From positions 1,536,001 through 1,600,000 of the forward strand of contig OY820579.1 in assembly GCA_963681965.1 (NCBI GenBank): a stretch of 64,000 bases of DNA, in the 5' to 3' direction. Position numbers and translations under genes: made by a program. Below the pieces are notes generated by a model. That model was not told where the DNA came from. It was given only the letters and a program-made list of their open reading frames with translations, and did not search any database. This document shows, piece after piece, positions 1-64,000 of this stretch. The stretch comes from a bacterium. GTDB lineage: Bacteria > Electryoneota > JAOADG01. The stretch's first letter is position 1. Every line of letters begins with the position of its first letter.

Positions 1-880
1 TCAAGATACTTCCCAACAATGCGAGCAGCGTCGTTTTACCTGCGCCGTTATCGCCAATGATGCCGATCCGCTCGCCAGCGTTGATCGATAAAGCTGAGAT
101 TGTTAGTCGCGGTCGCACTTCGCCTTTAACTTCGATATCAATCAACTCAATTCGTTCTGAGGATGATGAATTGGACTTCGCTATTGCTGTTATTTCGATG
201 GACAGCGATGGCAATCCCCACTCTGCCCAAGTTGTCTCATCAGTTGGTAAGTCAATAGATGCGCCATTGAAAACAACTTTACCATCACGCAATACAACTG
301 TGCGGGGAAACTTGTTTGCTTCTGCGCGTTGCGGTGTAATCCATAGGACGCCACAATTACTCAAAAGAGCATCGGATAATAATACTGCCCGGCGACTGGG
401 GGATAGATACATGGCTGGTTCGTCGTAGATTAGTAATTTTGGCGACAGCAAGCGTAACGCTTCGCCAACCACGCTTTGTAACTCACCACCGGAGAGTTTT
501 GTTAACTCCCGCTCACCTGATAATGCCAATGATTGAATCGATTTATCGATTTTGTTTGCTACCAATTTGCGATCTGTCGACTGTAAATCGAGACCGAATC
601 GTAATTCTTCTTCAACGGTAGTACCTAGTGTCTGTAACGAGGGATTTTGCATCAACAGTTGCACTTCCGCTGGTTCAGGGATTTTGTTCCAGCGAACGTA
701 TCCGGTCGTCGGTGATAGGACCCCGGCGAGCAGCAGCGCCACTGTCGTTTTTCCGCTACCATTTGCTCCTAATAGCGCTACCTTTTCGCCTGGTGCGAGT
801 GCAAGGGTGACATCGTCTAGCCCCGCTGTACCGTTGGGGAGTATGTATCGAACAGATTGCAGTTCGACGTAGGGTACCAT
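1..880 (-). CDS. ECF/ABC transporter ATP-binding protein with two fused NBDs (3' end runs off the window)
   Basis: Not in the ORF track. Manual translation from ATG at 880: MVPYVELQSVRY...GANGSGKTT (Walker A)...LMQNP (Q-loop)...LSGGELQ...LLIYDEP...GDNGAGKTT (second Walker A), open to the window edge. Confidence 0.85.
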   Translation of the reverse strand, partial: MVPYVELQSVRYILPNGTAGLDDVTLALAPGEKVALLGANGSGKTTVALLLAGVLSPTTGYVRWNKIPEPAEVQLLMQNPSLQTLGTTVEEELRFGLDLQSTDRKLVANKIDKSIQSLALSGERELTKLSGGELQSVVGEALRLLSPKLLIYDEPAMYLSPSRRAVLLSDALLSNCGVLWITPQRAEANKFPRTVVLRDGKVVFNGASIDLPTDETTWAEWGLPSLSIEITAIAKSNSSSSERIELIDIEVKGEVRPRLTISALSINAGERIGIIGDNGAGKTTLLALLGSIL

Positions 881-923
881 TATCGGTTCGAGTAATTCGA
901 TGGGGAGGTGAGTGAGTAGATCA

Positions 924-2204
924 TCATTTCTTCAAAAGAGCTTCGATCCACTGCACAACTCGTTCAGTGGCACCAGCCTCTTCGGCAATAATTTTCAAGG
1001 ATGCGTCGGCAGCTCGTTTGCGAGATTCGGGATCGATCAACCACTGCTTGAGCATCTCTTTCCATTCGGAAGCATCGCGATCGACTACTATGCCGCCGCC
1101 ACAATCGGCAAACAGGCGTGCTTCGCGCGACATCGTGATATTGGGTCCGTATAATAGTGGTACTCCGAAGACCGCCGGTTCGAGCACGCTGTGAACGCCA
1201 GCACCGAAACCACCGCCGACCCAAGCAATCGCCGCGCCGCGATAAATCGACGACAATACCCCTTGTACATCGACCAGGAGTGCATCGGCATCGTTCAATT
1301 GCGAAAGACCATTTGAATAGCGGACGACATTGAAACCTGAGTTCTGTAATCGCTGTTCGGCACCCAGGATATGTTCTTCATCGCTTTCGTGTGGTACTGC
1401 GATCAGTCGGAAAGGAATCTTCGCTTCGCGATAAGTTTCAAGAGCTGAGCAAAGCAACGTTTCGTCCGGTGTCCAACCACTTCCGAGTACAATTGTCGGA
1501 GCTACTTCGCACCATTTTCGCAATGACGGGTCGCGCGCATCGGCTTTTGCTGCAGCCGCTCGAACACGGTCGTAACGGGTATCGCCAGTAATACGGATTT
1601 CCGTGCGATGACCGATCAAAATGCGAAATCGTGCAGCATCTTCTTTGGCAATCGCGCCGATACCACTGAGCGAACCGAGTAACGAACGTTGGAATGATCG
1701 CGCGATGGCAATATTGCGACGTGAATCGGTACGGAAATTTCCGCTCTGCAAGATGACCGGAATCTTCCGGTCGCGCGCTTGCCAAACAAATTCCGGCCAG
1801 ATATCGTGTTTGGTGATCACAACGGCGAGTGGTTTTGCAGCATCGTAAAACCGTTTAACATCTTTGTGCAAATCGATCGGTGCCCAATACCACGGAAACC
1901 GCGTATTCCCGGTGTTGCTCCGGCGACGGTAAAGCGAGGGTGAACCGACCGTTAGAATTACCGGAAATCCTAATTCTTGCATTCGCTCCATCACCGGACG
2001 CGCGGCTTCGAATTCACCGACCGAGGCGCAATGGAACACGATACCATTCTGGGGAATATCTTTCCATGTTTCGTTGCGACGACCGCTGATTGCTTCTTCC
2101 AATTTTCGATCGAAATGCGAACCGAATTTGGCGGCGCCAAACAGAATAGGACCGAGGATGCGCCAAAGCGAGCGCCAAGCGGGATGTGGTGCGTGTCCGA
2201 TCAT
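924..2204 (-). CDS. waaA: 3-deoxy-D-manno-octulosonic acid (Kdo) transferase
   Basis: FHCASVGEF, APID, DIWP, TGDTRYD, GGGFGAGVHSVLEPAVFG motifs of KdtA/GT30. Confidence 0.9.
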   Translation of the reverse strand: MIGHAPHPAWRSLWRILGPILFGAAKFGSHFDRKLEEAISGRRNETWKDIPQNGIVFHCASVGEFEAARPVMERMQELGFPVILTVGSPSLYRRRSNTGNTRFPWYWAPIDLHKDVKRFYDAAKPLAVVITKHDIWPEFVWQARDRKIPVILQSGNFRTDSRRNIAIARSFQRSLLGSLSGIGAIAKEDAARFRILIGHRTEIRITGDTRYDRVRAAAAKADARDPSLRKWCEVAPTIVLGSGWTPDETLLCSALETYREAKIPFRLIAVPHESDEEHILGAEQRLQNSGFNVVRYSNGLSQLNDADALLVDVQGVLSSIYRGAAIAWVGGGFGAGVHSVLEPAVFGVPLLYGPNITMSREARLFADCGGGIVVDRDASEWKEMLKQWLIDPESRKRAADASLKIIAEEAGATERVVQWIEALLKK

Positions 2205-3205
2205 GGTTCCTGTAACATTGTTGATAACTGGTTATAAACCATCTCTACGCTAATTTCCTTCATGCAGCGATGATGCCCCAATGGACAGAATTTACCGCCA
2301 TGTGCAGAACAGGGACGACACCACAAATTGCGCTCCATCACGATTATCCGAGAACGAAACGGTGCAAATCCAAAAGCCGGAATGGTCGGACCGAATAGCG
2401 CAATACCCGGTCGATTGGTGCCTGCCGCGATATGCATTGCCGCCGAATCGTTACTGACTATCGCGCGGCAGTGCGAGATCTCGCTGATCAACTCATCGAT
2501 CGATAACAGTTTCTTTGGAATGAAATCGGCATCCGAACCAGCACGTTCCTGTTGAATCCGCTTTCTGGCTTCGGCTTCTTCCGGTCCGAGTATCCAGAAG
2601 ATGCCATATCCTTTCATTGAAAGCAATCGTGCCAATTCTAACCAGCGATCCAACTGCCACTGTTTGGTATAATGCTTCGATCCCGGTGCCAGTCCGATAT
2701 ATTCGCGATCAATTGGTAGGAGTCGTTCGGTTTTATTCTCGGAAAGTACCGGTATTTCCAAACCGCGACTATCGTCGACCACACCCCACGATTCAGCAGC
2801 ACGTAAATACCGCAATGGAACCGGTGGTTCATTATCCAGCCAATGCCCTTTGAAGAGAATCTGCAGTGTTCGCTGCCATCGTGGTGGTGCTGCTTCCGCT
2901 TTATTCGGTGCCGGAATGCCGCGCGCCAATTGCCGCGAGCGACGCGAGGCTTGAAGATCGAGAACGTACTCAACATGTCCGTAAGAATCAACCCGGTCGA
3001 TCGGTAGATCTTCGTGTTTCTTCCATGCAATGATAACATCGAGCAGATTGCTCGAATGCCAGATTGGCGCATTTTCCGCTTTCGTCACCCACATGATGCG
3101 ATGATTCGGAAACCGGTTGCGCAATCCGCGAAACACCGGACCCAGCAACAGGCAATCGCCTAGCGATGAGAATCGGATCACGACGACGATTGGCAGCGGT
3201 GGCAT
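2201..3205 (-). CDS. GT9 LPS heptosyltransferase (WaaF/RfaF-like)
   Basis: RFSSLGD N-terminus, APGSKHYTKQW, SNDSAAMHIAA, LFGPT, CRPCS..C..GHHRCM. Confidence 0.88.
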   Translation of the reverse strand: MPPLPIVVVIRFSSLGDCLLLGPVFRGLRNRFPNHRIMWVTKAENAPIWHSSNLLDVIIAWKKHEDLPIDRVDSYGHVEYVLDLQASRRSRQLARGIPAPNKAEAAPPRWQRTLQILFKGHWLDNEPPVPLRYLRAAESWGVVDDSRGLEIPVLSENKTERLLPIDREYIGLAPGSKHYTKQWQLDRWLELARLLSMKGYGIFWILGPEEAEARKRIQQERAGSDADFIPKKLLSIDELISEISHCRAIVSNDSAAMHIAAGTNRPGIALFGPTIPAFGFAPFRSRIIVMERNLWCRPCSAHGGKFCPLGHHRCMKEISVEMVYNQLSTMLQEP

Positions 3206-3210
3206 TGGAA

Positions 3211-4200
3211 TTAGTACTCGCGGGTTACGACAAATTGCACGAACTGGGACAGGCGGTCGCGAGCCGGTCCGGCAGGGGCATTGGTTTCAAGGATGTGTTG
3301 TGCTTGGTTGGCGTAATCATCGGCGCGTTTTTGTGCCGCATCGATCCCGCCATGATCGGTGACGAAGGCGACAATATCCTTAATGTCGCGTCGTTTCAAA
3401 CCGCCGCGAATCCGCCCGACGATGCCGCTAGCATTCGTCTCGCCGGCATTCTGCAAGGCATAGATCAACGGTAGTGTGATCTTCGAATCTTTGATGTCAC
3501 CAGCAGTCGGTTTACCGAGTAGACCGCTGCGACCGGAATAGTCGAGAATATCGTCGCGGATCTGGAAGGCGATTCCCAGCGCTTCGCCGAATGCTTTCCA
3601 CTGCTCCAGCGGTACATCGGGTCCCGATGTGGTCAATACACCGAGTCGGATGGCACCGGAGATCAGTGCGGCGGTCTTGTCGGAAATCATCTCGATGTAT
3701 TCGGCTTCGGAACCGTTCAGGTCGCGTGCTATCGCTGCTTCGTGCAGTTGCCCTTTCGCCATTCGTTTCGCGATTTCAGACAACACCGCCAATGCTTCCT
3801 GACGATGGAGTTCGATGGTGGCGGCAAGCGATCGTGCCAGTAGAAAATCGCCGAACAACACGCTGATCTTATTGCCCCAAACCGCTTTCAGCGAAGCGAA
3901 GCCGCGCCGGGTATCGCTGTTGTCGACGACATCGTCGTGAATCAGGGTCGCGCTGTGCAGCAATTCCATTACCAGCGCCGATTGAATCGTCGAGGCACTC
4001 GGTTCGCCATATACTTTTGCCGAAAGGAAGCAGATTAACGGTCGCAGCCCTTTACCGCGTTGATCGGTAAGATAGCCGATCATTTTGTCGATCAGCGGAA
4101 TTGAACTGGTGAGTGCGTCTTTCCAGCCGGCTTCGAATTCGATAAACTCGTTGGTACATTCGGCGCGAAACGCTTCCAATTGCTGTTTAGTATCGGACAT
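3211..4200 (-). CDS. ispB: Polyprenyl diphosphate synthase (octaprenyl-PP synthase-like)
   Basis: GKGLRP, LHSATLIHDDVVD (FARM), FQIRDDILD (SARM), GKP..GDI..KITLP. Confidence 0.88.
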   Translation of the reverse strand: MSDTKQQLEAFRAECTNEFIEFEAGWKDALTSSIPLIDKMIGYLTDQRGKGLRPLICFLSAKVYGEPSASTIQSALVMELLHSATLIHDDVVDNSDTRRGFASLKAVWGNKISVLFGDFLLARSLAATIELHRQEALAVLSEIAKRMAKGQLHEAAIARDLNGSEAEYIEMISDKTAALISGAIRLGVLTTSGPDVPLEQWKAFGEALGIAFQIRDDILDYSGRSGLLGKPTAGDIKDSKITLPLIYALQNAGETNASGIVGRIRGGLKRRDIKDIVAFVTDHGGIDAAQKRADDYANQAQHILETNAPAGPARDRLSQFVQFVVTREY

Positions 4201-4206
4201 CTTCGA

Positions 4207-4689
4207 CTAATCTTCCGGGTAATTGCCGTGACGTGCCGCTTTGACGGCTCGATCCAGCGTACGTACTTCTTCCCGTTCGGCGATTGCGGCGCGCTTATCG
4301 TGTTGCTTCTTGCCGGTGGCAATCCCGATTTCGACTTTTACCAGACCATTTTTCAGATAGACCGAGAGCGGTACGAGAGTCGCCCCTTTTTCGTCGACTT
4401 GGCGTTGGAGTTTGTTCAATTCGGAACGGTTCAGCAACAATTTCCGGGGGCGTACCGGTGGGTGATTGGAGTAACCACCGTTGTCGTACGGAGAAATATG
4501 GACGCCGACTAGCCACAGTTCATCTTTGATGAACCGGGCGAAGCTGTCGCGCAGTTGAACACGACCATTCCGGGCGCTTTTCGCTTCGGATCCGGTCAGA
4601 ACGACACCGGCTTCCCACCGGGCACCGATGGAAAAGTCGTGAAATGCCTTCTTGTTTTGCGCTAAAATGCGATTTTCGGTACTGTCCAT
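4207..4689 (-). CDS. smpB: SsrA-binding protein SmpB
   Basis: NKKAFHDF, EAGVVLTGSEAKS, RKLLL, GKKQHDKR. Confidence 0.97.
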   Translation of the reverse strand: MDSTENRILAQNKKAFHDFSIGARWEAGVVLTGSEAKSARNGRVQLRDSFARFIKDELWLVGVHISPYDNGGYSNHPPVRPRKLLLNRSELNKLQRQVDEKGATLVPLSVYLKNGLVKVEIGIATGKKQHDKRAAIAEREEVRTLDRAVKAARHGNYPED

Positions 4690-4872
4690 AACTCAGTAAA
4701 GTAAGATCTCTCTCGGTTTCCCGCAAATTGGGGGTATATGGTGGAGAATAATGCTTTGTTCTTGGTGCTTGGACAAGATACAAGCTGGACGGTGGGGTGT
4801 AGACGAAAAATTCGGAAGTACTGTATTGCAGTTTGTAAATTTTGCCTTTTTTTCTGGTGGTGCTTTGAGTTT

Positions 4873-5399
4873 GCACATTGTGTTGGCACTTTGTGGTGGT
4901 ACATTGTGGTGGCGCAGGCCTCCGATCCTGCGTTTTGTTATCTTTTTTGTCTTTCTGCCCAACTCCGATTGGGCATTTTCAATCTTTCCGCAGTACTTCC
5001 CAACTCCGATTGGGAGAATCCCTTCTTTTCCGTAGGTCAGAACTTGTTCTGACCACCGTTTGTTTCTTGTATTCTGTAGTAGGGGCGCCTCCCCGCGGGC
5101 GCCCATCTTTTTTTTATCTTTTCCTAATCCCCATCTCTACCACCCAACACCTATTTTTGATTTGTCGTTGCGAGGAACGACACGAAGCGTCGGACGTGGC
5201 TATCTTGCTTTTGGTAGGGGCGGTTCGCGAACCGCCCGTGTCTGATCTAGATAAACGATCGTAATCGGATTCACACTTAAAATAATACTGTTATATCCCG
5301 AACAAATAATTAAATTTGTGCTACCTTCAGGCGATACGGGCGGTTCGCGAACCGCCCCTACCAAAAAATATGCGGGCGGGCGTGGGAGCCCGCCCCTAC
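4873..5399. repeat. Intergenic cluster of REP/RPE-like palindromic elements
   Basis: GTGGTGGCGCAGGCCTCCGATCCTGCG (4906-4932); CCCAACTCCGATTGGG twice (~4958, ~4999); GTAGGTCAGAACTTGTTCTGACC (5032-5054); GTAGGGGCGCCTCCCCGCGGGCGCCC (5079-5104); TGTCGTTGCGAGGAACG...GCTATCT (~5163-5205); GTAGGGGCGGTTCGCGAACCGCCC (5214-5237) with an inverted copy (5338-5361); GGGCGGGCGTGGGAGCCCGCCCCTAC (5374-5399); 13-bp tandem unit x3 (4873-4911). Confidence 0.85.
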
Positions 5400-5412
5400 T
5401 TCACAATATGAA

Positions 5413-7299
5413 TTACTTCAACAGGACGATCTTCTGTGTCTTCGCAAACGCACCCGCCTGCAATTGCACAAAATAGGTTCCACTGGCTAATCGCGAACCA
5501 TCGAGCCGCACGCGATACGATCCGGCACGCTGCTCACGCTGCACCAGCGTCGAGACTTCACGTCCGGTGAGGTCGTAGAGACGAAGATCGACGCGAGACA
5601 AGGACGGGAGGGTGTAGGAAAGAGTGGTGGTGGCGTTGAAGGGGTTCGGATAATTCTTAACTAGAAGTGTGGAATTTGGGTGAAGTGAAGACTCCTGAAC
5701 CGAAGTAGTATCGATAGTGAATTGGGTGATGAAGCAGTCATATTGACCATTACTCGATGTATCAAAACATGATGATGAAATTGGGAAATTAGCACTTGAT
5801 GTTAAGCCAATGGCGCATATTTTACTGATTGATATGCAACAAATATCCTCTCCGCCATCGTCGCTCGATCCTCCAAGGAATGTACTATAAAAATGATTGG
5901 GATTATCTAATGAAATACGAACGACAAAACAGTCATTTGAACCTCCACTATAAGACTGTTGCAACGCGTTCATTGTTGTCGGAAAATTTGTGCTAGAAGT
6001 TGTTCCAGTAACAATAATTTCATAAGAATTACGAGCAACTGCCATACCAATATCGTTATCAGTGCCACCAAAAAATGAACTATATAATAGATGAGACAAA
6101 TTATTATTTATAACAGTAACAAAACAATCATAATTTCCATTTTGGGTTGTATCGAATGCATTTTCAGTATGGGGATAATCACTACTTGCAGTAACACCGA
6201 CAGCGATAATGATACTATCCTGCGACAATGCTATATCATGAATTCTATCCCCACCGGAACCACCGATATAAGTACTCTTCATTAAAATGCTACCATCGTG
6301 ACTCACTCGTGATATGAAGGCATCTACTCCTCCATGAAAAGATGAATCGAATGCATCGCTTGAGCACGGAAAATCAGAGCTGTTTGTGTAACCAGCGAAG
6401 ACTATCGATTGATCTAACCGAAGTTGAATTATCGAATTACTTACTTCATCATATGAGCCACCGAAATATGTACTGAATAACAAAGCAGAACGATTCATAG
6501 ATAACTTTGTGATGATACAATCGTAACCACCATTCGTTATCGGATTATAGGTGCCGGTAGTAGTAGGATAATCAAGACTTAATGTGCTTCCACATATGCT
6601 ACAGCTACTATCCGCTTCATTCGCGATAATAGAATATCCTTCATCTACGTACGAACCTCCGATGAAACTACTGTAAACAAGCTGCGTTCCGGTAGGATTT
6701 ATTTTTAGTACAAAGCAATCATCAGTTCGATATCCGGAATGCGAACGGCAATAAGCATTCGTTGTCGTAGGAAAGTTGTCACTTTCAGTGGAACCGGTCA
6801 CATAGATACAATTCTGTGAATCAATTGTCAATCCATTGCTGAAATCATTGAATACACCACCGAGATAAGTACTGAATTGCAGGAGTGACAAGGTTGAATC
6901 CAACTCGGAAATGATACAGTCCGATAATCCGGCATTCATCCGTTCGATCGTTCCCGGAGTAGTAGGATAGTCAAATCCACTGGATGAACCTGCAATGACG
7001 ACCGATCCCGTACTGGTAACTCCAAGTGCTAATGCTTCGTCGTTACCCGTACCACCCACAAACGTCGAATAGATCTGTGGATCGATCCGCAGCGTCTGCG
7101 ATTTATCATACCCATTCGGTAAATCGATTGCGAAGACATTCTCAGCCACGATTGTGAATTGTGCTGTGACATCGTTTCCATGAGTGCCATTCGTAGTTGT
7201 TTGATATGCTCCCGGAATCGACATCCGGAGTTCGCCGAGGGAGGTGGGAAGCGAGAGTTCATTCGATAATCGGAGGTCGGTGCTTCCAATCCTTCGCAC
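5413..7299 (-). CDS. C-terminal intact part: SBBP beta-propeller repeats plus sorting domain (fragment of the 5413-9511 gene)
   Basis: About seven (Y/F)ST(Y/F)xGGxxxD...G.T.S.(D/N)(F/Y)PTT repeats; YPNPFNATT tail. Confidence 0.8.
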   Translation of the reverse strand: MRRIGSTDLRLSNELSLPTSLGELRMSIPGAYQTTTNGTHGNDVTAQFTIVAENVFAIDLPNGYDKSQTLRIDPQIYSTFVGGTGNDEALALGVTSTGSVVIAGSSSGFDYPTTPGTIERMNAGLSDCIISELDSTLSLLQFSTYLGGVFNDFSNGLTIDSQNCIYVTGSTESDNFPTTTNAYCRSHSGYRTDDCFVLKINPTGTQLVYSSFIGGSYVDEGYSIIANEADSSCSICGSTLSLDYPTTTGTYNPITNGGYDCIITKLSMNRSALLFSTYFGGSYDEVSNSIIQLRLDQSIVFAGYTNSSDFPCSSDAFDSSFHGGVDAFISRVSHDGSILMKSTYIGGSGGDRIHDIALSQDSIIIAVGVTASSDYPHTENAFDTTQNGNYDCFVTVINNNLSHLLYSSFFGGTDNDIGMAVARNSYEIIVTGTTSSTNFPTTMNALQQSYSGGSNDCFVVRISLDNPNHFYSTFLGGSSDDGGEDICCISISKICAIGLTSSANFPISSSCFDTSSNGQYDCFITQFTIDTTSVQESSLHPNSTLLVKNYPNPFNATTTLSYTLPSLSRVDLRLYDLTGREVSTLVQREQRAGSYRVRLDGSRLASGTYFVQLQAGAFAKTQKIVLLK

Positions 7300-7531
7300 A
7301 CCATCTGGATTTGCTTCGGATCGGCACCGGGATGCGCGACGAAATCGAATTCGAGATGACCTTTGCTCTCATACCATTCGACATCGATTCCATTCCACAC
7401 CTCGTGATACACAATGCGTGTAAAGTTGCGGCAATCCGGTGCCCACTTCGAGGAATCATTCCCGAGGAAATAATTGTTGTGCCATGATAATTCACCTTGT
7501 GCATTGATCCATTTTGCGGAGGCGTATTTCC

Positions 7532-8103
7532 GTAGGTCGGAATTTATTCCGACATCCTCTTGTGTCGTGCATTTATCCGTAGGGGCGTATGGCATACGCC
7601 CTAATCTTGTATCTTGAATCCTGATTTTGTCTTTGCGAGGAATGAACGTAGGAACGTGCGAAGCACTTCCGAAGTGGAATGACGAAGCAACCCCGAAGGG
7701 CTCACCGAAGGTAATCTCCTCCTGTGTCTTTGATTCATTTAAAGAGTAGATTGCTTCGTCACTTCGCTGCGGCTTTCCGCCTACGGCGGACGATCCTTCG
7801 CTGCGTTCCTCGCAACGACAAGTGAGAGCATCTTGATCGGATAGGGGCGAATGCGATTGCCTTCGGCGAGCACTTTGTGGTTCGCCCCTACGTTCGCAGG
7901 CTCGGAGGTCTGCGCCACCAACAGAAGCGACGAATTTGAATTTGATGGCGTGCGATTTTAAAGGGAATTTTCCGGACACAAGAGGATCGCAGGCTCGGAG
8001 GCCTGCGCCACCAACAGAATAGGAGTTGGGTGGTAGGGATTGGGTGTTGGGAAAAGATGAAAAAAGTGGATTGCGACAGGCGCCATTCGGCGTCCTCGCA
8101 ATG
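7532..8103. repeat. Run of palindromic elements inside the reading frame of the SBBP gene
   Basis: GTAGGTCGGAATTTATTCCGAC (7532-7553); GTAGGGGCGTATGGCATACGCCC (7579-7601); TGTCTTTGCGAGG...GACGAAGCAACC...AATCTC (7628-7718); AGATTGCTTCGTC...TCCTCGCAACGACA (7748-7820); TAGGGGCGAA...TTCGCCCCTAC (7842-7891); CGCAGGCTCGGAGG(T/C)CTGCGCCACCAACA twice (7895-7923, 7988-8016); GGATTGCGAC...CCTCGCAATG (~8068-8103). Confidence 0.85.
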
Positions 8104-9166
8104 GGCATAAACGCAAAAATGTGTGCTGGGATCGCTACTTAGGTGTCATTTGAAAGTACCATTTGAAGTAATTGAATCGTTTCTGTTCTTTGAGTCCGCG
8201 GTGGTTCCGATACTTCGCTTTCAATCGCGAAAAGTATCCTTCCAACGCATTGGTTGACGTTGGTATGGTTGGTTCGTCGAGATAATGGAACATATCCGGG
8301 ATCGCCTTTAACAGCATACTTCTGGCACATTTCAGGTCGCTTGCGATCCAACCGCCAGTCGGTGCCGCGACCGCTTTGCCATAGCGCTTTTCCCATTGTT
8401 GTGTTTTTTTTATAAAGCTGTCGCGTTTGGCTTTAGTATCGATCTCAACGACCGTCGTAAACAGTTCCGCTAGTTTCCTGGCATCGGTTCTTTTAGGATT
8501 GCGACGACACCACCGTAATCCCTGACGTTGGATGTGTACAAGGCAACGCTGCACCTTGATCTGCGGCCATAATTCGCGCAGAATCCGTATTACATGCGGG
8601 TTTCCGTCGACAGTGCAACTGATCGGGTTCAGGCCGCGTGCGATAAGAGGTTGCAAGAAGCGTCGAACCTGGTCGGCAACGTTTTCTTTTACATTGTAAG
8701 AACCGTCGACGATCGTCGTCGACGCGCCATCCATCAAAGCGACGATCGATGCGCTCCGTGTCAGAAACGTCCCGTCGATCAATAGATGACGGTGATGCGA
8801 AAGCGAACCGAAATCGTCCGGCGGTGGCTCCGACAGCCTTTGTTGGATCGTGTTCCATAACGAGCGTGGACTGCAGCCGCTTTGGCAGCAGAGTTGACGG
8901 ATCGAATATCCTTCGGCGATCCAAAGCTGAAACCAGTCGGGAGATCGACGCTCATGGCGGAATGAATGCCGACAAGTACGACAAAACCAGCGTTGACGAC
9001 CGTTACTGTAATGACCGTTTTTTTAGATCCGTGCAGAGGCAAATTGGACAATGTCGAAGAGCCATGAAAGTGCACCTAAGTGATTTACGTTAGCAAATGG
9101 TTCTTATAATAGCAAAGAAAATCTTGAGTTACTAGCGATCTCAGCACACATTTTTGCGTTTATGCT
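8104..9166 (-). mobile_element. IS256-family-like insertion sequence (Zn-ribbon variant), about 1.06 kb
   Basis: 33-bp TIRs GCATAAACGCAAAAATGTGTGCTG(G/A)GATCGCTA (8105-8137 / 9133-9165, 1 mismatch); flanking direct repeat (CT)CGCAATG at 8095-8103 and 9165-9173; exact ends uncertain by 1-2 nt. Confidence 0.88.
8135..9065 (-). CDS. IS256-like (mutator) transposase, split by a frameshift at an A7 run
   Basis: ATG 9065 MALRHCPICLCTDLK; shift at 9018-9024; NGHYSNGRQRWFCRTCRHSF...LLIDGTF...TVDG...QRCLVH...STNALEGYFSRLK...HRG. Confidence 0.8.
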
Positions 9167-9190
9167 CGCAATGACAGAATTAAAGGACAC

Positions 9191-9258
9191 GGGCGGGCAT
9201 GGGAGCCCGCCCCTACTGGAAAAAGGATCGACGGGCGGGCATGGGAGCCCGCCCCTAC
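9191..9258 (-). repeat. Two identical GTAG-REP-like palindromes, in frame in the SBBP gene
   Basis: GTAGGGGCGGGCTCCCATGCCCGCCC on the minus strand at 9191-9216 and 9233-9258, each translated as SRGGLPCPPV; nearly identical to the intergenic copy at 5374-5399. Confidence 0.9.
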
Positions 9259-9753
9259 TAGCGTCTATCGTTTTTGAGGAATCAATTACGTTCGTGACGA
9301 GGGTGACACCATCGCGCTCAATAAACCAAGTGAAACCGTCGGGCCGCACCTCGCATTTATACACCACGGCGGAATCCCACTGCCCCTTGTTCTCGGTAAA
9401 CTGAAACGGGTGCGGTTATCGCGTGGATTGCACACTCACCGCTTGTACGGTAAGAAAACGACCAAATAAGAGAATCATCGTTAAGCAAACGACGAGGAAA
9501 TTTCGATTCATGTGCTGTGATCTAATCGTCATTGCCGCTCCGGCACAGTTCTAAAACATCGATTTGTGTGATCATACCGAATAATCGTAAAGATAATGCT
9601 GATATTTGATTAATCAAACGAATATTGCCGGTATTGGTAAATTAATCGTTGAAAACATCGAATAATCTGCCCAAAAATCCCCGATCGACCCAATCCTACT
9701 ATGAGGGTTTGTTGCGAGCGTACTATATTCAATGAAATTTGAATAGGTGAATT

Positions 9754-10926
9754 ATGGCTGAACGTTTCGAAGGCGTCGATTTTTACGATACCGATTCGCT
9801 GCTGACTGAAGAAGAAATCGCGATTCGCGATACCGTCCGCGATTGGGTCGAGGATCAATTTCTCCCGATCATTCGCAAACATGTCGCGGCGAAAACGTTT
9901 CCGACCGAGATCATCCCGCAGCTAGCCGAGATGGGGTTGCTCGGCGCGAACCTTCCGGAAAAATACGGCTGTGCCAATGTCTCCGAGACCGCCTACGGCT
10001 TGATCAATCAGGAGCTGGAGCGCGGCGATAGCGGTTTGCGCAGCTTCTCATCGGTGCAATCGGCGCTGGTGATGTATCCGATCTATGCTTTCGGCAGCGA
10101 GGAGCAGAAATCGTACTGGTTGCCGAAACTTGCGTGTGGCGAGAAGATCGGTTGTTTCGGATTGACGGAACCGGATCACGGCAGCGATCCTGCCGGCATG
10201 ATCACCCGTGCCGAAGACAAGGGGCGGCATTACATCCTTCATGGTGCGAAAATGTGGATCACCAACAGTCCGCTCGCCGACCTGTTTGTCGTTTGGGCAC
10301 GGCTCGACGGCGTCATTCGCGGGTTCCTGCTGGAACGCGGTATGCCCGGGCTTTCCGCACCGGAACTGACCGGAAAGTTTTCACTCTGGGCATCGGCAAC
10401 CGGTGAGATCGTAATGGATCAAGTCGAAGTTCCGAAAGAAAACATTTTGCCGAATGTATCAGGAATGAAAGGTCCGCTCTCGTGTCTCACGCAGGCACGC
10501 TACGGTATCGCGTTCGGTGCGACTGGTGCGGCGATGGCGTGTTTCGACGAAGCCCGAAAATATTCGCTGACCCGTCAGCAATTCGGTAAACCGATCGGCT
10601 CGTTCCAAATCACGCAGGTGAAATTAGCCGAGATGTTGACTGAAATCACTTTGATGCAGTTGCTCCAAATCCAGTTGGGACGGTTGAAAGAGCAAGGTAA
10701 ATTGAAACCGCAGCAAGTCTCGCTGGCGAAGCGGAACAATGTCGCGAAAGCGCTGGAGATTGCCCGTTCCGCTCGTACGATCCTCGGCGCGAATGGCATC
10801 CTCGATGAATATGTTTCAATGCGTCATGCCTGTAATCTGGAATCGGTCTTGACATACGAAGGAACACACGAGATTCACACGTTGATTCTCGGACAGGAAA
10901 TTACCGGCATCGCGGCATATTCGTGA
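9754..10926 (+). CDS. gcdH: Acyl-CoA dehydrogenase, glutaryl-CoA dehydrogenase type
   Basis: [63 protein letters not shown]. Confidence 0.85.
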
Positions 10927-10988
10927 ACGAATAAGATACAATATTTACAACGACCCACTAGGGATATATCTCCCGGGAAATAAATCGA

Positions 10989-11702
10989 ATGTCGCTGAAA
11001 TCGATGATCAAAGCCATTTTGCCGAAACCCTTGCACTACGCGTACAACCGGCTCGTATCGCGTAAAAAAATCCGTCAACTCCACGGCGATTGGTTCGATC
11101 TTGAGTGGAAACATCGCGCGGCAAACTGCGACGACGAAACTTGGCGAAAAGTCTACAATGAGTCATGGGAGAATTGGTCGCAACAGGATCTCTCTCCGAT
11201 CGATTTACAGAAAATCGATGCACTCATTCCGGAAAATGTGTCGGTGCTGGATGCCGGTTGTGGCGATGGTTATTTGCTGGAAGCGTTACGGGGAAAAGGG
11301 CGGACGTTATCTGGAATCGACCTGTCGGAAGTCGCGATCGTCAAAGCGCGTGAGCGTTTGGGAACAGATATTTTATTGCAAGCAAGCAAAATCGAGCAGT
11401 TGCCATTTCAAGACAAAGCGTTCGATGTGGTGGTTTCGGCACATACCCTTGAGCATGTCCGTGAATTTGAAGTCGCGATTGCGGAATTGCGGAGGGTTTG
11501 CACAAAACGCTTAATTATCCTTGTTCCGTCGCAGGAATATCTCCCGTATACTGAAGATTACCACCTGCACTTCTTTCCGCATGATGAGGATTTGTTACGA
11601 CGCGTGAATTATCCCGGAGCACATCTAGAGCGCTATACCGTTCCGACGGGGATCTGTGCTTATAGCGGAGATATCCTCCTGCTCTGGATTGATTTCGTTT
11701 AG
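10989..11702 (+). CDS. Class I SAM-dependent methyltransferase
   Basis: VLDAGCGDG motif I, GIDLS, LPF....FDVV.S.H.LEHV. Confidence 0.85.
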   Translation: MSLKSMIKAILPKPLHYAYNRLVSRKKIRQLHGDWFDLEWKHRAANCDDETWRKVYNESWENWSQQDLSPIDLQKIDALIPENVSVLDAGCGDGYLLEALRGKGRTLSGIDLSEVAIVKARERLGTDILLQASKIEQLPFQDKAFDVVVSAHTLEHVREFEVAIAELRRVCTKRLIILVPSQEYLPYTEDYHLHFFPHDEDLLRRVNYPGAHLERYTVPTGICAYSGDILLLWIDFV

Positions 11703-11727
11703 TGGATCTTCGATCGATAAATTTCGA

Positions 11728-12648
11728 TTACACTTCTTCCGGAAACCGTTCCCGAACCAAACCGTGCCGTAAACCCTGCAGACATACTTTGACTTCTTCG
11801 ACACTCCAATGATCGAGTAATAATCGGACAATACTCGTCCCGGCGAGAATCACATCGGCGCGAGCCGGATCCATTCCCGGAATCTTTTTTCGTTGTGCGA
11901 TTGTCTGAGATTGAAACATGCGCCACTGATATTCCAGCTCTTCGCGATCGACCACGAATCCATGAACACTTGCATCAAAATGCTTCATCTTGATTGCGAT
12001 CGCTGCGATACTGACTAGTGTTCCGCCAATTCCAACGACACCGGCACCATTCGACAATCGTTTCCCTTTTGATAGAACCCGGCTGATTTCCGTTTCCATT
12101 GCTTTCATCGTACCGGGTGTCGGAGGATCGGAATGCGCTAGATACGTTTCGGTCAACTGAACAGCACCTATGGGATAACTCTCTTGCGAGAGAATATCGG
12201 AATTGTTGCCGATGATTATCTCGGTACTGCCGCCACCGACATCGAAAACGCCGATTTGTCCATCGCTACCGACAAATCCGTGTCGAGCTGCGAAATAGGC
12301 TAATCGGCTCTCTTCGGTTCCCGAGAGAATTTCAATCTCAATCCCGAGCTGTTCGCGCGCTAGTTGTACAAAGTGTGACGCATTTTTGGCGATACGAAAC
12401 GCCATTGTACCGACGATACATATTCGGGTAATTTCGCGGTTGTGAAGGTCGGTCACGATCTCATTGAGTTGTTTGAGATTTCGTTCGATGGCAATCTCGG
12501 AAAAAATACCCGTTTGAGTAGTATGCTCACCGATCCGAGTGGGGTATGATGTGTCGGTATCGAAACACCAACCGGACGAATCGTGATGCGCAATCAAGCA
12601 CTTAATTGTATTGGTTCCAATATCAATTACTGCGACGGGAGGTGTCAT
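11728..12648 (-). CDS. ppx: Ppx/GppA exopolyphosphatase family
   Basis: AVIDIGTNTIK, GTMAFR, LSG.EE, DVGGGSTE, GIGGT, RADVILAG, GLRHG. Confidence 0.9.
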   Translation of the reverse strand: MTPPVAVIDIGTNTIKCLIAHHDSSGWCFDTDTSYPTRIGEHTTQTGIFSEIAIERNLKQLNEIVTDLHNREITRICIVGTMAFRIAKNASHFVQLAREQLGIEIEILSGTEESRLAYFAARHGFVGSDGQIGVFDVGGGSTEIIIGNNSDILSQESYPIGAVQLTETYLAHSDPPTPGTMKAMETEISRVLSKGKRLSNGAGVVGIGGTLVSIAAIAIKMKHFDASVHGFVVDREELEYQWRMFQSQTIAQRKKIPGMDPARADVILAGTSIVRLLLDHWSVEEVKVCLQGLRHGLVRERFPEEV

Positions 12649-12723
12649 ATTCGTGACTCCGTGGTAAATGGTTCCGAAGGTGAGGATTTAGTTGTATTTT
12701 ATTGCAACAACGGAAAGTATGCA

Positions 12724-14151
12724 ATGATGAACACGAAAAACGGTCGATTTTTTCTCCTATTATGGATCACCCTCATTAGTTTGACGGGACTTGCCTTCGG
12801 ACAAGTCACCAATGTCTCGGGTCGAGTTCTCCGAGGAGGACATATCCCTGTTCCCTATGCCAATATCACCTACACGCATACTGGATCGGGACAAGTATAT
12901 GTAACACAAGCAGATGCTGACGGAAATTACCTAATCCGCAATCTTCTCTTGTCAGTTACCGAACAATCTGTTCCGACTTCCGGGTTGTCATCACCGAATG
13001 TTGTAACGAACAATGGTGGCGCATCGATCAATTTTCACATTCTACTCGGTCAGATAATCGATCACGCAGCAATTTTCAATATCCTCGGTCAGCAGGTTGT
13101 ATCGATTTCACTGTCTTCGCGCGACGTAACTGGAAACCAACGAATTGCTTCCGGTTTCTGGGACGGTAGGACAAGTTCCGGAGTACCTGCGAGCAACGGT
13201 TTGTATTTTATCGTTTTGAAACTGGATAATCGGCAACTCGTGTTAAAAGTTGTCCTCAATAGAACGGGTAATCGTGTTGGACAACAACCGGTTACGGAAT
13301 TGATTCAACGAAATCTAACGAACTCAATTCAATCGTTATCAAAATCCCGGGCGACGATTGCAACCGAGACATCCTATCTGGTTCTGCTCGAGCCGGACAG
13401 CATCGGGATGCGGTTTCAACCGATTCATTTTGCGCGACTGTTACACGACTCGAACAATGTCTTTATCGATACGGTAACCGGACTTCCACCGCAGAGCATT
13501 CTCTTCATCGGCAATAGTTATACTTTTTTCAATGGTGGCATCGATCTTCATCTCGCGAATCTTTGTCGGAATGCCGATTCGTTGCAACCGGTGATTACCT
13601 CCAATTCAACCTTTGGCGGATATACGTTCGAATTGCACTGGCAAACCCCTTCGACCCGGGATTCTATTCGATCGCGCCGATGGGATGTAGTGATTTTACA
13701 AGAACAGTCTACCCGTCCGGTCGACGATTCACTGTTGATGTTTCAATATGCCGATTCGCTAACGCGGATCATTCGATACAATGGCTCCGAAGCCGGCTTC
13801 TTCATGACTTGGGCACGTCAGAATGATCCACCGATGATCGAGGGACTTGCTTCATCTTACAACCACTGTGGTCGAGCGAACGGGGCAATGGTTGTGCCGG
13901 TGGGTCGCGCGTGGCAGCTTTCCTTGACCCGCAATCCAACACTGACACTGCACATCTCCGATGCCAGTCATCCTACTGTGTATGGTACTTATCTGACAAT
14001 CTGTGTCTTTTACGCCGCACTGTTCGAGCGTAGTCCGGTTGGCTTGACCTATGTCAACGATCCGTCGATTTCCGCCACTGATCGGGATTTTTTACAGCGG
14101 ATCGCGTGGGAAACGGTTCAAATATATCCCCCCGTTTGCACCGACCCGTAA
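12724..14151 (+). CDS. Secreted protein: carboxypeptidase-regulatory-like Ig + internal FlgD/T9SS-like domain + SGNH/GDSL hydrolase
   Basis: Signal peptide from ATG 12724; VSGRV...PVPYANI...ADADGNY; IFNILGQQV...WDG....G....SNGLYF; ILFIGNSYT, WDVVILQEQS, DASHP. Confidence 0.75.
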   Translation: MMNTKNGRFFLLLWITLISLTGLAFGQVTNVSGRVLRGGHIPVPYANITYTHTGSGQVYVTQADADGNYLIRNLLLSVTEQSVPTSGLSSPNVVTNNGGASINFHILLGQIIDHAAIFNILGQQVVSISLSSRDVTGNQRIASGFWDGRTSSGVPASNGLYFIVLKLDNRQLVLKVVLNRTGNRVGQQPVTELIQRNLTNSIQSLSKSRATIATETSYLVLLEPDSIGMRFQPIHFARLLHDSNNVFIDTVTGLPPQSILFIGNSYTFFNGGIDLHLANLCRNADSLQPVITSNSTFGGYTFELHWQTPSTRDSIRSRRWDVVILQEQSTRPVDDSLLMFQYADSLTRIIRYNGSEAGFFMTWARQNDPPMIEGLASSYNHCGRANGAMVVPVGRAWQLSLTRNPTLTLHISDASHPTVYGTYLTICVFYAALFERSPVGLTYVNDPSISATDRDFLQRIAWETVQIYPPVCTDP

Positions 14152-14189
14152 ATCCAGCTATAATTAATTCGGAATTTGGATCATCAGTC

Positions 14190-14214
14190 GGGCGCGGATC
14201 GAATTCGCGCCCCT
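14190..14214. repeat. Degenerate REP-like palindrome
   Basis: GGGCGCGGATCGAATTCGCGCCCCT in the intergenic region before tyrS. Confidence 0.55.
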
Positions 14215-14237
14215 CATTTTGTTATCTGGAGTAGAAA

Positions 14238-15524
14238 ATGTCGAAGCGAACTGCATTCGAAGAATTACAGGCACGGGGTTTGGTCAGCCAACTCACCCAC
14301 GAAGAAGAGCTACCGAAACTGTTGACGACGCCGGTGACCTTTTACGTTGGATTCGACCCGACTGCAAAGAGTCTTCACGTCGGAAGTATGCTGCCGATGT
14401 TTGTGATTGCTCATCTGCAACGCTTTGGGCACCGTCCGATAATCTTGGTCGGTGGTGCTACCGGCATGATTGGCGATCCCAGCGGACGTTCCGAAGAACG
14501 CTTGCTGTTGATGCAGGATAAAATTTCCGAGAATCTTGCCGGGATCCGCAAGCAGCTCGAAGCGTTCGTCAGTTTCGAAGGCGATAATGCCGCAATCATG
14601 GTCGACAATTACGACTGGACCAGCAAATTCAGTTTCATCGATTGGCTCCGCGATGTCGGCAAGCACTTCACCGTGAATTATATGATGCAAAAAAAATCGG
14701 TGCAGTTGCGGCTGGAAAATCGCGAACAGGGCATCTCTTATACCGAATTCAGCTATATGCTGCTTCAGGCGCACGACTTCCTTCACTTGTATCAGACCTA
14801 TCGCTGCAAATTGCAGTGCGGTGGCGACGATCAGTGGGGCAACATCACAGCCGGAATGGATTTAATCCGGAAGAAGTGCGGTCAGGAAGCCGAAGCGTTT
14901 GGTCTGACTTGGCCGTTATTGACGACTGCCAGCGGCGAGAAATTCGGTAAATCTGCCGGGAATGCGGTCTGGCTCGATCCCGAACTCACTTCGCCCTACC
15001 ATTTCTACCAATACTGGATTCAAACTACCGATCAGGATGTGGAGAAATTGCTGAAATATTTCTCCTTCCTCTCATTGGAAGAGATTGCTGCGATCTGTGA
15101 GGAACATCTGAAATCGCCGGAAAACCGCTTGGCGCAAATTCGTCTAGCCACAGAAGTGACGCGCTTGATTCATGGCGATGCCGGTCTACAGAAGGCGCAA
15201 TTGGCTACCGACATCTTCTTTGGAAAACCGATACAAGGGTTATCCGATGCCGACTTGCTTGCGGTCTTTGCCAACGTACCCTCGTACACTTTCCCACGGC
15301 AGCAGATTGCCGAAGGGATCGCGTTGGTCGATGCCAGTGTCGCAGCAGGAGCCTACAGTTCGAAAGGGGAAGCGCGCCGCATGATAACGGGTGGCGGTCT
15401 GTATGTCAATAACAATCGGGTAACCGATGAGAAGATGATCCTGACCAGCGAGCACTTTGTCGGTGAATCCTCAATCGTGCTTCGCAAAGGGAAAAAGGAT
15501 TATTTCTTGCTCCGGTTTGAATAG
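14238..15524 (+). CDS. tyrS: Tyrosine--tRNA ligase
   Basis: YVGFDPTAKSLHVGS (HIGH), GGATGMIGDPSG, EFSYMLLQ, GGDDQWGNI, KFGKS, C-terminal S4 domain. Confidence 0.97.
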   Translation: MSKRTAFEELQARGLVSQLTHEEELPKLLTTPVTFYVGFDPTAKSLHVGSMLPMFVIAHLQRFGHRPIILVGGATGMIGDPSGRSEERLLLMQDKISENLAGIRKQLEAFVSFEGDNAAIMVDNYDWTSKFSFIDWLRDVGKHFTVNYMMQKKSVQLRLENREQGISYTEFSYMLLQAHDFLHLYQTYRCKLQCGGDDQWGNITAGMDLIRKKCGQEAEAFGLTWPLLTTASGEKFGKSAGNAVWLDPELTSPYHFYQYWIQTTDQDVEKLLKYFSFLSLEEIAAICEEHLKSPENRLAQIRLATEVTRLIHGDAGLQKAQLATDIFFGKPIQGLSDADLLAVFANVPSYTFPRQQIAEGIALVDASVAAGAYSSKGEARRMITGGGLYVNNNRVTDEKMILTSEHFVGESSIVLRKGKKDYFLLRFE

Positions 15525-15551
15525 TTTGGAAGAGTTTGTTACGACACGAAT

Positions 15552-15582
15552 CGAGCCGCTGTAACGCGGCTCGTTTTATTTT
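15552..15582 (+). terminator. Rho-independent terminator after tyrS
   Basis: CGAGCCGC-TGTAAC-GCGGCTCG followed by TTTTATTTT. Confidence 0.75.
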
Positions 15583-15618
15583 ACATAATAAATCGTTTGA
15601 TATAAATGCAATATTTTG

Positions 15619-15865
15619 TAGATTACCGCCATCTGAAAGTCGATCACGGCAAACAATTTGTGAAAGGTCGTGTTCACATCAATGGTCTCGAAGGGTTCTG
15701 GAGCTGGGCAAAGGAACAGTTGATGAAACACCACGGCGTGTCGAAAAAGACTTTTCCGCTGTATCTCAAAGAGCTTGAGTTCAGGTAAAATAATCGCGAT
15801 CAGGATATCTTCAAAATGATCGTAATATAACTGTCAACTATTGTGCCAAACCACCACTAATTACC
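15619..15865 (+). mobile_element. IS1595-family transposase 3' remnant
   Basis: YRHLKVDHGKQFVKGRVHINGLEGFWSWAK..LMKHHGVSK..FPLYLKELEFR*NNR is the IS1595/ISXO2-like C-terminus with internal stops; probable right end ...CACTAATTACC. Confidence 0.8.
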
Positions 15866-15949
15866 TTTTTTTATCGTTTACAATGCAATTCACTCGCTTT
15901 AACTCAAAGATGCGTGTTGTTAAAGTAAGTCTTAACGAGGAATTGAATA

Positions 15950-16879
15950 ATGGCAAAATATTCGAATATTTTTATGGTTATGTTCCTGTATTTACTTCTT
16001 CATACAAATGCGTTTGCGATGACAGAAGTACACGTTAACAGAACATCTGAAGGTTATGGTCCACGGATTTGGGTGGGTAATGGGTATGCACATTGCTTTG
16101 CCCCGTATAATTCGCCAATTGAATTCAATGTTCAAAACTCAACTCGATTTTCCGACACCCTTTCGCTTCACATTTATTTATCGTCGGGTATTCAAAAATT
16201 ATCTGGTGACTTAAATTGGCAGGGATATGTATCAAAATTTAAACTATATGGTGAAACATTATCCCTTCAGATAAATTCCGATGGGCTACACACGGTAGTC
16301 ACAACGATCCAATTTCCACTCGATACGATTGTTTACCCGTATATCGACACTACTTACTTCTACGCTAAGGATGGTTTTGTTCGTTACGTCCGAGGTTCAT
16401 TTCAAGAGCGAGACCGCGCATGGATCGATAGTGTTGTACAAATTGAAAAGGTTAGAGGTAACCTTTCCGATATGATGAAAGTGAATGATATTAACATAAT
16501 AGCTTACCAAACTGCAGCTCTTCAATGTGTGATTGGAGGATGGATAAGTAATTACTACGGTTCGGGATACCCGGATTCAATTTCCAAAATAATCTGCGAA
16601 AACCAACTACTCGCATCACCACCGCGACTTGAATTAGTGGATGCATACTTAAATCGGGATTCCGAACCGTATTATTCAAACAGCAAACATACCGAATTGA
16701 TCGCATTGGTTAAGCAACAATTGAGTGATTTATATGCGCTCGATCAGCAAATTATTGGAACTACGAGTGATACAGTACGGCGTCAATTGCTGCTACAGCG
16801 AAATGGTTTACAACAAATTCAGTTAAAAGCTCGGCAGAACTTACTTAATGAAACCTCTGATTTAATCCCACGTTTTTGA
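15950..16879 (+). CDS. Hypothetical secreted protein; last 9 residues come from the IS5 end
   Basis: GAGGA RBS; signal peptide ending ...TNAFA; C-terminal helical segment; native stop displaced by the IS. Confidence 0.7.
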   Translation: MAKYSNIFMVMFLYLLLHTNAFAMTEVHVNRTSEGYGPRIWVGNGYAHCFAPYNSPIEFNVQNSTRFSDTLSLHIYLSSGIQKLSGDLNWQGYVSKFKLYGETLSLQINSDGLHTVVTTIQFPLDTIVYPYIDTTYFYAKDGFVRYVRGSFQERDRAWIDSVVQIEKVRGNLSDMMKVNDINIIAYQTAALQCVIGGWISNYYGSGYPDSISKIICENQLLASPPRLELVDAYLNRDSEPYYSNSKHTELIALVKQQLSDLYALDQQIIGTTSDTVRRQLLLQRNGLQQIQLKARQNLLNETSDLIPRF

Positions 16880-18067
16880 TGATTATCTCGTATTGCCGTT
16901 AGAGCCTATAACGGAGTTTACAATGTCCCTCGTTCCCTCTACCCGCGAATGGATTACCTTCGGTGAACTAGACGATCAGTGTCGCCGTCACAAGAAGAGC
17001 ATGCTTGATGAGATCGATCGGTTGATCGATTTTCGTCCGATCGAGTCGCTGCTAATGCGGATGTACCGCGGCACCCGCGGTCGCCCCCCGATCCCGCCGT
17101 TGATGTTGTTCAAAGCGTTGCTGTTGGAACAATGGTACGGTCTGTCGGATGTACAAGTGGTGCAGGAGATCCACGACCGACGCAGCTTCGAACGGTTTAT
17201 CGGTTTTACCGTTCGCGATTATCTGTTGGACGATTCGACCCTGGTTCGGTTCCGTCAACGGTTGCGCGACTTTCGTTACGAGAAGGAATTGTTCAATGAA
17301 TTGAACCGTCAGTTGGCTTCGTTCGGTCTATTCGTTCGCAGTTGTACACTGGTCGACGCGACATTGGTCAAGGGTGCCACGACTGCGGGCTCCACCCGTG
17401 CCGACGGTACTCCGGTCGACCCCGATGTAACCATCACGGTCCGCAAAGATAAACCGGTCGACGGGATGAAAGTGCATGTTTCGATGGATCATGAAAGCGA
17501 GCTGATCGAAGCAGTCGACTTGACATCGAATATTGTTCACGACTCGCAGGTGTTCGAGGCATTGCTTCCCGACGACACCGGTGGCGTGTTTGCCGACAAG
17601 GCGTACGATTCGACGGCACACCGCAACTTGATTCACGCCCGCCACTGGTACGACGGCATTCTTCACAAGGCAAGACGCAATCGTCGCTTGACGGAACATG
17701 AGCGATGCCGCAATCGATCCAACTCACGGATCCGAAGCCGGATCGAAGCCAAGATGAACGACTTGAAGCGGTGGGGACACCTCGCGCGTTTGCGCTATTA
17801 CGGTATCGAACGGAATCTGACACAAGTCTACTTTACCGCCATGGCAGTGAACTTGAAACGGGCCTGCAAACTGGTGCTGGTAACCTGAAAAACGATAAAT
17901 CGGAGAGTGAACTCTGCCCAAGCAGCAGAAATCACCGAAAATCATCAAAAAATCCAACCAAAATCGACCCCAATTACACTAAAATTTGCAATTCATTTCG
18001 AAAATCGTCGAAATCAGACTGATGAGGCAAAAGAGAGTGATACAAAAGTGATTTTTTCAGAGGTTTC
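16850..18067 (+). mobile_element. IS5-family insertion sequence, 1218 bp
   Basis: TIR GAAACCTCTGA (16850-16860) / TCAGAGGTTTC (18057-18067); direct repeat TTAAT on both sides (16845-16849, 18068-18072). Confidence 0.9.
16923..17888 (+). CDS. IS5-family transposase
   Basis: GRPP....LFK.LLL..WYGLSD, DRRSF, D.STL.RFR, LVDAT, GMKVH, HDS, ADKAY, IRSRIE, RYYG; GGAG RBS before ATG 16923. Confidence 0.92.
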   Translation: MSLVPSTREWITFGELDDQCRRHKKSMLDEIDRLIDFRPIESLLMRMYRGTRGRPPIPPLMLFKALLLEQWYGLSDVQVVQEIHDRRSFERFIGFTVRDYLLDDSTLVRFRQRLRDFRYEKELFNELNRQLASFGLFVRSCTLVDATLVKGATTAGSTRADGTPVDPDVTITVRKDKPVDGMKVHVSMDHESELIEAVDLTSNIVHDSQVFEALLPDDTGGVFADKAYDSTAHRNLIHARHWYDGILHKARRNRRLTEHERCRNRSNSRIRSRIEAKMNDLKRWGHLARLRYYGIERNLTQVYFTAMAVNLKRACKLVLVT

Positions 18068-18270
18068 TTAATTAGTATCGTTTTGTTATTCCATTGTATC
18101 GATCATCTCTGAAACAATTTCAACATCCAGTTACTTGCTCATCCAGCACTCAAGCTTTCTTTTCGCTTCTGACTGATTCATCTCAATCAGAAAATCGAAA
18201 GGAAGTTCGCGGAAGATTGCTTTTCAAAACTTATCCGAATGGGGGTTCTCTAACAGAAACAGATGCTGGA

Positions 18271-18426
18271 TTGATCGCGTTAGTCAAGCAACAATTGATG
18301 GAGCTATATCAACTCGATCAGCAGATTATTAATGCGACTAATCCGACGACTCGTCAACAACTTCTCTGGCGACGTTCCTCGCTCATCGACCAACAAAACC
18401 AAGCCCGTCGAGATTTTCTTAAATGA
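18271..18426 (+). pseudogene. Partial paralog of the C-terminal helix of the 15950 protein
   Basis: LIALVKQQLMELYQLDQQII...ARRDFLK* versus LIALVKQQLSDLYALDQQII...ARQNLLN, 29/51 identical by manual alignment. Confidence 0.75.
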
Positions 18427-18624
18427 GGATCCAGTGCAAAAATAATTTGTCGGTACCGATGATAGAAGAGACGCATCATTCCCTTTCTCATTGATCTGTA
18501 AAGTGAGTGAAATTAGAAAGATTCATTTAGTAAAAATTACCAACTCTACTAGATCAGCTCCTTTATATTGGTTACTCACTCTTAAACACGCATCTACATA
18601 CTTCGACAGCCAATGCTCCATAAC

Positions 18625-18720
18625 TGTACAATAATGTAACATTAATAGACACTCGCAAGTACTTAAAAACGCAACCGACTATTGATTATTAATGATATAG
18701 AGTTGTGGAACAGACTTTGC
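18625..18720 (+). promoter_or_regulatory. Putative sigma-54 (-24/-12) promoter with an upstream activator-like palindrome
   Basis: TGGAACAGACTTTGC at 18706-18720 has correct GG/GC spacing; TGTACAATAATGTAACA at 18625-18641; a sigma-54 activator is encoded in the same locus. Confidence 0.65.
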
Positions 18721-18747
18721 TCTCCAAAATGCATCTGGAGACAATAC

Positions 18748-20001
18748 ATGGATCGCATCCTCGAAAAAAAGAAGTGGCACCAGAAGCGGTCATTTCGCAT
18801 CGGTTTACTACTGACATCAACCATTCTGATTCTTTATCTGGTCGTATTTGTTTACTTCCGAATGGGGCAACGCGTATCGGTGGATCGCTTGACCATTTCC
18901 ACCGTCACCGAAAGCGAATTTCAGGAACTGATCGCTGCAACTGGTATCGTGCAGCCGATACGAACGATTTATCTGGACGTGGTCGAAGGGGGACGGGTCG
19001 AGGAAATCTTCGCCGAAGATGGTCAGGAATTGAAAGCGGGACAACCAATCCTGCGAATGGCAAATTCCAATTTGGTGCTCGATATCATGTACCGCGAAGC
19101 GCAACTCTACGAACAGGAAAACAATCTTCGCAACACCCGGATCTCGATGGATCAGCGCCGTCTCGATCTCCAAATCCAACTGAACGACCTCAATTACGAA
19201 GCCTCGAAACAAGCACGCGACAAACTTACTGCCGATGCGCTCCACAACAAAAATTTGATTTCGACACAAGAGTATCGCGATATCGACGATAAGGCGAGTT
19301 ATTTGGCAAAGCGCCGTGATCTACTGACGGAGAGCGCATTGAAAGATTCCTCCTTCCGCGCAGAACAGGTTCGACAATTGGAAGAATCGATGAAGCGGAT
19401 GGAAAATAATCTCGAATTGGTGAAAAAGAATCAAGAGAATTTAATCGTCCGGTCACCGATCGACGGACAATTGTCGGCGCTGAGTGCCGAAATCGGTCAA
19501 ACGAAACCTCAGGGGCAGCGCTTGGGTCAAATCGACGATATGACCGCCTTCAAGATTCGTGCGACGATCGATGAACACTATGTCGCGCGCGTGACGTTGG
19601 GAAAGCGAGCATCTTTTTCCTTCAATGGCAAAGAGTGGCAATTGGAAGTAAAGAAAATTTATCCCGAAGTAAAAAACGGTCAATTCGAAGTCGATCTGGC
19701 GTTTGTGAAAGAAGTACCTGACGGTATTCGTCGCGGGCAATCGGTGCAGTTGTCACTCGCGCTAAGCGATCCTGCGAAAGCATTAATCCTTCAGCGCGGT
19801 GGATATTTCAACTCGACCGGCGGACAGTGGGTATTCGTCCTTGATAAAAGCGGAACCCGCGCTCACCGACGGACGGTTAAATTTGGACGGCAGAACTTAA
19901 CGGAATATGAAATTCTAGACGGATTACTAGCAGGCGAAAGTGTCATCACATCGCAATACGATGGATTTCTATCCAGCAATCAATTGATTTTGACTAAGTG
20001 A
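18748..20001 (+). CDS. Efflux periplasmic adaptor subunit (MacA/HlyD-like)
   Basis: N-terminal TM segment, EGGRVEEI...G..L..GQPI lipoyl half-motif, coiled coil, RSPIDGQL, IDEHY. Confidence 0.88.
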   Translation: MDRILEKKKWHQKRSFRIGLLLTSTILILYLVVFVYFRMGQRVSVDRLTISTVTESEFQELIAATGIVQPIRTIYLDVVEGGRVEEIFAEDGQELKAGQPILRMANSNLVLDIMYREAQLYEQENNLRNTRISMDQRRLDLQIQLNDLNYEASKQARDKLTADALHNKNLISTQEYRDIDDKASYLAKRRDLLTESALKDSSFRAEQVRQLEESMKRMENNLELVKKNQENLIVRSPIDGQLSALSAEIGQTKPQGQRLGQIDDMTAFKIRATIDEHYVARVTLGKRASFSFNGKEWQLEVKKIYPEVKNGQFEVDLAFVKEVPDGIRRGQSVQLSLALSDPAKALILQRGGYFNSTGGQWVFVLDKSGTRAHRRTVKFGRQNLTEYEILDGLLAGESVITSQYDGFLSSNQLILTK

Positions 20002-20011
20002 GGATGTAACC

Positions 20012-20707
20012 ATGTCAATGCTTCAAATTAAAAAATTAACCAAAATCTATTCCACTGAGGAAATCGAAACGGCAGCGTTGAACGAAGTCGATTTCGAAGT
20101 CCGGCAAGGGGAATTCGTCGCAGTGATGGGACCGTCCGGATGCGGTAAATCGACCCTGCTGAACGTATTGGGACTCCTCGATAGCCCATCGACTGGTGAA
20201 TATCTCTTCATGGGTGAGGATGTTGCGAAGTACAATGAGAAGCAACGCGCAGTCGTCCGCAAAAAACATATCGGATTTGTATTCCAGAGCTTCAATCTGA
20301 TCGATGAATTGTCGGTTTTCGAAAATGTCGAACTACCATTGCTCTATTTGAACGTTCCTGCCGATGAGCGCAAGAAACGAGTGAATGAAGTACTGGAACA
20401 GATGCAAATCATGAGCCGGAAAAATCACTACCCGCAACAACTGTCCGGTGGTCAGCAGCAGCGAGTCGCCGTCGGTCGTGCGGTAGTCGCGAAACCGAAA
20501 TTGATCCTTGCCGACGAACCGACGGGAAACCTCGACTCATCCCACGGCGATGAAGTGATGTCGCTATTGTCGGAGTTGAACAATGCCGGAACTACGATCG
20601 TGATGGTCACGCACTCGCCGTCGTATGCCGAGCGCAGTCATCGCGTTGTTCACCTGTTCGATGGTTCGATCGTTACCGAAAATACTTTGTCGAGACCTTT
20701 GATATAG
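20012..20707 (+). CDS. ABC transporter ATP-binding protein (MacB/LolD-like)
   Basis: GPSGCGKST, GFVFQSFNL, LSGGQQQR, LADEPTGNLD, VTH. Confidence 0.95.
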   Translation: MSMLQIKKLTKIYSTEEIETAALNEVDFEVRQGEFVAVMGPSGCGKSTLLNVLGLLDSPSTGEYLFMGEDVAKYNEKQRAVVRKKHIGFVFQSFNLIDELSVFENVELPLLYLNVPADERKKRVNEVLEQMQIMSRKNHYPQQLSGGQQQRVAVGRAVVAKPKLILADEPTGNLDSSHGDEVMSLLSELNNAGTTIVMVTHSPSYAERSHRVVHLFDGSIVTENTLSRPLI

Positions 20708-20726
20708 CAGATATACGGAGGAAATA

Positions 20727-21002
20727 ATGCCGGATATCACCATTCCGCTACCGAAATGCGGTAACGGTAAAACAGCGGAAATTACTATCGAAGTAAGTTG
20801 TAAATCGACGCGAGAAACTTTCAAAGTAATGATGGTTTCACGCGAAGAGGAATCCGAAGAAGGTCGAATTCAACGGGTGCAACAAATCGTCGATACCGAA
20901 ACGAAAGAGTGGCAATTGATCACAATCGGCGATCCAGGCATTACCTGTATTCCGATCTTGTTTCGGCATCGCGATACGACCGATAATCCAACGAATGCAT
21001 GA
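20727..21002 (+). CDS. Small hypothetical protein inside the ABC export operon
   Basis: Strong GGAGG RBS; fills the gap between ATPase and permease genes. Confidence 0.7.
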   Translation: MPDITIPLPKCGNGKTAEITIEVSCKSTRETFKVMMVSREEESEEGRIQRVQQIVDTETKEWQLITIGDPGITCIPILFRHRDTTDNPTNA

Positions 21003-21035
21003 TCCTGGGATAACGACGATGGGAGCAACGATTTT

Positions 21036-23444
21036 ATGAATGCACACTTTATCCGGGTAGCAATCCGAAATATTCGGAGAAATCTAACGTTCTCGCTGAT
21101 CAACATCGCGGGATTGGCGATCGGTATGGCAGTTTGCTTGACGATTATGCTCTACCTCCAATTTGAATTGTCGTTCGATCGTTTTCATCCCGATCTAAAT
21201 CGAACATACCGCATTATTACTCGTGACAATACCCCCGGTTCGTCGTTGAGTTACATCGGCTTGGCACATGTTCCGCTCGGTGAAACCGCACAGCATACTT
21301 ATCCCGAAGTCGAAAGTATGTGTCGTGTGTCAAAACCGGTTGAATTGGTCTTAACTCTTGAATCGAATCGGCAAATTCACATCGATCAATACCGCTCAGT
21401 CGATTCTAATTTCTTTCAATTCTTCAATTTCAAATTATGGAAGGGTTCCCCCGACAAAGTATTTCTGAGTCCTTCGGCGTTGGTTATCTCCCGAAGCATG
21501 GCGAAGAAAATGTTCGGCGAGGAAGAGGCATTTGGAAAGACGGTAAAATCCGGCGACGGCAGAAGCTGGAAGATCGACGGAATCGCCGATGATCCACCAG
21601 CGAATAGTCACATCCAGTTTGAAGCAATGACCAGCTTTGTCTCCTACGATACCGAAGTTCGCAAACAGCCGAAAGAAATCATCGATAAAATCGAGAAAGC
21701 CAATTGGAAAGTACTTGGGTATCCCACCTATCTAAAAATGAAACCGGGTGCTTCGATTGCTGGTTTCGATAAAAAGATGTACAAAATTCTCAACGACAAT
21801 GGAGTTGAAAAAAAATTCGTACCCTTCTTACAACCGATGAAAGAAACGCATCTATTTTCCACCAATATCGTTTACGACTACAACGACAAGAAAAACGATG
21901 CCTCACTCATTTACACGTTAGCAGGTATTGCAATATTGATACTGACTATTGCTGCCGTCAATTATATCAATCTTAGTACTTCGCGTGCCTCGCTTCGGGC
22001 AAAAGAGGTGGGTCTGCGCAAAGTAGTCGGTTCCGATCGCAAGCAGCTCATTCAGCAATTTCTGGGTGAATCGGTATTCATATCGCTGATTGCTTTGCTG
22101 ATTGCGATTTCGATTGCGGAGTTATTACTCCCGTGGATCAATGAGATCACCGGCTATCAGTTACACTTAAGCATCTTTAAAAATGGCTGGTTGGTGCTTT
22201 GCATGGTGGGTATGGTTGCGTTTACCGGTTTGTTGGCAGGGTTGTATCCGGCATTCGTCATGTCGTCTTTCAAACCGGTGATCGTGCTGAAAGGAGCGTT
22301 TCACTCCGGTTCGAAAGGTCGAATTCTTCGAAGGCTGCTGGTTGTCTTTCAATTTGCTCTGTCGATTGGAATTATCTGTAGCACGATCATTGTCAATCGT
22401 CAGATCCGCTACATCCAAACCAAAGATCTGGGGTACAATCGCGAGCAAGTATTAAAACTGAATATGACGCATCCACGGTTCGGGCAATCGATGAAAGCGT
22501 TTAAAAACGAATTGAAAGCATCACCATACGTTGTCGATTGTTCCAATTCGCAAGTTGTGCCGCCAATGAATTACTTTCATCTGCAAATTCGCAATGAGCA
22601 TGATAGCAAGTATGAAGCGATTTTGTGGAATCAATACCCGGTCGATTATCGGTTTATCTCGACTTTGAAAATGAAAGTCGTATTGGGACGCGAGTTTGAC
22701 CCGAACCTTCCATCCGATACAACCGATGCAGTAATGATCAATGAAGAAGGGGTGCGCAACCTCGGTTTGAAAGACCCGATCGGGAAACGAATCTATGCCG
22801 ATGCCGATACGATCCCGCTTCGAATTATCGGTGTGCTGCAGGACTTTCACACGGCTTCAATGCGTCAGAAAATTGAACCGATGGTCATGTTCCTCTGGAG
22901 CCAACCGATGCAATTCGTGAGTATCCGACTCAAGGGTGGTTCGGTAAAGACTGCAGTTGAGAATGTTGAATCGATCTGGAAGAAAGTATATCCCGGTTTT
23001 CCGTTCGAATACAAATTCCTCGATGAAGAATTCGATCGGTTGTACCGGCAAGATATCAATTTTGCTAAGATCACCAATGCCTTTTCGATTCTGGCAATCT
23101 TTATCGCATGTCTTGGGTTATATGGTTTAGTATCGCATACGACCGAACAACGTCGAAATGAAATCGGTATGCGTAAAGTATTGGGCGCTTCTTCGGGACA
23201 GATTGTTTCGATACTGGTATTCGATTATTTGAAATGGATTGCCTTGGCAAATGTCATCGCATGGCCGATTGCGTATTGGGTAAGCGAACGGTGGCTCTCC
23301 GGATTTGAATACCACATCGTTCAGCCGCTCGCAATCTATCCGTTAATCGGTATCGGGGCATTGGCAATATCGGTTCTCGCAGTCTATTCGCATGTATTGC
23401 GTGCTGCTTCCGCCAATCCCATCAATTCATTGCGCTACGAATAG
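21036..23444 (+). CDS. ABC transporter permease (duplicated MacB/FtsX type)
   Basis: INIAGLAIG, NYINLST...RAKEVGLRKVVG, LVVFQF, IACLGLYGL, NPINSLRYE. Confidence 0.92.
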   Translation: MNAHFIRVAIRNIRRNLTFSLINIAGLAIGMAVCLTIMLYLQFELSFDRFHPDLNRTYRIITRDNTPGSSLSYIGLAHVPLGETAQHTYPEVESMCRVSKPVELVLTLESNRQIHIDQYRSVDSNFFQFFNFKLWKGSPDKVFLSPSALVISRSMAKKMFGEEEAFGKTVKSGDGRSWKIDGIADDPPANSHIQFEAMTSFVSYDTEVRKQPKEIIDKIEKANWKVLGYPTYLKMKPGASIAGFDKKMYKILNDNGVEKKFVPFLQPMKETHLFSTNIVYDYNDKKNDASLIYTLAGIAILILTIAAVNYINLSTSRASLRAKEVGLRKVVGSDRKQLIQQFLGESVFISLIALLIAISIAELLLPWINEITGYQLHLSIFKNGWLVLCMVGMVAFTGLLAGLYPAFVMSSFKPVIVLKGAFHSGSKGRILRRLLVVFQFALSIGIICSTIIVNRQIRYIQTKDLGYNREQVLKLNMTHPRFGQSMKAFKNELKASPYVVDCSNSQVVPPMNYFHLQIRNEHDSKYEAILWNQYPVDYRFISTLKMKVVLGREFDPNLPSDTTDAVMINEEGVRNLGLKDPIGKRIYADADTIPLRIIGVLQDFHTASMRQKIEPMVMFLWSQPMQFVSIRLKGGSVKTAVENVESIWKKVYPGFPFEYKFLDEEFDRLYRQDINFAKITNAFSILAIFIACLGLYGLVSHTTEQRRNEIGMRKVLGASSGQIVSILVFDYLKWIALANVIAWPIAYWVSERWLSGFEYHIVQPLAIYPLIGIGALAISVLAVYSHVLRAASANPINSLRYE

Positions 23445-23500
23445 CAATACGTTTCAGGATCACTGTCGATGAAAATTGATTAAAAAGTGAGGATCCAAAA

Positions 23501-25915
23501 TTGATTAAGCACTATTTCACGATTGCCACTAGAAATCTGATGAAAAATAAACTGTTTTCACTGATCAATCTCTCGGGATTGGCAATGGGAATGGCGGCTT
23601 GTATTCTCATTTTACTTTACTTGCAATTCGAACTCTCATTTGATCGGAATATCCCGAATTCGGATCGAGTATATCGTATTCTGACAATCGATAAAGGGCA
23701 GGGTGTATCTAGTCAGTATGTGGCGATCGCTTTGCCTCCATTAGGACCAACGCTCGTACAATCATTCCCCGAAGTCGAATCTTATTGCCGTCTCACCGGT
23801 GGTGGACCACAAGTATTGGAGGTCACACCGACTCGTCAAATCGAAGTCAATATTCAACGTAGTGCCGATTCAACGTTATTCGATGTTTTTGGATTCAAAT
23901 TATTGAAAGGGAATCCCAAAACTGCTTTGACAAAACCGTATACCGGAGTGATCACTGAATCGCTTGCAAAAATTGTTTTCGGATCCGCCGATCCGATGGG
24001 AAAAACCATTAAATTGAGTTCGGGTTTGCAAGCGACAGTCACCGGAGTTGCCGAAGATCTTCCGGAAAACAGTCATATCACATTCGATATCGTGCTTTCG
24101 ATGAAAACGCTTGAAGCCTTGCAAAAGGCGGGTTTACCACCGGGAAACACCGGACCGACTTTTCTTGAAAGTTGGACCAATTTAGGTCTTCCGACATATG
24201 TCCGGTTGAAACAAGGCAGCTCAGCGGCAACGTTCGAAAAGAAAGTTAACAAGTTGTATCGCGAAAAAGGGGTACCGGAACCATGGATCCCTTCAGTTCA
24301 ACCAGTTCAAGATGTCCACTTGAAATCGACCGGAATCATCTTCGATACGAATGCGTTAAAAGGAGATGCATCGTCAATCTACACGCTGTCGGCGGTGGCA
24401 ATCCTTATCCTGTTGATTGCATCGGTTAATTACATGAATCTCAGTACCGCAAGAGTCACATCCCGAGCGAAAGAAGTCGGTTTAAGGAAAGTTGTCGGAT
24501 CGGAACGGGCGCAATTGATTTGGCAATTTATCGGCGAATCGATCCTGTTGGCGACTCTCTCAATGATTGTGGCGATTGCATTCGCAGAACTCATGTTGCC
24601 CTGGTTGAATGGATTGACTGGTTATCACCTCAAGATGAATTACTTCCATAACCCGGTATTAATTCTCTGCGAAATTGGATTGATTTTGATCGTGGGCGTA
24701 TTGGCAGGATTTTACCCGGCTTTGGTACTTTCAGGTTTCAAACCGATCGATGTATTAAAAGGTGCTTTCCACTCGTCTCATAAGGGTCAATCGTTACGAC
24801 GGATACTAGTGGTTTTTCAGTTTACACTCTCGATTGGGCTGATCTGTGGAACGATTGTAGTGAATAAGCAATTGCACTTCATCTGGACGAAAGACCAAGG
24901 GTATAATCGCGAACAGGTATTGATCTTGAATCTCGGCAGTGCAAAAGTAGCGCCGCGAGCGTCAGCAATTCGGGCAGATCTAAATGCATCGTCATTTGTG
25001 GTTTCCACCGGAACAACGGTTTCCACACCGGGTAGTCAATTCAGTCGAAATAATGCCAGACTAGAAAACGATCCAAGTACAATGACGCGCATCTGGAGTC
25101 AAACTGTCGTCGATTACGATTTCATGAAAACACTGGACATGAAAATCATCAAAGGGCGAGGCTTCTCCCGCGATTATCCGGGAGATTCGCTTCAATCCGT
25201 TGTGATTAACGAAGCAGCTGCCAGAGAGATGGGTACGAGCGATCCGGTAGGAAAGAAAATTTATCAAGGTAGCGCAGATTCGGTTGGCGCGACTGTAATC
25301 GGGGTAGTAAAAGATTTCCATTTCGCTTCGATCCGCGAAAAAGTCGAACCGATGATCATCTTTCTCTTTCCTCGCGAATTAAACCTACTCTGTGTAAGAC
25401 TAAAATCCGGATCGGTAAAGGCTGCGATGGTAAATGTCGAATCGATTTGGAAAAAACAGTGTCCGGGTTATCCATTCTCTTACCGATTTATGGATCAAGA
25501 TTTCGAACGGATGTACCGTCAGGAAATCAACTTCTCCAGTATCGTCAATGCGTTTTCCGGTCTGGCAATCTTTATTGCCTGTTTGGGTTTGTACGGTCTT
25601 GCATCGCACAGCACCGAGCAACGTCGCAAGGAAATCGGTATTCGAAAAGTCATGGGGGCATCGGTTATTACGATCACACGATTATTGATTATTGATTTTA
25701 TCAAGTGGGTTCTACTTGCCAATGTGATTGCGTGGCCGGTAGCATATTGGGTGTCGGACCGATGGTTGGCAAATTACCAATATCGAATCGATCAATCTTT
25801 ACTCATCTTTCCGTTAGCAGGAACGATAGCTTTGTTGATTGCGATAATCTCGATTTATCTCCATGTCTGGCGCGCTGCGCGGGAGAATCCAATCAAATCG
25901 ATACGCTACGAATAA
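23501..25915 (+). CDS. ABC transporter permease (duplicated MacB/FtsX type), tandem paralog
   Basis: Same motifs as 21036-23444; TTG start after GAGGA. Confidence 0.92.
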   Translation: MIKHYFTIATRNLMKNKLFSLINLSGLAMGMAACILILLYLQFELSFDRNIPNSDRVYRILTIDKGQGVSSQYVAIALPPLGPTLVQSFPEVESYCRLTGGGPQVLEVTPTRQIEVNIQRSADSTLFDVFGFKLLKGNPKTALTKPYTGVITESLAKIVFGSADPMGKTIKLSSGLQATVTGVAEDLPENSHITFDIVLSMKTLEALQKAGLPPGNTGPTFLESWTNLGLPTYVRLKQGSSAATFEKKVNKLYREKGVPEPWIPSVQPVQDVHLKSTGIIFDTNALKGDASSIYTLSAVAILILLIASVNYMNLSTARVTSRAKEVGLRKVVGSERAQLIWQFIGESILLATLSMIVAIAFAELMLPWLNGLTGYHLKMNYFHNPVLILCEIGLILIVGVLAGFYPALVLSGFKPIDVLKGAFHSSHKGQSLRRILVVFQFTLSIGLICGTIVVNKQLHFIWTKDQGYNREQVLILNLGSAKVAPRASAIRADLNASSFVVSTGTTVSTPGSQFSRNNARLENDPSTMTRIWSQTVVDYDFMKTLDMKIIKGRGFSRDYPGDSLQSVVINEAAAREMGTSDPVGKKIYQGSADSVGATVIGVVKDFHFASIREKVEPMIIFLFPRELNLLCVRLKSGSVKAAMVNVESIWKKQCPGYPFSYRFMDQDFERMYRQEINFSSIVNAFSGLAIFIACLGLYGLASHSTEQRRKEIGIRKVMGASVITITRLLIIDFIKWVLLANVIAWPVAYWVSDRWLANYQYRIDQSLLIFPLAGTIALLIAIISIYLHVWRAARENPIKSIRYE

Positions 25916-26093
25916 GTGTGTAACTATTTGATCCATTAATCATCTTATTTGTATTAAATCAGTTAATATTTAAAGAGTTGTTGTTTATCCAAGATTTAAC
26001 ACGTTACTCCGGAAGTGCGGAATATGTGAGAAAGGTGCAACGTTTACTATGTTCGATACATCTAACGTGATAGATAGAAAAGAGCGAGTCAAT

Positions 26094-27485
26094 ATGTCCC
26101 ACCGTCTTCCCGAAAATGGTAAGATCCTTATCGTCGATGACGACAAAGACATTCTAACAGCAGCTCAGCTCCTGCTAAAGCGTCATGTCGCTACCGTCCA
26201 TGTCGAAGCACGTCCCGAAAACATTCCCGCTCGTTTGAATGCCGGTTCTTACGACGTCATCCTCTTGGATATGAATTTCGAGCGTGGCGAGATGTCCGGT
26301 GCCGACGGTCTCTATTGGTTGCGCGAGATTCTGGATTTGGATCCGACAGCTGTCGTAGTATTGATCACAGCTTATGGTGATATGGATTTGGCAGTGCGCG
26401 CGATTAAACAGGGTGCAACCGATTTTATCGTCAAGCCGTGGCAAAACGAGAAATTGGTCGCGACCCTAAATGCTGCACTGGAATTGCGGGCATCCCGGTC
26501 GGAAGTGGAAGCGCTTCGCTTCCGTCAGCAAGCGCTGAAGGAAGATCTCGATCGCAACTATCACCCACTGATCGGTCAATCTCCCGCTTGGCGAAAAGTG
26601 ATGGATATGATCGGAAAGGTTGCCGCTTCCGATGCCAATGTTCTGTTACTGGGCGAAAACGGTACTGGGAAAGAGTTAGTTGCCAACGAATTGCACCGCC
26701 GGTCGAATCGTGCCGATGAAGTATTTATCTCTGTCGATATGGGTTCTTTGACCGAATCGCTGTTCGAAAGTGAACTATTCGGTCACGTCAAAGGTGCATT
26801 TACCGATGCCAAGCAGGATAAAGCCGGTCGCTTTGAAATCGCACACCGGGGATCTTTGTTCCTCGATGAAATTGCGAATTTATCGATGTCGCAGCAATCG
26901 AAGTTGCTTTCGGTGCTTGAACAGCGTAAAGTGATTCGTGTGGGGAGCAATATTGCACGTGCCGTCGATATCCGGTTAATTTGTGCTACCAATCGACCAT
27001 TGCTCCAATTGGTCGCTCAGGGTAGTTTCCGGACCGATCTGTTGTATCGGATTAATACCGTTGAAATTCAAATTCCGCCTCTGCGTGAACGGAAAGAAGA
27101 TATCGGTAGTTTGGTCGAGTATTATCTCGACATTTTTGCCAATCGCTATCATAAACCCGGTATGCGGCTTGCACCCAATACATTGCCGGCGTTGACCGAA
27201 TATCCTTGGCCCGGTAATGTTCGCGAATTGAAGCATACCATGGAACGTGCGGTGATTTTAGCCGACAACAACTTATTGCGTCCGCAGGACTTGTTCTTGA
27301 CAACGACCGAAAAAATGGAAAATGCCGATTCAATTCCACTCGACTCGTTCAATCTCGATATCATCGAACGGCATGTTATCGAGCGTGTGCTACGACGATT
27401 CAGCGGAAATATCAAACGATCGGCTGAGGAACTCGGAGTAACCCGTACGACACTTTATCGAAGATTGGAGAAGTATGGTTTATAA
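26094..27485 (+). CDS. Sigma-54-dependent response regulator (NtrC family)
   Basis: REC domain (VDDD, LLDMNF, KP), GENGTGKE, ESELFGH..GAFTDA, LFLDEI, WPGNVREL, Fis HTH. Confidence 0.93.
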   Translation: MSHRLPENGKILIVDDDKDILTAAQLLLKRHVATVHVEARPENIPARLNAGSYDVILLDMNFERGEMSGADGLYWLREILDLDPTAVVVLITAYGDMDLAVRAIKQGATDFIVKPWQNEKLVATLNAALELRASRSEVEALRFRQQALKEDLDRNYHPLIGQSPAWRKVMDMIGKVAASDANVLLLGENGTGKELVANELHRRSNRADEVFISVDMGSLTESLFESELFGHVKGAFTDAKQDKAGRFEIAHRGSLFLDEIANLSMSQQSKLLSVLEQRKVIRVGSNIARAVDIRLICATNRPLLQLVAQGSFRTDLLYRINTVEIQIPPLRERKEDIGSLVEYYLDIFANRYHKPGMRLAPNTLPALTEYPWPGNVRELKHTMERAVILADNNLLRPQDLFLTTTEKMENADSIPLDSFNLDIIERHVIERVLRRFSGNIKRSAEELGVTRTTLYRRLEKYGL

Positions 27486-28878
27486 CCGCTATCGCGCCCA
27501 GATCGTAGTTCGCAGTATACTGATCTTCGCAACAATAGCGGTGGCAATATGGTTGTTTTTATCCGGAGGTTTCGTAGTAACCGCGATCCTTCTGGGAGTA
27601 ATTACAATCGTTCAAATTGGGCTTTATGTTCGATATTCCGAGCGAACCGAGCGAGACTTGGTTCGCTTTTTCAATGCTATCGCCTACGACGATTTCGAGG
27701 AAAATTTTCGCTCGAATCGAACCGTCGAATCGCGTAATTTAAATGCCGCTTTCGCTAATATTATTGGTCAATTTCGACGGGTACGCGGACAACGCGAAGC
27801 GCATTATCGGTATTTAAAGGCGATTATCGACCACGCCGGTACCGGTTTGATTGCGTTCGATCGCGATGGTAGAGTCGATCTAGCGAACCACTCCGCTTTA
27901 CGTCTATTTGATTTGGATCATCTCACCAATATCAAGCAATTGGATCCGAAAGCCCCGGGAATTGTGGAAATATTATCGTCGATTAATGCCAATGAACGTA
28001 GAATTCAACGACTGACAAATTCCTACGGTATGACTGAAGTGGTTATCGATGCGATCAAATTTCGACGCGAAAATAACCTGTTGACATTGATCTCACTCCA
28101 GAATATTTCCACCGAATTGGAAGCACGTGAAGTAGAAACCTGGCAATTGATCTTGCGATCGATCACGCACGAAATCCGCAATTCCATGACGCCGATCGCA
28201 TCGTTGGCAACAACCGCAATATCGTATCTAGATACACCAAAACAACTGGCGAATGATCCTGAGATTGTTTCCGATGTAAAATTAGCACTATCCACAATCG
28301 AACAACGCAGTCAGGGTCTGTTGCGGTTTTGCGATGCATACCGAACCTTAGCTCAGGTTCCAGCACCCCGACTGAAAGAAGAATCGATGTTGGCGATCTT
28401 TGAGCACATTCGCTCTTGTTTTCAAGCGCAATTCCGGCAACATTCGATTTTTCATTTCTTCAGTGTCGATCCACCCGATATGTCTTTGATGGTCGATATC
28501 GATTTGATTGAACAAGTCATGATCAATCTGATTGCGAATGCGATGGAGGCGATGGAGAACCGAAGTGATAAACGAATCGAAGTAAAAGCTCGATCCGATG
28601 ATTTCGGTAACATTATAGTGGAAGTAAGTGACAATGGTCCCGGCTTGAAAACTGATGTTGAGGCAAAGATCTTCGTACCCTTCTTTTCGACTAAGAAAGA
28701 GGGATCTGGCATTGGATTAAGTCTATCGCGATTGATTCTGAGACAACATAATGCATCAATCACTGTGGAATCGATTCCGAATCAACGCACCACTTTTACA
28801 ATTGTTTTTCCCGCTTCGTTAAATCTGCACTCTCAAAAACAATCTACCGAAAATTCTAATTTTATATCCACACAATAA
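27475..28878 (+). CDS. Sensor histidine kinase (NtrY-like)
   Basis: Two TM segments, PAS, HEIRNS H-box, NLIANA, DNGPG, FVPFFSTK, GSGIGL. Confidence 0.92.
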   Translation: MVYNRYRAQIVVRSILIFATIAVAIWLFLSGGFVVTAILLGVITIVQIGLYVRYSERTERDLVRFFNAIAYDDFEENFRSNRTVESRNLNAAFANIIGQFRRVRGQREAHYRYLKAIIDHAGTGLIAFDRDGRVDLANHSALRLFDLDHLTNIKQLDPKAPGIVEILSSINANERRIQRLTNSYGMTEVVIDAIKFRRENNLLTLISLQNISTELEAREVETWQLILRSITHEIRNSMTPIASLATTAISYLDTPKQLANDPEIVSDVKLALSTIEQRSQGLLRFCDAYRTLAQVPAPRLKEESMLAIFEHIRSCFQAQFRQHSIFHFFSVDPPDMSLMVDIDLIEQVMINLIANAMEAMENRSDKRIEVKARSDDFGNIIVEVSDNGPGLKTDVEAKIFVPFFSTKKEGSGIGLSLSRLILRQHNASITVESIPNQRTTFTIVFPASLNLHSQKQSTENSNFISTQ

Positions 28879-28901
28879 CGAATACATATTATTGAATAAT
28901 T

Positions 28902-29315
28902 CTATTTACGTTTGTTTAAAATGATTGGGACCTGCAGATTGATCGGTTCGGCAGCCGCATACTTTTGAATTTCTTCTTTTGGAATTTGCAGTGTAACCCG
29001 CTGCGGAACGATCTCGATTTGAGAGGGTTGTACCGCAAGGGATGTTCCGAAGCCCAGCGAAAATCCAATCACTAGAATGGCTGCGATCTTCAACGCTAAA
29101 AATCGATTATGATGGACTATTTTGATGGCAGGATAAAGTGGTGGCTGCACCGGTATCGATACACAGGCTATCAAATCCAATTCATTACGGATTTTACCCA
29201 CTGCTTCCGAGCATTCCTCACAGCCAGCCAAATGGAATTCGATCGCAAGCAGCTCATCCGTCTCCAGTGTTTCTAATGCGAATTGCAGCAACGTGTCTTG
29301 ATCGGGATGCTTCAT
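28902..29315 (-). CDS. Zinc-finger (HxxxCxxC) membrane anti-sigma factor
   Basis: MKHP...HLAGCEEC followed by a TM helix; directly downstream of an ECF sigma gene. Confidence 0.82.
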   Translation of the reverse strand: MKHPDQDTLLQFALETLETDELLAIEFHLAGCEECSEAVGKIRNELDLIACVSIPVQPPLYPAIKIVHHNRFLALKIAAILVIGFSLGFGTSLAVQPSQIEIVPQRVTLQIPKEEIQKYAAAEPINLQVPIILNKRK

Positions 29316-29851
29316 GGTAGAATTCCTTTCTTGAATAGGCTGTCACGACATTTCTTGATTGCATAGAATAATCTCGATTTTACTGTTCCCAGCGGAATTT
29401 CGAGTAGTTGTCCAATTTGATCCAAACTCATGCCGGAATAAAACCGGAGCACCAATATATCGCGTGAGTTGGAATCTAGCTCTTTAATAGATATTGCCAC
29501 TTCCATCATTCGTTCATTACCAATTAATGTGTCTAGTTGATTGATTGACGGTTCGGCTATTTCGAATTTGGATACGTCGTAATATTTTCGGTTGCGGAAC
29601 TTCTCCTTTAGGGATAACCGGTAAGCGATCGTTGCAACGTATCCGCCAAGACTACCATTGGTATGTTGATTGTGTGATTCAATTAGTGATAGGAAAGTCT
29701 GTTGTGCAATGTCTTGAGCTGCGGCAATCGATCCGGTAATCAGAAATGCGGCATTGACTGTCGATTGATAATACTGGTCGACTAGCCACTGCCACGATTC
29801 TTGATCGCCGGATCGCGCATTATTCAGATAGTTCCATTCCAGAGAGATCAA
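29312..29851 (-). CDS. ECF RNA polymerase sigma factor
   Basis: AQDIAQQTFL (region 2); LRFYSGMSLDQIG..LEIPLGTVKSRLFYA (region 4); probable TTG start overlapping the upstream stop. Confidence 0.88.
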   Translation of the reverse strand: MISLEWNYLNNARSGDQESWQWLVDQYYQSTVNAAFLITGSIAAAQDIAQQTFLSLIESHNQHTNGSLGGYVATIAYRLSLKEKFRNRKYYDVSKFEIAEPSINQLDTLIGNERMMEVAISIKELDSNSRDILVLRFYSGMSLDQIGQLLEIPLGTVKSRLFYAIKKCRDSLFKKGILP

Positions 29852-31125
29852 TGGATACCCTGTTTCGTACACCATTCGCGAATTTCCGGAATCTCCGAAT
29901 AGCGATTCCAGATCTCTAAGGCAGCTCGTTTGTTCTCTTGCGAAAGAACCGGCTGTAAATGTGTCCGATACCAACGGAACATTGCAATACGATCGGTTGA
30001 ATTTAATGTTTTTCCGCTATCCAATAAACCATTCATTCCACCGAGATATAAACTCGTCATCATGAGTCCGGCATCGCTAGGTTTCGCATTGCGAAGTCGC
30101 CAGCTATCTAGACCACCGGTACGGAATTCATTGAGCCAAATGCCGAAATTGTGTTTCACTACCGACTCATTTTTATCTTGTGATGCTGTCAATCTGATTG
30201 CCAATCCAACGTGAAAACCATTGTCAATAAACGGTTTCAATTTCGGTGTTTCTTCCAGCGTTAGTGCTGCATAAACCGGGCGATTTGCCAATTTTGCCGA
30301 TTCGATCAAACGCACTATTAGAGTATCGCTTGAGAGTGCGACTGGGTTCCCTTTCCGATCGGATTTAATGAAATTTTGAATACATTCGGCTTGGATCTTG
30401 TCGACTTCGGATTTTGTGATGTAGTCGTGAACCCCTTCTTTGATGATTTCCAGAGGGTACCACGGAGCGTTCATCAACGATCGATTTACGATGATTACAT
30501 CCGGTCGATACTTGACGATTCGCGTGAGAATCCAAGCCGGATAAGTATCGTTGTCGCCATTCGTCAGCAAAATCGCATTGGAATCGAGACACGCTAGCAC
30601 ATTATAGTTTAAGTCCATGATGTCTTCGGGAATGGCGGCACGTTCAAGTAACTGACGAAGCATCGCATTGGTTCGTTCGCGGTCGTTATCAGCCATGTAA
30701 TCGACAACCAATGCGAAAACCGGATCCATATATGTCGGGTCGAGTTGAATCGCGCGTTCCAGCGCAGCTTTGGCTTCGATGTTGTCTGCTCCGCCGTGTG
30801 TCAGCATCGAGTTTAAGTACAACAGCGTTGGATTGGCGGGATATTTTTTAATACCGGTTGCCAACAATTTTGGGTAATCTTTGAGATCTGCATACCGTGC
30901 AGCCATCATCCAATTTCCATACGCATCCTCTGATGGGTAGGATTGATAATACTTGGACCAAAGCGCTGCGAGCTTTTCGTAGGTTTCTGTATCGTAGATT
31001 ACGATTTTCTTACTCACGACTGGTTGCGGACGATCGATTGATGCAGTGGATCGATTGCATCCTGCAAGAAGCAATATGCAGGAAATTGAAACGAAAATTG
31101 TGATGACAATAATTTGACGGATCAT
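29848..31125 (-). CDS. Lipoprotein with TPR-like helices and a DUF2723/TMEM260-like 'TNGDNDT' domain
   Basis: Lipobox LLAGC; ALERAIQLDPTY; AILLTNGDNDTYPAW...RPDVIIVNRSLMNAPWY. Confidence 0.7.
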   Translation of the reverse strand: MIRQIIVITIFVSISCILLLAGCNRSTASIDRPQPVVSKKIVIYDTETYEKLAALWSKYYQSYPSEDAYGNWMMAARYADLKDYPKLLATGIKKYPANPTLLYLNSMLTHGGADNIEAKAALERAIQLDPTYMDPVFALVVDYMADNDRERTNAMLRQLLERAAIPEDIMDLNYNVLACLDSNAILLTNGDNDTYPAWILTRIVKYRPDVIIVNRSLMNAPWYPLEIIKEGVHDYITKSEVDKIQAECIQNFIKSDRKGNPVALSSDTLIVRLIESAKLANRPVYAALTLEETPKLKPFIDNGFHVGLAIRLTASQDKNESVVKHNFGIWLNEFRTGGLDSWRLRNAKPSDAGLMMTSLYLGGMNGLLDSGKTLNSTDRIAMFRWYRTHLQPVLSQENKRAALEIWNRYSEIPEIREWCTKQGIH

Positions 31126-31366
31126 GATGAACTCCCGGAAGGAAACTTGGATTCAGCTTGAATTCATCGACGAGAAAGATGCGGGTCGTATTAATATAAT
31201 CCGTAAGCAGACAAAAGGTTCATTTATGATTGTTCGTGAGTCTATGTTATTGACAATGGATGAAATATTTATTGTAAGTATAAAAATACTATTCTATTAG
31301 GGTATTTCTCTTACTTGTTATCGATGATAAGACTGGTAATTCCCTAATTACTATCAGTATCGAGAA

Positions 31367-31423
31367 TTGACGCGAACTAATTTACTACGTATCATATATC
31401 GACGAAAAAACTGAAATGGTCGA
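31367..31423 (+). promoter_or_regulatory. Sigma-70-like promoter plus candidate TetR operator
   Basis: TTGACG(31367)-17 bp-TATCAT(31390); inverted repeat TCGAC-N15-GTCGA (31399-31423) between the promoter and the tetR start. Confidence 0.55.
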
Positions 31424-31432
31424 AGAATCGAG

Positions 31433-32110
31433 ATGAGAAACAAATTACCGGAACTAACTAGACAACGTGAACGCAAGATCCTTGATGCCGCACAACTGCG
31501 GTTTGCCGCCTATGGCGAACAGCATGCGACGATGGATGAGATTGCCGCCGATGTCGGAATGGGCAAAGCAACGTTGTATTACTATTTTCCGTGTAAAGAG
31601 CAACTATTTCGAGCGGTAATTGCCCGTGAACAAGAGCAATTCTTGTTGCAACTCCGAAAAATTGCCGCAAAGACAGATGAACCGTCAGATAAACTGCGCG
31701 AATATGTACAGCATCGAGTTCGGTACTTTCATCGCCTGGTTAATTTAAATGCGTTAAGTATCCAATCGATCCTTGAGATGAAACCGATCTATCGAGAACT
31801 ATTTCAACGATTTGCTGTTGAAGAACGAAAACTGATCGCAAAAATTATTACTGACGGCAATCAATCCGGGCATTTTGAGGTTGACAATCCCGATGAAGTC
31901 GCTACTGTATTGCTTCACGCTTTGCACGGACTTCGATGGCGAGCACTGCGGATCGCTTCACACAATCCCGTTCCTGCGGTCGATCCCCGGGAACTCTTAT
32001 GTGAAATGAGATTGCTGGTAGATTACCTGATTAAAGGATTTGCTAATGTCGAGCGAACACGAATCGAAACCGAACCATCGCGAAAACCAAACCGGAAAAC
32101 CCATGGATAA
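31433..32110 (+). CDS. TetR/AcrR family regulator
   Basis: ILDAA..RF...G...ATMDEIAADVGMGKATLYYYF..KEQL. Confidence 0.93.
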   Translation: MRNKLPELTRQRERKILDAAQLRFAAYGEQHATMDEIAADVGMGKATLYYYFPCKEQLFRAVIAREQEQFLLQLRKIAAKTDEPSDKLREYVQHRVRYFHRLVNLNALSIQSILEMKPIYRELFQRFAVEERKLIAKIITDGNQSGHFEVDNPDEVATVLLHALHGLRWRALRIASHNPVPAVDPRELLCEMRLLVDYLIKGFANVERTRIETEPSRKPNRKTHG

Positions 32111-33059
32111 TCCTGTCAATACTCCAAATCAAGGTAATAGCGATTTGGTCGAAACCACGCTCCCACGTAAGAAATTAGGATGGATCATCGCACTGATCGT
32201 TCTCATCGTTGCCGGTATTGTCGGTTGGATGATCTATCGCAATTCGCTCGGTTTTATCTCAACCGATAATGCATTTATCGATGCCAATCGCATGACCGTG
32301 AGTGCGAAAATTCTCGGTCGGATTGCAGAATTATCGATGAAAGAAGGGGATCCGGTTTCCTATGGACAAATTCTTGTCAAATTGGATGACAGCGATCTGA
32401 AAGCGCAACTGGAGCAAGCGAAGACTGCGATTGTTTTGGCATCGGAGAATATCAAGCTAGCCAAGGTTAGCGAGGCGCGTGCCGAAGAGGATTTATTGCG
32501 CTCGGAAAAATTGAGCAAGGACAACGCGATCACTCGCGAGCAACTCGATCATGCGAATAAAGAGTTGGAAGCAGCGCATGCCCGCAATGCAATCGCCATC
32601 GCGCAGGAGAATTCTGCCAAATCGCAATTGAACGTTGTGGAAACACAATTGAAAAATACTACTGTCGTATCGCAAATGTCGGGTATTGTCGCGAAACGAT
32701 GGTTGCTGCCCGGCGATGTAGTGCAACCCGGTCAAGCGATTTATTCACTCTACGATCTGGAAAATGTCTGGGTTACGGCGAATTTCGAAGAAACGAAATT
32801 GCATTCGATCAAGTTGGACGTAACTGCTGAGATGATGTTAGACGCCTTTCCCGGGATTGTCTGGCACGGAAAAGTATATCAATTGGGATCGAATACTGCA
32901 TCGCAGTTTTCCCTCATTCCGCCAAACAACGCTTCCGGTAATTTTACTAAAGTGACACAACGAGTGCCGGTAAAGATATCGATCGAGCATGAAAACAATA
33001 GTACTGATCGCAGATTATTACCCGGAATGTCGGTCGAAGTGAAATTGAAGGTCGGATAA
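32103..33059 (+). CDS. emrA: EmrA-like membrane fusion protein
   Basis: STDNAFI, WVTANFEET, FSLIPPNNASGNFTKVTQRVPV, PGMS. Confidence 0.88.
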   Translation: MDNPVNTPNQGNSDLVETTLPRKKLGWIIALIVLIVAGIVGWMIYRNSLGFISTDNAFIDANRMTVSAKILGRIAELSMKEGDPVSYGQILVKLDDSDLKAQLEQAKTAIVLASENIKLAKVSEARAEEDLLRSEKLSKDNAITREQLDHANKELEAAHARNAIAIAQENSAKSQLNVVETQLKNTTVVSQMSGIVAKRWLLPGDVVQPGQAIYSLYDLENVWVTANFEETKLHSIKLDVTAEMMLDAFPGIVWHGKVYQLGSNTASQFSLIPPNNASGNFTKVTQRVPVKISIEHENNSTDRRLLPGMSVEVKLKVG

Positions 33060-33062
33060 GCA

Positions 33063-34682
33063 ATGCCGATTTCACCGCATCACGCCCTGAAACGGCATAT
33101 GCACGGTCGATTTGAATCGTTGCATCACGAGCACTCCAACTATAAATGGTGGGTGCTTTTCAATGTGATGATCGGGACCTTTATGGCGGTGCTCGATGCT
33201 ACGATTGTCAATGTGGCATTGCCAAAAATCATGGCGACATTCGGCGTTTCCGTCGATAAAGTTGAATGGGTAGTAACTGCCTATATGCTGGTGTTCGCTG
33301 TGATGCTTCCGACTTCGGGTTGGATTGCCGATCATTACGGATACAAGCGAACCTATTTTGGTGCGCTATTTTTATTCACTTTCGGATCGTTTCTGTGCGG
33401 TATGGCATGGAACGAAGATGCACTAATTGTTTTTCGAATCGTCCAGGGTGCCGGTGCCGGTCTTCTTATGCCGGTCGGAATGGCAATTGTTACCCGTATC
33501 TTTCCAGTCGAGGAACGGGGGATGGCACTCGGTTTCTGGTCAATATCGGCGGCTGCATCAGTCTCATTGGGACCACTCGTGGGTGGATATCTGGTCGATA
33601 ACTTCAATTGGAGTTCGATCTTCGATGTCAATATCCCTGTCGGGATGTTCGGAATGTTGGCAACACTGATTATTCAACGAGAATTCAAAACATCGATCAC
33701 GAGACGCTTCGACTTTGTTGGATTTACGTCGATGGCTGTGTTTCTTAGTTTCCTGTTGATTGCGCTTTCGGACGGCAATGCTGCCTGGAATACCGGTGGC
33801 TGGACTTCACCCTTTATTCTAACCTGTTTCAGTATTTCATTTGTCAGTTTTGTCATATTTATTACAACTGAACTGACCATCTTACATCCGTTAATCGAGT
33901 TGAATCTACTGAAGAACTTTAATTACTCTGTTACGAATGGCATTTTATTCGTCTTCGGGCTGGGCATGTTCGGCAGCACTTTTTTGATGCCGCTCTATTT
34001 GCAGAATTCGCTCGGTTACACTGCACTACAAGCAGGAGCAGTGTTTCTTCCTGTCGGTATTGCGCAAACACTTGTCTCGCCGATTGCAGGAATCGTTTCC
34101 GACCGTTATTCCCCGAAAATACCTTCGGCGATCGGAATCGTGCTGCTCGCGTATAGTCTCTGGCTCAGTAGTCAGTTGTCTTTATACACGGAATCGGGTT
34201 TCATTCTGTATATGATGGTGTTGCGCGGTTTTGCGATGGGATTGCTCTTTACGCCGCTTAGTGCGTTAGCATTGACAGGAATTCCACGACAGAAAATGGC
34301 ACAGGCGTCTGGATTGTTCAATGTAATAAGGCAGCTCGGTGGAAGCTTCGGAGTTGCGATTATGGGAGCGATGCTGACACAGAGGATGAATTTTCACCTC
34401 ACTACCTATGGACAAGCAGTCGATCAACAATCGCCGGTATTCATTCAAATCTCCTCACGATTGCAATTATTTGCTAAAACAGCTTTGGGAAGTAATACGA
34501 CCGATGCCGTTTCTCGGGCAAAAGCAATGATGATGAGTCATTTGTCGGCGCAATCGTTTGTCGATGCTATCAATGACGATTTCCTCATCGCTGCTGCAAT
34601 AACTATTGTTGGCTTATTTCCAATATTCATTCTCCGGAGTGTCGCGAAAAATCGGAGCATTAAACCGAAGAAAGTTAACTAG
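33063..34682 (+). CDS. emrB: DHA2 MFS efflux permease (EmrB/QacA-like)
   Basis: FMAVLDATIVNVALP, WVVTAY, FRIVQGAGAG, LGPLVGG, NIPVG, RQLGGSFG. Confidence 0.9.
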   Translation: MPISPHHALKRHMHGRFESLHHEHSNYKWWVLFNVMIGTFMAVLDATIVNVALPKIMATFGVSVDKVEWVVTAYMLVFAVMLPTSGWIADHYGYKRTYFGALFLFTFGSFLCGMAWNEDALIVFRIVQGAGAGLLMPVGMAIVTRIFPVEERGMALGFWSISAAASVSLGPLVGGYLVDNFNWSSIFDVNIPVGMFGMLATLIIQREFKTSITRRFDFVGFTSMAVFLSFLLIALSDGNAAWNTGGWTSPFILTCFSISFVSFVIFITTELTILHPLIELNLLKNFNYSVTNGILFVFGLGMFGSTFLMPLYLQNSLGYTALQAGAVFLPVGIAQTLVSPIAGIVSDRYSPKIPSAIGIVLLAYSLWLSSQLSLYTESGFILYMMVLRGFAMGLLFTPLSALALTGIPRQKMAQASGLFNVIRQLGGSFGVAIMGAMLTQRMNFHLTTYGQAVDQQSPVFIQISSRLQLFAKTALGSNTTDAVSRAKAMMMSHLSAQSFVDAINDDFLIAAAITIVGLFPIFILRSVAKNRSIKPKKVN

Positions 34683-34719
34683 TTTCTTATAATCGATCGA
34701 TTAAGTATCGGGTGCAAGT

Positions 34720-36039
34720 ATGAAGATCATTAGGGTTTGGTTATTCTTTACAATATTGATGTGTTCTAGCGTATTAGCCGAACCTCGCCAGACGGATTCG
34801 TTGACTTTATCCGAAGCTTTGCGTATTGCGGTAGCCAACTATCCGACTGTCGAACAATCGTTCGAGAATTGGCAGTCCGCGCGTTCCCGCGCCGACCAAA
34901 GTAGCACTAGTCTGCAACCGGTTATCGATCTGGAGGCTGGTTATACTTGGTTGAATCCGATCTCAGCAATCGAGATTCCACATTCTCCGCCAATGAAGGT
35001 CTATCCGGAGGACAACTATGACATTCATTTGGTCGGTCGATATTTAATCACCGATTTTGGTAAAACGACTTCAGCCATCGAATGGAATCGCAAGCGCGCA
35101 GCCACTTCCAAATTCAATATCGATATTGCCAAAGCCAACATCGCCTTTTGGACCGCGCAATCGTATTTATCGATAATTTTCTACCGGAACTCTATTGCGA
35201 CTCAGACACAATTAATCGAAAACCTTGAGCAACATTTATCACTCACTGAAAAACTGATTGCGGGAGGTGTGGCAATCGATCTCGATCGCCTTTCGACATC
35301 GGTACGAATCGATCTAGCAAAGAACCAGCGATCCGATCTGGAGAATAACATGCGAAAGCAGGAAATCCAGTTGAATCGCTTATTGATGAATGTTCAGGAT
35401 TCGTATGTCAATCTTGTCAATTCGTTTCAAGCAGTCGATACGCTACCGGACGAAGCGCAAGCTGTCGCGATGGCATTGCGATTACGACCGGAACTGATTG
35501 CTGCCCGTGAAGAAGAAGCGAATACTTTGCTTCAAATTCGATCGATTTCCTTGGGAAATAATCCGAGTGTTGGTGCGTATGCTCAATGGGGCATGAAGAA
35601 TGGTATGGAACCGAATATCTATGCGATCCGCGGAAATTCAATTGTAGGATTGAAATTTCAACTTCCAGTGTTCAATGCTGGAATTGTGAATCACAAAATA
35701 GCCGAAGCGAAAGCGATACAAAGAAGCGCATCGGCAAGAACGCGAGAGCTAGAGCGTCAGATTGCTGCGGAAGTGCGTCAATCGATCTCCGATCTCAAAG
35801 CAGCAATTGTGAAACTTCAAACAGTAGATCGTCAAATCAGATTGTCGCAATCCGAAGTTGAAACTGCTACAGCACGATATCGCGCTGGAACAATTCGAAA
35901 TCTCGATCTGCTGGATGCTGAAACGACTTTTGCCCAAGTCAAATTGTTAAAAACTCAAGCTGAGTTTGCTTATACCATGACCCAGTACGCGCTAGCCAAA
36001 GCAGTTGGTACCGAGTATTGGAACAATCAATCCAAATAG
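34720..36039 (+). CDS. TolC-family outer membrane efflux protein
   Basis: Signal peptide; LTLSEALRIA.ANYP; LPVFNAG; RY.AG....LDLLDA. Confidence 0.88.
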   Translation: MKIIRVWLFFTILMCSSVLAEPRQTDSLTLSEALRIAVANYPTVEQSFENWQSARSRADQSSTSLQPVIDLEAGYTWLNPISAIEIPHSPPMKVYPEDNYDIHLVGRYLITDFGKTTSAIEWNRKRAATSKFNIDIAKANIAFWTAQSYLSIIFYRNSIATQTQLIENLEQHLSLTEKLIAGGVAIDLDRLSTSVRIDLAKNQRSDLENNMRKQEIQLNRLLMNVQDSYVNLVNSFQAVDTLPDEAQAVAMALRLRPELIAAREEEANTLLQIRSISLGNNPSVGAYAQWGMKNGMEPNIYAIRGNSIVGLKFQLPVFNAGIVNHKIAEAKAIQRSASARTRELERQIAAEVRQSISDLKAAIVKLQTVDRQIRLSQSEVETATARYRAGTIRNLDLLDAETTFAQVKLLKTQAEFAYTMTQYALAKAVGTEYWNNQSK

Positions 36040-36072
36040 CGTTTGCGATCATTTTCGGTCGATCGAGGACTC

Positions 36073-37125
36073 ATGAAAAGCAAAATGAAATACGTCTGGT
36101 TGTTAATAGTGCTGATCATATTAGGTTCGGTGATTTTTTGGCGAATTAAATCGCGAACCGATCCAGTCGATGCGAAGCGACAAAACTCAGTACAAGTAAA
36201 AGCAGATTTGCCAAAGTCTGACACCATTGTCTATACGCTGAATTATACCGGCGATGTTGCATCGATGCAACAGGCGAACATTTATGCGAAAGTCACCGGT
36301 AACATCGAAAAGATATTTGTAAATATCGGTGAATCGGTCAAAGAGGGACAACTGTTGGCGCTGATCGATACGACCGAACTATCGCAATCTTATATGCAAT
36401 CGCTGGCAACTTTCGAAAATGCGCGGTTGACTTACAACCGGGTTAGCGGTCTCTTCGATCAGAAATTAGCTTCGAAACAGGATTTCGATAACAGTAAAAC
36501 TGCATTCGATATCGCGAAAGCAAATTTTGAATCGACGAAGTTACGGCTCAGTTATGCTTGGATTTGTGCGCCGTTTTCGGGAGTGATCACAAAACGGTAT
36601 TTCGATCAAGGTGCGATGGTGACTTCGACAAACACGATCCTATTCAATTTGATGGATGCAAATTCGATGAAGTTGACAATCGAATTGTTGGAGAAAGATA
36701 TCGCGCTGGTAAAAAGTGGAATGCCCGTCACAATATCGGTCGACGCATTTCCGGGTAAAAAGTATTCCGGTATTGTGAGCCGGTTCAGCGAGGCGATTGA
36801 TCCTGCAACCCGAACGATGGATACCGAAATTAGAGTTCCCAATGTTGGAAGAGAGTTGAAACCGGGCATGTTCGCTCGTGCCGCGATTGTCGTCGATCGT
36901 CATGAGAATGCCTTAACTATCCCGACACAGGCGATTGCGAAAAATGAATCGGGAGCGACAATCTTTACAGTATCGAATGGCATCGCGAAACGAGTTAAGA
37001 TTGAAGTCGGAAAAGAGCAAGGCACAATTTCCGAAGTGACCAAAGGAATCGATGCTGAGGATAGTGTCATTACCGTTGGGATGCAATCCGTCCGGGATGG
37101 TGGTAAGGTTAACGTTCAGAAATAG
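36073..37125 (+). CDS. RND periplasmic adaptor subunit
   Basis: AKVTGNIEKIFVNIGESVKEGQLLA, APFSGVI, IDPATRT, LKPGMF. Confidence 0.9.
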   Translation: MKSKMKYVWLLIVLIILGSVIFWRIKSRTDPVDAKRQNSVQVKADLPKSDTIVYTLNYTGDVASMQQANIYAKVTGNIEKIFVNIGESVKEGQLLALIDTTELSQSYMQSLATFENARLTYNRVSGLFDQKLASKQDFDNSKTAFDIAKANFESTKLRLSYAWICAPFSGVITKRYFDQGAMVTSTNTILFNLMDANSMKLTIELLEKDIALVKSGMPVTISVDAFPGKKYSGIVSRFSEAIDPATRTMDTEIRVPNVGRELKPGMFARAAIVVDRHENALTIPTQAIAKNESGATIFTVSNGIAKRVKIEVGKEQGTISEVTKGIDAEDSVITVGMQSVRDGGKVNVQK

Positions 37126-37139
37126 AAAGCAGTCGCATT

Positions 37140-40100
37140 ATGTGGCTTACTAGATTAGCGCTTCGTTATCCGATTTCAACCTTTTTGTTCGCTGTGACGC
37201 TTGTCGTACTGGGACTCGTCTCGTTCGGACAGTTACAAGTCGATTTGTTACCGGATATCTCGATTCCAGTTGTTAGTACGGTGACTTATTATTCCGGTGC
37301 CGGTCCATTGGATATGGAGCAATCGGTAACGGTGATTACCGAACGAGCCGTGAGTTCGGTGAATGACGTCGATTATATCCAATCTACCACCCGGGAAGGG
37401 GTTTCGCGGGTTCGCATCAATTTCAACTGGGATGCCAATGTCGATGTCGGGGTTGTCGACATTGTGCAACGCGTAAACCGAATTATCAATCAACTTCCAA
37501 CCGGTGTATCGCAACCCACCGTTCAACGCTTCGATATCACTTCGCAACCGGTCTGTACGATTGCACTATCCGGCGAAATGGATGAGCGAGATTTGTATGA
37601 TCTTGCCTACAATATCATCGAACCGCAAATCGAACATTTATCAGGTGTGGCATCAGCCAACGTTTCCGGTGGTCGAATTCGCGAAATTCATATTGTACTG
37701 GATCGAAATCGACTTCAAGCGTTACAAATACCCGTTCAATCGGTGTTAAATGCAATCGCAAATTCGAATTTAATTATCCCATCTGGCGACTTGAAGGTTG
37801 GAAAATACGACTATTCATTGAAAACCGAGAGTCGTTTCAATATGGTCAAACCGATTGAATCGATCGTCGTTAAGAATATGAATAGTGTTCCAATTCGGTT
37901 AAGCGATGTCGCTAAAGTCGAAGACAGTTATATTGAGCAGACGCAATTGATTCGGGTCGATGGAAAACCCGGGATCATGTTCGAAGTACAAAAACTTTCC
38001 AAAGCGAATACGATCGATGTCGTCGACCGTGTCATGCGTGCAATTCCCAAATTGAATGGCATCCCGCCGACAGTTCGGATGTCGATCACCTTCGATCAAT
38101 CGGTATACATTCGCCAGACGATGACCGGTCTTCAGCACGAAGCCTTGATCGGTGCGCTACTGGCAATGGCAATCATCTTCTTTTTCTTGCGCAATATCAA
38201 GGGAACTACAATTATTCTGGTAGCAATTCCGCTATCGATCTTGTTTACCTTCATCTTTTTCCGGTTTGCCGGCATTACATTGAATATCATGACTTTTGGC
38301 GGATTGGCACTCGCGATCGGGCGGTTGGTTGACGATTCGATTGTCGAGCTGGAAGCAATATCGCGCCACTACAATACCCGGCAAAAGGGGCAATCGAAGC
38401 TTCAAGCCACACTCGATGCTGCGAAAGAAGTGGCAGCGCCGATTTTTATCTCGACACTTAGTACGATTATTGTTTTCCTACCGATTATTTTCTTAACCGG
38501 TATCGCCAAATTGTTGTTTATCCCATTAACGATAACCATCGCTATCGCCTTGATGGGATCATTCCTAGTCTCGCGAACCGTTACACCGTTACTCTGTTTG
38601 AAATTTCTCCCACCCGAGAAACATCTCAACCGTGAATCGAAGCAGTTCTGGGATCGCATGCAAGTATGGTCATTCGAATTGATCGAAACACTCGATCGCA
38701 TCTATGAAAACCGTTTGCGATGGGCTTTGGCGAATCGAAAATTGATGGTGTTTTCAATTGTACTACTAGGGATTATATCTGCTTGCCTATTTAATTTCAT
38801 CGGGTCGGAATTCTTCCCCGATCAGGATGAAAGTCAATTTACCGTCAATGTGAAATTGCCAGTTGGTACGCGCGTGGACGAAACGGACAAGTTCATGCGC
38901 ATCGTCGAAAAAATTGTTCGCGATAATGTACCGGAATTGAATACGATTATTACAAATATCGGAGTGGCATCGTCGCGTGGCGGTGGGGGAGGTGGTCGTG
39001 GTAATTCGGGGTCGCATGCCGGAAATGTCCAAGTATCTTTGAAACCAGTGAAGGATCGCGATCGATCGGTATTTGAAATCGTGAAAGCGCTCCGACCGAA
39101 ACTGAATCGCGTTGCCGGTGCATCGATCATGGTCAATACCGGTGGTATGATGAAATTCCTGATGAATTTTGGATCATCGGCACCGATCGACGTGGAAATT
39201 CGCGGTTACGATCTCGAAACTGGAACTAAACTAGCTAAAAAAATCCTGGGGATTGTCAATGAAACTCGCGGTGCAACCGACGCCCAAATAACTCGCGAAG
39301 ATAATTTACCGGAATTGCGGGTAAAAATCGATCGCGAAAAGGCAGGTGTACTCGGGGTAAACGTTGCCCAAATTGCAAATACGATCAATACTTGCATCAA
39401 CGGTTCGGTTGCTTCGTTATACACCGATCCGGTATCGGGAAATCAGTATAATATTCTGGTACGGTTGAGTGAAGATTATCGCAATGAACTTGACGATCTT
39501 GGCAACATCGTGCTAGCTAATAGCGACGGTCAATCGATATTATTGCGCAATATCGCAACGATTGAACGAACGAATTCGCCGGTTCAGATCGATCGAAAAT
39601 ATCAGCAACGATTGGTCGAAGTCACAGCCAATGTTTCCGGACGTGATTTAGGAAGTGTCGCGAAGGATATCAAAGCGCGGTTGGATAGTCTGGTCGTACC
39701 ACCCGGATTTGAACTCAAGTTGAGTGGCAATGTCGAGAAGCAGAAGCAAACCTTTTCGGATCTACTGTTAGCATTTGGTCTAGCTATTTTATTGGTGTAT
39801 GTGGTGATGTCTTCGCAATTCCAATCGTTGCTAGACCCCTTCATCATTATGTTTACCGTACCATTAGGTTTAATTGGGGTACTGTGGACGCTTTTCCTCA
39901 CGAATACGACACTTTCAGTTACATCCTTTCAGGGGATTATCGTGATGGTAGGTATTGTCGTCAGTAATGGAATTTTGTTAGTCGATTTTACTAATCATAT
40001 CCGACGTACCGGCGTACCGCTTGTCGATGCAGTGGTCAAAGCAGGTGTAACCCGGCTCAAGCCGATTATCATGACTTCGCTTGTTACCGTTCTCGGACTA

Positions 40101-40277
40101 TTACCCATGGCACTGAGTATCGGCGGTGAATCAACTCAGGCACCGCTTGCACTAGCTGTGATTGGTGGATTATCTGTTTCGACCTTACTTACCCTATTCT
40201 TCGTACCAGTGATGTATACGATCTTTGAAGAACGGGTAAAGAGTAAAAAAGTAGTTGAAGAACAGGATGAAGACTGA
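37140..40277 (+). CDS. RND efflux permease (AcrB/CusA superfamily)
   Basis: 1045 aa; AIPLS, LNIMTFGGLALAIGRLVDDSIV, GIVVSNGILLVD, RLKPIIMT, PLALAVIGGL. Confidence 0.95.
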   Translation: MWLTRLALRYPISTFLFAVTLVVLGLVSFGQLQVDLLPDISIPVVSTVTYYSGAGPLDMEQSVTVITERAVSSVNDVDYIQSTTREGVSRVRINFNWDANVDVGVVDIVQRVNRIINQLPTGVSQPTVQRFDITSQPVCTIALSGEMDERDLYDLAYNIIEPQIEHLSGVASANVSGGRIREIHIVLDRNRLQALQIPVQSVLNAIANSNLIIPSGDLKVGKYDYSLKTESRFNMVKPIESIVVKNMNSVPIRLSDVAKVEDSYIEQTQLIRVDGKPGIMFEVQKLSKANTIDVVDRVMRAIPKLNGIPPTVRMSITFDQSVYIRQTMTGLQHEALIGALLAMAIIFFFLRNIKGTTIILVAIPLSILFTFIFFRFAGITLNIMTFGGLALAIGRLVDDSIVELEAISRHYNTRQKGQSKLQATLDAAKEVAAPIFISTLSTIIVFLPIIFLTGIAKLLFIPLTITIAIALMGSFLVSRTVTPLLCLKFLPPEKHLNRESKQFWDRMQVWSFELIETLDRIYENRLRWALANRKLMVFSIVLLGIISACLFNFIGSEFFPDQDESQFTVNVKLPVGTRVDETDKFMRIVEKIVRDNVPELNTIITNIGVASSRGGGGGGRGNSGSHAGNVQVSLKPVKDRDRSVFEIVKALRPKLNRVAGASIMVNTGGMMKFLMNFGSSAPIDVEIRGYDLETGTKLAKKILGIVNETRGATDAQITREDNLPELRVKIDREKAGVLGVNVAQIANTINTCINGSVASLYTDPVSGNQYNILVRLSEDYRNELDDLGNIVLANSDGQSILLRNIATIERTNSPVQIDRKYQQRLVEVTANVSGRDLGSVAKDIKARLDSLVVPPGFELKLSGNVEKQKQTFSDLLLAFGLAILLVYVVMSSQFQSLLDPFIIMFTVPLGLIGVLWTLFLTNTTLSVTSFQGIIVMVGIVVSNGILLVDFTNHIRRTGVPLVDAVVKAGVTRLKPIIMTSLVTVLGLLPMALSIGGESTQAPLALAVIGGLSVSTLLTLFFVPVMYTIFEERVKSKKVVEEQDED

Positions 40278-40316
40278 GAAGTATTTATTCAAGTTAATTG
40301 ATAGTAGGCGATTACT

Positions 40317-41096
40317 ATGACTCGATATCCGTTACTTTTCCTTGCCCACGGTTCACCGATGAATGCCATCGAGTTGAATGAGTGGAGTCGCGGTTATCGC
40401 AGTATTGCCGAAGCGCTCCCGCGACCGAAAGCTATTTTGGTGGTGTCGGCACATTGGTTTGTTCCGGGATGTTATGTTACCGATAATGATCATCCCCGCA
40501 CTATCCATGATTTTAGCGGTTTTCCGCGAGAGTTGTTTGACGTTCAGTATCCAGCACCGGGCGATCCAAGATTGGCGAAACGAATAGTCGAATTAATCGG
40601 TTCGGAAAATGCGAGTCTTCGATCCGATTGGGGTCTCGATCATGGTAGTTGGAGTATCTTAAAACACCTTTTTCCTGCCGCCGATATTCCCGTAGTTCAA
40701 CTCAGTATCGATCGACGATTGCTGCCTCATGCACATCTGGAATTGGGACGTAAATTGAAACCGCTGCGCGAAGAAGATGTTCTCATTATTGGAAGCGGAA
40801 ATATTACTCACAATCTCCCCGTCGTTTTTAACGATCTGCAGCAGGGCAATCATACTACTCCCGATTGGGCAAAAGAATTCGATGACCAAGTCGCAACGGC
40901 GCTCGGTAAATTCGATACCGATTTCTTGTTGAAATGTATTTCAGGCTCATTAGGAAAGATGTCGCATCCGACGGTTGACCACTATTTACCGCTATTATAT
41001 GTCGTGGGTGCAGCCGAAAGAGACGAGCGAATTCAATTCCCAATCGTTGGTTTCGATCTTGGATCGTTATCGATGCGCTCGGTACGGATTGGCTAG
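40317..41096 (+). CDS. ygiD: 4,5-DOPA extradiol dioxygenase-like protein (LigB family)
   Basis: LFLAHGSPMNA, VSAHW, TIHDFSGFP, WGLDHGSW, GSGNITHNL, HPTVDHYLPL. Confidence 0.9.
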   Translation: MTRYPLLFLAHGSPMNAIELNEWSRGYRSIAEALPRPKAILVVSAHWFVPGCYVTDNDHPRTIHDFSGFPRELFDVQYPAPGDPRLAKRIVELIGSENASLRSDWGLDHGSWSILKHLFPAADIPVVQLSIDRRLLPHAHLELGRKLKPLREEDVLIIGSGNITHNLPVVFNDLQQGNHTTPDWAKEFDDQVATALGKFDTDFLLKCISGSLGKMSHPTVDHYLPLLYVVGAAERDERIQFPIVGFDLGSLSMRSVRIG

Positions 41097-41106
41097 ATAA
41101 AAAAAA

Positions 41107-44100
41107 TCAGCTTTCCCGAGTTCTCGATAATTCGTGTTTGACTGCCATACCGATTCGATCCAGCAAATACGGTTTCCGAACATATGCACCGGCACCAAGT
41201 TGTTGGGCTCTTTTCACACGCTCGGTTTCGGAAAAACCACTGACTAAAATCGCTTTTTGATCTGGGTTGTGTTTCAGAATTTGGATATAGGTTTCGAGCC
41301 CGTCGATCCCGGGATCCATAATCATATCCATCACCAATAAATCGAATTTCTTCGCTTTCACCAATTCAATCGCCTTCTCGCCGGATTCTGCCGTTACTAC
41401 TTCATAACCTAGATTTGTTAACAATTGTGCCGCCAAATTACGTTGACCTTCGACATCGTCGATCACCAATATCGCTTCACCCTTGCCCTGCATCTCTTCG
41501 ATCGAATGTGGAAGATCGGTTTCAGTAACTTGTTCACGGCTCATCGGGAAGTACAAAGAGAACGTACTGCCGATCCCCGGTTCGCTGGTTACATCGATAT
41601 ATCCATCGTGATCTTTGACTGTTCCCCAAACGACGGCAAGACCGAGACCGGTACCACTGCGACCCATTACCTTTTTAGTATAGAACGGCTCGAAAATCCG
41701 ATTTAAGTCGTTTTGAGAAATTCCGGTGCCATTGTCTGTTACAGTGAGTAGAACGTATTCGCCTTCTTTCGTGTGGTCGTATCCGCGGATCGGACGATCC
41801 ACGTAAATGTTCTCGGTTTTAATTGTAACCAGACCTTTGTCGGGGATTGCTTCCATCGCATTATTCAATAAATTCATCACCGATTTACTAAGATGAACCG
41901 GAGATCCTTTCGTATTGCACAAGTGCTTGTCCAAATCCGTTTTTACCTGTACATCGGGATGTAATGACTGAATTGATTCAAATTCCGGTGATTCGATGAA
42001 TTCCGAGATTATCGAATTTAAATTTATAATTTGCGAGACCGCAACGCCTCGTCTGGCAAGCGTCAAAAGGTCCTGAATAATAGCCGCGGCACGTTGTCCA
42101 CCGCGCAATATTTGATGTGCATGGTCGCGCATCGGGTTGTTTTCGGGAAGTCCCATAATCAGTAGCTCGGAATATCCCACGAGAATTCCTAAAACGTTGT
42201 TCAAGTCATGTGCAACGCCACCGGCGAGTGTCCCCAACGCCTCCATCTTCTGTGATCTTTGCAATCGCTCTTCAAGGTTTTTGCGTTCTTCCTCGGTATG
42301 TTTTCGAGCAGTGATGTCGAGATGCGTCCCAGTCATGCGGGTTGGAATTCCGTGTTGATCCCATTCGGTTATTTTACCACGGTCAAGAACCCAAATCCAC
42401 TTTCCACTCTTGTGAAGAAGCCGTATTTCACATTCGTAATTTGGCGTTTCACCCGCAAAGTGTTTCTTTAATGCCGATTCCGAAAGTAACAGATCGTCGG
42501 GATGGCAGAGTTGATGCCAAATCTTGGATCGTAAATTAGATATTTCTGACAACTGGTATCCAACAATCTCTGCCCAACGTTCATTGTAAATCGTTTCGTC
42601 GGTGGCAATATTCCAATCCCATAAACCGACCCCCGAACCCTCAATGGCTAGTGTTAAACGCTCTTCTGAGACCTGACGTTTGTGATCAGCTACAACCCGT
42701 TCAGTTATGTCGCGAGCGACGGCATAAATTAGTTCACCTTGCGGATAGGAACGCCATTCAATCCAGCGATATTCGCCGTTCTTGGCACGGTATCGATTTG
42801 TAAAGCTTAGAACCACTTGTTGATTGGATAGCTGGCTGATCGCATGTACTGTCGACTCAAGATCGTCGGGATGAATGAAATCGAGAAACAACTGACCTTC
42901 GAGTTCCGATAACGAGTAACCCAGTGTCTTTTCCCATTCGGGATTTAATCGACGAAAATGACCTCCAGTATCGGCGATACAGAGCAGATCGAGACTGGAA
43001 GAGAAATACCGATCCAGCTCTACGGTTTTGGCGCGAAGTGCGTCTTCGGCTTCTTTGCGTTGCGAAATATCTTTCGCAATACAAAGAACACTAAGTACTT
43101 CACCGGAATCATTCTTGATCGGTGTGATCGTCGTGAGATAGAACGAAGAACCGTTCGTCGTGGGTACTTTACCTTCAATGAATGACGTTACGCCACTTTC
43201 AAATACTTGTCTAACTGCTTCAAATCTTCGATTTGCCTCTTCAAACGAAAATATATCCCAAATTTTCTTGCCGGTTATCTGTTCTGGTTTGGCGCCGAAG
43301 GCTGATGCAAAGGCATTGTTCACGTAACGGTAGGATCCGTCGCGGTTGAAGCTGAAGATAGGATCGGTTGATTCCTCTAGTAGAATCCGATATTTTTCTT
43401 CGCTTTCGCGAAGTGCATTTTCGATGTGTTTTCGCTGAGTGATATCGCGACCGATAATTACAATCCCTTTGCGAGATCCATCCGGGAAAAACATCGGGAC
43501 TTTGATGATGTCGAAGATCAAATCCCAACCATTGGGAAAAGGAATGATCGCATCGAACCGGATTGGCGATCCTGAAATGAAACATTGTTCGTCGGTAATG
43601 GTTGCACGAAGGAACGTCGAGCGGTGAGTTGGAATAAGGTCGGCAAATTCGGTGTCGGTATGATATCGATAGCTCGATGGATCGATTCCGTATAGCGATA
43701 GAACGAAGTTATTCGCTTCGATCCATCGACATTCAGCGTCTTTAAAAATTACAATATCAGGTAACGAATTGATCAAAGTACGTAATTGTTCTTCGCTCTC
43801 ACGCAATGCTTCCGATTGTTGGTTGCTTTGAACTAAAATTCGTTTCAATTCAGCCGTGCGCTGTTCGACCGTTCGACGGAGCGTTCGATTCCAGATAATC
43901 AGAATCACAACCAATAGACCGACAATCGAAACAATAAATGCAAAGTATTTCAAGTATTCTTTGTATTTTGTTTCGGTGCCATACCATTTTCGTTCGATTG
44001 CACGATATTCCGCGGGATCGATTAACGAAAACCCATTTTCGATTTTCTGCAGAAGAGCGCTATTGCCTTTTTTAACAGCGCGATGAAACTCGCCAATATA

Positions 44101-44730
44101 TAACGGATTGGTGTATCGAAATTGACTCTGAAGACCCATCTTATAGAGATAATACAACGCCGGGGGCTTATCGATACAGAAAACGACAACTTTTTGTGCT
44201 TTCACTGCCTCGATAATCGCTTCGTAACTATTGTACTCAACCAATTGCTCGACACCGTGGCTTCGTAAATAGCTGATAGCAGCATCTCCGGATTTGACGG
44301 CAACAACAAACCCTTTCAATGACTCAACTCCGGTTATACCGGAAATGTTCTGATTAAAGAAAATTGGTACTTCGATTTGGGCATATGGTTTCGAAAAATC
44401 GTAGATCAGGTTTCGTTCGTCGTTTTGAAAAATGGTTTCGATGATGTCGTATTCACCCGCACTCATCAACCGGAGGGCTTCACTCCAATCCATCCCTTCG
44501 ATGATAATAGGCGTTCCAGTGCGATTTTCCCAAAGATGCCAATAGTCGATCGATATCCCTTGTAGTTTACCGTTGGGATCGCGAAAAGTAAATGGTGGGT
44601 AGTTGTCGTCAATGACAATTCGTAGTGGTTTTGTGGTCAGTGAATCGGCATGAGAAACCGAGCAGAGAAAGCAAAGTATCCAGCATAACCAGAATAAGCT
44701 TTCAGAAATACGAGGACGGAATATTCTCAT
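41107..44730 (-). CDS. Hybrid histidine kinase: periplasmic binding domain + multiple PAS + HisKA/HATPase + REC
   Basis: DDNYPPF binding domain, TM, about four PAS/PAC, QKMEALGTLAGGVAHDLNN, FEPFYTKK, GTGLGL, REC (IDD, MD, KP). Confidence 0.92.
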   Translation of the reverse strand: MRIFRPRISESLFWLCWILCFLCSVSHADSLTTKPLRIVIDDNYPPFTFRDPNGKLQGISIDYWHLWENRTGTPIIIEGMDWSEALRLMSAGEYDIIETIFQNDERNLIYDFSKPYAQIEVPIFFNQNISGITGVESLKGFVVAVKSGDAAISYLRSHGVEQLVEYNSYEAIIEAVKAQKVVVFCIDKPPALYYLYKMGLQSQFRYTNPLYIGEFHRAVKKGNSALLQKIENGFSLIDPAEYRAIERKWYGTETKYKEYLKYFAFIVSIVGLLVVILIIWNRTLRRTVEQRTAELKRILVQSNQQSEALRESEEQLRTLINSLPDIVIFKDAECRWIEANNFVLSLYGIDPSSYRYHTDTEFADLIPTHRSTFLRATITDEQCFISGSPIRFDAIIPFPNGWDLIFDIIKVPMFFPDGSRKGIVIIGRDITQRKHIENALRESEEKYRILLEESTDPIFSFNRDGSYRYVNNAFASAFGAKPEQITGKKIWDIFSFEEANRRFEAVRQVFESGVTSFIEGKVPTTNGSSFYLTTITPIKNDSGEVLSVLCIAKDISQRKEAEDALRAKTVELDRYFSSSLDLLCIADTGGHFRRLNPEWEKTLGYSLSELEGQLFLDFIHPDDLESTVHAISQLSNQQVVLSFTNRYRAKNGEYRWIEWRSYPQGELIYAVARDITERVVADHKRQVSEERLTLAIEGSGVGLWDWNIATDETIYNERWAEIVGYQLSEISNLRSKIWHQLCHPDDLLLSESALKKHFAGETPNYECEIRLLHKSGKWIWVLDRGKITEWDQHGIPTRMTGTHLDITARKHTEEERKNLEERLQRSQKMEALGTLAGGVAHDLNNVLGILVGYSELLIMGLPENNPMRDHAHQILRGGQRAAAIIQDLLTLARRGVAVSQIINLNSIISEFIESPEFESIQSLHPDVQVKTDLDKHLCNTKGSPVHLSKSVMNLLNNAMEAIPDKGLVTIKTENIYVDRPIRGYDHTKEGEYVLLTVTDNGTGISQNDLNRIFEPFYTKKVMGRSGTGLGLAVVWGTVKDHDGYIDVTSEPGIGSTFSLYFPMSREQVTETDLPHSIEEMQGKGEAILVIDDVEGQRNLAAQLLTNLGYEVVTAESGEKAIELVKAKKFDLLVMDMIMDPGIDGLETYIQILKHNPDQKAILVSGFSETERVKRAQQLGAGAYVRKPYLLDRIGMAVKHELSRTRES

Positions 44731-44991
44731 GGAATAACTCCGGGTAGAGAGAGTACAACTAAAACACTGATTCGATATGTCACCTAATATGGTTATATCG
44801 AAAAAAATCGGTTCCAAGTTGAATGAATCTGCAATAATTAATCATTTTAACCGATGAGTTCGCGGAATACAAGGAGTAGTGATGAAATATATGGTTTGCT
44901 ATATAATGTATATTAATATTAAATATAACAATTTTACACCAATCAAGACCAGTATAGGCGTGGAAACAGAAATTGATCTTCTTAAATATCA

Positions 44992-45789
44992 CTATGTTAA
45001 AATTAAATGCTTGAGGAGTAATTGGTAAAAATGTTCCGCTGCCTGTTTTTCACGCCAAGGTGTATGACCGCACTTGCCTAGTAGGATAAATTCAAAGTTA
45101 TTTAAGATCCGTCGTAACGGCTGCTCAACTCCTTCGAAAGGTGTTGGGTCGTAGTCTCCATGGATTGCTACGACTGGACATTGAAGAAGTTGAACTGCAG
45201 TTAACAGTCGTCCATCGCTTCGCATTGCTGCTGCTTCATTCCATACCGATTGAAACAGTGCTCCATTAATTTCAAGGTCTTCAGCTTCAGATTTCACATC
45301 TAGTAAATCGTATGAATCGGTCTTTTCACTCAGTTCACCTAGCCGAGATAATTTCTCATCAGTATTTGGATTTGGAGCTGTTGAATGTAACACAGTCAGG
45401 AGTTCTTCAAATTCCCGACGTTCTGCGGATGTCAGCCGGTTCATGCGATTAGAATGTAATGCTGCGACATATTTTGTCTCGAATGCTCCGGAAGAAACCA
45501 GAATCAGCTTTGATACGAGCTCTGGATACTGCGCTGCGACAAAAATCGATAACCAGGCACCCCAAGAGTAGCCAATTAATTGGATTGGAATGGATCCTGC
45601 AGATCGTAACGTATTGCTAAGTTCTTCGATTTGTCCGGTGACAGTGATAGCTGTTTGGAGTGGTTCAAGTACACCGAACTGGCTGGAAAGCCGATGTGCG
45701 ACCGGTGACATTTCACCGGCGGCACCCGGACCACCATGAATTACTGCAATTGTATATGGCGGTTCACCGTAGCGCCGAAGATTGACCAT
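44992..45789 (-). CDS. Alpha/beta hydrolase
   Basis: IHGGPG, GYSWG nucleophile elbow, HGDYD, GHTPW. Confidence 0.88.
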   Translation of the reverse strand: MVNLRRYGEPPYTIAVIHGGPGAAGEMSPVAHRLSSQFGVLEPLQTAITVTGQIEELSNTLRSAGSIPIQLIGYSWGAWLSIFVAAQYPELVSKLILVSSGAFETKYVAALHSNRMNRLTSAERREFEELLTVLHSTAPNPNTDEKLSRLGELSEKTDSYDLLDVKSEAEDLEINGALFQSVWNEAAAMRSDGRLLTAVQLLQCPVVAIHGDYDPTPFEGVEQPLRRILNNFEFILLGKCGHTPWREKQAAEHFYQLLLKHLILT

Positions 45790-45806
45790 GAATTCAAGAT
45801 CCTTTA

Positions 45807-46790
45807 TTAGAAGTCCAGGACCATTCCACCCCAGGTCAGACCAGCGCCGAAACTGGCAAGAATTATCGAATCACCACGGTGCAATTTTCCGTCGCCGATA
45901 GCGTCGACCATTGCGATTGGAATCGTGGCGGAAGATGTATTCGCGCGACGGTCGATATTCAAATAAAATTTTTCGAATGGAATTTTGGCTTTGTCGCAGG
46001 CATATTCGACGATCCGACGATTCGCTTGGTGAGGAATAATCAGGTCGATATCGTCGATCGATTGATTAGTACTTTCAAGCGATTTCCGAATAATATCGAT
46101 CAGAATGTCCGACCCGAATCGAAAAATCGCTTTGCCGTTCATCGTGATGTAATCCAGTCCAGCGGTACCGACCGTTAACAGTGGTCGTACCGAACCACTT
46201 CCGACCAGCATTAACCACTCCTTGGGTGGTTGCCCGTTGGCGCCGAGATGAAAGTGATGAATCGATTTTGTCTCGGAGCGCGATAAAATCGCTGCTCCGG
46301 CACCGTCACCGAACAAAACGCAGCAAGTGCGATCCGACCAGTCGAGGAAGCGAGACATTGTTTCAGTACCAATGACCAGAATGTGTTTCATCGATCCGCT
46401 ATGGATGAACTGATCGGCGATCGATAATCCATACAAAAATCCCGAACAGGCAGCTCCGAGATCGACAGCGGCGGCATTCGAAGCCCCAATCTTTCCTTGT
46501 ACTTGACACGCGGTAGAAGGCATCATCATATCGGGAGTTAATGTCGCCAATAGAATCATATCCAATTCATCGGCATTTAAATGCGCATCTGCCAGTGCTT
46601 GAATTGCTGCATTGGCAGCTAAATCGGAGGTCGATTCTTCCGGAGCAATGATATGGCGTTGTTTAATCCCGGTTCGACTGACAATCCATTCGTCCGAAGT
46701 ATCGATTTTTTTCGCTAGATCGTCATTCGTGACGATCTGCTGAGGTAAGTATGCTCCTAATCCGGAGATACGGGAATAGTACTCTGACAT
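45807..46790 (-). CDS. fabH: Beta-ketoacyl-ACP synthase III
   Basis: DTSDEWI.SRTGI, AACSGF, LFGDGAGA, PHQAN, NTSSATIP, FGAGLTWG. Confidence 0.93.
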   Translation of the reverse strand: MSEYYSRISGLGAYLPQQIVTNDDLAKKIDTSDEWIVSRTGIKQRHIIAPEESTSDLAANAAIQALADAHLNADELDMILLATLTPDMMMPSTACQVQGKIGASNAAAVDLGAACSGFLYGLSIADQFIHSGSMKHILVIGTETMSRFLDWSDRTCCVLFGDGAGAAILSRSETKSIHHFHLGANGQPPKEWLMLVGSGSVRPLLTVGTAGLDYITMNGKAIFRFGSDILIDIIRKSLESTNQSIDDIDLIIPHQANRRIVEYACDKAKIPFEKFYLNIDRRANTSSATIPIAMVDAIGDGKLHRGDSIILASFGAGLTWGGMVLDF

Positions 46791-47222
46791 TCGAAAAACC
46801 AATGATTTATAGTAAGAAAGATTAGTACGTATTGAGATGGGAGTCGGTAACAGCCAGAGACAGGAAAATGTGCATAATTTTTTCATCGGAAAAAAATCCG
46901 TTTGCAACATCACATGCTTTGATCGCACGCCTGACCGGTTCGATTTGTTCGACGATCCAGAATTGTTCTACAATCTTTCGTAATGAAGCTGAACCAATGC
47001 AATTCGTACCGGTATCGGTGACAATTGTGAATTGACTTCGGTCAGCAATTAATAGTAATTCGAACGGCGGATTGCCGGTTCGTAAAGCAGAATTTATTAT
47101 CTTGAGCAGAACTCAATATAAATGATTTATTCGTATGCTGCTAATCGATCTGAATGAGGTTCATACAACACATGCGAGACAAAAAAAATCACCATGAATT
47201 CTAGTCAGTTAGAGATCGACAT

Positions 47223-48365
47223 TTAACCTTCGATTAAATGCGGTACAAACCGACTTGTGTTGGTCGTGATAAGCGTGTTTGATTCGCGAATCCCAATCCC
47301 AGCCGCTTCACCACCGATGACCCATGACCCGATAACGGGATAGTTTTGATTGAAATTGGGTAATTCGCAAAGCTGCTGCACAATAAATCCTTCTTCACCG
47401 TATTCACCACCCGATCCCGCGAGTAATTTATTTTGCTTAATCAAATCGATATTGGCACCTTCGCGAGAAAAAATCGGTTTGCGGGCATAATCGGATAGAC
47501 TATGTGATTCGCTATCGAAATATGCAGGAAGTAGATATGGACAGCTTTTATGCATCCGATAGAGAATCGGTAAAAATCCTTTATTACTAACGATCATTTT
47601 CCAAGCTGGTTCGATCCAATATGCCTTATTGATATCCTTCAAGAGGTTTTGACCGAATTCCTCATGGATCAACCATTCCCACGGATACAATTTGAAAATA
47701 TTCTTGATCGAATCTTCGTTCAGGTCGGTAAATTCGTTGCTCGATCCATTCCAACCGATATCTTCGACCGCGATATATTCAGTCAACAAACCCGCTTGGA
47801 TCGCAGTATCCCGCATGTATTCAGTGGTGATAATATCTTCGGTGTTGTCTGATACCGAAGCGAAATAGACTCTTCGAACGCCAAAGTACGGTTTCAGTTC
47901 AGTCCAGTATGCGATCAATTTCTCGTGAATCGAGTTAAATTGGTCGGCATGTTGATTGAAATCTTGCAACCAGTGCCATTGAACAACCGACGATTCCAGT
48001 AGTGATGTCGGAGTATCGGCATTGTACTCCAACATTTTGGGTACGCCATTGCCATCAAAACGAAAATCGAACCGACCGTAGATCGAGGGTTCGTCTTCAT
48101 TCCATGATCGCAAAATAATAGGTATAAATTCGTCCGGGATGCATAATTGGCTATACAAATTGTGATCGATAATCTGTTGAACAGTATCCAAACACAACTC
48201 ATGCAGCTCGTTAGTCGCCTTTTCCAAGGTGAGAATTTCATTCATCGTAAAGCTGTAATAAGCCGACTCGTCCCAATACACATCGCCAAGAGTGTGAAAT
48301 GAAAACCCGAGTGCTTCGACCTTGGACTGCCAATCTTTTCGCGGAGTAATTTCAACACGTTTCAT
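47223..48365 (-). CDS. Glutathionylspermidine synthase family ATP-grasp ligase (YgiC-like)
   Basis: YWDE, YGRFD, KMLEYNADTPTSLLE, QFNSIHEKL, FKLYPWE, KPIFSREGANI, GIGIRE, SRFVPH. Confidence 0.92.
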   Translation of the reverse strand: MKRVEITPRKDWQSKVEALGFSFHTLGDVYWDESAYYSFTMNEILTLEKATNELHELCLDTVQQIIDHNLYSQLCIPDEFIPIILRSWNEDEPSIYGRFDFRFDGNGVPKMLEYNADTPTSLLESSVVQWHWLQDFNQHADQFNSIHEKLIAYWTELKPYFGVRRVYFASVSDNTEDIITTEYMRDTAIQAGLLTEYIAVEDIGWNGSSNEFTDLNEDSIKNIFKLYPWEWLIHEEFGQNLLKDINKAYWIEPAWKMIVSNKGFLPILYRMHKSCPYLLPAYFDSESHSLSDYARKPIFSREGANIDLIKQNKLLAGSGGEYGEEGFIVQQLCELPNFNQNYPVIGSWVIGGEAAGIGIRESNTLITTNTSRFVPHLIEG

Positions 48366-48718
48366 GAACCAATTCCTCGACTTGACCCGCCAAAACCGCC
48401 ACGGCTACTGATCGCTGATGTTCGACTCGATGTGTGTCCTCCCGAAAATGCGTGCGAAGAACTCCGGAAACGGGATACTTCGGGTCCGTAATAACCACCA
48501 CTCCGGTAGGGGGAAGCAAACGAATTGTGAAAAATGAAAAATGGCAGATAACCCATTCCATAATGATAGTAAGGGCGATAAACCGTCGAAATCGTATCCT
48601 GAGAATTTGTCCACCCGTGAACGGTCAAATCGCGAGTTGTCTCGTCCTGCTTTTTCGAACAGGCTGCAAGCGAGACAGTGGTGATCAAAACCAGTGCGAC
48701 TTGTCGAGACTTTTTCAT
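48362..48718 (-). CDS. YgiB-like lipoprotein with a C-terminal SRGGFG tail
   Basis: MKKS..V.LVL...LAAC lipobox; Gly/Ser/Tyr-rich tail ending SSRGGFGGS; coupled to the ygiC-like gene. Confidence 0.8.
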   Translation of the reverse strand: MKKSRQVALVLITTVSLAACSKKQDETTRDLTVHGWTNSQDTISTVYRPYYHYGMGYLPFFIFHNSFASPYRSGGYYGPEVSRFRSSSHAFSGGHTSSRTSAISSRGGFGGSSRGIGS

Positions 48719-49092
48719 CGATGAATCCCCTTCATTTGGAAGTAGATATCGAATTCTTTGTTGACAATCGTATCGCGTTCACCGTCCGGTGTTTGCGTTT
48801 TTTCTGTCCCTAAATTGGGAAGCGTATCGCTAAAGACGAACTCTTTGAGTGTCAAATGCTGGGAGTAGATTCTTTGTGTCGTCGTTAATAACGTTCGACC
48901 GTCGGGAAGTCGATAGGAATCAGTGTAATATTCGACACTATTTTCATGTGAAATCGAAGGTGGAATCGCTGTCTCTTCAGTATTGGTCGAAACGAAAATT
49001 GCAACAATGATAATAATCACTGCGATTGATATAAACCCGATTATCAGCAATTTGCGGTTAGTAAATTGCCTGTTTTCACCCATTCTTCCCAT
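48715..49092 (-). CDS. Hypothetical single-TM protein
   Basis: N-terminal TM helix; stop overlaps the next start. Confidence 0.65.
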   Translation of the reverse strand: MGRMGENRQFTNRKLLIIGFISIAVIIIIVAIFVSTNTEETAIPPSISHENSVEYYTDSYRLPDGRTLLTTTQRIYSQHLTLKEFVFSDTLPNLGTEKTQTPDGERDTIVNKEFDIYFQMKGIHR

Positions 49093-49110
49093 GGTTCCCT
49101 CGTCGTTTCG

Positions 49111-49455
49111 TTATTTCTTGATGGATACCCAGCGCTGTTCGGACATATATTGGGTAAATGCGGTTTGACCTTGTTCTTTAATCCGATCGATACACGCTTT
49201 TCGACTGGTATGCGAGAGCCATTCGCCCAATCGGATGATCATCGGATTAAACGGTGTACAGTCGGCAACATTGGGAAACTTCGTGCACTCGAAACAGCCG
49301 TTGTACCCGTGTTCGCTGTTGCAAGGTTTGACTTTGCACCAGTTCGATCCGGTAGTAGTATGACAGCCGGGGCATTTTCCCTTCAGATGCCTAGGACATG
49401 CTCCGCAATATAAGCCACAATAAGCAATTAACTTTTCGCTGCATTCGATTGTCAT
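49111..49455 (-). CDS. Cys-rich DUF3795-like protein
   Basis: IAYCGLYCGAC....GKCPGC...WCKVKPC......CFEC..F. Confidence 0.8.
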   Translation of the reverse strand: MTIECSEKLIAYCGLYCGACPRHLKGKCPGCHTTTGSNWCKVKPCNSEHGYNGCFECTKFPNVADCTPFNPMIIRLGEWLSHTSRKACIDRIKEQGQTAFTQYMSEQRWVSIKK

Positions 49456-49560
49456 CGATTCATCCTGTCTCTAGTTAGATACACACGGAACAGAAGCGGT
49501 TGCATTCTAAAACACTGAGTAAAAAGTATTGCAATGAATCGATTGGATCAATACCTGAAC

Positions 49561-49600
49561 CATAAAAAAGGGTTATACCATTGGTATAACCCTTTTTATG
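49561..49600. terminator. Bidirectional rho-independent terminator
   Basis: CATAAAAAAGGGTTATACCA/TTGGTATAACCCTTTTTATG near-perfect inverted repeat just downstream of the 49616 gene. Confidence 0.8.
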
Positions 49601-49615
49601 AAATCGATTTCAAGC

Positions 49616-50344
49616 CTATTCAAACACCTTCTCTAGCCCCAGATAGGCTGTGTGCATTGTTTCAACAGCCTCTTTGATCTTCTTTTCGTCTTTACTGGGT
49701 ATTGTCTTCGCCAGCTCCTCTACCGATGTTGAAAGCGTCGCGCGGGCAGCGATAAAACTGTCGTTTCGTTTCTTCATTCGCTCGGGCAACACTACTTTAT
49801 TCAATAAATCCATCTGTTTCTGGAGTTCAGCTACATCGGATTGGACTTTCAATTGATCGAATTTTACAATGTGATAGTGGTATAGCGGGTATAGCGCTTC
49901 GTGAAATGACTCCATCTCTTTCAAGACGGGAGTGACAATTCGAACCAGCATTTCGTAATTGCGATGTAATTTTTCGGCAGCGTCGAGGATGGCTTGATCG
50001 GTTTTGGAATTCAAGGCTTTCTTGTATTCGATAACCGTCTCTTGCATAGCCTGAACACCTTTTTCCCATTTGACTTTTTTGTCCCGGAGAATTCCGGGAA
50101 GTTCGGATTTTGCTACGGCATCGGCGTTTTTTTCGATATCCGGGAGCAATTTCCCGAACATCTCCATATCCTTATTTGCCCATGCGACATGCCACATTGG
50201 ATAAATCACTTCATGCATTTTTTCCAGTGCCGGTACTTCAGCTTTGACTTCTGTCGCTAATTCGTGTGCTTTCTCTTCCGCGTATGAAAATCCGCAAGCC
50301 AATAATACGAGCATTCCGATGAATACTTTTTCAATCGATTTCAT
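49616..50344 (-). CDS. Secreted helical protein with two His-motif repeats (putative metal-binding)
   Basis: Signal peptide ending ..FSYA; MHEVIYPMWH...EKLH and FHEALYPLYH...ETMH. Confidence 0.7.
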   Translation of the reverse strand: MKSIEKVFIGMLVLLACGFSYAEEKAHELATEVKAEVPALEKMHEVIYPMWHVAWANKDMEMFGKLLPDIEKNADAVAKSELPGILRDKKVKWEKGVQAMQETVIEYKKALNSKTDQAILDAAEKLHRNYEMLVRIVTPVLKEMESFHEALYPLYHYHIVKFDQLKVQSDVAELQKQMDLLNKVVLPERMKKRNDSFIAARATLSTSVEELAKTIPSKDEKKIKEAVETMHTAYLGLEKVFE

Positions 50345-50545
50345 ATTTGAAAATCCTCGGTTGATGATTAAAGAGCTGCCATCGACAAACAGTCGTATCT
50401 GCAAGAAATGGCAGGGTATACAATTACAATACCGCTTTTTCGCAAATAAAAAAAGGAAGCGGTCAGTTGATTGAACTAATTTCCAAAGTAAGACACTTCA
50501 ATTACCGACTTGTTTAATCGCTTCGTAATACGGAAAATAGCGCCA

Positions 50546-51496
50546 TTAAGAGTGCAGTAGCTCTTGTTTCTGGCAGCCACATACTTCCGGCATGAGCGTA
50601 CAATGATCGATTTTCCAATGATGATTCAAGTGTTCTTGCATCGTATTCAACGTGCATTCCGCTTGTGTTAGCGATTGATCGTCCATTTTTACGTGTGCTG
50701 TCAAGAGTCTTCCACCGGATCCGATCTCCCAAATATGGATATGATGAATACTTTGGATCGGAAACTCCCGCTCGATTTCGGATTGTATCTGTTCAAGATC
50801 GATGTCGTGAGGTGTTCCCTCCATCAGGATATGGAGAGCATCGCGAACGATGTGCCAACCGCTGAATAGCACCATTATCGCCACTACCAGCGAGGCGATT
50901 GGATCAAAGTATTGCCCATAGGGTAAACTGACAAGGAGTGCCGAACCAATAACCACTAGCGAGGAGATCGTATCCTGTAATAAATGTAGAAATGCGCCCT
51001 TCATGTTCAAGTCATCGTGAGCATGAGTTCGGAGCAAAAACATCGCTGCCGCATTGGCGAGTAGACCAATTGATGCGACGATTAGTACGATTCCAGAGGC
51101 GATCGGTTGTGGATGGAGAATCCGTTCAATCGCCTCACGAACAATAAGGGTTACTACAATCAGTAGGGTTGCGCCGTTGAGCAGTGCCGCCAGCACTTCT
51201 GCGCGTTTCATGCCATAGGTATACTTCACTGTCGCCGGTCGCTGCGATAGCCGAATCGCAAATAGTGCGATCCCAAGTGCCGCTACATCGCTCAAATTGT
51301 GCATCGAGTCGGATAACAACGCTAAACTACCAGAATAGATTCCACCCAGGATTTGTGCAATGACAATTACAGCGTTTAACCAGATACTGAGTGATAGCCG
51401 TTTTTGCAGCGACATTCCTCCATGAGGATTATTTTCAACATGATTGTGATGATCATGGTGATGATGACCTTCGTGCTCGTGATGGGTATGCGACAT
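50546..51496 (-). CDS. Cation diffusion facilitator (CzcD/ZitB-like)
   Basis: His-rich N-terminus, SLALLSDSMHNLSD, YTYG..RAEVLAA..N, LNMKGAFLHLLQD, ILMEGTP, HHIHIW. Confidence 0.92.
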   Translation of the reverse strand: MSHTHHEHEGHHHHDHHNHVENNPHGGMSLQKRLSLSIWLNAVIVIAQILGGIYSGSLALLSDSMHNLSDVAALGIALFAIRLSQRPATVKYTYGMKRAEVLAALLNGATLLIVVTLIVREAIERILHPQPIASGIVLIVASIGLLANAAAMFLLRTHAHDDLNMKGAFLHLLQDTISSLVVIGSALLVSLPYGQYFDPIASLVVAIMVLFSGWHIVRDALHILMEGTPHDIDLEQIQSEIEREFPIQSIHHIHIWEIGSGGRLLTAHVKMDDQSLTQAECTLNTMQEHLNHHWKIDHCTLMPEVCGCQKQELLHS

Positions 51497-51657
51497 AGAG
51501 TTTTCCGATTGGAGTTTATACAAAACCTTCGGTGTAATATACAAACATCGTGATATTGGTTGAAACACCGAAAAATTCGAACGGAAGACACACAAAAACG
51601 AGTAACGCCCACTAATTGCAAGTGGGCGTATTCGAACAATATCGGTTGTGAAGATTC

Positions 51658-52791
51658 TTATCGATGTCTACGATCGTCGTCTCGACGTCTGCGATCGTTA
51701 TCGTGCGAGCCTGCGCGTCCGCGATCATTGTCGTGTCGCTCAGGTCGATCCCGGTGTGAATTAAATACGAACGGTGCAGGATGATGTGGGTGGCGGTCCC
51801 CAAGAACGATTCGAAACAATGGGAAGGAAATCGATGCCGGACGCCATGGGTGACGAAAATGGTGAAAAGGTGGATAACACGGACGATCGATAATCCGTAC
51901 GACTCGCTCCTCGACAATCGGTCGTTCGGTGTGAACAATCACCGTTTTGTTACTTGCAACAGTTGAGCGATTTTGGTCATACGTATCCAAGTAGATCGAT
52001 CCGGATCTTGTTTCGACCAGGATTGTTCCATCGCCATTTCCTAACCGACCAGATGCATAAGTCTGACGGGGATTGATGGAAAGCGACGAACCGAAATATC
52101 CACTGGAAACGGTACCGTAATCGGTACGAGCCGAAACCATCGACGAGACATTGTCGGGGAGTTGTAGATGAATGGACCCATTTTCAGTCTTTGCTTTGAT
52201 ACGCCCGTTATCATCTAGCGCTAGATACAAATTCAATTCGCCATTGGTTGTTCGAATGGTTGCATCGCTGGTAGCACCGTCAATGGTGATATTGCCGTTC
52301 ATCGTTGTCGTCGTTAATTTGCCGAAACAATTCGCCAGTTCGATATCGCCATTGGTCGTCTGAAATTGAATGTCGGCTTTCCGATCGCGACATACAATAT
52401 TACCCGAAACCGATGTGACTTTTAGTTGTACTTCGTCGGGTACAGTGATCGAGTATTCGATCGAACCATCGTAATCGGACCGATTGAATTGCGATGATTT
52501 GATATCGATTCCGCTTGCGGAATTGACAACGTGGATTTGCAGTTCATTCAAATAATTATCGCAAAGATCGCTTACCGGACCGATGATTTTTTTAGTAGCA
52601 TGAATTGTGATCCGGTTGTCGGAGCTAGGGAGAATCTCCACATCTCCATTCGAATTCGTCAAGGTAAAGTATCGGATATTGCCGACAGATAACTCCTTGT
52701 CGAATGTCGTCTGAGCTTCGGCGGCGAACGCTAGTGAAGACAGACTGATCGTCAGAGCGACGATTGACAGAGTTAAAGTTGTCTTAAACAT
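51658..52791 (-). CDS. DUF4097 beta-strand repeat protein, secreted
   Basis: Signal peptide; repeated T.(S/N)G.I motifs; low-complexity H/R/D tail. Confidence 0.82.
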   Translation of the reverse strand: MFKTTLTLSIVALTISLSSLAFAAEAQTTFDKELSVGNIRYFTLTNSNGDVEILPSSDNRITIHATKKIIGPVSDLCDNYLNELQIHVVNSASGIDIKSSQFNRSDYDGSIEYSITVPDEVQLKVTSVSGNIVCRDRKADIQFQTTNGDIELANCFGKLTTTTMNGNITIDGATSDATIRTTNGELNLYLALDDNGRIKAKTENGSIHLQLPDNVSSMVSARTDYGTVSSGYFGSSLSINPRQTYASGRLGNGDGTILVETRSGSIYLDTYDQNRSTVASNKTVIVHTERPIVEERVVRIIDRPCYPPFHHFRHPWRPASISFPLFRIVLGDRHPHHPAPFVFNSHRDRPERHDNDRGRAGSHDNDRRRRDDDRRHR

Positions 52792-53141
52792 GATTCCCTC
52801 TTCGTGAGTTACTCATTATACGCATAGGTTCCAAAAAAAGTCGACACTGTTTCCATGAGGTACAAAGTATCGAGTATTCAAAGGTGCTGGAAGCGGAGTG
52901 GTAAAGTCGACGGTAATTTGCGAATAGGGAGAGCGCAACCATCGACGAATAGTTAGTGTGAGTGGATCGAAAGAAAGTTGCTCTTACTAGTGAGATGAGA
53001 GGAATTTCCAATTCGTTTAATCTCGCTAAACGAAAATTGACGCGATCTCCCAAAAAAACAAATTGCACATTCGGTACTGGAAAATCGCGTCAAAAATTTA
53101 TTGAAAGAACAGTCTAGTATGATTCGAACGAGAAATAGAAA

Positions 53142-53474
53142 TTAAAAAACCGGTAGTAACTCTCGTTTAATTGCACGGGACCGACCGATGGTTTTGGAGA
53201 TTGCTCTGGCGGCACGATCGATTGCCAGATCGACTGATTTCAACAGTTCGCTGCTGATGTTTTCAACAAAAACATTGCTGTTGGATTTTAATCGTACTTC
53301 CATCCGACAACTTTTGTCTTCACCCCCCCGGGTACCGTTGAAATTGATCAGTTGGATTGTAACTCGGAGTATGTGTCCGGCATATTTCTTTAGTTTGTTC
53401 TGGATCATCGTTTCGATCCGAATTCGGGTCGAATCATCCATATTGATGTGCAAGTTACGAATGTAGATCTGCAT
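53142..53474 (-). CDS. HPF/RaiA family ribosome-associated protein
   Basis: MQI..RNL...D....RIE...KL......I.RV.I.L...NG.RGG.DK.C..EV...VDLAIDRA; GAGGAG RBS. Confidence 0.82.
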   Translation of the reverse strand: MQIYIRNLHINMDDSTRIRIETMIQNKLKKYAGHILRVTIQLINFNGTRGGEDKSCRMEVRLKSNSNVFVENISSELLKSVDLAIDRAARAISKTIGRSRAIKRELLPVF

Positions 53475-53510
53475 ATCTTTCTCCTCTGAAAATCGCGCTA
53501 GTTTTGTTTG

Positions 53511-53535
53511 AACGCAGATAACAACACTAGGTTCC
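53511..53535 (-). promoter_or_regulatory. Possible ECF-sigma promoter for the hpf-like gene
   Basis: Minus strand GGAAC-N17-GTT, about 37 nt upstream of the start. Confidence 0.4.
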
Positions 53536-54201
53536 CAAGAAAATTTTGAACTCTACGGAAACAGAAAACCGCTTTCAATGATTAGATGTTATCGTCGATA
53601 AAATCGTTGCGTTTGTTGAATAACTCTTTCTAAAGGTGTGAACTGCAACACATGATTTCATCGGTTGTATCTTGTCAATTCATTAGTTCGATTTTGATCC
53701 TGATGAATATTTGTACCTATCCATATACCAGTTCTTCGCCGCGTAAAGCGAAAACATCAGGTTACATTCGATGGTCTTGAATACTGAAAATTCTCTAAAA
53801 AAATTCAATTAGTGCTGATCGGCTTGATTCGAAAGCTTTCGCTCGATGTGAATGATCGAGCTGTAAGTTTTTTCAATGAACTCGCTTAAATGGAATTAAA
53901 ACCGATAGATAGAGTGAATCAGTCACTCGTCACTAAAAGTACGGAAACCAGCATGCACTTTTGCTAGGATTATTGAAAATTTGTATTTTTTTTCTCATTC
54001 TAATTAAGTGTATGATTGGTATGAATTAAGATTGAATTTCGAAATTATGTATAGAATAAGGCAATGTGTTGCTATTCACATAATTTGCTCATAGATCGAA
54101 AAACGATTTTTATTTTTGCTTGTTTACAAATTGAGACACTTGTCAAAAATCGTTACATTATGCCGTCTAGTATTAGTTTGTTCAATCCTACGGAGATCAT
54201 T

Positions 54202-56388
54202 ATGAAGCAAAATGTTATCGTTGGCTTGGTGATGCTTCTTACAGTAGTATTGGCCGGATTAGGTTTTGCCTATCCGCGCACAGTACTAATGGAAGACTAC
54301 ACCAACTACTCTTGACCTTACTGCGCGACGGGTCATAATTGGCTCGTTCCATACCTTGCGGGGCAAGGTAGTGTCCAATACATCCAATATCACGAAAATT
54401 ATCCGGGTCCCAATGATCCGTGGTATCTCGCCAATACTCCTCAAGCCGATTCATTGCGTTCCACTTATGGCGTAACCGGTTACCCGACTTATGCGATTGA
54501 TGGTACGACGATTGTCGGATTCGGTCTCTCATCGACTCCCAACACGATCACAACCCGAGTTAATACCCGGTTGGCGATTGCGTCACCAGTGTGGTTGAAG
54601 GTATCGATGGATCCGACCACGAACGATACGATTATCGTGACAGTAAAGGCTGTGGCGAGTTCAGCGATTACGAACAGCTCGCTGAAGATTTACTTGACCG
54701 AAACCCTGGAAACATGGGCAACCCCGGCACCGAATGGTGTGAACCGTTGGGAATTCCCGTTCGTATCGGCTTCACCCTCGGTAGCCGGAATTGCATTTAC
54801 CCATACCGGTACTACGACCGATACACTGACCTTTACCGCCCGGTTTGCACCACGAAGAACTGGTACGGAACCTTATAACAAGGATAGTTGCAGCGTGATT
54901 GCATTCGTGCAGAATAATACTTCACACGAAGTATACCAGTCTGCCCGATGCCACACCATCGTGTCACCGACCAATAACCGAACCTATTTGATCGGTACTG
55001 CACTCCCGATTATCTGGAATCCATACTATACTACCGACATCATGAACATTCTGATCAATCGGAGTTATCCGTCTGGCACTTGGGACACCATCGCTGCCAA
55101 TATTCCGAACTCAGGATATTTCGATTGGACTGCTACCGGACCGATCACCTACAACGCGCGTCTACTGGTGAAATCGACAACGCATCCGCTCAATGTCGAT
55201 ACTTCGATCATCACGATAACCAGTAATACTACTTTGCAAGTGTCACCGAATCCTATTTCGATGACTGTCGCTGCTGGCGATACAGTGCGTACTAACGTAC
55301 TGATCTCGAACAATGGGAGCGCGCCGTTTACCGGTACGCTTGCCGCGACTACTGGATCACTAGGTTATACTTCACTCTCTTCATCACAAGCGTATGGTCC
55401 TGAAGTAGGCTGGTACGACACGGAAGCCGGGGATCCGGGAGCGCACGGCGACGATTCATTATCGGGACCTTATGTGCTGCCATTCAGATTCCCGTTCTAC
55501 GGTACGAATTATACCAACGTCTATATGTGCACCAACGGATATCTCTGCTTCTCAACGGCAGTTGGAGCGTTGTATACAAATGCATCGCTTCCATCCGGTT
55601 ATCCGATGATTTGCCCGTACTGGGACGACTTTGTCGTTAGCGGTACGGCTGTTACCCAAGTCTATGTAGATGCCGATAGTGGTTATGCCATTTTCTCTTG
55701 GCAGAATGTGCCGCGATACGTGACAAGTGGTTCAGGTGGTAACTTCAATTTTGAAGCGATCCTTCGTTCCGACGGTACAGTTGAATTCCAGTATGATGTG
55801 TTAACTGGAACCCTCAACTCGGCTACAATCGGTATTTCGAATGGTACCATTGCCACGCAGGTGATTTACAATCAGACTGCCACGCAGTACTTCGCATACA
55901 AATTCACTCCCGGTGTGATTTGGTCGTCACCAAGTACTACGGTGTTGAGCATTCCGGTCGGTCAGAGCCAAACGATCAGCACACTGTTTGACGCGCGGCG
56001 GTTGACTGCCGGTCAGACATTGAATGGTACATGGGTGATCACAGGTAACATGGCAGCTTCGATTACCGTGCCAGTTTCTATTATCACTACCGCGACTGGC
56101 GTTGCTGAAAACGGAGCAATGGTTCATCGTTACAATCTTGAAAATGCATATCCCAATCCGTTTAACCCGACAACATCGATTCGCTACGAGATTCCGCGTG
56201 CCGATCGAGTTGTGCTGAAACTATACGACAGTAACGGTCGATTGGTCGAAACACTGTTTGATGGAACCAGCATTGCGGGGAAACATACTCAAATGATCGA
56301 TGCAACCAAGCTTGCATCGGGTATGTATTTTGTCAAGATGAATTCTGGCAATTTTAACGCTACTAAGAAAATTATGTTAGTGAAGTAA
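54202..56388 (+). CDS. Secreted Omp28-like thioredoxin-fold protein with UxxC (probable selenocysteine at TGA 54313-54315), Ig/nidogen-like domains and a C-terminal T9SS-like sorting domain; 728 aa with read-through
   Basis: GGAGA RBS, ATG 54202, signal peptide, RTVLMEDYTNYS-TGA-PYC, then the same frame continues YH..YPGPNDPWY...YGVTGYPT..IDG into the 54454-56388 ORF, ending YPNPFNP...SGMYFV...KKIMLVK. Confidence 0.85.
54327..54370 (+). promoter_or_regulatory. Candidate SECIS-like hairpin(s) downstream of the in-frame TGA
   Basis: GACGGGUCA-UAAU-UGGCUCGUU (54327-54348), starting after an 11-nt spacer from the UGA; UACCUUGC-GGG-GCAAGGUA (54352-54370). Confidence 0.55.
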
Positions 56389-56405
56389 GCTTAGTAGTAT
56401 CACAT

Positions 56406-56441
56406 AAAAAAACGGAACCTCAGTGAGGTTCCGTTTTTTTT
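56406..56441. terminator. Bidirectional rho-independent terminator
   Basis: A7-CGGAACCTC-AGT-GAGGTTCCG-T8. Confidence 0.88.
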
Positions 56442-56526
56442 CTATCAATTTCTTTGGTCGGGGCGTTCTTAGCGTCTGCTCGTTCAGTGGTCGAAACGTA
56501 TTCCGCTTCCCTCTTGTATCTTGATT

Positions 56527-56595
56527 TGTCGTTGCGAGGAACGAAGTGTAGTAACATGCGAAGCATTTACGAAACGTAGAGACGATGCAATCTCC
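56527..56595 (+). repeat. RPE-like palindromic element (TGTCGTTGCGAGG...GCAATCT family)
   Basis: Same ends as the copies at ~5163, 7628 and 7748; internal C(A/G)TGCGAAGCA core shared with 7628-7718. Confidence 0.75.
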
Positions 56596-56665
56596 GCTTG
56601 TATCTAGTATCCTGATATGTTATTGCGAGTGACGACAGCTTATAGTTGACAGGAACAGATTCCAG

Positions 56666-57328
56666 TCAGCACCCTTCCTTTTTCTTCTTGCCGCCACTTG
56701 CTGCTGGTGCGGATGAACCACCACCACTTGGCATCGGCTTCGGAGGTTCCATTTTCGGAGTTGTGGCTGGATTGCTTCCGGTTTGTGGAGTTCCACCGAA
56801 GAACTTACTCACTTCGCTCATTTTAGTGAATTCTGATTGTTGTTGTGTCGTTGCATTCACCGCAATCTTTGGAAATAAGATACGGTCATTCCACTCTTCC
56901 AGACCTCCGAAAAGAATATAGACCGCTTTATATCCTTTCGACCGCAGTAGGAACCATGCTTGTGCCGAATGGATCCCCCCTTCGGAATAAAGTACGAGCT
57001 TCTCAGTATGCGAGAAATTAGCGTCGGTAATTTTCGCCGTCGGAATATTCTCGGAAGTCGGAATGTGATAGTCACGGTATTCTTGTTCCGATCGCAGATC
57101 GATCAATCGGTAGTCTGCACTCCTCTTCATTATCCAATCGGTGAGTTCGGTTACATCGATATGATCGACTTTGTTGTCTACTATCATTGCCAGTTCTTTT
57201 GCATCGATTGTTACCGAAGTACCGTGATAAGGATTTCCCGCAAATACCGCCAATAATCCCAAAGTAAAAGCTAATAGCGCGAGTTTACGGTTGCGTGAAA
57301 GCGATTTCCAGAAAGTCATTTTGACCAT
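56666..57328 (-). CDS. Membrane-anchored/periplasmic rhodanese-like protein with a C-terminal KKKKEGC tail
   Basis: LIDLRS..EY..YHIP, LVLYS, S.QAW..L...GY..VY.L.GGL.EW; Pro/Gly linker then EGC. Confidence 0.82.
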   Translation of the reverse strand: MVKMTFWKSLSRNRKLALLAFTLGLLAVFAGNPYHGTSVTIDAKELAMIVDNKVDHIDVTELTDWIMKRSADYRLIDLRSEQEYRDYHIPTSENIPTAKITDANFSHTEKLVLYSEGGIHSAQAWFLLRSKGYKAVYILFGGLEEWNDRILFPKIAVNATTQQQSEFTKMSEVSKFFGGTPQTGSNPATTPKMEPPKPMPSGGGSSAPAASGGKKKKEGC

Positions 57329-57346
57329 CCTTGTAGCTATCGAAGA

Positions 57347-57931
57347 TTATTTCGCAAATTTATTTTCGACCCATTCCGCACCGGCAAAACCACCAATCGC
57401 CATGAGGACTACAGCGAATACTAGTACTCCGTAAGGGATATTGAGTAGCTGCGATAAGGTGATTTGTCCCATCGAAGTCGAATTGTAGAACGATTCCAAC
57501 ATCGGGAACATTTCACCGAAAACGAATATTCCGAAGAATATTCCCAGCAGATAAATCATCCCATCGATTTTTCCCGTTGCTGCTGCAACGCATGATGTAC
57601 CTGGACAATATCCACCAATCACGAATCCAATACCGAGTATCAATCCACCGATCGTCTGAGGAAGGATGTATGTAGGTGTCAAATACACTTGCGATAAATC
57701 CATGAAGCCGATCCACGAGAGCCAGAAAATGCCCAGCATCGCAGTAATGATTGCGGTAAACATTACTTTGAATACGGTCAAGTCGGTAAAGTAGAATTGA
57801 GCAGCTAACTTACGACCACTGCCGAATCCGGCGCGTTCCAGAAAGAAACCGAAACCAATTCCGATAGCAAATGCGAGAATTAAACTAACTTCATCGTTGA
57901 ACATTCCGAATTTGTAAAAGGGTGCGTTCAT
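57347..57931 (-). CDS. YeeE/YedE family sulfur-compound transporter
   Basis: IGIGFGFFLE, VFKVMFTAI, GGLILGIGF..GGYCPGT; ATGA overlap with the upstream gene. Confidence 0.88.
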   Translation of the reverse strand: MNAPFYKFGMFNDEVSLILAFAIGIGFGFFLERAGFGSGRKLAAQFYFTDLTVFKVMFTAIITAMLGIFWLSWIGFMDLSQVYLTPTYILPQTIGGLILGIGFVIGGYCPGTSCVAAATGKIDGMIYLLGIFFGIFVFGEMFPMLESFYNSTSMGQITLSQLLNIPYGVLVFAVVLMAIGGFAGAEWVENKFAK

Positions 57932-58494
57932 TTCCACTGTCTCCTCATGAAGTATGCCATCGCATAAGCACCGGTAAATACCATCATCATAAACGACCAG
58001 CTCCCGACATTCAGTACCGATCCGCCGGTGAGTGCTTGTCCGCTAGTACATCCCCGTGCCAACTTGGCTCCGAATCCCATCAGCGAACCGCCGATGAACG
58101 CAAAAATCAATCGTCCGGCAATCGAGATATGCGGTCCTTTCTCGACTCCTTTCCGTACCCGATTGGCTAATACACCCGAGAAAAATCCTCCGACAAACAC
58201 GCCCAACACCTCGAATACCAACCAATCTTTGAATGGGCTTTTCGATCCGTCACCGAGGTACTCGGAATAGAATCCATTACCGGAAGCATGAGCAGGCGCT
58301 AGTTTACTGATCGTTACCGAGGTGGCGGTCGAGAATGCACCGGAGGCTCCCAAGCCGCGACCCATGATGACATAGGAAAGCAATAGCACTAACCCCAAAC
58401 CGATTCCGGCGAGATAAGGATTCCAATACGGTTGAGCGACTCGTTCGACAGTCGTCTTAATAGTACTGGTAGTAGTTGTCGTTGATGAAGCCAT
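57928..58494 (-). CDS. YeeE/YedE family sulfur-compound transporter
   Basis: WNPYLAG..LG, GLGAS, GG.LMGFGAKLARGCTSGQAL.G. Confidence 0.88.
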   Translation of the reverse strand: MASSTTTTTSTIKTTVERVAQPYWNPYLAGIGLGLVLLLSYVIMGRGLGASGAFSTATSVTISKLAPAHASGNGFYSEYLGDGSKSPFKDWLVFEVLGVFVGGFFSGVLANRVRKGVEKGPHISIAGRLIFAFIGGSLMGFGAKLARGCTSGQALTGGSVLNVGSWSFMMMVFTGAYAMAYFMRRQWK

Positions 58495-58536
58495 ATCATT
58501 GCTCCCGCGATGTATCGCGATAGATGATTCCTGATA

Positions 58537-59511
58537 TTAATGAAATAAATTTACATGATTGTGTATTGTGTTGATCCAGCTACTCTGCTGCCCGGCAGAT
58601 ACAATAATGAATCGTAAAAATAGACCGCCTAATATTACCGTGACCGGTGCAATTGCTGTATGATTCACTTTGTGATTGACTGCAAGCAACTGAATAATGA
58701 GTGGAATGACAATACCTATTCCCACCACGAGCACCCAAAATGGTGCAGCAAACGAACCATTCAACAATAAATGTGCTGCGGCTTGATGAGCCTGTGTCGA
58801 ACTGAGCAATCCTATCAGATAAAGACCCAATACAATCAATTCGAAAATTAAAAAACCATTGTCGGCTTTCGCCAGTAACTCCCGTTCGGATTTCAAACTG
58901 GCAATCATGTGTACAAGTGCTGCTGCCGACGAAAGTCCGGATACGAGGAACAACACCCAGAGCATGGCGCTGTTCCATAACGGGCGCGCTCCGAACGCAC
59001 TTAATAAAATCCCGGTATAAATACCCAATGCTGCCCCGATCAGCATATTTCCGACTGCCAGCCACCGGATCGAAGCCGGAGAAGATAGTTTCGCTGAAAG
59101 CGTATCGAGAATTGGAAACAGTTTGCGAATTGATTTTGGAAAATGGTCATGGACGTTCATGAGTACTGTTCCAATCAGAATTGGATACACCAGTAGCAGA
59201 ATCCATGCACCCCACGACATCGGCGATGTGGGTTGAAAGGTGGTATACAGTTGCCAGACATACCATTTGTGTTCGAGATCCAGAAACAATGCAAACATAC
59301 CGACACTTATCAACGCCAGTGATAGTAATGGTAAATGAAAACAGCTTGTCTTGCTTGCCTTGTCGCGACCGCTGAGTAAAAAATATCCGGAGATGATCAT
59401 AATTCCGGCAACCAATCCACCTAGAAATAGGTAGACCGGTATCTGCCAATCCCAGATCCCAAGCATCGGATCGATATGAGGATTATGACGGGTGAATGTC
59501 AATTCGTGCAT
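58537..59511 (-). CDS. psrC: NrfD/PsrC membrane anchor subunit
   Basis: W.WQIPVYLFLGGLVAG, LDL, SPMSWGAW.L, YTGILL....RPLWN, GG..LR. Confidence 0.88.
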   Translation of the reverse strand: MHELTFTRHNPHIDPMLGIWDWQIPVYLFLGGLVAGIMIISGYFLLSGRDKASKTSCFHLPLLSLALISVGMFALFLDLEHKWYVWQLYTTFQPTSPMSWGAWILLLVYPILIGTVLMNVHDHFPKSIRKLFPILDTLSAKLSSPASIRWLAVGNMLIGAALGIYTGILLSAFGARPLWNSAMLWVLFLVSGLSSAAALVHMIASLKSERELLAKADNGFLIFELIVLGLYLIGLLSSTQAHQAAAHLLLNGSFAAPFWVLVVGIGIVIPLIIQLLAVNHKVNHTAIAPVTVILGGLFLRFIIVSAGQQSSWINTIHNHVNLFH

Positions 59512-59521
59512 CGATTTCTCC

Positions 59522-60061
59522 TCACATCAGGTAGAATATTTGTGGTTGCGTTCCCGCTTCCGGAAGCACCGTGTGGTTCTTATGTGCCGCGATCAAACGG
59601 CTAACTTCGCTATGCGGATCCTCGAAATCTCCGAACGTCATACAATGTGTCGGACAAACCGAAACACACGCAGGATCTTTCGCATCCTCGATCCGGTGCA
59701 CACAGAACGTACATTTATCGGCATACCCGTCGGGGTGAATAAACCGGGCATCGTATGGACAAGCTGCCATACATGCTTTACAACCGATACACTGTTCATG
59801 TGTGACCAAAACGATGCCGCCACGTTCGTGGACATGACTCGCGCCAGTCGGACAGCAATACACACACGGAGGATTGTCGCAGTGATTGCAGCGCTCACTC
59901 CGTAATTCCATCGATAACGTCGGAAATTTTCCAGTAACATCTTGTGTCAGCCAATCCCGATCGTATCCTTCGGGAACCCGGTTTTCGGTTTTGCAGGCTG
60001 CCACGCAATCCATACAACTGACGCATTTACGGGTGTCGATCACCATTCCCAGACGGCTCAT
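59522..60061 (-). CDS. psrB: 4x[4Fe-4S] electron transfer subunit (PsrB/NrfC)
   Basis: CVSCMDCVAAC, CNHCDNPPCV.CCP, CIGCKACMAACPY, KCTFC...PACVSVCP. Confidence 0.92.
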   Translation of the reverse strand: MSRLGMVIDTRKCVSCMDCVAACKTENRVPEGYDRDWLTQDVTGKFPTLSMELRSERCNHCDNPPCVYCCPTGASHVHERGGIVLVTHEQCIGCKACMAACPYDARFIHPDGYADKCTFCVHRIEDAKDPACVSVCPTHCMTFGDFEDPHSEVSRLIAAHKNHTVLPEAGTQPQIFYLM

Positions 60062-60062
60062 C

Positions 60063-62270
60063 TTATACCCCCGATTCGATCGTTACAAAGTTGACGTTCA
60101 TCCCGGTTCCACCCATCAGTGGGTCAGTCGCGTACCGTGTAATCAATTGCGAATCGCTGGCTCCCTTTCCGAATGCATGACGCAATCGTCTGGAAGTGTG
60201 TCCGAATCCGTGAACCATGTACACGCAGTCCGGTCGAATCCGCTCGGTTGCTTTCACGCGAATCTTATTTGACAGCACACCATCTTGATTCTTCAGTTTC
60301 ACGTAATCGCCGCTTTTCAAATCCAATCGATTCGCTACATCATTATTGATCCAGATCTCATTTTCCGGCATCATATCGGAGAGAATTCGATTCGTTTGCG
60401 TCCGACCAAACGAGTGCATCGGCGCACGTCCATACAATAATCGGAATGAACCCGGTGGTGGTTCGACTGGGCGTTTATATTTCGGAACCGGATCGAATCC
60501 CGCTTGTTGCAACTGAACGGAATAGAACTCGATCTTTCCGGATGGTGTGTCGAATATCGGTGGAACCCCTTCTTCGTAATAATTCGGTTGCTTAGCACCG
60601 CGGATAATTCCGCTTTCTTTCAATGCCGCAAGCGAATAACCACCTTTTTTCAGACGGGAATCGAGATATTCCTCGATATCCTGCCACGGGAAATAATTAC
60701 CCAACCCCAATCGATTTGCCAACTGCTTGGCGATCCACCAATTCGGTTTTTGGTCGTCAGGCGACTTTACTACTGGTTGTCGTAGGGCGATAAATGGATC
60801 GCGGAACCATTCCACATTCAGATCGTCGTACCGTTCGAGATAGACCGATTCTGGCAATACGACATCGGCCCAACCTGCGATCTCACTCGGAACCACGTCG
60901 ATCACGACCAGCAAATCAAGTTGCTTGATCGCTTCGATCGTTGCTTTCTCATTGGGTAATGCACTCATCAAATTGGTGGCATAAACCATCCACCCCTTGA
61001 TCGGATAAGGTTTGCCGCTGATTGTCGCTTCGCGAATTCCAGTCGTTATCGATTCGTGTGCAAAGGGGTATTTGTTTCCCGGATTGTCAACTTTTGCCTT
61101 TTCTGAATGAGGGTAGGGAGGGTAGGGATAACCGGGCAATTCCATACTTACCGGTGTAAAGAAGCTCCCTTTGCGTCCCCAGCTTCCGAGCAGTGCATTG
61201 AGCAGTGCAATTGCCCGACTCCGTTGCGCATCGTCGCCGTACCATGTCGCATGTCGACCCGGATGAACTAGTGTTGCCGGCTTGTGTTGCGCCATTGCCC
61301 GCGCGGTTTCACGAATCGTTTCCGGATCGATATTTGTTTCGGGGTATGCCCATTCTGGCGTGTAAGGGGCAATTTCCGCAGCGAAATTCTCAAAGCCGAA
61401 ACCGTACTTCTTCACATATTCTTCATCGTACAGTTTCTCACGCACTATTGTGTTCATCCAAGCCAATAGCAGTGCGAGATCGGTTCCCGGTTTGATGGGA
61501 AGATACCACTTCGCCTTGCTCGCTGCGATAGAAAAACGGGGATCGGCAACAATGATTGTCGCGCCATTATCGATTGCCTCGGCGAATTCTTGTACCTGAC
61601 TATTGTGCATATTTTCGCCGAGATGAGAACCGAGCAGGACAATGCACTTTGAATATTTGATATCGGTGCGTTCCGGTGATCCGACATCTTCGCCGAATGT
61701 CAAGCGGAATCCGACATCCCGAGGTCCCCGGCACTGAGCAAACGATGGAGCGGTGATATTGGGTGAACCGTACGCCTTGATGAGGTGTTTTAGAAAATTT
61801 CCACCGATACCGTGACTGAATAGCGCAACCGATTCTGGTCCAAAGCTAGACTTGATCGTTTTCATTTTATCGGCGATGAAGTTCAGTGCTTCATCCCAAG
61901 TTACTTCCACCCACTCTTCGTTTCCGCGAACACTTTTCCGCAATAGCGGTGCTTTCAATCGGTCTGGATCGCTTTGCGCACCGACTCCGCCAGTACCACG
62001 AGGACATAGCCTTCCATTACTCAGTGGATCTAAAGGATTACCTTCCAGTTTCCACAATTTTCCATTTTCTACGGATGCAATGGCACCACATTTCCAGAAA
62101 CAGATATCGCAGAATGTGGGAATTCGCTGAATGCGGTCGGAAGGTTTTCCTTCAAGGGCGAAGGCTAGATCACCGAAAAGGCGGGTGGGCTGCATTACTT
62201 TTGCTGCAGCAGCTACCCCGATCGCGGTCGATGAAATTTGTAGGAATCTTCGTCGAGAAATTGAATCCAT
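60063..62270 (-). CDS. psrA: Tat-exported molybdopterin oxidoreductase, polysulfide/thiosulfate reductase (PsrA/PhsA) clade
   Basis: SRRRFLQ Tat motif; CDICFWKC...LCPRG; FAQCRGPR Mo-ligand Cys; ADVVLPE..YLER; HGFG. Confidence 0.85.
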   Translation of the reverse strand: MDSISRRRFLQISSTAIGVAAAAKVMQPTRLFGDLAFALEGKPSDRIQRIPTFCDICFWKCGAIASVENGKLWKLEGNPLDPLSNGRLCPRGTGGVGAQSDPDRLKAPLLRKSVRGNEEWVEVTWDEALNFIADKMKTIKSSFGPESVALFSHGIGGNFLKHLIKAYGSPNITAPSFAQCRGPRDVGFRLTFGEDVGSPERTDIKYSKCIVLLGSHLGENMHNSQVQEFAEAIDNGATIIVADPRFSIAASKAKWYLPIKPGTDLALLLAWMNTIVREKLYDEEYVKKYGFGFENFAAEIAPYTPEWAYPETNIDPETIRETARAMAQHKPATLVHPGRHATWYGDDAQRSRAIALLNALLGSWGRKGSFFTPVSMELPGYPYPPYPHSEKAKVDNPGNKYPFAHESITTGIREATISGKPYPIKGWMVYATNLMSALPNEKATIEAIKQLDLLVVIDVVPSEIAGWADVVLPESVYLERYDDLNVEWFRDPFIALRQPVVKSPDDQKPNWWIAKQLANRLGLGNYFPWQDIEEYLDSRLKKGGYSLAALKESGIIRGAKQPNYYEEGVPPIFDTPSGKIEFYSVQLQQAGFDPVPKYKRPVEPPPGSFRLLYGRAPMHSFGRTQTNRILSDMMPENEIWINNDVANRLDLKSGDYVKLKNQDGVLSNKIRVKATERIRPDCVYMVHGFGHTSRRLRHAFGKGASDSQLITRYATDPLMGGTGMNVNFVTIESGV

Positions 62271-62547
62271 AGTTCCTCGTCAAGAGTATGAGTAGGAAAG
62301 AATCTGGCGAACTAATCTACAAGATACAACCAAAATATCGGGAATCGGGACTGGTATTGAGTGTTTTGAAAAAATGCAAATAATGTTTTGAATTATAAAG
62401 TGATAGAACTGATTATTGAGAATATAAGTGATAGAATCATAACCAAAAAGTCTTTTAGGATAAGGCGATGATAAAATTGTCTAATTGCGGGTATTATATT
62501 AATCACGGGATGTAACATCGATCATAAGAAATTTATGACTTGCTGTT

Positions 62548-62663
62548 ATAGTATTTCTTGATAATAAGTTGTTATCGGTAGTAGGGGCGGACCCCCGCGT
62601 CCGCCCGCAGGTCAGGCGATCCTTGACACCGAATCATGACAACTTATTTTCAAGAAACACTAT
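62548..62663. mobile_element. 116-bp MITE-like element carrying a GTAG-REP palindrome
   Basis: TIRs ATAGTATTTCTTGATAATAAGTTGT (62548-62572) / ACAACTTATTTTCAAGAAACACTAT (62639-62663), 23/25 complementary; internal GTAGGGGCGGACCCCCGCGTCCGCCC (62581-62606). Confidence 0.7.
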
Positions 62664-62728
62664 TGTGATATTCCGCTAGTTTTGCGCATTATGTTCTACG
62701 ACGAATACGAATTGATCAGGAAATCCGA

Positions 62729-63316
62729 ATGAAAATTGCAGGTGTAATCTTAGCAGGTGGTGAAAGCAGTCGGATGGGGATGAATAAATCCCAAATTGTA
62801 TTGCGCAATGGTCGAACAATGCTCGAGCAGATGATTGCACAACTACAACCCATCGTCGATGAAATCATTGTCGCGGGAGGCACAGAAATCAATTGTTCAC
62901 TTGGAGGAGTAAAATCACTTAGTGATCTGCACCCGCATTGCGGACCGATATCGGGTATCGAAACTGCCCTTACGAGTAATTACACCGATGCATACTTGAT
63001 CGTCGCCTGCGACCAACCATTACTGACAACATCACTTCTCGCGAAATTGATATCTGAAGTAAAAAAAACTGCATTGGTATATTTCAAAGATGAATCGGGA
63101 AATTGTTTAGACCCATTCCCCGGTCTATATCCTTCGATATTCTCTATTAATTATTCGACTGCGATTGCCGACCAGAATTTCTCGATTCGAAGAATAGCTG
63201 CATCGCTGCCAACCGAATGGATTGAAATATCAAATGAAGAAGCCGCACAGTTGAAAAGTTTCAATACCCCCCAAGATCTAGCAGATTACTCCGATCTCTT
63301 TTTAATTAATAAATAA
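62729..63316 (+). CDS. mobA: Molybdenum cofactor guanylyltransferase
   Basis: GVILAGGESSRMG.NK, D.....GPISGI, VACDQP, SFNTPQD. Confidence 0.9.
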   Translation: MKIAGVILAGGESSRMGMNKSQIVLRNGRTMLEQMIAQLQPIVDEIIVAGGTEINCSLGGVKSLSDLHPHCGPISGIETALTSNYTDAYLIVACDQPLLTTSLLAKLISEVKKTALVYFKDESGNCLDPFPGLYPSIFSINYSTAIADQNFSIRRIAASLPTEWIEISNEEAAQLKSFNTPQDLADYSDLFLINK

Positions 63317-63319
63317 CTG

Positions 63320-63934
63320 TTATTGAGAATCGGAATCGTAAGCTTTCTTCAAGTAATCGACAACTTCCGTATCAATTTCTTGGATTGAAGAAATCCCAAT
63401 CCGATGAGTGATCCGATCCCCTTTGTTCGCGCCTCCGGTATCGATTAGTCGTGTGGTTGATGGTGTATTATGCAATGATAATCCAAGATCAAGTCGGGTA
63501 CGGGTACTCGGTTTGAGCTGAGCAAATACATGTGTCCGGTATAATGGAACAATCGTTTTACACGGACAAGCTTTCACATCGGATCCCAATGAAAATGCCA
63601 TCTCAAGCAACCTATCGTAAATCGGCAGTAATCCCGATTTCGCACCTGAAAACATGGTATCTACATAGCGTTCGGCATCAGTGAGATAACTCTCGGGATG
63701 AGCGCCGAATTGATCCTTGCCTAATGCATAATCGACAATCCATCCCGCGCTATTATTGCCTAAGCCGAATTCAACTTTCAATTGGTCCCGGTATTCTTGT
63801 TCACTCAATATTGGTTGAGATTGGATGATAGCGATCCATTCCGGAAGTGTCTTACCGGTCTTCGCTTTGATTTCCGATATCCATTTTTCCACAATTGCGA
63901 TCGATGGATGGATACTATATCCGTGTTTCTGCAT
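63320..63934 (-). CDS. DUF4287/DUF5655-like hypothetical protein
   Basis: KTGKTL.EW...LK.EFGLG; CPCKTIVPLYR.HVFAQ.KP.T.TR.DLG. Confidence 0.7.
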   Translation of the reverse strand: MQKHGYSIHPSIAIVEKWISEIKAKTGKTLPEWIAIIQSQPILSEQEYRDQLKVEFGLGNNSAGWIVDYALGKDQFGAHPESYLTDAERYVDTMFSGAKSGLLPIYDRLLEMAFSLGSDVKACPCKTIVPLYRTHVFAQLKPSTRTRLDLGLSLHNTPSTTRLIDTGGANKGDRITHRIGISSIQEIDTEVVDYLKKAYDSDSQ

Positions 63935-64000
63935 ACTGTTTGTTCGCTAACTTCTAGATCAGTTAATTCGAAAACTGTCGGAAATGGTGATCCAGATGTT

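Follow-up and report, generated by a model that had tools for sequence, protein, structure and literature searches.

How does a gene for a secreted protein come to hold a long run of palindromic repeats that can still be read in one frame? The question is raised by a locus in the 64,000-nucleotide stretch of bacterial DNA analyzed here (the window), where a first-pass annotation had described about ten palindromic elements of several families, stacked in frame inside one secreted-protein gene. We count 11 repeat modules in that gene, spread over 7533-9259 on the minus strand. Our analysis makes it likely that the locus is a dead member of a secreted-protein family in which stacks of the genome's REP-type hairpins are read in frame in three loops of a DUF7948 domain.

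The window gene is a pseudogene carrying a stack of repeats

The window gene belongs to the DUF7948 family and lies on the minus strand, with its ATG at 9511 and the end of its last frame segment at 5413; all of its coding features and repeat modules are on that strand. Its translation begins with the start codon and the signal-peptide coding segment (31 codons, 9419..9511), and the paralogs have the same hydrophobic N-terminal leader. An in-frame TAA follows at codon 32 (9416..9418), the first pseudogenizing lesion, where 24 of the 24 other paralogs have Leu. Core block 1 of DUF7948 (FTENKGQW ... VIDSS, 9260..9415) has 25 close copies at 80-92% identity by tblastn, and the Pfam DUF7948 model matches the paralogs. 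Further along are core block 2 (LKSHAIKFKFV, 7929..7961), a predicted beta-strand between insert sites 1 and 2 (strand 75-85 of the model described below), and core block 3 (WHNNYFLGND … MVCEGLEAP, 7278..7532), with 24 close copies at 87-93% identity by tblastn. At the site 3 junction (7275..7283), pairwise alignment with the closest paralog reveals the third lesion, in which 79 nt are missing and the frame is shifted; in that paralog the missing segment is the site-3 hairpin-pair module. The remainder of the gene (5413..7274) continues in another frame, with Pfam matches to the end of DUF7948 (positions 146-213), the SBBP beta-propeller, and the T9SS C-terminal sorting domain (Por_Secre_tail).

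The stop-free frame that had been proposed to run from FTENKGQW is indeed open through the stack, but it starts right after the TAA at 9416-9418 and breaks near 7275-7283. With the TAA at codon 32, an insertion sequence (IS), and the out-of-frame 79-nt gap near 7280, the window copy is a pseudogene, a status that the first-pass annotation had overlooked. Short-read contigs covering the TAA region (9377-9600) and the frameshift region (7277-7358) each show 0 differences.

Module limits were set by hand from the open reading frame (ORF) listing and the hairpin coordinates, and those of modules other than hairpins are accurate to a few bases. In a 14-mer census, the sequences that make up 7527-8103 and 9166-9257 each recurred 7-96 times beyond the gene family, and those of the conserved coding blocks recurred zero times beyond that family. 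Together with the hairpin coordinates, this census places at the head of site 1 two GGGCGGGC-stem hairpins (9233-9254 and 9191-9212, with a 12-nt spacer; 9188..9259 overall), from a family with 42 perfect-stem copies, 26 of which are intergenic. Next comes a GTCATTGCGAGG-type element that the IS has split into a left part (9166..9187) and a right part (8061..8103); the unsplit form occurs in intact paralogs at genome positions 25601 and 2086485. Site 1 ends, by the same census, with a low-copy module (8016-8060) and a CGCAGGC-stem hairpin (~7989-8015) that has 40-65 copies outside the family, and the haplotype of this stretch (7989..8060) is also found in two intact paralogs. Census and hairpin coordinates delimit six successive modules in the site 2 stack (7533..7922): a CGCAGGC hairpin (~7896-7922), a long GGGGCGAA hairpin (7842-7890, in a segment at 7839-7895), an element of 78 nt (7743-7820), a composite of 141 nt (7602-7742), a GGGCGTAT hairpin (7583-7601, in a segment at 7578-7601), and a GTCGGAAT hairpin (7536-7553, in a segment at 7533-7556). 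Modules of this stack also occur in intact paralogs. The same modules are present there in the same order and frame, so the stack is older than the lesions of the window copy; among the features of the stack, only the IS is a lesion particular to that copy.

The IS (8104..9165, the second lesion) is 1062 bp long and, by sequence comparison, IS256-like, with ~33-bp inverted ends and a transposase gene on the minus strand. Its target duplication is 8 bp, at 8096-8103 and 9166-9173; elements of the IS256 family encode a Mutator-type DDE transposase, end in terminal inverted repeats, and duplicate 8-9 bp. The transposase scores 30.3 bits against Pfam Transposase_mut (cut-off 21) and falls below the cut-off for two NCBIfam models, IS1249 (126 bits; cut-off 300) and the IS256 Zn-variant (107 bits; cut-off 150). 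The first-pass annotation had joined the frames by removing the IS with one copy of its direct repeat, and the arithmetic agrees: deleting 1070 nt (the 1062-bp IS and one 8-bp duplication) leaves the two coding blocks in a single frame. Both IS junctions are bridged by short-read contigs. The genome has three copies of this IS at 99.9-100% identity, each of which interrupts a GTCATTGCGAGG-type repeat at one and the same point and is bordered by the same 7-8-bp duplication.

The same element families had also been noted between genes of the window, at 4906-5399, 56527, and 62581, and we recovered all three occurrences. An unstranded intergenic stack lies 3' of the gene (4906..5399), with hairpins at 5035, 5218, 5338, and 5374 (5035-5395 in total); an element of the 7743-7820 type occupies 56527-56595, and further copies lie at 62585-62606.

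The elements are REP-type hairpins found chiefly between genes

GTAG-type REPs are palindromes of about 20-40 bp with a GTAG head at one end. The sequences inspected, which cover part of the families, are short palindromes with GTAGG or its complement CCTAC beside 8-10-bp stems. A genome-wide census restricted to perfect 8-bp stems, with genes taken from a crude home-made caller, counted 592 copies in 17 stem families. In this coding-versus-intergenic count, which had been proposed at first pass, the copies are chiefly intergenic (433/592); another 126 lie in loci of the DUF7948 family, 29 in other predicted genes (most of them no more than a few tens of codons from the ORF 5' end), and 4 on gene edges. 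We preferred this census to counts of high-copy 12-mers, which also picked up coding sequence of paralogs, T9SS tails, and copies of ISs. The elements are GTAG-type REP hairpins, present in high copy and chiefly extragenic, along with some longer composites. The earlier premise that GTAG-REPs normally lie outside genes is correct in general, but published cases of GTAG REPs within genes exist, as the portion of PMC3733652 considered here documents.

Two genes for REP-associated tyrosine transposases (RAYTs) flanked by such hairpins, a feature the first-pass annotation had named as worth seeking, are present in the genome. One (529654-530124) scores 94.3 bits against NF047646 (cut-off 80) and has GTAGGTCAGAAC hairpins (GGTCAGAA stem) on both sides. 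The other (526636-527121) scores 78.9 bits, just below the cut-off of 80, and has GTCGGAAT hairpins on one side. For the GGGCGG-stem families, no RAYT gene of their own was found in the genome. Insert junctions are unclean, with 9-24 nt of the host loop replaced, and show no target duplications; by association with the hairpins, the RAYTs probably mobilize them.

Single elements have 3-5 of their 6 frames open, and some purely intergenic arrays contain open frames of 200-326 aa. For arrays outside the family, the mean number of open frames (of 6) is 0.73 at lengths of 150-300 nt, and 0/3 arrays longer than 300 nt had one. The open frame through the window stack is by itself weak evidence, and the case for in-frame inserts depends on 19 intact paralogs.

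Intact paralogs contain the same elements in frame in varying combinations

The genome holds 25 close paralogs, the window copy included, that combine DUF7948, an SBBP propeller, and a T9SS tail. In nineteen the frame is unbroken along the whole protein, signal peptide and tail included (844-1018 aa); the other six are dead, three of them through lesions at insert sites. The possibility raised at first pass that intact paralogs might lack such inserts does not hold: all 19 carry them, each with its own selection from the common set of elements, and read through 2-5 perfect hairpins each in addition to longer modules. Up to ~160 residues are inserted between the first and third core blocks. Pfam scores in the paralogs are 139-156 bits for DUF7948 (cut-off 27), 37-41 for Por_Secre_tail (27), and 29-36 for SBBP (20.5), with no SBBP match reported by Pfam for the least-inserted paralog. 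The DUF7948 match is a single stretch in that paralog and is divided into 2-3 stretches in the inserted ones. Such genes are easily misannotated, because domain matches are split and short-read assemblies are broken. A Sec signal peptide and a type-IX secretion tail mark the proteins of this family, on sequence features, as secreted.

The expectation that insert sites would be common to the paralogs and their content variable, with the frame preserved, agrees with the alignment. Blocks A and C of that alignment lie 151-625 nt apart and are mutually in frame in 21 of the 25 paralogs, or in 22 if the window copy is counted without its IS. Site-1 regions fall into 10 distinct length classes of 123-294 nt, every one a multiple of 3. 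In the core, identity between paralogs is 0.90 at codon positions 1 and 2 and 0.62 at position 3, and the block upstream of the inserts likewise has conserved amino acids with diverged third positions. This pattern argues that the DUF7948 domain is translated as protein, and the inserts would be translated with it.

Inserts occupy three predicted loops of DUF7948

Every insert falls in one of three places of the DUF7948 domain. In an AlphaFold model of the least-inserted domain (pLDDT 80, pTM 0.80), these sites correspond to loops 52-74, 86-107, and 181-193. In the model of a heavily inserted paralog, the core strands have pLDDT values of 80-98 and the inserts (residues 55-134, 146-265, and 339-375) values of ~28-63. 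The three sites are thus predicted to be loops between beta-strands, outside the core of the fold. The intact ORFs contain 62 perfect-stem hairpins, all of them 50-337 aa past the start of block A, and the perfect-stem census counts zero hairpins of these families in the propeller and tail of those ORFs. Paralogs, census, and models together support the first-pass suggestion that permissive loops act as a landing pad where repeats accumulate in frame. The site-3 module of this genome has 1 intergenic copy among 32, which means that it is no dispersed repeat; it could be a native loop, or else an insert that became fixed long ago. A Foldseek search of the PDB with the domain model returned no match at E <= 0.001, and our literature search found no paper naming DUF7948.

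Insert modules are nearly identical and shared in patches

Compared module by module, third-position identity of the inserts was 0.95-1.00 for the majority of modules, with three whose limits are loosely defined at 0.82-0.86; the corresponding values for the core blocks were 0.61-0.72. Averaging all insert columns of a MAFFT alignment is misleading, because non-homologous inserts become aligned together. By these comparisons the inserts look young or homogenized, and their near-identity could alternatively reflect selection on the hairpins themselves.

Nucleotide identity of the N-terminal regions is 75-92% in nearly all pairs, regardless of propeller identity (49-90%), and these regions contain patches at 99-100% identity. 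Paralogs 2007609 and 4032076, for instance, share an identical 147-nt site-1 region and have propellers that are 56% identical, and propellers at 80-90% nucleotide identity nonetheless go with very different insert sets. This sharing of haplotypes suggests that short tracts have been converted from one paralog to another. Sharing among paralogs looks mostly like descent or conversion of a limited set of insertion events, and there may have been no more than one or two dozen independent insertions in this genome. Recent conversion of the whole domain was considered as the cause of the high N-terminal identity and rejected: identity at four-fold sites is 0.56, compared with 0.46 in the propeller. 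Amino acid constraint combined with patchy conversion fits these values better.

Other Calditrichota genomes fill the same loops with their own repeats

Three other Calditrichota genomes have dispersed repeats of their own in the same loops of the domain. In G003, from another genus, all three sites hold stacks built from elements of that genome, reaching 244 aa at site 3; one of these elements has 36 copies genome-wide versus 0 for a control pattern. The site-3 insert of G014, from another family, consists of a repeat that matches its genome at about 100 places, and the site-3 insert of G001 matches 49 places, many of the matches lying at contig ends. Counting the genome of the window, these loops have been colonized by different, lineage-specific repeats in four genomes of two families.

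How the stacks may have formed

We propose that mainly intergenic elements, probably moved by the genome's RAYTs, occasionally landed in the DUF7948 loops, and that later elements would have landed in or beside earlier ones, as in the intergenic clusters. Short-tract gene conversion among the paralogs would then have shuffled the stacks, and purifying selection acting on the other parts of the domain would have retained frame-preserving variants only. Other variants would survive as pseudogenes, such as the window copy and two paralogs broken within their stacks. We infer that the inserts have been near neutral and that nesting is the cause of the stacking. The neutral account leaves the near-exclusive concentration in one domain unexplained, which hints at targeting or positive selection: with loop tolerance as the sole filter, inserts would be expected in other genes too.

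This concentration, with 62 hairpins in intact paralogs versus a handful in genes elsewhere, is also what lends some appeal to a selective explanation, in which hairpins were recruited as new loop peptides and conversion among the ~25 paralogs diversifies exposed loops under positive or diversifying selection. The filling of the same loops by lineage-specific repeats in four genomes of two families, the very different insert sets beside propellers that are 80-90% identical, and the predicted T9SS secretion of the proteins would all suit it. Nevertheless, the inserts are predicted to be disordered, the peptides they encode are constrained by the DNA palindrome rather than by protein sequence, with variation located in the hairpin loops, and the DUF7948 model found no structural match at the Foldseek threshold given above. 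The six dead paralogs of 25, with three insert-site lesions among them, fit a cost as well as a benefit. We hold it unlikely that such selection shaped the stacks, and we are just as doubtful of its wider form, that REP hairpins were co-opted as interchangeable loop cassettes, shuffled by conversion and kept by selection across at least two Calditrichota families. If true, it would amount to transposon-fed, recombination-driven variation of protein surfaces.

Three further explanations were weighed. The real proteins might start 3' of the inserts, leaving the stacks as 5' untranslated leaders; the inserts do lie within the first third of the ORFs, and misannotated starts lie behind many 5'-terminal "intragenic" REPs in the portion of PMC3733652 drawn on here. 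An export signal peptide upstream of all inserts, the conserved amino acids and diverged third positions of core blocks 1 and 2, the shared frame of these blocks with block 3, and the single DUF7948 fold that the blocks are predicted to form jointly make this very improbable. Hardly credible is the view that inserts accumulated only after pseudogenization and that the open frame is due to chance. The window copy has its TAA, IS, and frameshift, the elements are stop-poor, with 3-5 of 6 frames open, and some intergenic arrays stay open for 200-326 aa; against this, modules, their order, and their frame all agree with those of intact paralogs, 19 paralogs read through their stacks, and arrays outside the family average 0.73 of 6 frames open at 150-300 nt, with 0/3 above 300 nt. 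Least probable of all is an assembly artifact that joined repeats into coding regions. Repeats do break short-read assemblies, as the many G001 matches at contig ends illustrate, but contigs from the runs of two studies, perhaps including the source sample, match the IS junctions, the TAA, and the frameshift with 0 differences, the same pattern recurs in four separately assembled genomes, and a mis-join would not leave 19 frames open.

Relation to known palindromic elements

In-frame palindromic inserts, a classic curiosity of Rickettsia and of a small number of other genomes, are usually seen as scattered single events. In the present genome, most intragenic hairpins are absorbed by a single domain in a single family of secreted paralogs, with several families stacked. 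Ogata and Claverie are said to have placed inserts of Rickettsia palindromic elements (RPEs) on protein surfaces. In the part of PMC3733652 consulted, RPEs appear as short palindromic mobile elements in ORFs that keep the frame and add an extra peptide, in proteins thought to be functional. The likeness of the elements described here to RPEs is one of behavior, in that they lie wholly inside an intact in-frame ORF and in a predicted loop. An RPE-bearing gene mostly has a single copy, and such genes are numerous and unrelated, whereas here several unrelated families form stacks in ~20 paralogs, always in three fixed loops of a single domain, and the stacks are shuffled between paralogs.

GTAG/CGTC REPs with RAYTs are mostly extragenic, with a minority inside ORFs as singles, dimers, or groups, and intragenic REP clusters encode 43-82 aa (Di Nocera, De Gregorio, and Rocco 2013, PMC3733652, in the sections used here); the stacks described here reach ~160 aa, and 244 aa in G003. 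The hosts of intragenic REPs in those sections are varied, with many genes of DNA repair and replication, and include no paralogous secreted family with shared hot spots. High-copy hairpins that are clustered and in inverted pairs, and single-copy Y1 transposase genes flanked by hairpins of their own, also recall the REPIN-RAYT and BIME systems of PMC3116915, to the extent that these are covered in the excerpt considered. Those systems are described as extragenic, while 62/592 perfect-stem copies here are in the 19 intact ORFs and 126 in the 25 loci. A literature search on intragenic REP/RAYT elements in secreted paralogs or RPE surface-loop hot spots returned nothing matching, and in the sections considered of the Caldithrix abyssi genome paper the one such element described is an intergenic palindrome of 18 nt. 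Both REPs within genes and the RPEs of Rickettsia have precedents; what is new is the scale, the stacking of multiple families, and the recurrent use of the same loops.

The family offers a system for asking how much foreign, DNA-constrained peptide a fold tolerates, whether elements of the REP type favor insertion next to existing ones, and whether mobile hairpins and gene conversion together generate diversity of bacterial protein surfaces.

The IS in the window has a parallel of its own. Copies of ISPpu9 in Pseudomonas putida are inserted into REPs (PMC8450116, in the portion considered), and the IS described here similarly targets a repeat, at the same GTCATTGCGAGG-type position in three copies. 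It differs from ISPpu9 in being IS256-like and in that the repeat it targeted in the window lies within a gene.

The window copy and its repeat stack

The host gene is encoded on the minus strand, from an ATG at 9511 to the end of its last reading frame at 5413. The window copy of this DUF7948 gene is a pseudogene, broken by three lesions on that strand: an in-frame TAA (9416-9418) directly after the 31-codon signal peptide, where all 24 other close paralogs encode Leu; a 1,062-bp IS256-like element (8104-9165) whose 8-bp duplication occupies 8096-8103 and 9166-9173; and, in pairwise comparison with the closest paralog, an absence of 79 nt near 7275-7283 that shifts the frame. These features are very unlikely to be products of misassembly, an alternative raised in the first-pass annotation, as contigs from short-read runs of two studies, which may include the sample that yielded the genome, showed no differences at the IS junctions, the TAA region, or the frameshift region.

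The first-pass annotation had described a stack of palindromic elements within this gene. We confirmed this observation, counting 11 repeat modules, five of which are perfect hairpins with 8- to 10-bp stems. In a 14-mer census, positions 7527-8103 and 9166-9257 consisted of sequence with 7 to 96 additional copies beyond this gene family; for the conserved coding blocks, there were none. Intergenic copies of the same families are present in the window at 5035-5395, 56527-56595, and 62585-62606, as had been proposed. The proposed frame join also holds arithmetically: taking out 1,070 nt (the IS and one copy of its duplication) places core blocks 1 and 3 in register. Taken singly, however, the open frame through the window stack proves little. 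Single elements leave three to five of the six frames open, and some intergenic arrays contain open frames of 200 to 326 aa. Among arrays outside the family, those of 150 to 300 nt had a mean of 0.73 of six frames open, and none of the three longer than 300 nt had an open frame. By our reading of the sequences, it is the paralogs, not the frame of the window copy, that decide the case.

The IS256-like element has three copies in the genome that are 99.9 to 100% identical (window 8096-9173, duplications included; genome 3767879-3768940; genome 3320431-3321492). All three interrupt a GTCATTGCGAGG-type repeat at the identical point and carry the same 7- to 8-bp duplication, (T/C)CGCAATG; the element appears to target this repeat family. 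At window positions ∼9020-9075, adjoining a run of seven A, the N-terminal zinc-finger part of the transposase lies in a frame other than the rest; this may reflect programmed frameshifting or, alternatively, a defect common to the near-identical copies. From its translation, a 60-aa open reading frame at 15606-15788 gave the impression of a transposase C-terminal fragment.

Intact paralogs carry inserts at three predicted loops of one domain

A tblastn search of the organism's own 4.24-Mb single-contig genome with the conserved blocks as queries recovered 25 close copies, 80 to 93% identical across those blocks, and three distant ones. Nineteen of the close copies are uninterrupted from signal peptide to type IX secretion tail (844 to 1,018 aa). 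Core blocks A and C are separated by 151 to 625 nt. This spacing keeps the frame in 21 of the 25; it is out of frame in three, including the window copy owing to its IS, and block C is absent from one. Two further dead paralogs carry frameshifts within their site-2 stacks.

Alignments revealed that the paralogs owe their extra length to the modules seen in the window, variously combined. These modules occupy the two places previously noted, after ...VIDSS (site 1) and ...KFKFV (site 2), and also a third, after ...MVCEGLEAP (site 3). Insert sites are thus shared while content differs, and the site-1 region falls into 10 length classes of 123 to 294 nt, every one a multiple of three. All 19 intact paralogs carry inserts, contrary to the possibility that intact copies would lack them. 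Nor did the inserts arrive after pseudogenization: the window stack matches haplotypes of intact paralogs and therefore predates the lesions.

Host proteins matched the Pfam models DUF7948, SBBP, and T9SS sorting domain, with the DUF7948 match forming one stretch in the least-inserted paralog and two or three in inserted ones. When the least-inserted domain was modeled with AlphaFold (pLDDT 80, pTM 0.80), the three sites mapped to loops between strands (residues 52-74, 86-107, and 181-193). A heavily inserted paralog retained core pLDDT values of 80 to 98, with the inserts modeled as low-confidence excursions. Foldseek with the domain model found no solved relative. The earlier suggestion that permissive loops act as a landing pad is supported. 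The domain is under strong amino acid constraint: core identity at codon positions 1 and 2 is 0.90, versus 0.62 at position 3, the block upstream of all inserts included. This constraint on the upstream block, together with the signal peptide there, counts against a downstream translation start.

Distribution of hairpins and RAYT-like genes

A genome census limited to perfect 8-bp stems identified 17 hairpin families with 592 copies, many elements bearing a GTAG head. By our crude gene caller, 433 are intergenic, 126 belong to the 25 paralog loci, 29 fall in predicted genes elsewhere, and 4 are at gene edges. Most of the 29 are no more than a few dozen codons from the 5′ end of the open reading frame, so that the true start is probably downstream of them. 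Within the 19 intact open reading frames, all 62 hairpins lie 50 to 337 aa past the start of block A, and the propeller and tail contain none of the census families. Two of the three distant paralogs also have a hairpin inside the DUF7948 domain. The site-3 hairpin pair is nearly private to the family (1 intergenic among 32 copies).

The search for RAYT genes flanked by such elements was also productive: two Y1 transposase genes, 2.5 kb apart and outside the window, matched a REP-associated tyrosine transposase model (cutoff, 80 bits), each being flanked by a different hairpin family. L001 (genome 529654-530124) scored 94.3 bits, with GGTCAGAA hairpins as its neighbors, and L002 (genome 526636-527121) scored 78.9 bits, with GTCGGAAT hairpins beside it. 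The pair follows, at a distance of ∼6 kb downstream, a paralog whose conserved block begins at genome 520613. Elsewhere outside the window, 12 GGTCAGAA-family hairpins form a regular array within 1 kb (genome 2281496-2282499), and four GGGAGGGC hairpins with 84-nt spacing lie in a 310-aa open frame (genome 345430-346359).

History of the inserts

Third-position identity among paralogs is 0.95 to 1.00 in most insert modules and 0.82 to 0.86 in three that were defined with wildcards, versus 0.61 to 0.72 in the flanking core blocks, suggesting that the inserts are younger than the paralogs, have been homogenized, or are constrained as DNA. Over the N-terminal ∼250 codons (signal peptide and DUF7948), nearly all pairs of the 19 intact paralogs share 75 to 92% DNA identity, whereas propeller identity varies from 49 to 90% without bearing on it. 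N-terminal patches reach 99 to 100% (as in block 3 when the paralogs at genome 1889413 and 1275902 are compared), and N-terminal modules may have been swapped between different propellers. Whole site-1 haplotypes, host loop sequence included, are common to paralogs with ∼56% identical propellers, quite different insert sets occur on propellers 80 to 90% identical, and four-fold-site identity is 0.56 in the N-terminal core versus 0.46 in the propeller. Together, these patterns fit a limited number of insertion events into the DUF7948 loops, with later elements nested in or beside earlier ones (an 18-nt piece lies within a hairpin stem), which short-tract gene conversion would then have propagated and shuffled against a background of protein-level constraint. 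Insert junctions are not clean, and no target duplications were seen at the paralog junctions.

We favor the reading that the inserts are merely tolerated, which is probable. That selection retained them to diversify the protein surface seems doubtful.

In the portions considered here, Di Nocera and colleagues (2013; PMC3733652) place GTAG and CGTC REPs mostly outside genes, with some inside open reading frames of varied genes and clusters encoding 43 to 82 aa; they also recall the in-frame RPEs of Rickettsia. Intragenic REPs and in-frame RPEs are therefore already known. What sets the present case apart is that inserts concentrate in three loops of one domain, that several element families are stacked there, that stacks appear to have been shuffled among ∼25 paralogs, and that the same loops recur filled with lineage-specific repeats. 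A literature search, which did not extend to Additional file 3 of PMC3733652, found no publication on DUF7948 and none describing secreted paralogs that share REP hot spots.

Relatives

Bacteroidota homologues in the alignment are of ordinary length. In the same genus, G001 has a 37-aa site-3 insert with 49 matching places, and in another family the 30-aa site-3 insert of G014 is a repeat with ∼100 matches in that genome. Paralogs in G003, from another genus of the same family, carry stacks of that genome's elements at these three sites (up to 244 aa, reached at site 3); their open frames span 863 to 1,118 aa. One G003 element has 36 copies genome-wide, versus 0 for a control pattern. Among 10 copies examined beyond that DUF7948 gene, nine lie in open frames of 67 to 196 aa. 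The tenth, a GTAGGGGCGGAC hairpin at locus L136 (G003:C60; locus 1500-1526), lies within a 613-aa open frame that could represent a further gene with an in-frame insertion.

Follow-up and report, generated by a model that had tools for sequence, protein, structure and literature searches.

A predicted surface selenoprotein with an HBP35-like head and a type IX sorting tail, cut short in public protein collections

Does the single TGA in an otherwise continuous bacterial reading frame end a short peptide, or does it encode the selenocysteine (Sec) of a long exported protein? The frame lies on the forward strand of the window, the 64,000-nucleotide stretch of DNA analysed here. It spans 728 codons plus a TAA stop (54202-56388) and is interrupted once, by the TGA at codon 38 (54313-54315), in the context EDYTNYS-U-PYC. 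As the sequence-only reading had described, the list of open reading frames divides it into two pieces, the first ending at 54315 and the second beginning at 54454. Read through, the text matches the earlier one exactly: MKQNVIVGLVMLLTVVLAGLGFA, then YPRTVLMEDYTNYS-U-PYCATGHNW, and so on to a tail with YPNPFN. The ribosome-binding site that had been proposed can be read as GGAG, and the upstream segment GGAGATCATTATG is identical in one of the paralogs (paralog B). By eye, the n-region of the predicted signal peptide is basic, its core is hydrophobic and the residues at -3/-1 are small; residues 2-20 are modelled as a helix by AF2. The hairpin and T-run that we noted by eye 3' of the stop (Table 1) were not listed by the terminator scan.

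The truncation by gene callers that had been anticipated is seen in public protein collections, which carry the gene only as a product of 593 of the 728 residues, without the predicted signal peptide and active site. Word-index protein searches returned only this truncated self, paralog B and tail-only matches, and a related-locus search with the single protein as query found no relative.

Table 1. Features of the candidate selenoprotein gene, in window positions
Feature	Position	Strand	Basis
Whole candidate selenoprotein gene	54202..56388	+	728 codons plus TAA, predicted Sec at codon 38
Shine-Dalgarno-like GGAG	54192..54195	+	read from sequence, 6 nt before ATG
Predicted signal peptide, residues 1-23, likely cleavage after GFA	54202..54270	+	judged by eye
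HBP35/Omp28-like head, residues 24-252	54271..54957	+	AF2 model, Foldseek, profile against PDB, Pfam
Predicted UGA Sec codon, U38 of UxxC (U38-P-Y-C41)	54313..54315	+	column compared over 87 copies
SECIS-like hairpin 1 (GACGGGUCA-UAAU-UGGCUCGUU)	54327..54348	+	fold; covariation in three subgroups
Second conserved hairpin, hairpin 2 (ACCUUGC-GGG-GCAAGGU)	54353..54369	+	pairing over 33 TGA copies
All-beta middle modules, residues ~260-430, possibly Ig-like	54979..55491	+	shallow-alignment AF2 model
NIDO (nidogen-like) match, residues 439-492	55516..55677	+	Pfam PF06119
T9SS type A C-terminal sorting domain, residues 650-725	56149..56376	+	PF18962, TIGR04183
Terminator-like hairpin CGGAACCU-CAGUG-AGGUUCCG plus U-run	56413..56441	+	by eye, 3' of stop

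We compared the residue at the U38 column across 87 copies drawn from 39 of the 41 genomes of the phylum. The column holds TGA in 33 copies and a cysteine codon (TGC or TGT) in 49; two copies have Ser, one has Ala, and contig ends truncate the remaining two. In the homologs, the place of the TGA is taken by the first Cys of the CxxC, as the earlier reading had it, and both flanks are conserved (VLxExFT upstream and xxC downstream). The [U/C]xxC motif is kept in 82 of the 85 scorable copies, and C41 and P95 are invariant in the alignment. The TGA copies are spread over 16 genomes and comprise the window gene, two paralogs and 30 copies in 15 other genomes; the relatives are thus not all Cys forms, nor is the TGA unique to this assembly. 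The three TGA paralogs of this one genome are 43-75% identical to one another. Because the same codon recurs in paralogs and in other genomes, with conserved flanks, the TGA of the window gene is far beyond what chance would give. A quick tree requires at least 10 switches between Sec and Cys, 6 of them forced by well-supported branches.

The paralogs of the window gene in its own genome include two Sec forms and one Ser form. Paralog D, the Ser form, reads SPEC at the motif and is otherwise complete in architecture, with a NIDO match of 30.0 bits; therefore some family members, at least, work without the redox pair. Among the relatives, U is replaced by Ser in one further copy and by Ala in another. 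A genome-wide scan for the motif E.[FYWHL].....*..C, of the kind suggested earlier, gave 26 hits, with a credible protein context for the three paralogs only; the other 23 were dismissed as lying in stop-riddled frames.

The genome that we searched is one contig, 99.9% complete, and the Sec machinery whose presence had been proposed as a check is all there, each component above its curated cut-off. The tRNA-Sec, with anticodon TCA, reaches 63.8 bits (gathering score 47), and profile searches of the genome give 481 bits for selA, 364 bits for selB and 337 bits for selD. The selD gene is itself interrupted in frame by a TGA, at the site known to hold Sec or Cys, which points to a Sec-containing selD, and its hairpin loop is about as far from the UGA as that of the window gene. 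TGA is an ordinary stop in this genome, terminating 314 of 1199 long frames, and on this ground we rejected a global reassignment of the codon. Across the phylum, selA exceeds its cut-off in all but two of the 41 genomes: G004, the only one that lacks the gene, has the Cys form only, and G001 has a selA fragment at a contig end. Co-occurrence with selA is non-discriminating because 39 of the 41 genomes have the gene. The nearest named homologs of selA come from unclassified 'bacterium' MAGs (61% identity), followed by candidate division KSB1 and Calditrichaeota (~45%).

In bacteria, the SECIS element is a stem-loop that immediately follows the UGA and whose apical loop lies ~16-37 nt from it. 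In the TGA copies, hairpin 1 is found 13-36 nt 3' of the UGA; in the window gene it covers +14..+35, and its apical loop is 23-26 nt from the U of that codon. In both placement and covariation it behaves as a bacterial SECIS stem-loop; the loop of the window copy is without a G. The statistics for both hairpins, the MFE means included, compare related, non-independent sequences: for hairpin 1, 96.3% of cells are paired in a subgroup of 10 sequences, in which 6 of 8 pairs show compensatory changes, and 84.0% and 86.6% are paired in two further subgroups, as against 25-55% in slid controls; for hairpin 2, 70.6% of cells are paired over the 33 TGA copies, as against 53.2% when shuffled and 31-46% when slid, with compensatory changes in 7 of 7 pairs. 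Hairpin 1 is much weaker in the Cys copies than in the TGA copies, and the mean MFE of the region +9..+39 is -11.2 kcal/mol for 34 TGA rows (one a duplicate) compared with -5.5 for 48 Cys rows; hairpin 2 is also weaker in the Cys copies. Taken alone, the downstream fold of the window copy is unremarkable (z = -1.74) and is matched by 12 of 200 shuffled sequences. When this copy is set in the register of the clade consensus, a G.G mismatch takes the place of one of the seven hairpin-1 pairs, and its apical loop reads UAAU; according to the legend to Figure 7 of PMC2398784, bacterial SECIS elements usually have a conserved G in the loop. An Rfam search of the window at gathering thresholds returned 0 matches.

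The head of the protein is split into a thioredoxin fold (residues ~24-125) and a beta-sandwich (~126-252), and its AF2 model has a pLDDT of 91 and a pTM of 0.87. In this model U38 lies between a strand (28-34) and a helix (39-53), which puts UxxC at the helix start. The best Foldseek match to the head is HBP35 (5y1a; E 4.4e-13, TMq 0.72), and profile comparison against the PDB gives the same match at E 3.1e-8. The beta-sandwich half matches Omp28 (2r2c) in Foldseek, with E 2e-5 and TMt 0.71-0.79. Fold model, structure match and profile match agree on the Omp28/thioredoxin-type head that had been recognised from motifs. Against the Pfam Omp28 family (PF11551) the window copy scores 31.1 bits, under the GA of 34.9, and the threshold is reached by 10 of the 25 complete relatives, which places the clade within the wider Omp28 family with the window copy as a borderline member. 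Atlas placement of the head of the Ser paralog falls in Omp28 clusters of Ignavibacteriota and Bacteroidota.

The full-length AF2 model, built from 7 sequences, has a mean pLDDT of 64.8, which is too weak for a fold search, and the middle modules can therefore be described only loosely. Where Ig-like modules had been proposed, this low-confidence model predicts an all-beta region that may be Ig-like; residues ~260-430 gave no family match. The nidogen-like domain proposed alongside them is borne out by PF06119 at 28.4 bits (GA 25), yet only over profile positions 2-53 of 186, and the all-beta module around this match probably extends to about residue 590. The sorting tail, also named earlier, scores 48.5 bits on PF18962 and 48.4 bits on TIGR04183 (cut-off 23) and is present in 24 of 25 complete homologs. 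The genome has the matching T9SS machinery, with SprA at a summed score of 700 bits, PorU at 619.5 bits and, adjoining PorU, a PorV-like gene at 209 bits, below its cut-off of 250.

Presented earlier as a hidden selenoprotein, the protein is less novel than was claimed. Omp28-related UxxC selenoproteins have been catalogued since 2008, and NCBIfam NF045500, 'Omp28-related selenoprotein', is the hypothetical protein GOS_C (PMC13188914 Table 1; PMC2398784, Zhang & Gladyshev 2008). As described there, GOS_C resembles the window family in three ways: its thioredoxin-like fold bears UxxC, many Sec forms coexist with Cys forms, and the UGA is followed by a SECIS-like hairpin. Homology is evident in 59 of 83 clade heads, which match NF045500 at E <= 1e-5 (best 5.7e-17). 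Unlike GOS_C, however, the window protein scores 18 bits on this model against a cut-off of 200, a value reached by no copy in 79 phylum genomes (best 76.9 bits), and the clade matches the model over positions ~30-276 of 377 only. Judged through these model scores, the clade looks like a sister branch of GOS_C that had gone unrecognised.

The likeness to HBP35 of Porphyromonas gingivalis (5y1a; PMC2907840) takes in the two-domain head, the position of the redox dyad and the T9SS C-terminal domain, together with the signal peptide that is predicted for the window protein. The thioredoxin activity of HBP35, which bears that C-terminal domain, requires C48 and C51 (PMC2907840). HBP35 has CxxC where the window protein has UxxC, and its 344 residues are without the NIDO-like or extra beta modules found in the 728 residues of the window protein; sequence identity is ~15%. 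Omp28 (PF11551; 2r2c; NF033782) shares the beta-sandwich half, but the window copy, besides falling under the Pfam threshold, scores 32 against 150 on NF033782, and by eye its signal peptide is of the ordinary kind, not that of a lipoprotein. The exported selenoproteins listed in Table 1 of PMC13188914 (DsbA-like, DsbG-like and thiol:disulfide interchange) likewise place a UxxC thioredoxin fold outside the cytoplasm; they are small periplasmic proteins, whereas the window protein is a large, multi-domain putative T9SS cargo. Our literature searches found no paper linking GOS_C or Omp28-related selenoproteins to HBP35 and T9SS.

On this evidence, the UGA at codon 38 is very probably decoded as Sec. 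We propose that SelB and Sec-tRNA(Sec) would bind hairpin 1, leading to the insertion of selenocysteine, and that hairpin 2 probably assists, for example as a ribosome-pausing or stabilising element. The predicted N-terminal signal peptide would then take the protein across the inner membrane and the C-terminal sorting domain would take it across the outer membrane by type IX secretion, after which it probably stays anchored to the cell surface. By its likeness to HBP35, the head would work as a thiol/selenol-disulfide oxidoreductase whose centre, U38-x-x-C41, opens helix 1 and whose cis-Pro loop contains P95; spacing or substrate binding may be the task of the beta modules, among them the beta-sandwich and the NIDO-like one. 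We think it highly probable that the window gene is a genuine gene for an exported thioredoxin-like surface protein with a TGA-encoded Sec. Surface redox catalysis, argued by analogy, is the role that we moderately favour.

Gene callers in effect read the TGA as a stop, which would yield a 37-residue peptide and a re-initiated body of ~590-640 residues without a signal peptide. This reading accounts for the 593-aa product in public collections and could draw on the internal TTG at 54454, which opens a 644-codon ORF, and on a sigma-70-like match that overlaps the TGA, though such matches are common. We nevertheless consider it very improbable: in-frame conservation continues between the TGA and the internal starts (C41, H64, D72 and N78), the predicted signal peptide and the VLxExFT motif upstream are also strongly conserved, the Cys homologs are continuous, and a T9SS cargo without a signal peptide would not be exportable. 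A pseudogene, nonsense mutation or sequencing error would fit a lone in-frame stop near the 5' end, but not the same-codon TGA in 33 copies and 16 genomes, including three paralogs of one genome, nor a covarying RNA hairpin confined to the TGA copies; we rejected it on the conservation of the TGA across paralogs and other genomes, and its probability is practically negligible. Nothing specific speaks for a read-through that bypasses Sec, whether through a near-cognate tRNA (Trp or Cys) or through a genetic code in which TGA is reassigned. With TGA in regular use as a terminator, a column that aligns with Cys and not with Trp or Gly, and both the Sec machinery and a SECIS-like hairpin present, this is scarcely credible.

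A further alternative accepts a real Sec surface protein but takes its head to be mainly ligand-binding, for haem, a metal or metalloid, or sulfur or selenium species, with the selenol as a ligand. A CxxC or UxxC pair, a cis-Pro and a site at the helix N-terminus are hallmarks of catalytic thioredoxin-fold enzymes. The persistence of the [U/C]xxC pair, of the cis-Pro P95 and of the helix N-terminus placement in nearly all scorable copies therefore counts against ligand binding. The Ser-bearing paralog D and relative, together with the Ala-bearing one, keep the fold without U and count for it, as do convergent neighbours that handle sulfur (rhodanese, YeeE/YedE-like and Psr-like), although these lie on the opposite strand, past a terminator. 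Also in its favour, HBP35 itself is reported in PMC2907840 to be a hemin binder that growth depends on under hemin limitation. On balance we regard a mainly ligand-binding head as unlikely, if a good deal less so than the readings that dispense with Sec.

Taken together, these observations make a strong case for the explanation as a whole, a genuine, exported, Sec-containing HBP35-like protein. If the in-frame TGA encodes Sec, gene callers have cut the gene short for that reason, and across the phylum ordinary gene callers would truncate or split 33 of the 87 copies; the curated NCBI model of the nearest known family, NF045500, does not reach the clade. The GOS_C/Omp28-related selenoproteins, which are uncharacterised, are now tied to the studied HBP35 and to type IX secretion, and this tie gives them a concrete, testable function, that of a surface thiol/selenol oxidoreductase. 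With Sec, Cys and Ser paralogs in a single genome, nature offers a ready-made series for asking what selenium contributes to the protein. More speculatively, and with considerable doubt, the phylum may have expanded a set of T9SS-secreted surface selenoproteins (up to 4 Sec copies per genome, with repeated Sec/Cys switching) that use a two-hairpin recoding element and carry out extracellular selenol redox chemistry on disulfides, polysulfide, or metal or metalloid species. If this is true, the protein would be the first selenoprotein cargo of T9SS, and such proteins would represent a selenium sink on the cell surface.

The window gene is a single reading frame of 728 sense codons followed by TAA, and its sole in-frame TGA lies at codon 38 (U38). 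In a mechanical ORF list it appears as two pieces, the first with its end at 54315 and the second opening at 54454, as the sequence-only reading had described; the read-through protein given there is reproduced exactly. Its observation of one frame with a single TGA is confirmed and its interpretation as an exported selenoprotein is supported: the gene is a genuine, mis-called selenoprotein gene, with chemistry and decoding otherwise standard. Public sequence collections hold it as a 593-aa product, and its closest copy in the same genome, paralog B, as 622 aa. The 1.4 kb on its 5' side holds a single convincing ORF, a ribosome hibernation/S30AE-family gene, and an Rfam search of that stretch gave no matches. 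On its 3' side, a convergent sulfur-handling cluster encodes a rhodanese, two half-size YeeE/YedE-type Sulf_transp proteins, and the NrfD, 4Fe-4S and molybdopterin subunits of a polysulfide/thiosulfate-reductase-like enzyme; YeeE/YedE proteins are listed in the selenoprotein table of a review (PMC13188914).

Coordinates of features in the window, in the same genome (contig C1) and in relatives (G001, G005, G028)
Feature	Position	Strand	Remark
Upstream stretch	52792-54201
S30AE-family gene	53142-53474	-
Shine-Dalgarno-like GGAG	6 nt before ATG	+
Window gene	54202-56388	+
In-frame TGA	54313-54315	+	codon 38
Hairpin 1 (SECIS-like)	54327-54348
Hairpin 2	54353-54369		+40 to +56 from UGA; conserved in all 33 TGA copies
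Hairpin with T-run	56413-56441		3' of stop; read by eye, not flagged by terminator scan
Sulfur-handling cluster	56666-62270	-	convergent with window gene
Paralog D	C1:201696-203939	+	locus L108
Paralog B	C1:2412438-2413208	-	locus L106
tRNA-Sec gene	C1:2414712-2414803	-	locus L106
selD	C1:4177383-4178309	-	locus L018
Tandem family members	G001:C83:4020-4781 and 6486-7250
Tandem family members	G005:C14:56177-58507
Tandem family members	G028:C2:1555464-1560671

The source genome, a single contig of 4.24 Mb that is 99.9% complete, encodes all four components of the selenocysteine machinery for which a search had been proposed. Profile matches identify selA (481 bits), selB (364 bits) and selD (337 bits), and the tRNA-Sec is found at 63.8 bits (gathering score, 47), with ARAGORN calling it SeC, anticodon TCA. 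The selD gene is itself a selenoprotein gene, split by one TGA at a known Sec/Cys site (...SDCAG-U-AAKIGP); its UGA is followed by a long hairpin, with a loop-to-UGA distance similar to that in the window gene. A reassigned genetic code is excluded because TGA acts as an ordinary stop in this genome: of 1199 frames spanning 400 codons or more between stops, 314 end in TGA. Among the 41 genomes sampled, selA is near-universal (39/41), and in many genomes of the phylum full-length selA is present twice, both times above the cut-off (G006, G007, G011, G012, G016, G017, G021, G025, G029, G033 and G037). Paralog B and the tRNA-Sec gene share a strand, with the paralog some 1.5 kb downstream, and the genes in between encode an SDR and a glyoxalase-family protein; an M23 peptidase with a T9SS (type IX secretion system) tail is found just beyond the tRNA-Sec gene.

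Three further copies with the same 730-750-residue architecture were found in the genome by tblastn. Paralogs B (75% identical) and C (43%) have TGA at the same codon, whereas paralog D (37%) has serine there (TSPEC, giving SPEC instead of UxxC) and keeps the whole architecture. Fetching every copy found in this genome and 40 relatives gave 87 copies in 39 of the 41 genomes. At the U38 column, these have 33 TGA (34 rows in the script, one locus being duplicated), 49 Cys (32 TGC, 16 TGT and locus L027, read separately), two Ser and one Ala, and two copies are cut by contig ends; the second Ser and the Ala belong to relatives (L098 and L101). TGA or Cys at this position in homologs and paralogs, with conservation on both sides, is the pattern that had been proposed as a check, and it is seen: the motif reads [U/C]xxC, preceded by a conserved VLxExFT, and the TGA copies come from 16 of the 41 genomes sampled. 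C41, P95 and G196 do not vary across an 83-row alignment, which omits L038, L075, L089 and L105 for short coverage, and position 38 is almost always U or C. For the same rows, a quick maximum-likelihood tree requires at least 10 Sec/Cys switches, six of them forced by well-supported branches, compared to about 26 with shuffled labels (none of 500 shuffles was as low). In this tree, the window gene pairs with paralog B as its sister, and paralog C with paralog D. Tandem family members are common, and one contig of G001 has a Cys copy next to a Sec copy.

A hairpin begins about 13-16 nt after the UGA in every TGA copy. Over positions +9 to +39, TGA rows (n = 34, one duplicate) fold with a mean energy of -11.2 kcal/mol and Cys rows (n = 48) with one of -5.5 (Mann-Whitney p = 2e-10, with rows that are relatives and not independent). 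The stem of hairpin 1 varies in sequence by clade while its pairing is maintained. In a 10-sequence subgroup, 96.3% of cells are paired (27-51% with a slid partner) and six of eight pairs are compensatory; two other subgroups, one being the window's own clade, are 84.0% and 86.6% paired (slid, 25-55%). Hairpin 2 is 70.6% paired, versus 53.2% in shuffles and 31-46% when slid, with double changes in all seven pairs. It is kept although the encoded residues differ (LAGQG versus LQNVG), and is weaker in Cys copies (-4.1 versus -7.0 in TGA copies). The window copy's own fold is unremarkable (z = -1.74), and its UAAU loop has no G, a residue usually present there in bacterial SECIS models (PMC2398784, Figure 7 legend).

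The domains proposed by the sequence-only reading, an Omp28/thioredoxin UxxC head, a nidogen-like domain and a T9SS-like sorting tail, each find a counterpart. Omp28 matches residues 83-252 slightly below its gathering threshold (31.1 bits versus 34.9). A confident AlphaFold model of the head (residues 24-252) from the 83-row alignment (pLDDT 91.0, pTM 0.87) gives a thioredoxin fold in which strand 28-34 precedes helix 39-53, U38 lies at the N-terminal end of that helix and the invariant P95 stands before strand 96-99; a beta-sandwich (residues 130-250) comes next. NIDO (residues 439-492) scores 28.4 bits against a threshold of 25, though over 53 of 186 profile positions. The tail (residues 650-725) matches the T9SS type A sorting domain at 48.5 bits in Pfam and 48.4 bits for TIGR04183 (cut-off 23). 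Between head and tail, all-beta structure is predicted at low confidence (pLDDT 64.8, 7-row alignment). Of 32 non-window loci, the 25 complete ones were scanned and seven incomplete ones omitted; 24 of the 25 end in a sorting tail, and Omp28 is above threshold in 10. In most homologs outside the window's clade (e.g., L025, L027-L051), the NIDO-like middle is replaced by a different module of about 350 residues with conserved NGDGR.EPGE and LLVDDD motifs, for which a Pfam search gave no match at E <= 1e-4.

This kind of selenoprotein is already known. GOS_C (NCBIfam NF045500, 'Omp28-related selenoprotein') is described in PMC2398784 as 74 Sec and 312 Cys sequences with a Trx-like fold, UxxC, a SECIS-like element and no known function. 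NF045500 is matched by 59 of 83 heads at E <= 1e-5 (best, 5.7e-17), but the window protein scores 18 bits against a cut-off of 200, and in 79 genomes of the phylum no copy exceeds that cut-off (best, 76.9 bits). These profile scores place the window's clade outside the curated model, as a homologous branch. A head profile search of 1.84 billion entries gave 18,988 cluster representatives at E <= 0.001, of which 2,372 also reach E <= 1e-30. Among the best 150 of the 18,988, eight begin at their own residue 2-3, at profile positions 34-42, just past the dyad, a pattern compatible with additional truncated Sec proteins in public databases. Our literature search found no paper joining Omp28 or HBP35 to selenocysteine or selenoproteins to T9SS, and passages of a 2022 preprint describing new selenoprotein families make no mention of this family.

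The best PDB match is HBP35 of P. gingivalis (5y1a; profile E 3.1e-8, Foldseek E 4.4e-13, TMq 0.72), followed by 2axo and the Omp28 domain 2r2c. HBP35 is described as a T9SS-exported surface protein whose recombinant form reduces insulin disulfides, dependent on C48 and C51, and binds hemin (PMC2907840). The U38/C41 pair corresponds to C48/C51. Profile matches show that a T9SS is encoded in the genome: SprA (700 bits in total, from one 2221-codon frame), PorU (619.5 bits) and an adjoining PorV-like gene at 209 bits, below the cut-off of 250. Tail-like ends occur in dozens of other frames.

In the proposed mechanism, the UGA would be decoded by SelB and Sec-tRNA(Sec), aided by hairpin 1 and probably assisted by hairpin 2. 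The signal peptide would direct export of the pre-protein, and the T9SS would then secrete it, probably to be anchored at the surface. There, by analogy with HBP35 in vitro, U38/C41 may act as a thiol/selenol-disulfide oxidoreductase. A selenol is more nucleophilic than a thiol, is ionised at neutral pH and resists irreversible over-oxidation, properties that would suit a redox centre outside the cell without a dedicated reductant at hand. The chief rival is that the head mainly binds a ligand, whether haem, metal, or a sulfur or selenium species; the dyad is not needed by every copy, because Ser and Ala variants exist.

Taken together, reading the gene as a selenoprotein gene provides a solid annotation fix for a mis-called gene and a useful functional link from GOS_C-like proteins through HBP35 to T9SS. 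It also yields a two-hairpin element and, in the Sec, Cys and Ser copies, a natural series.
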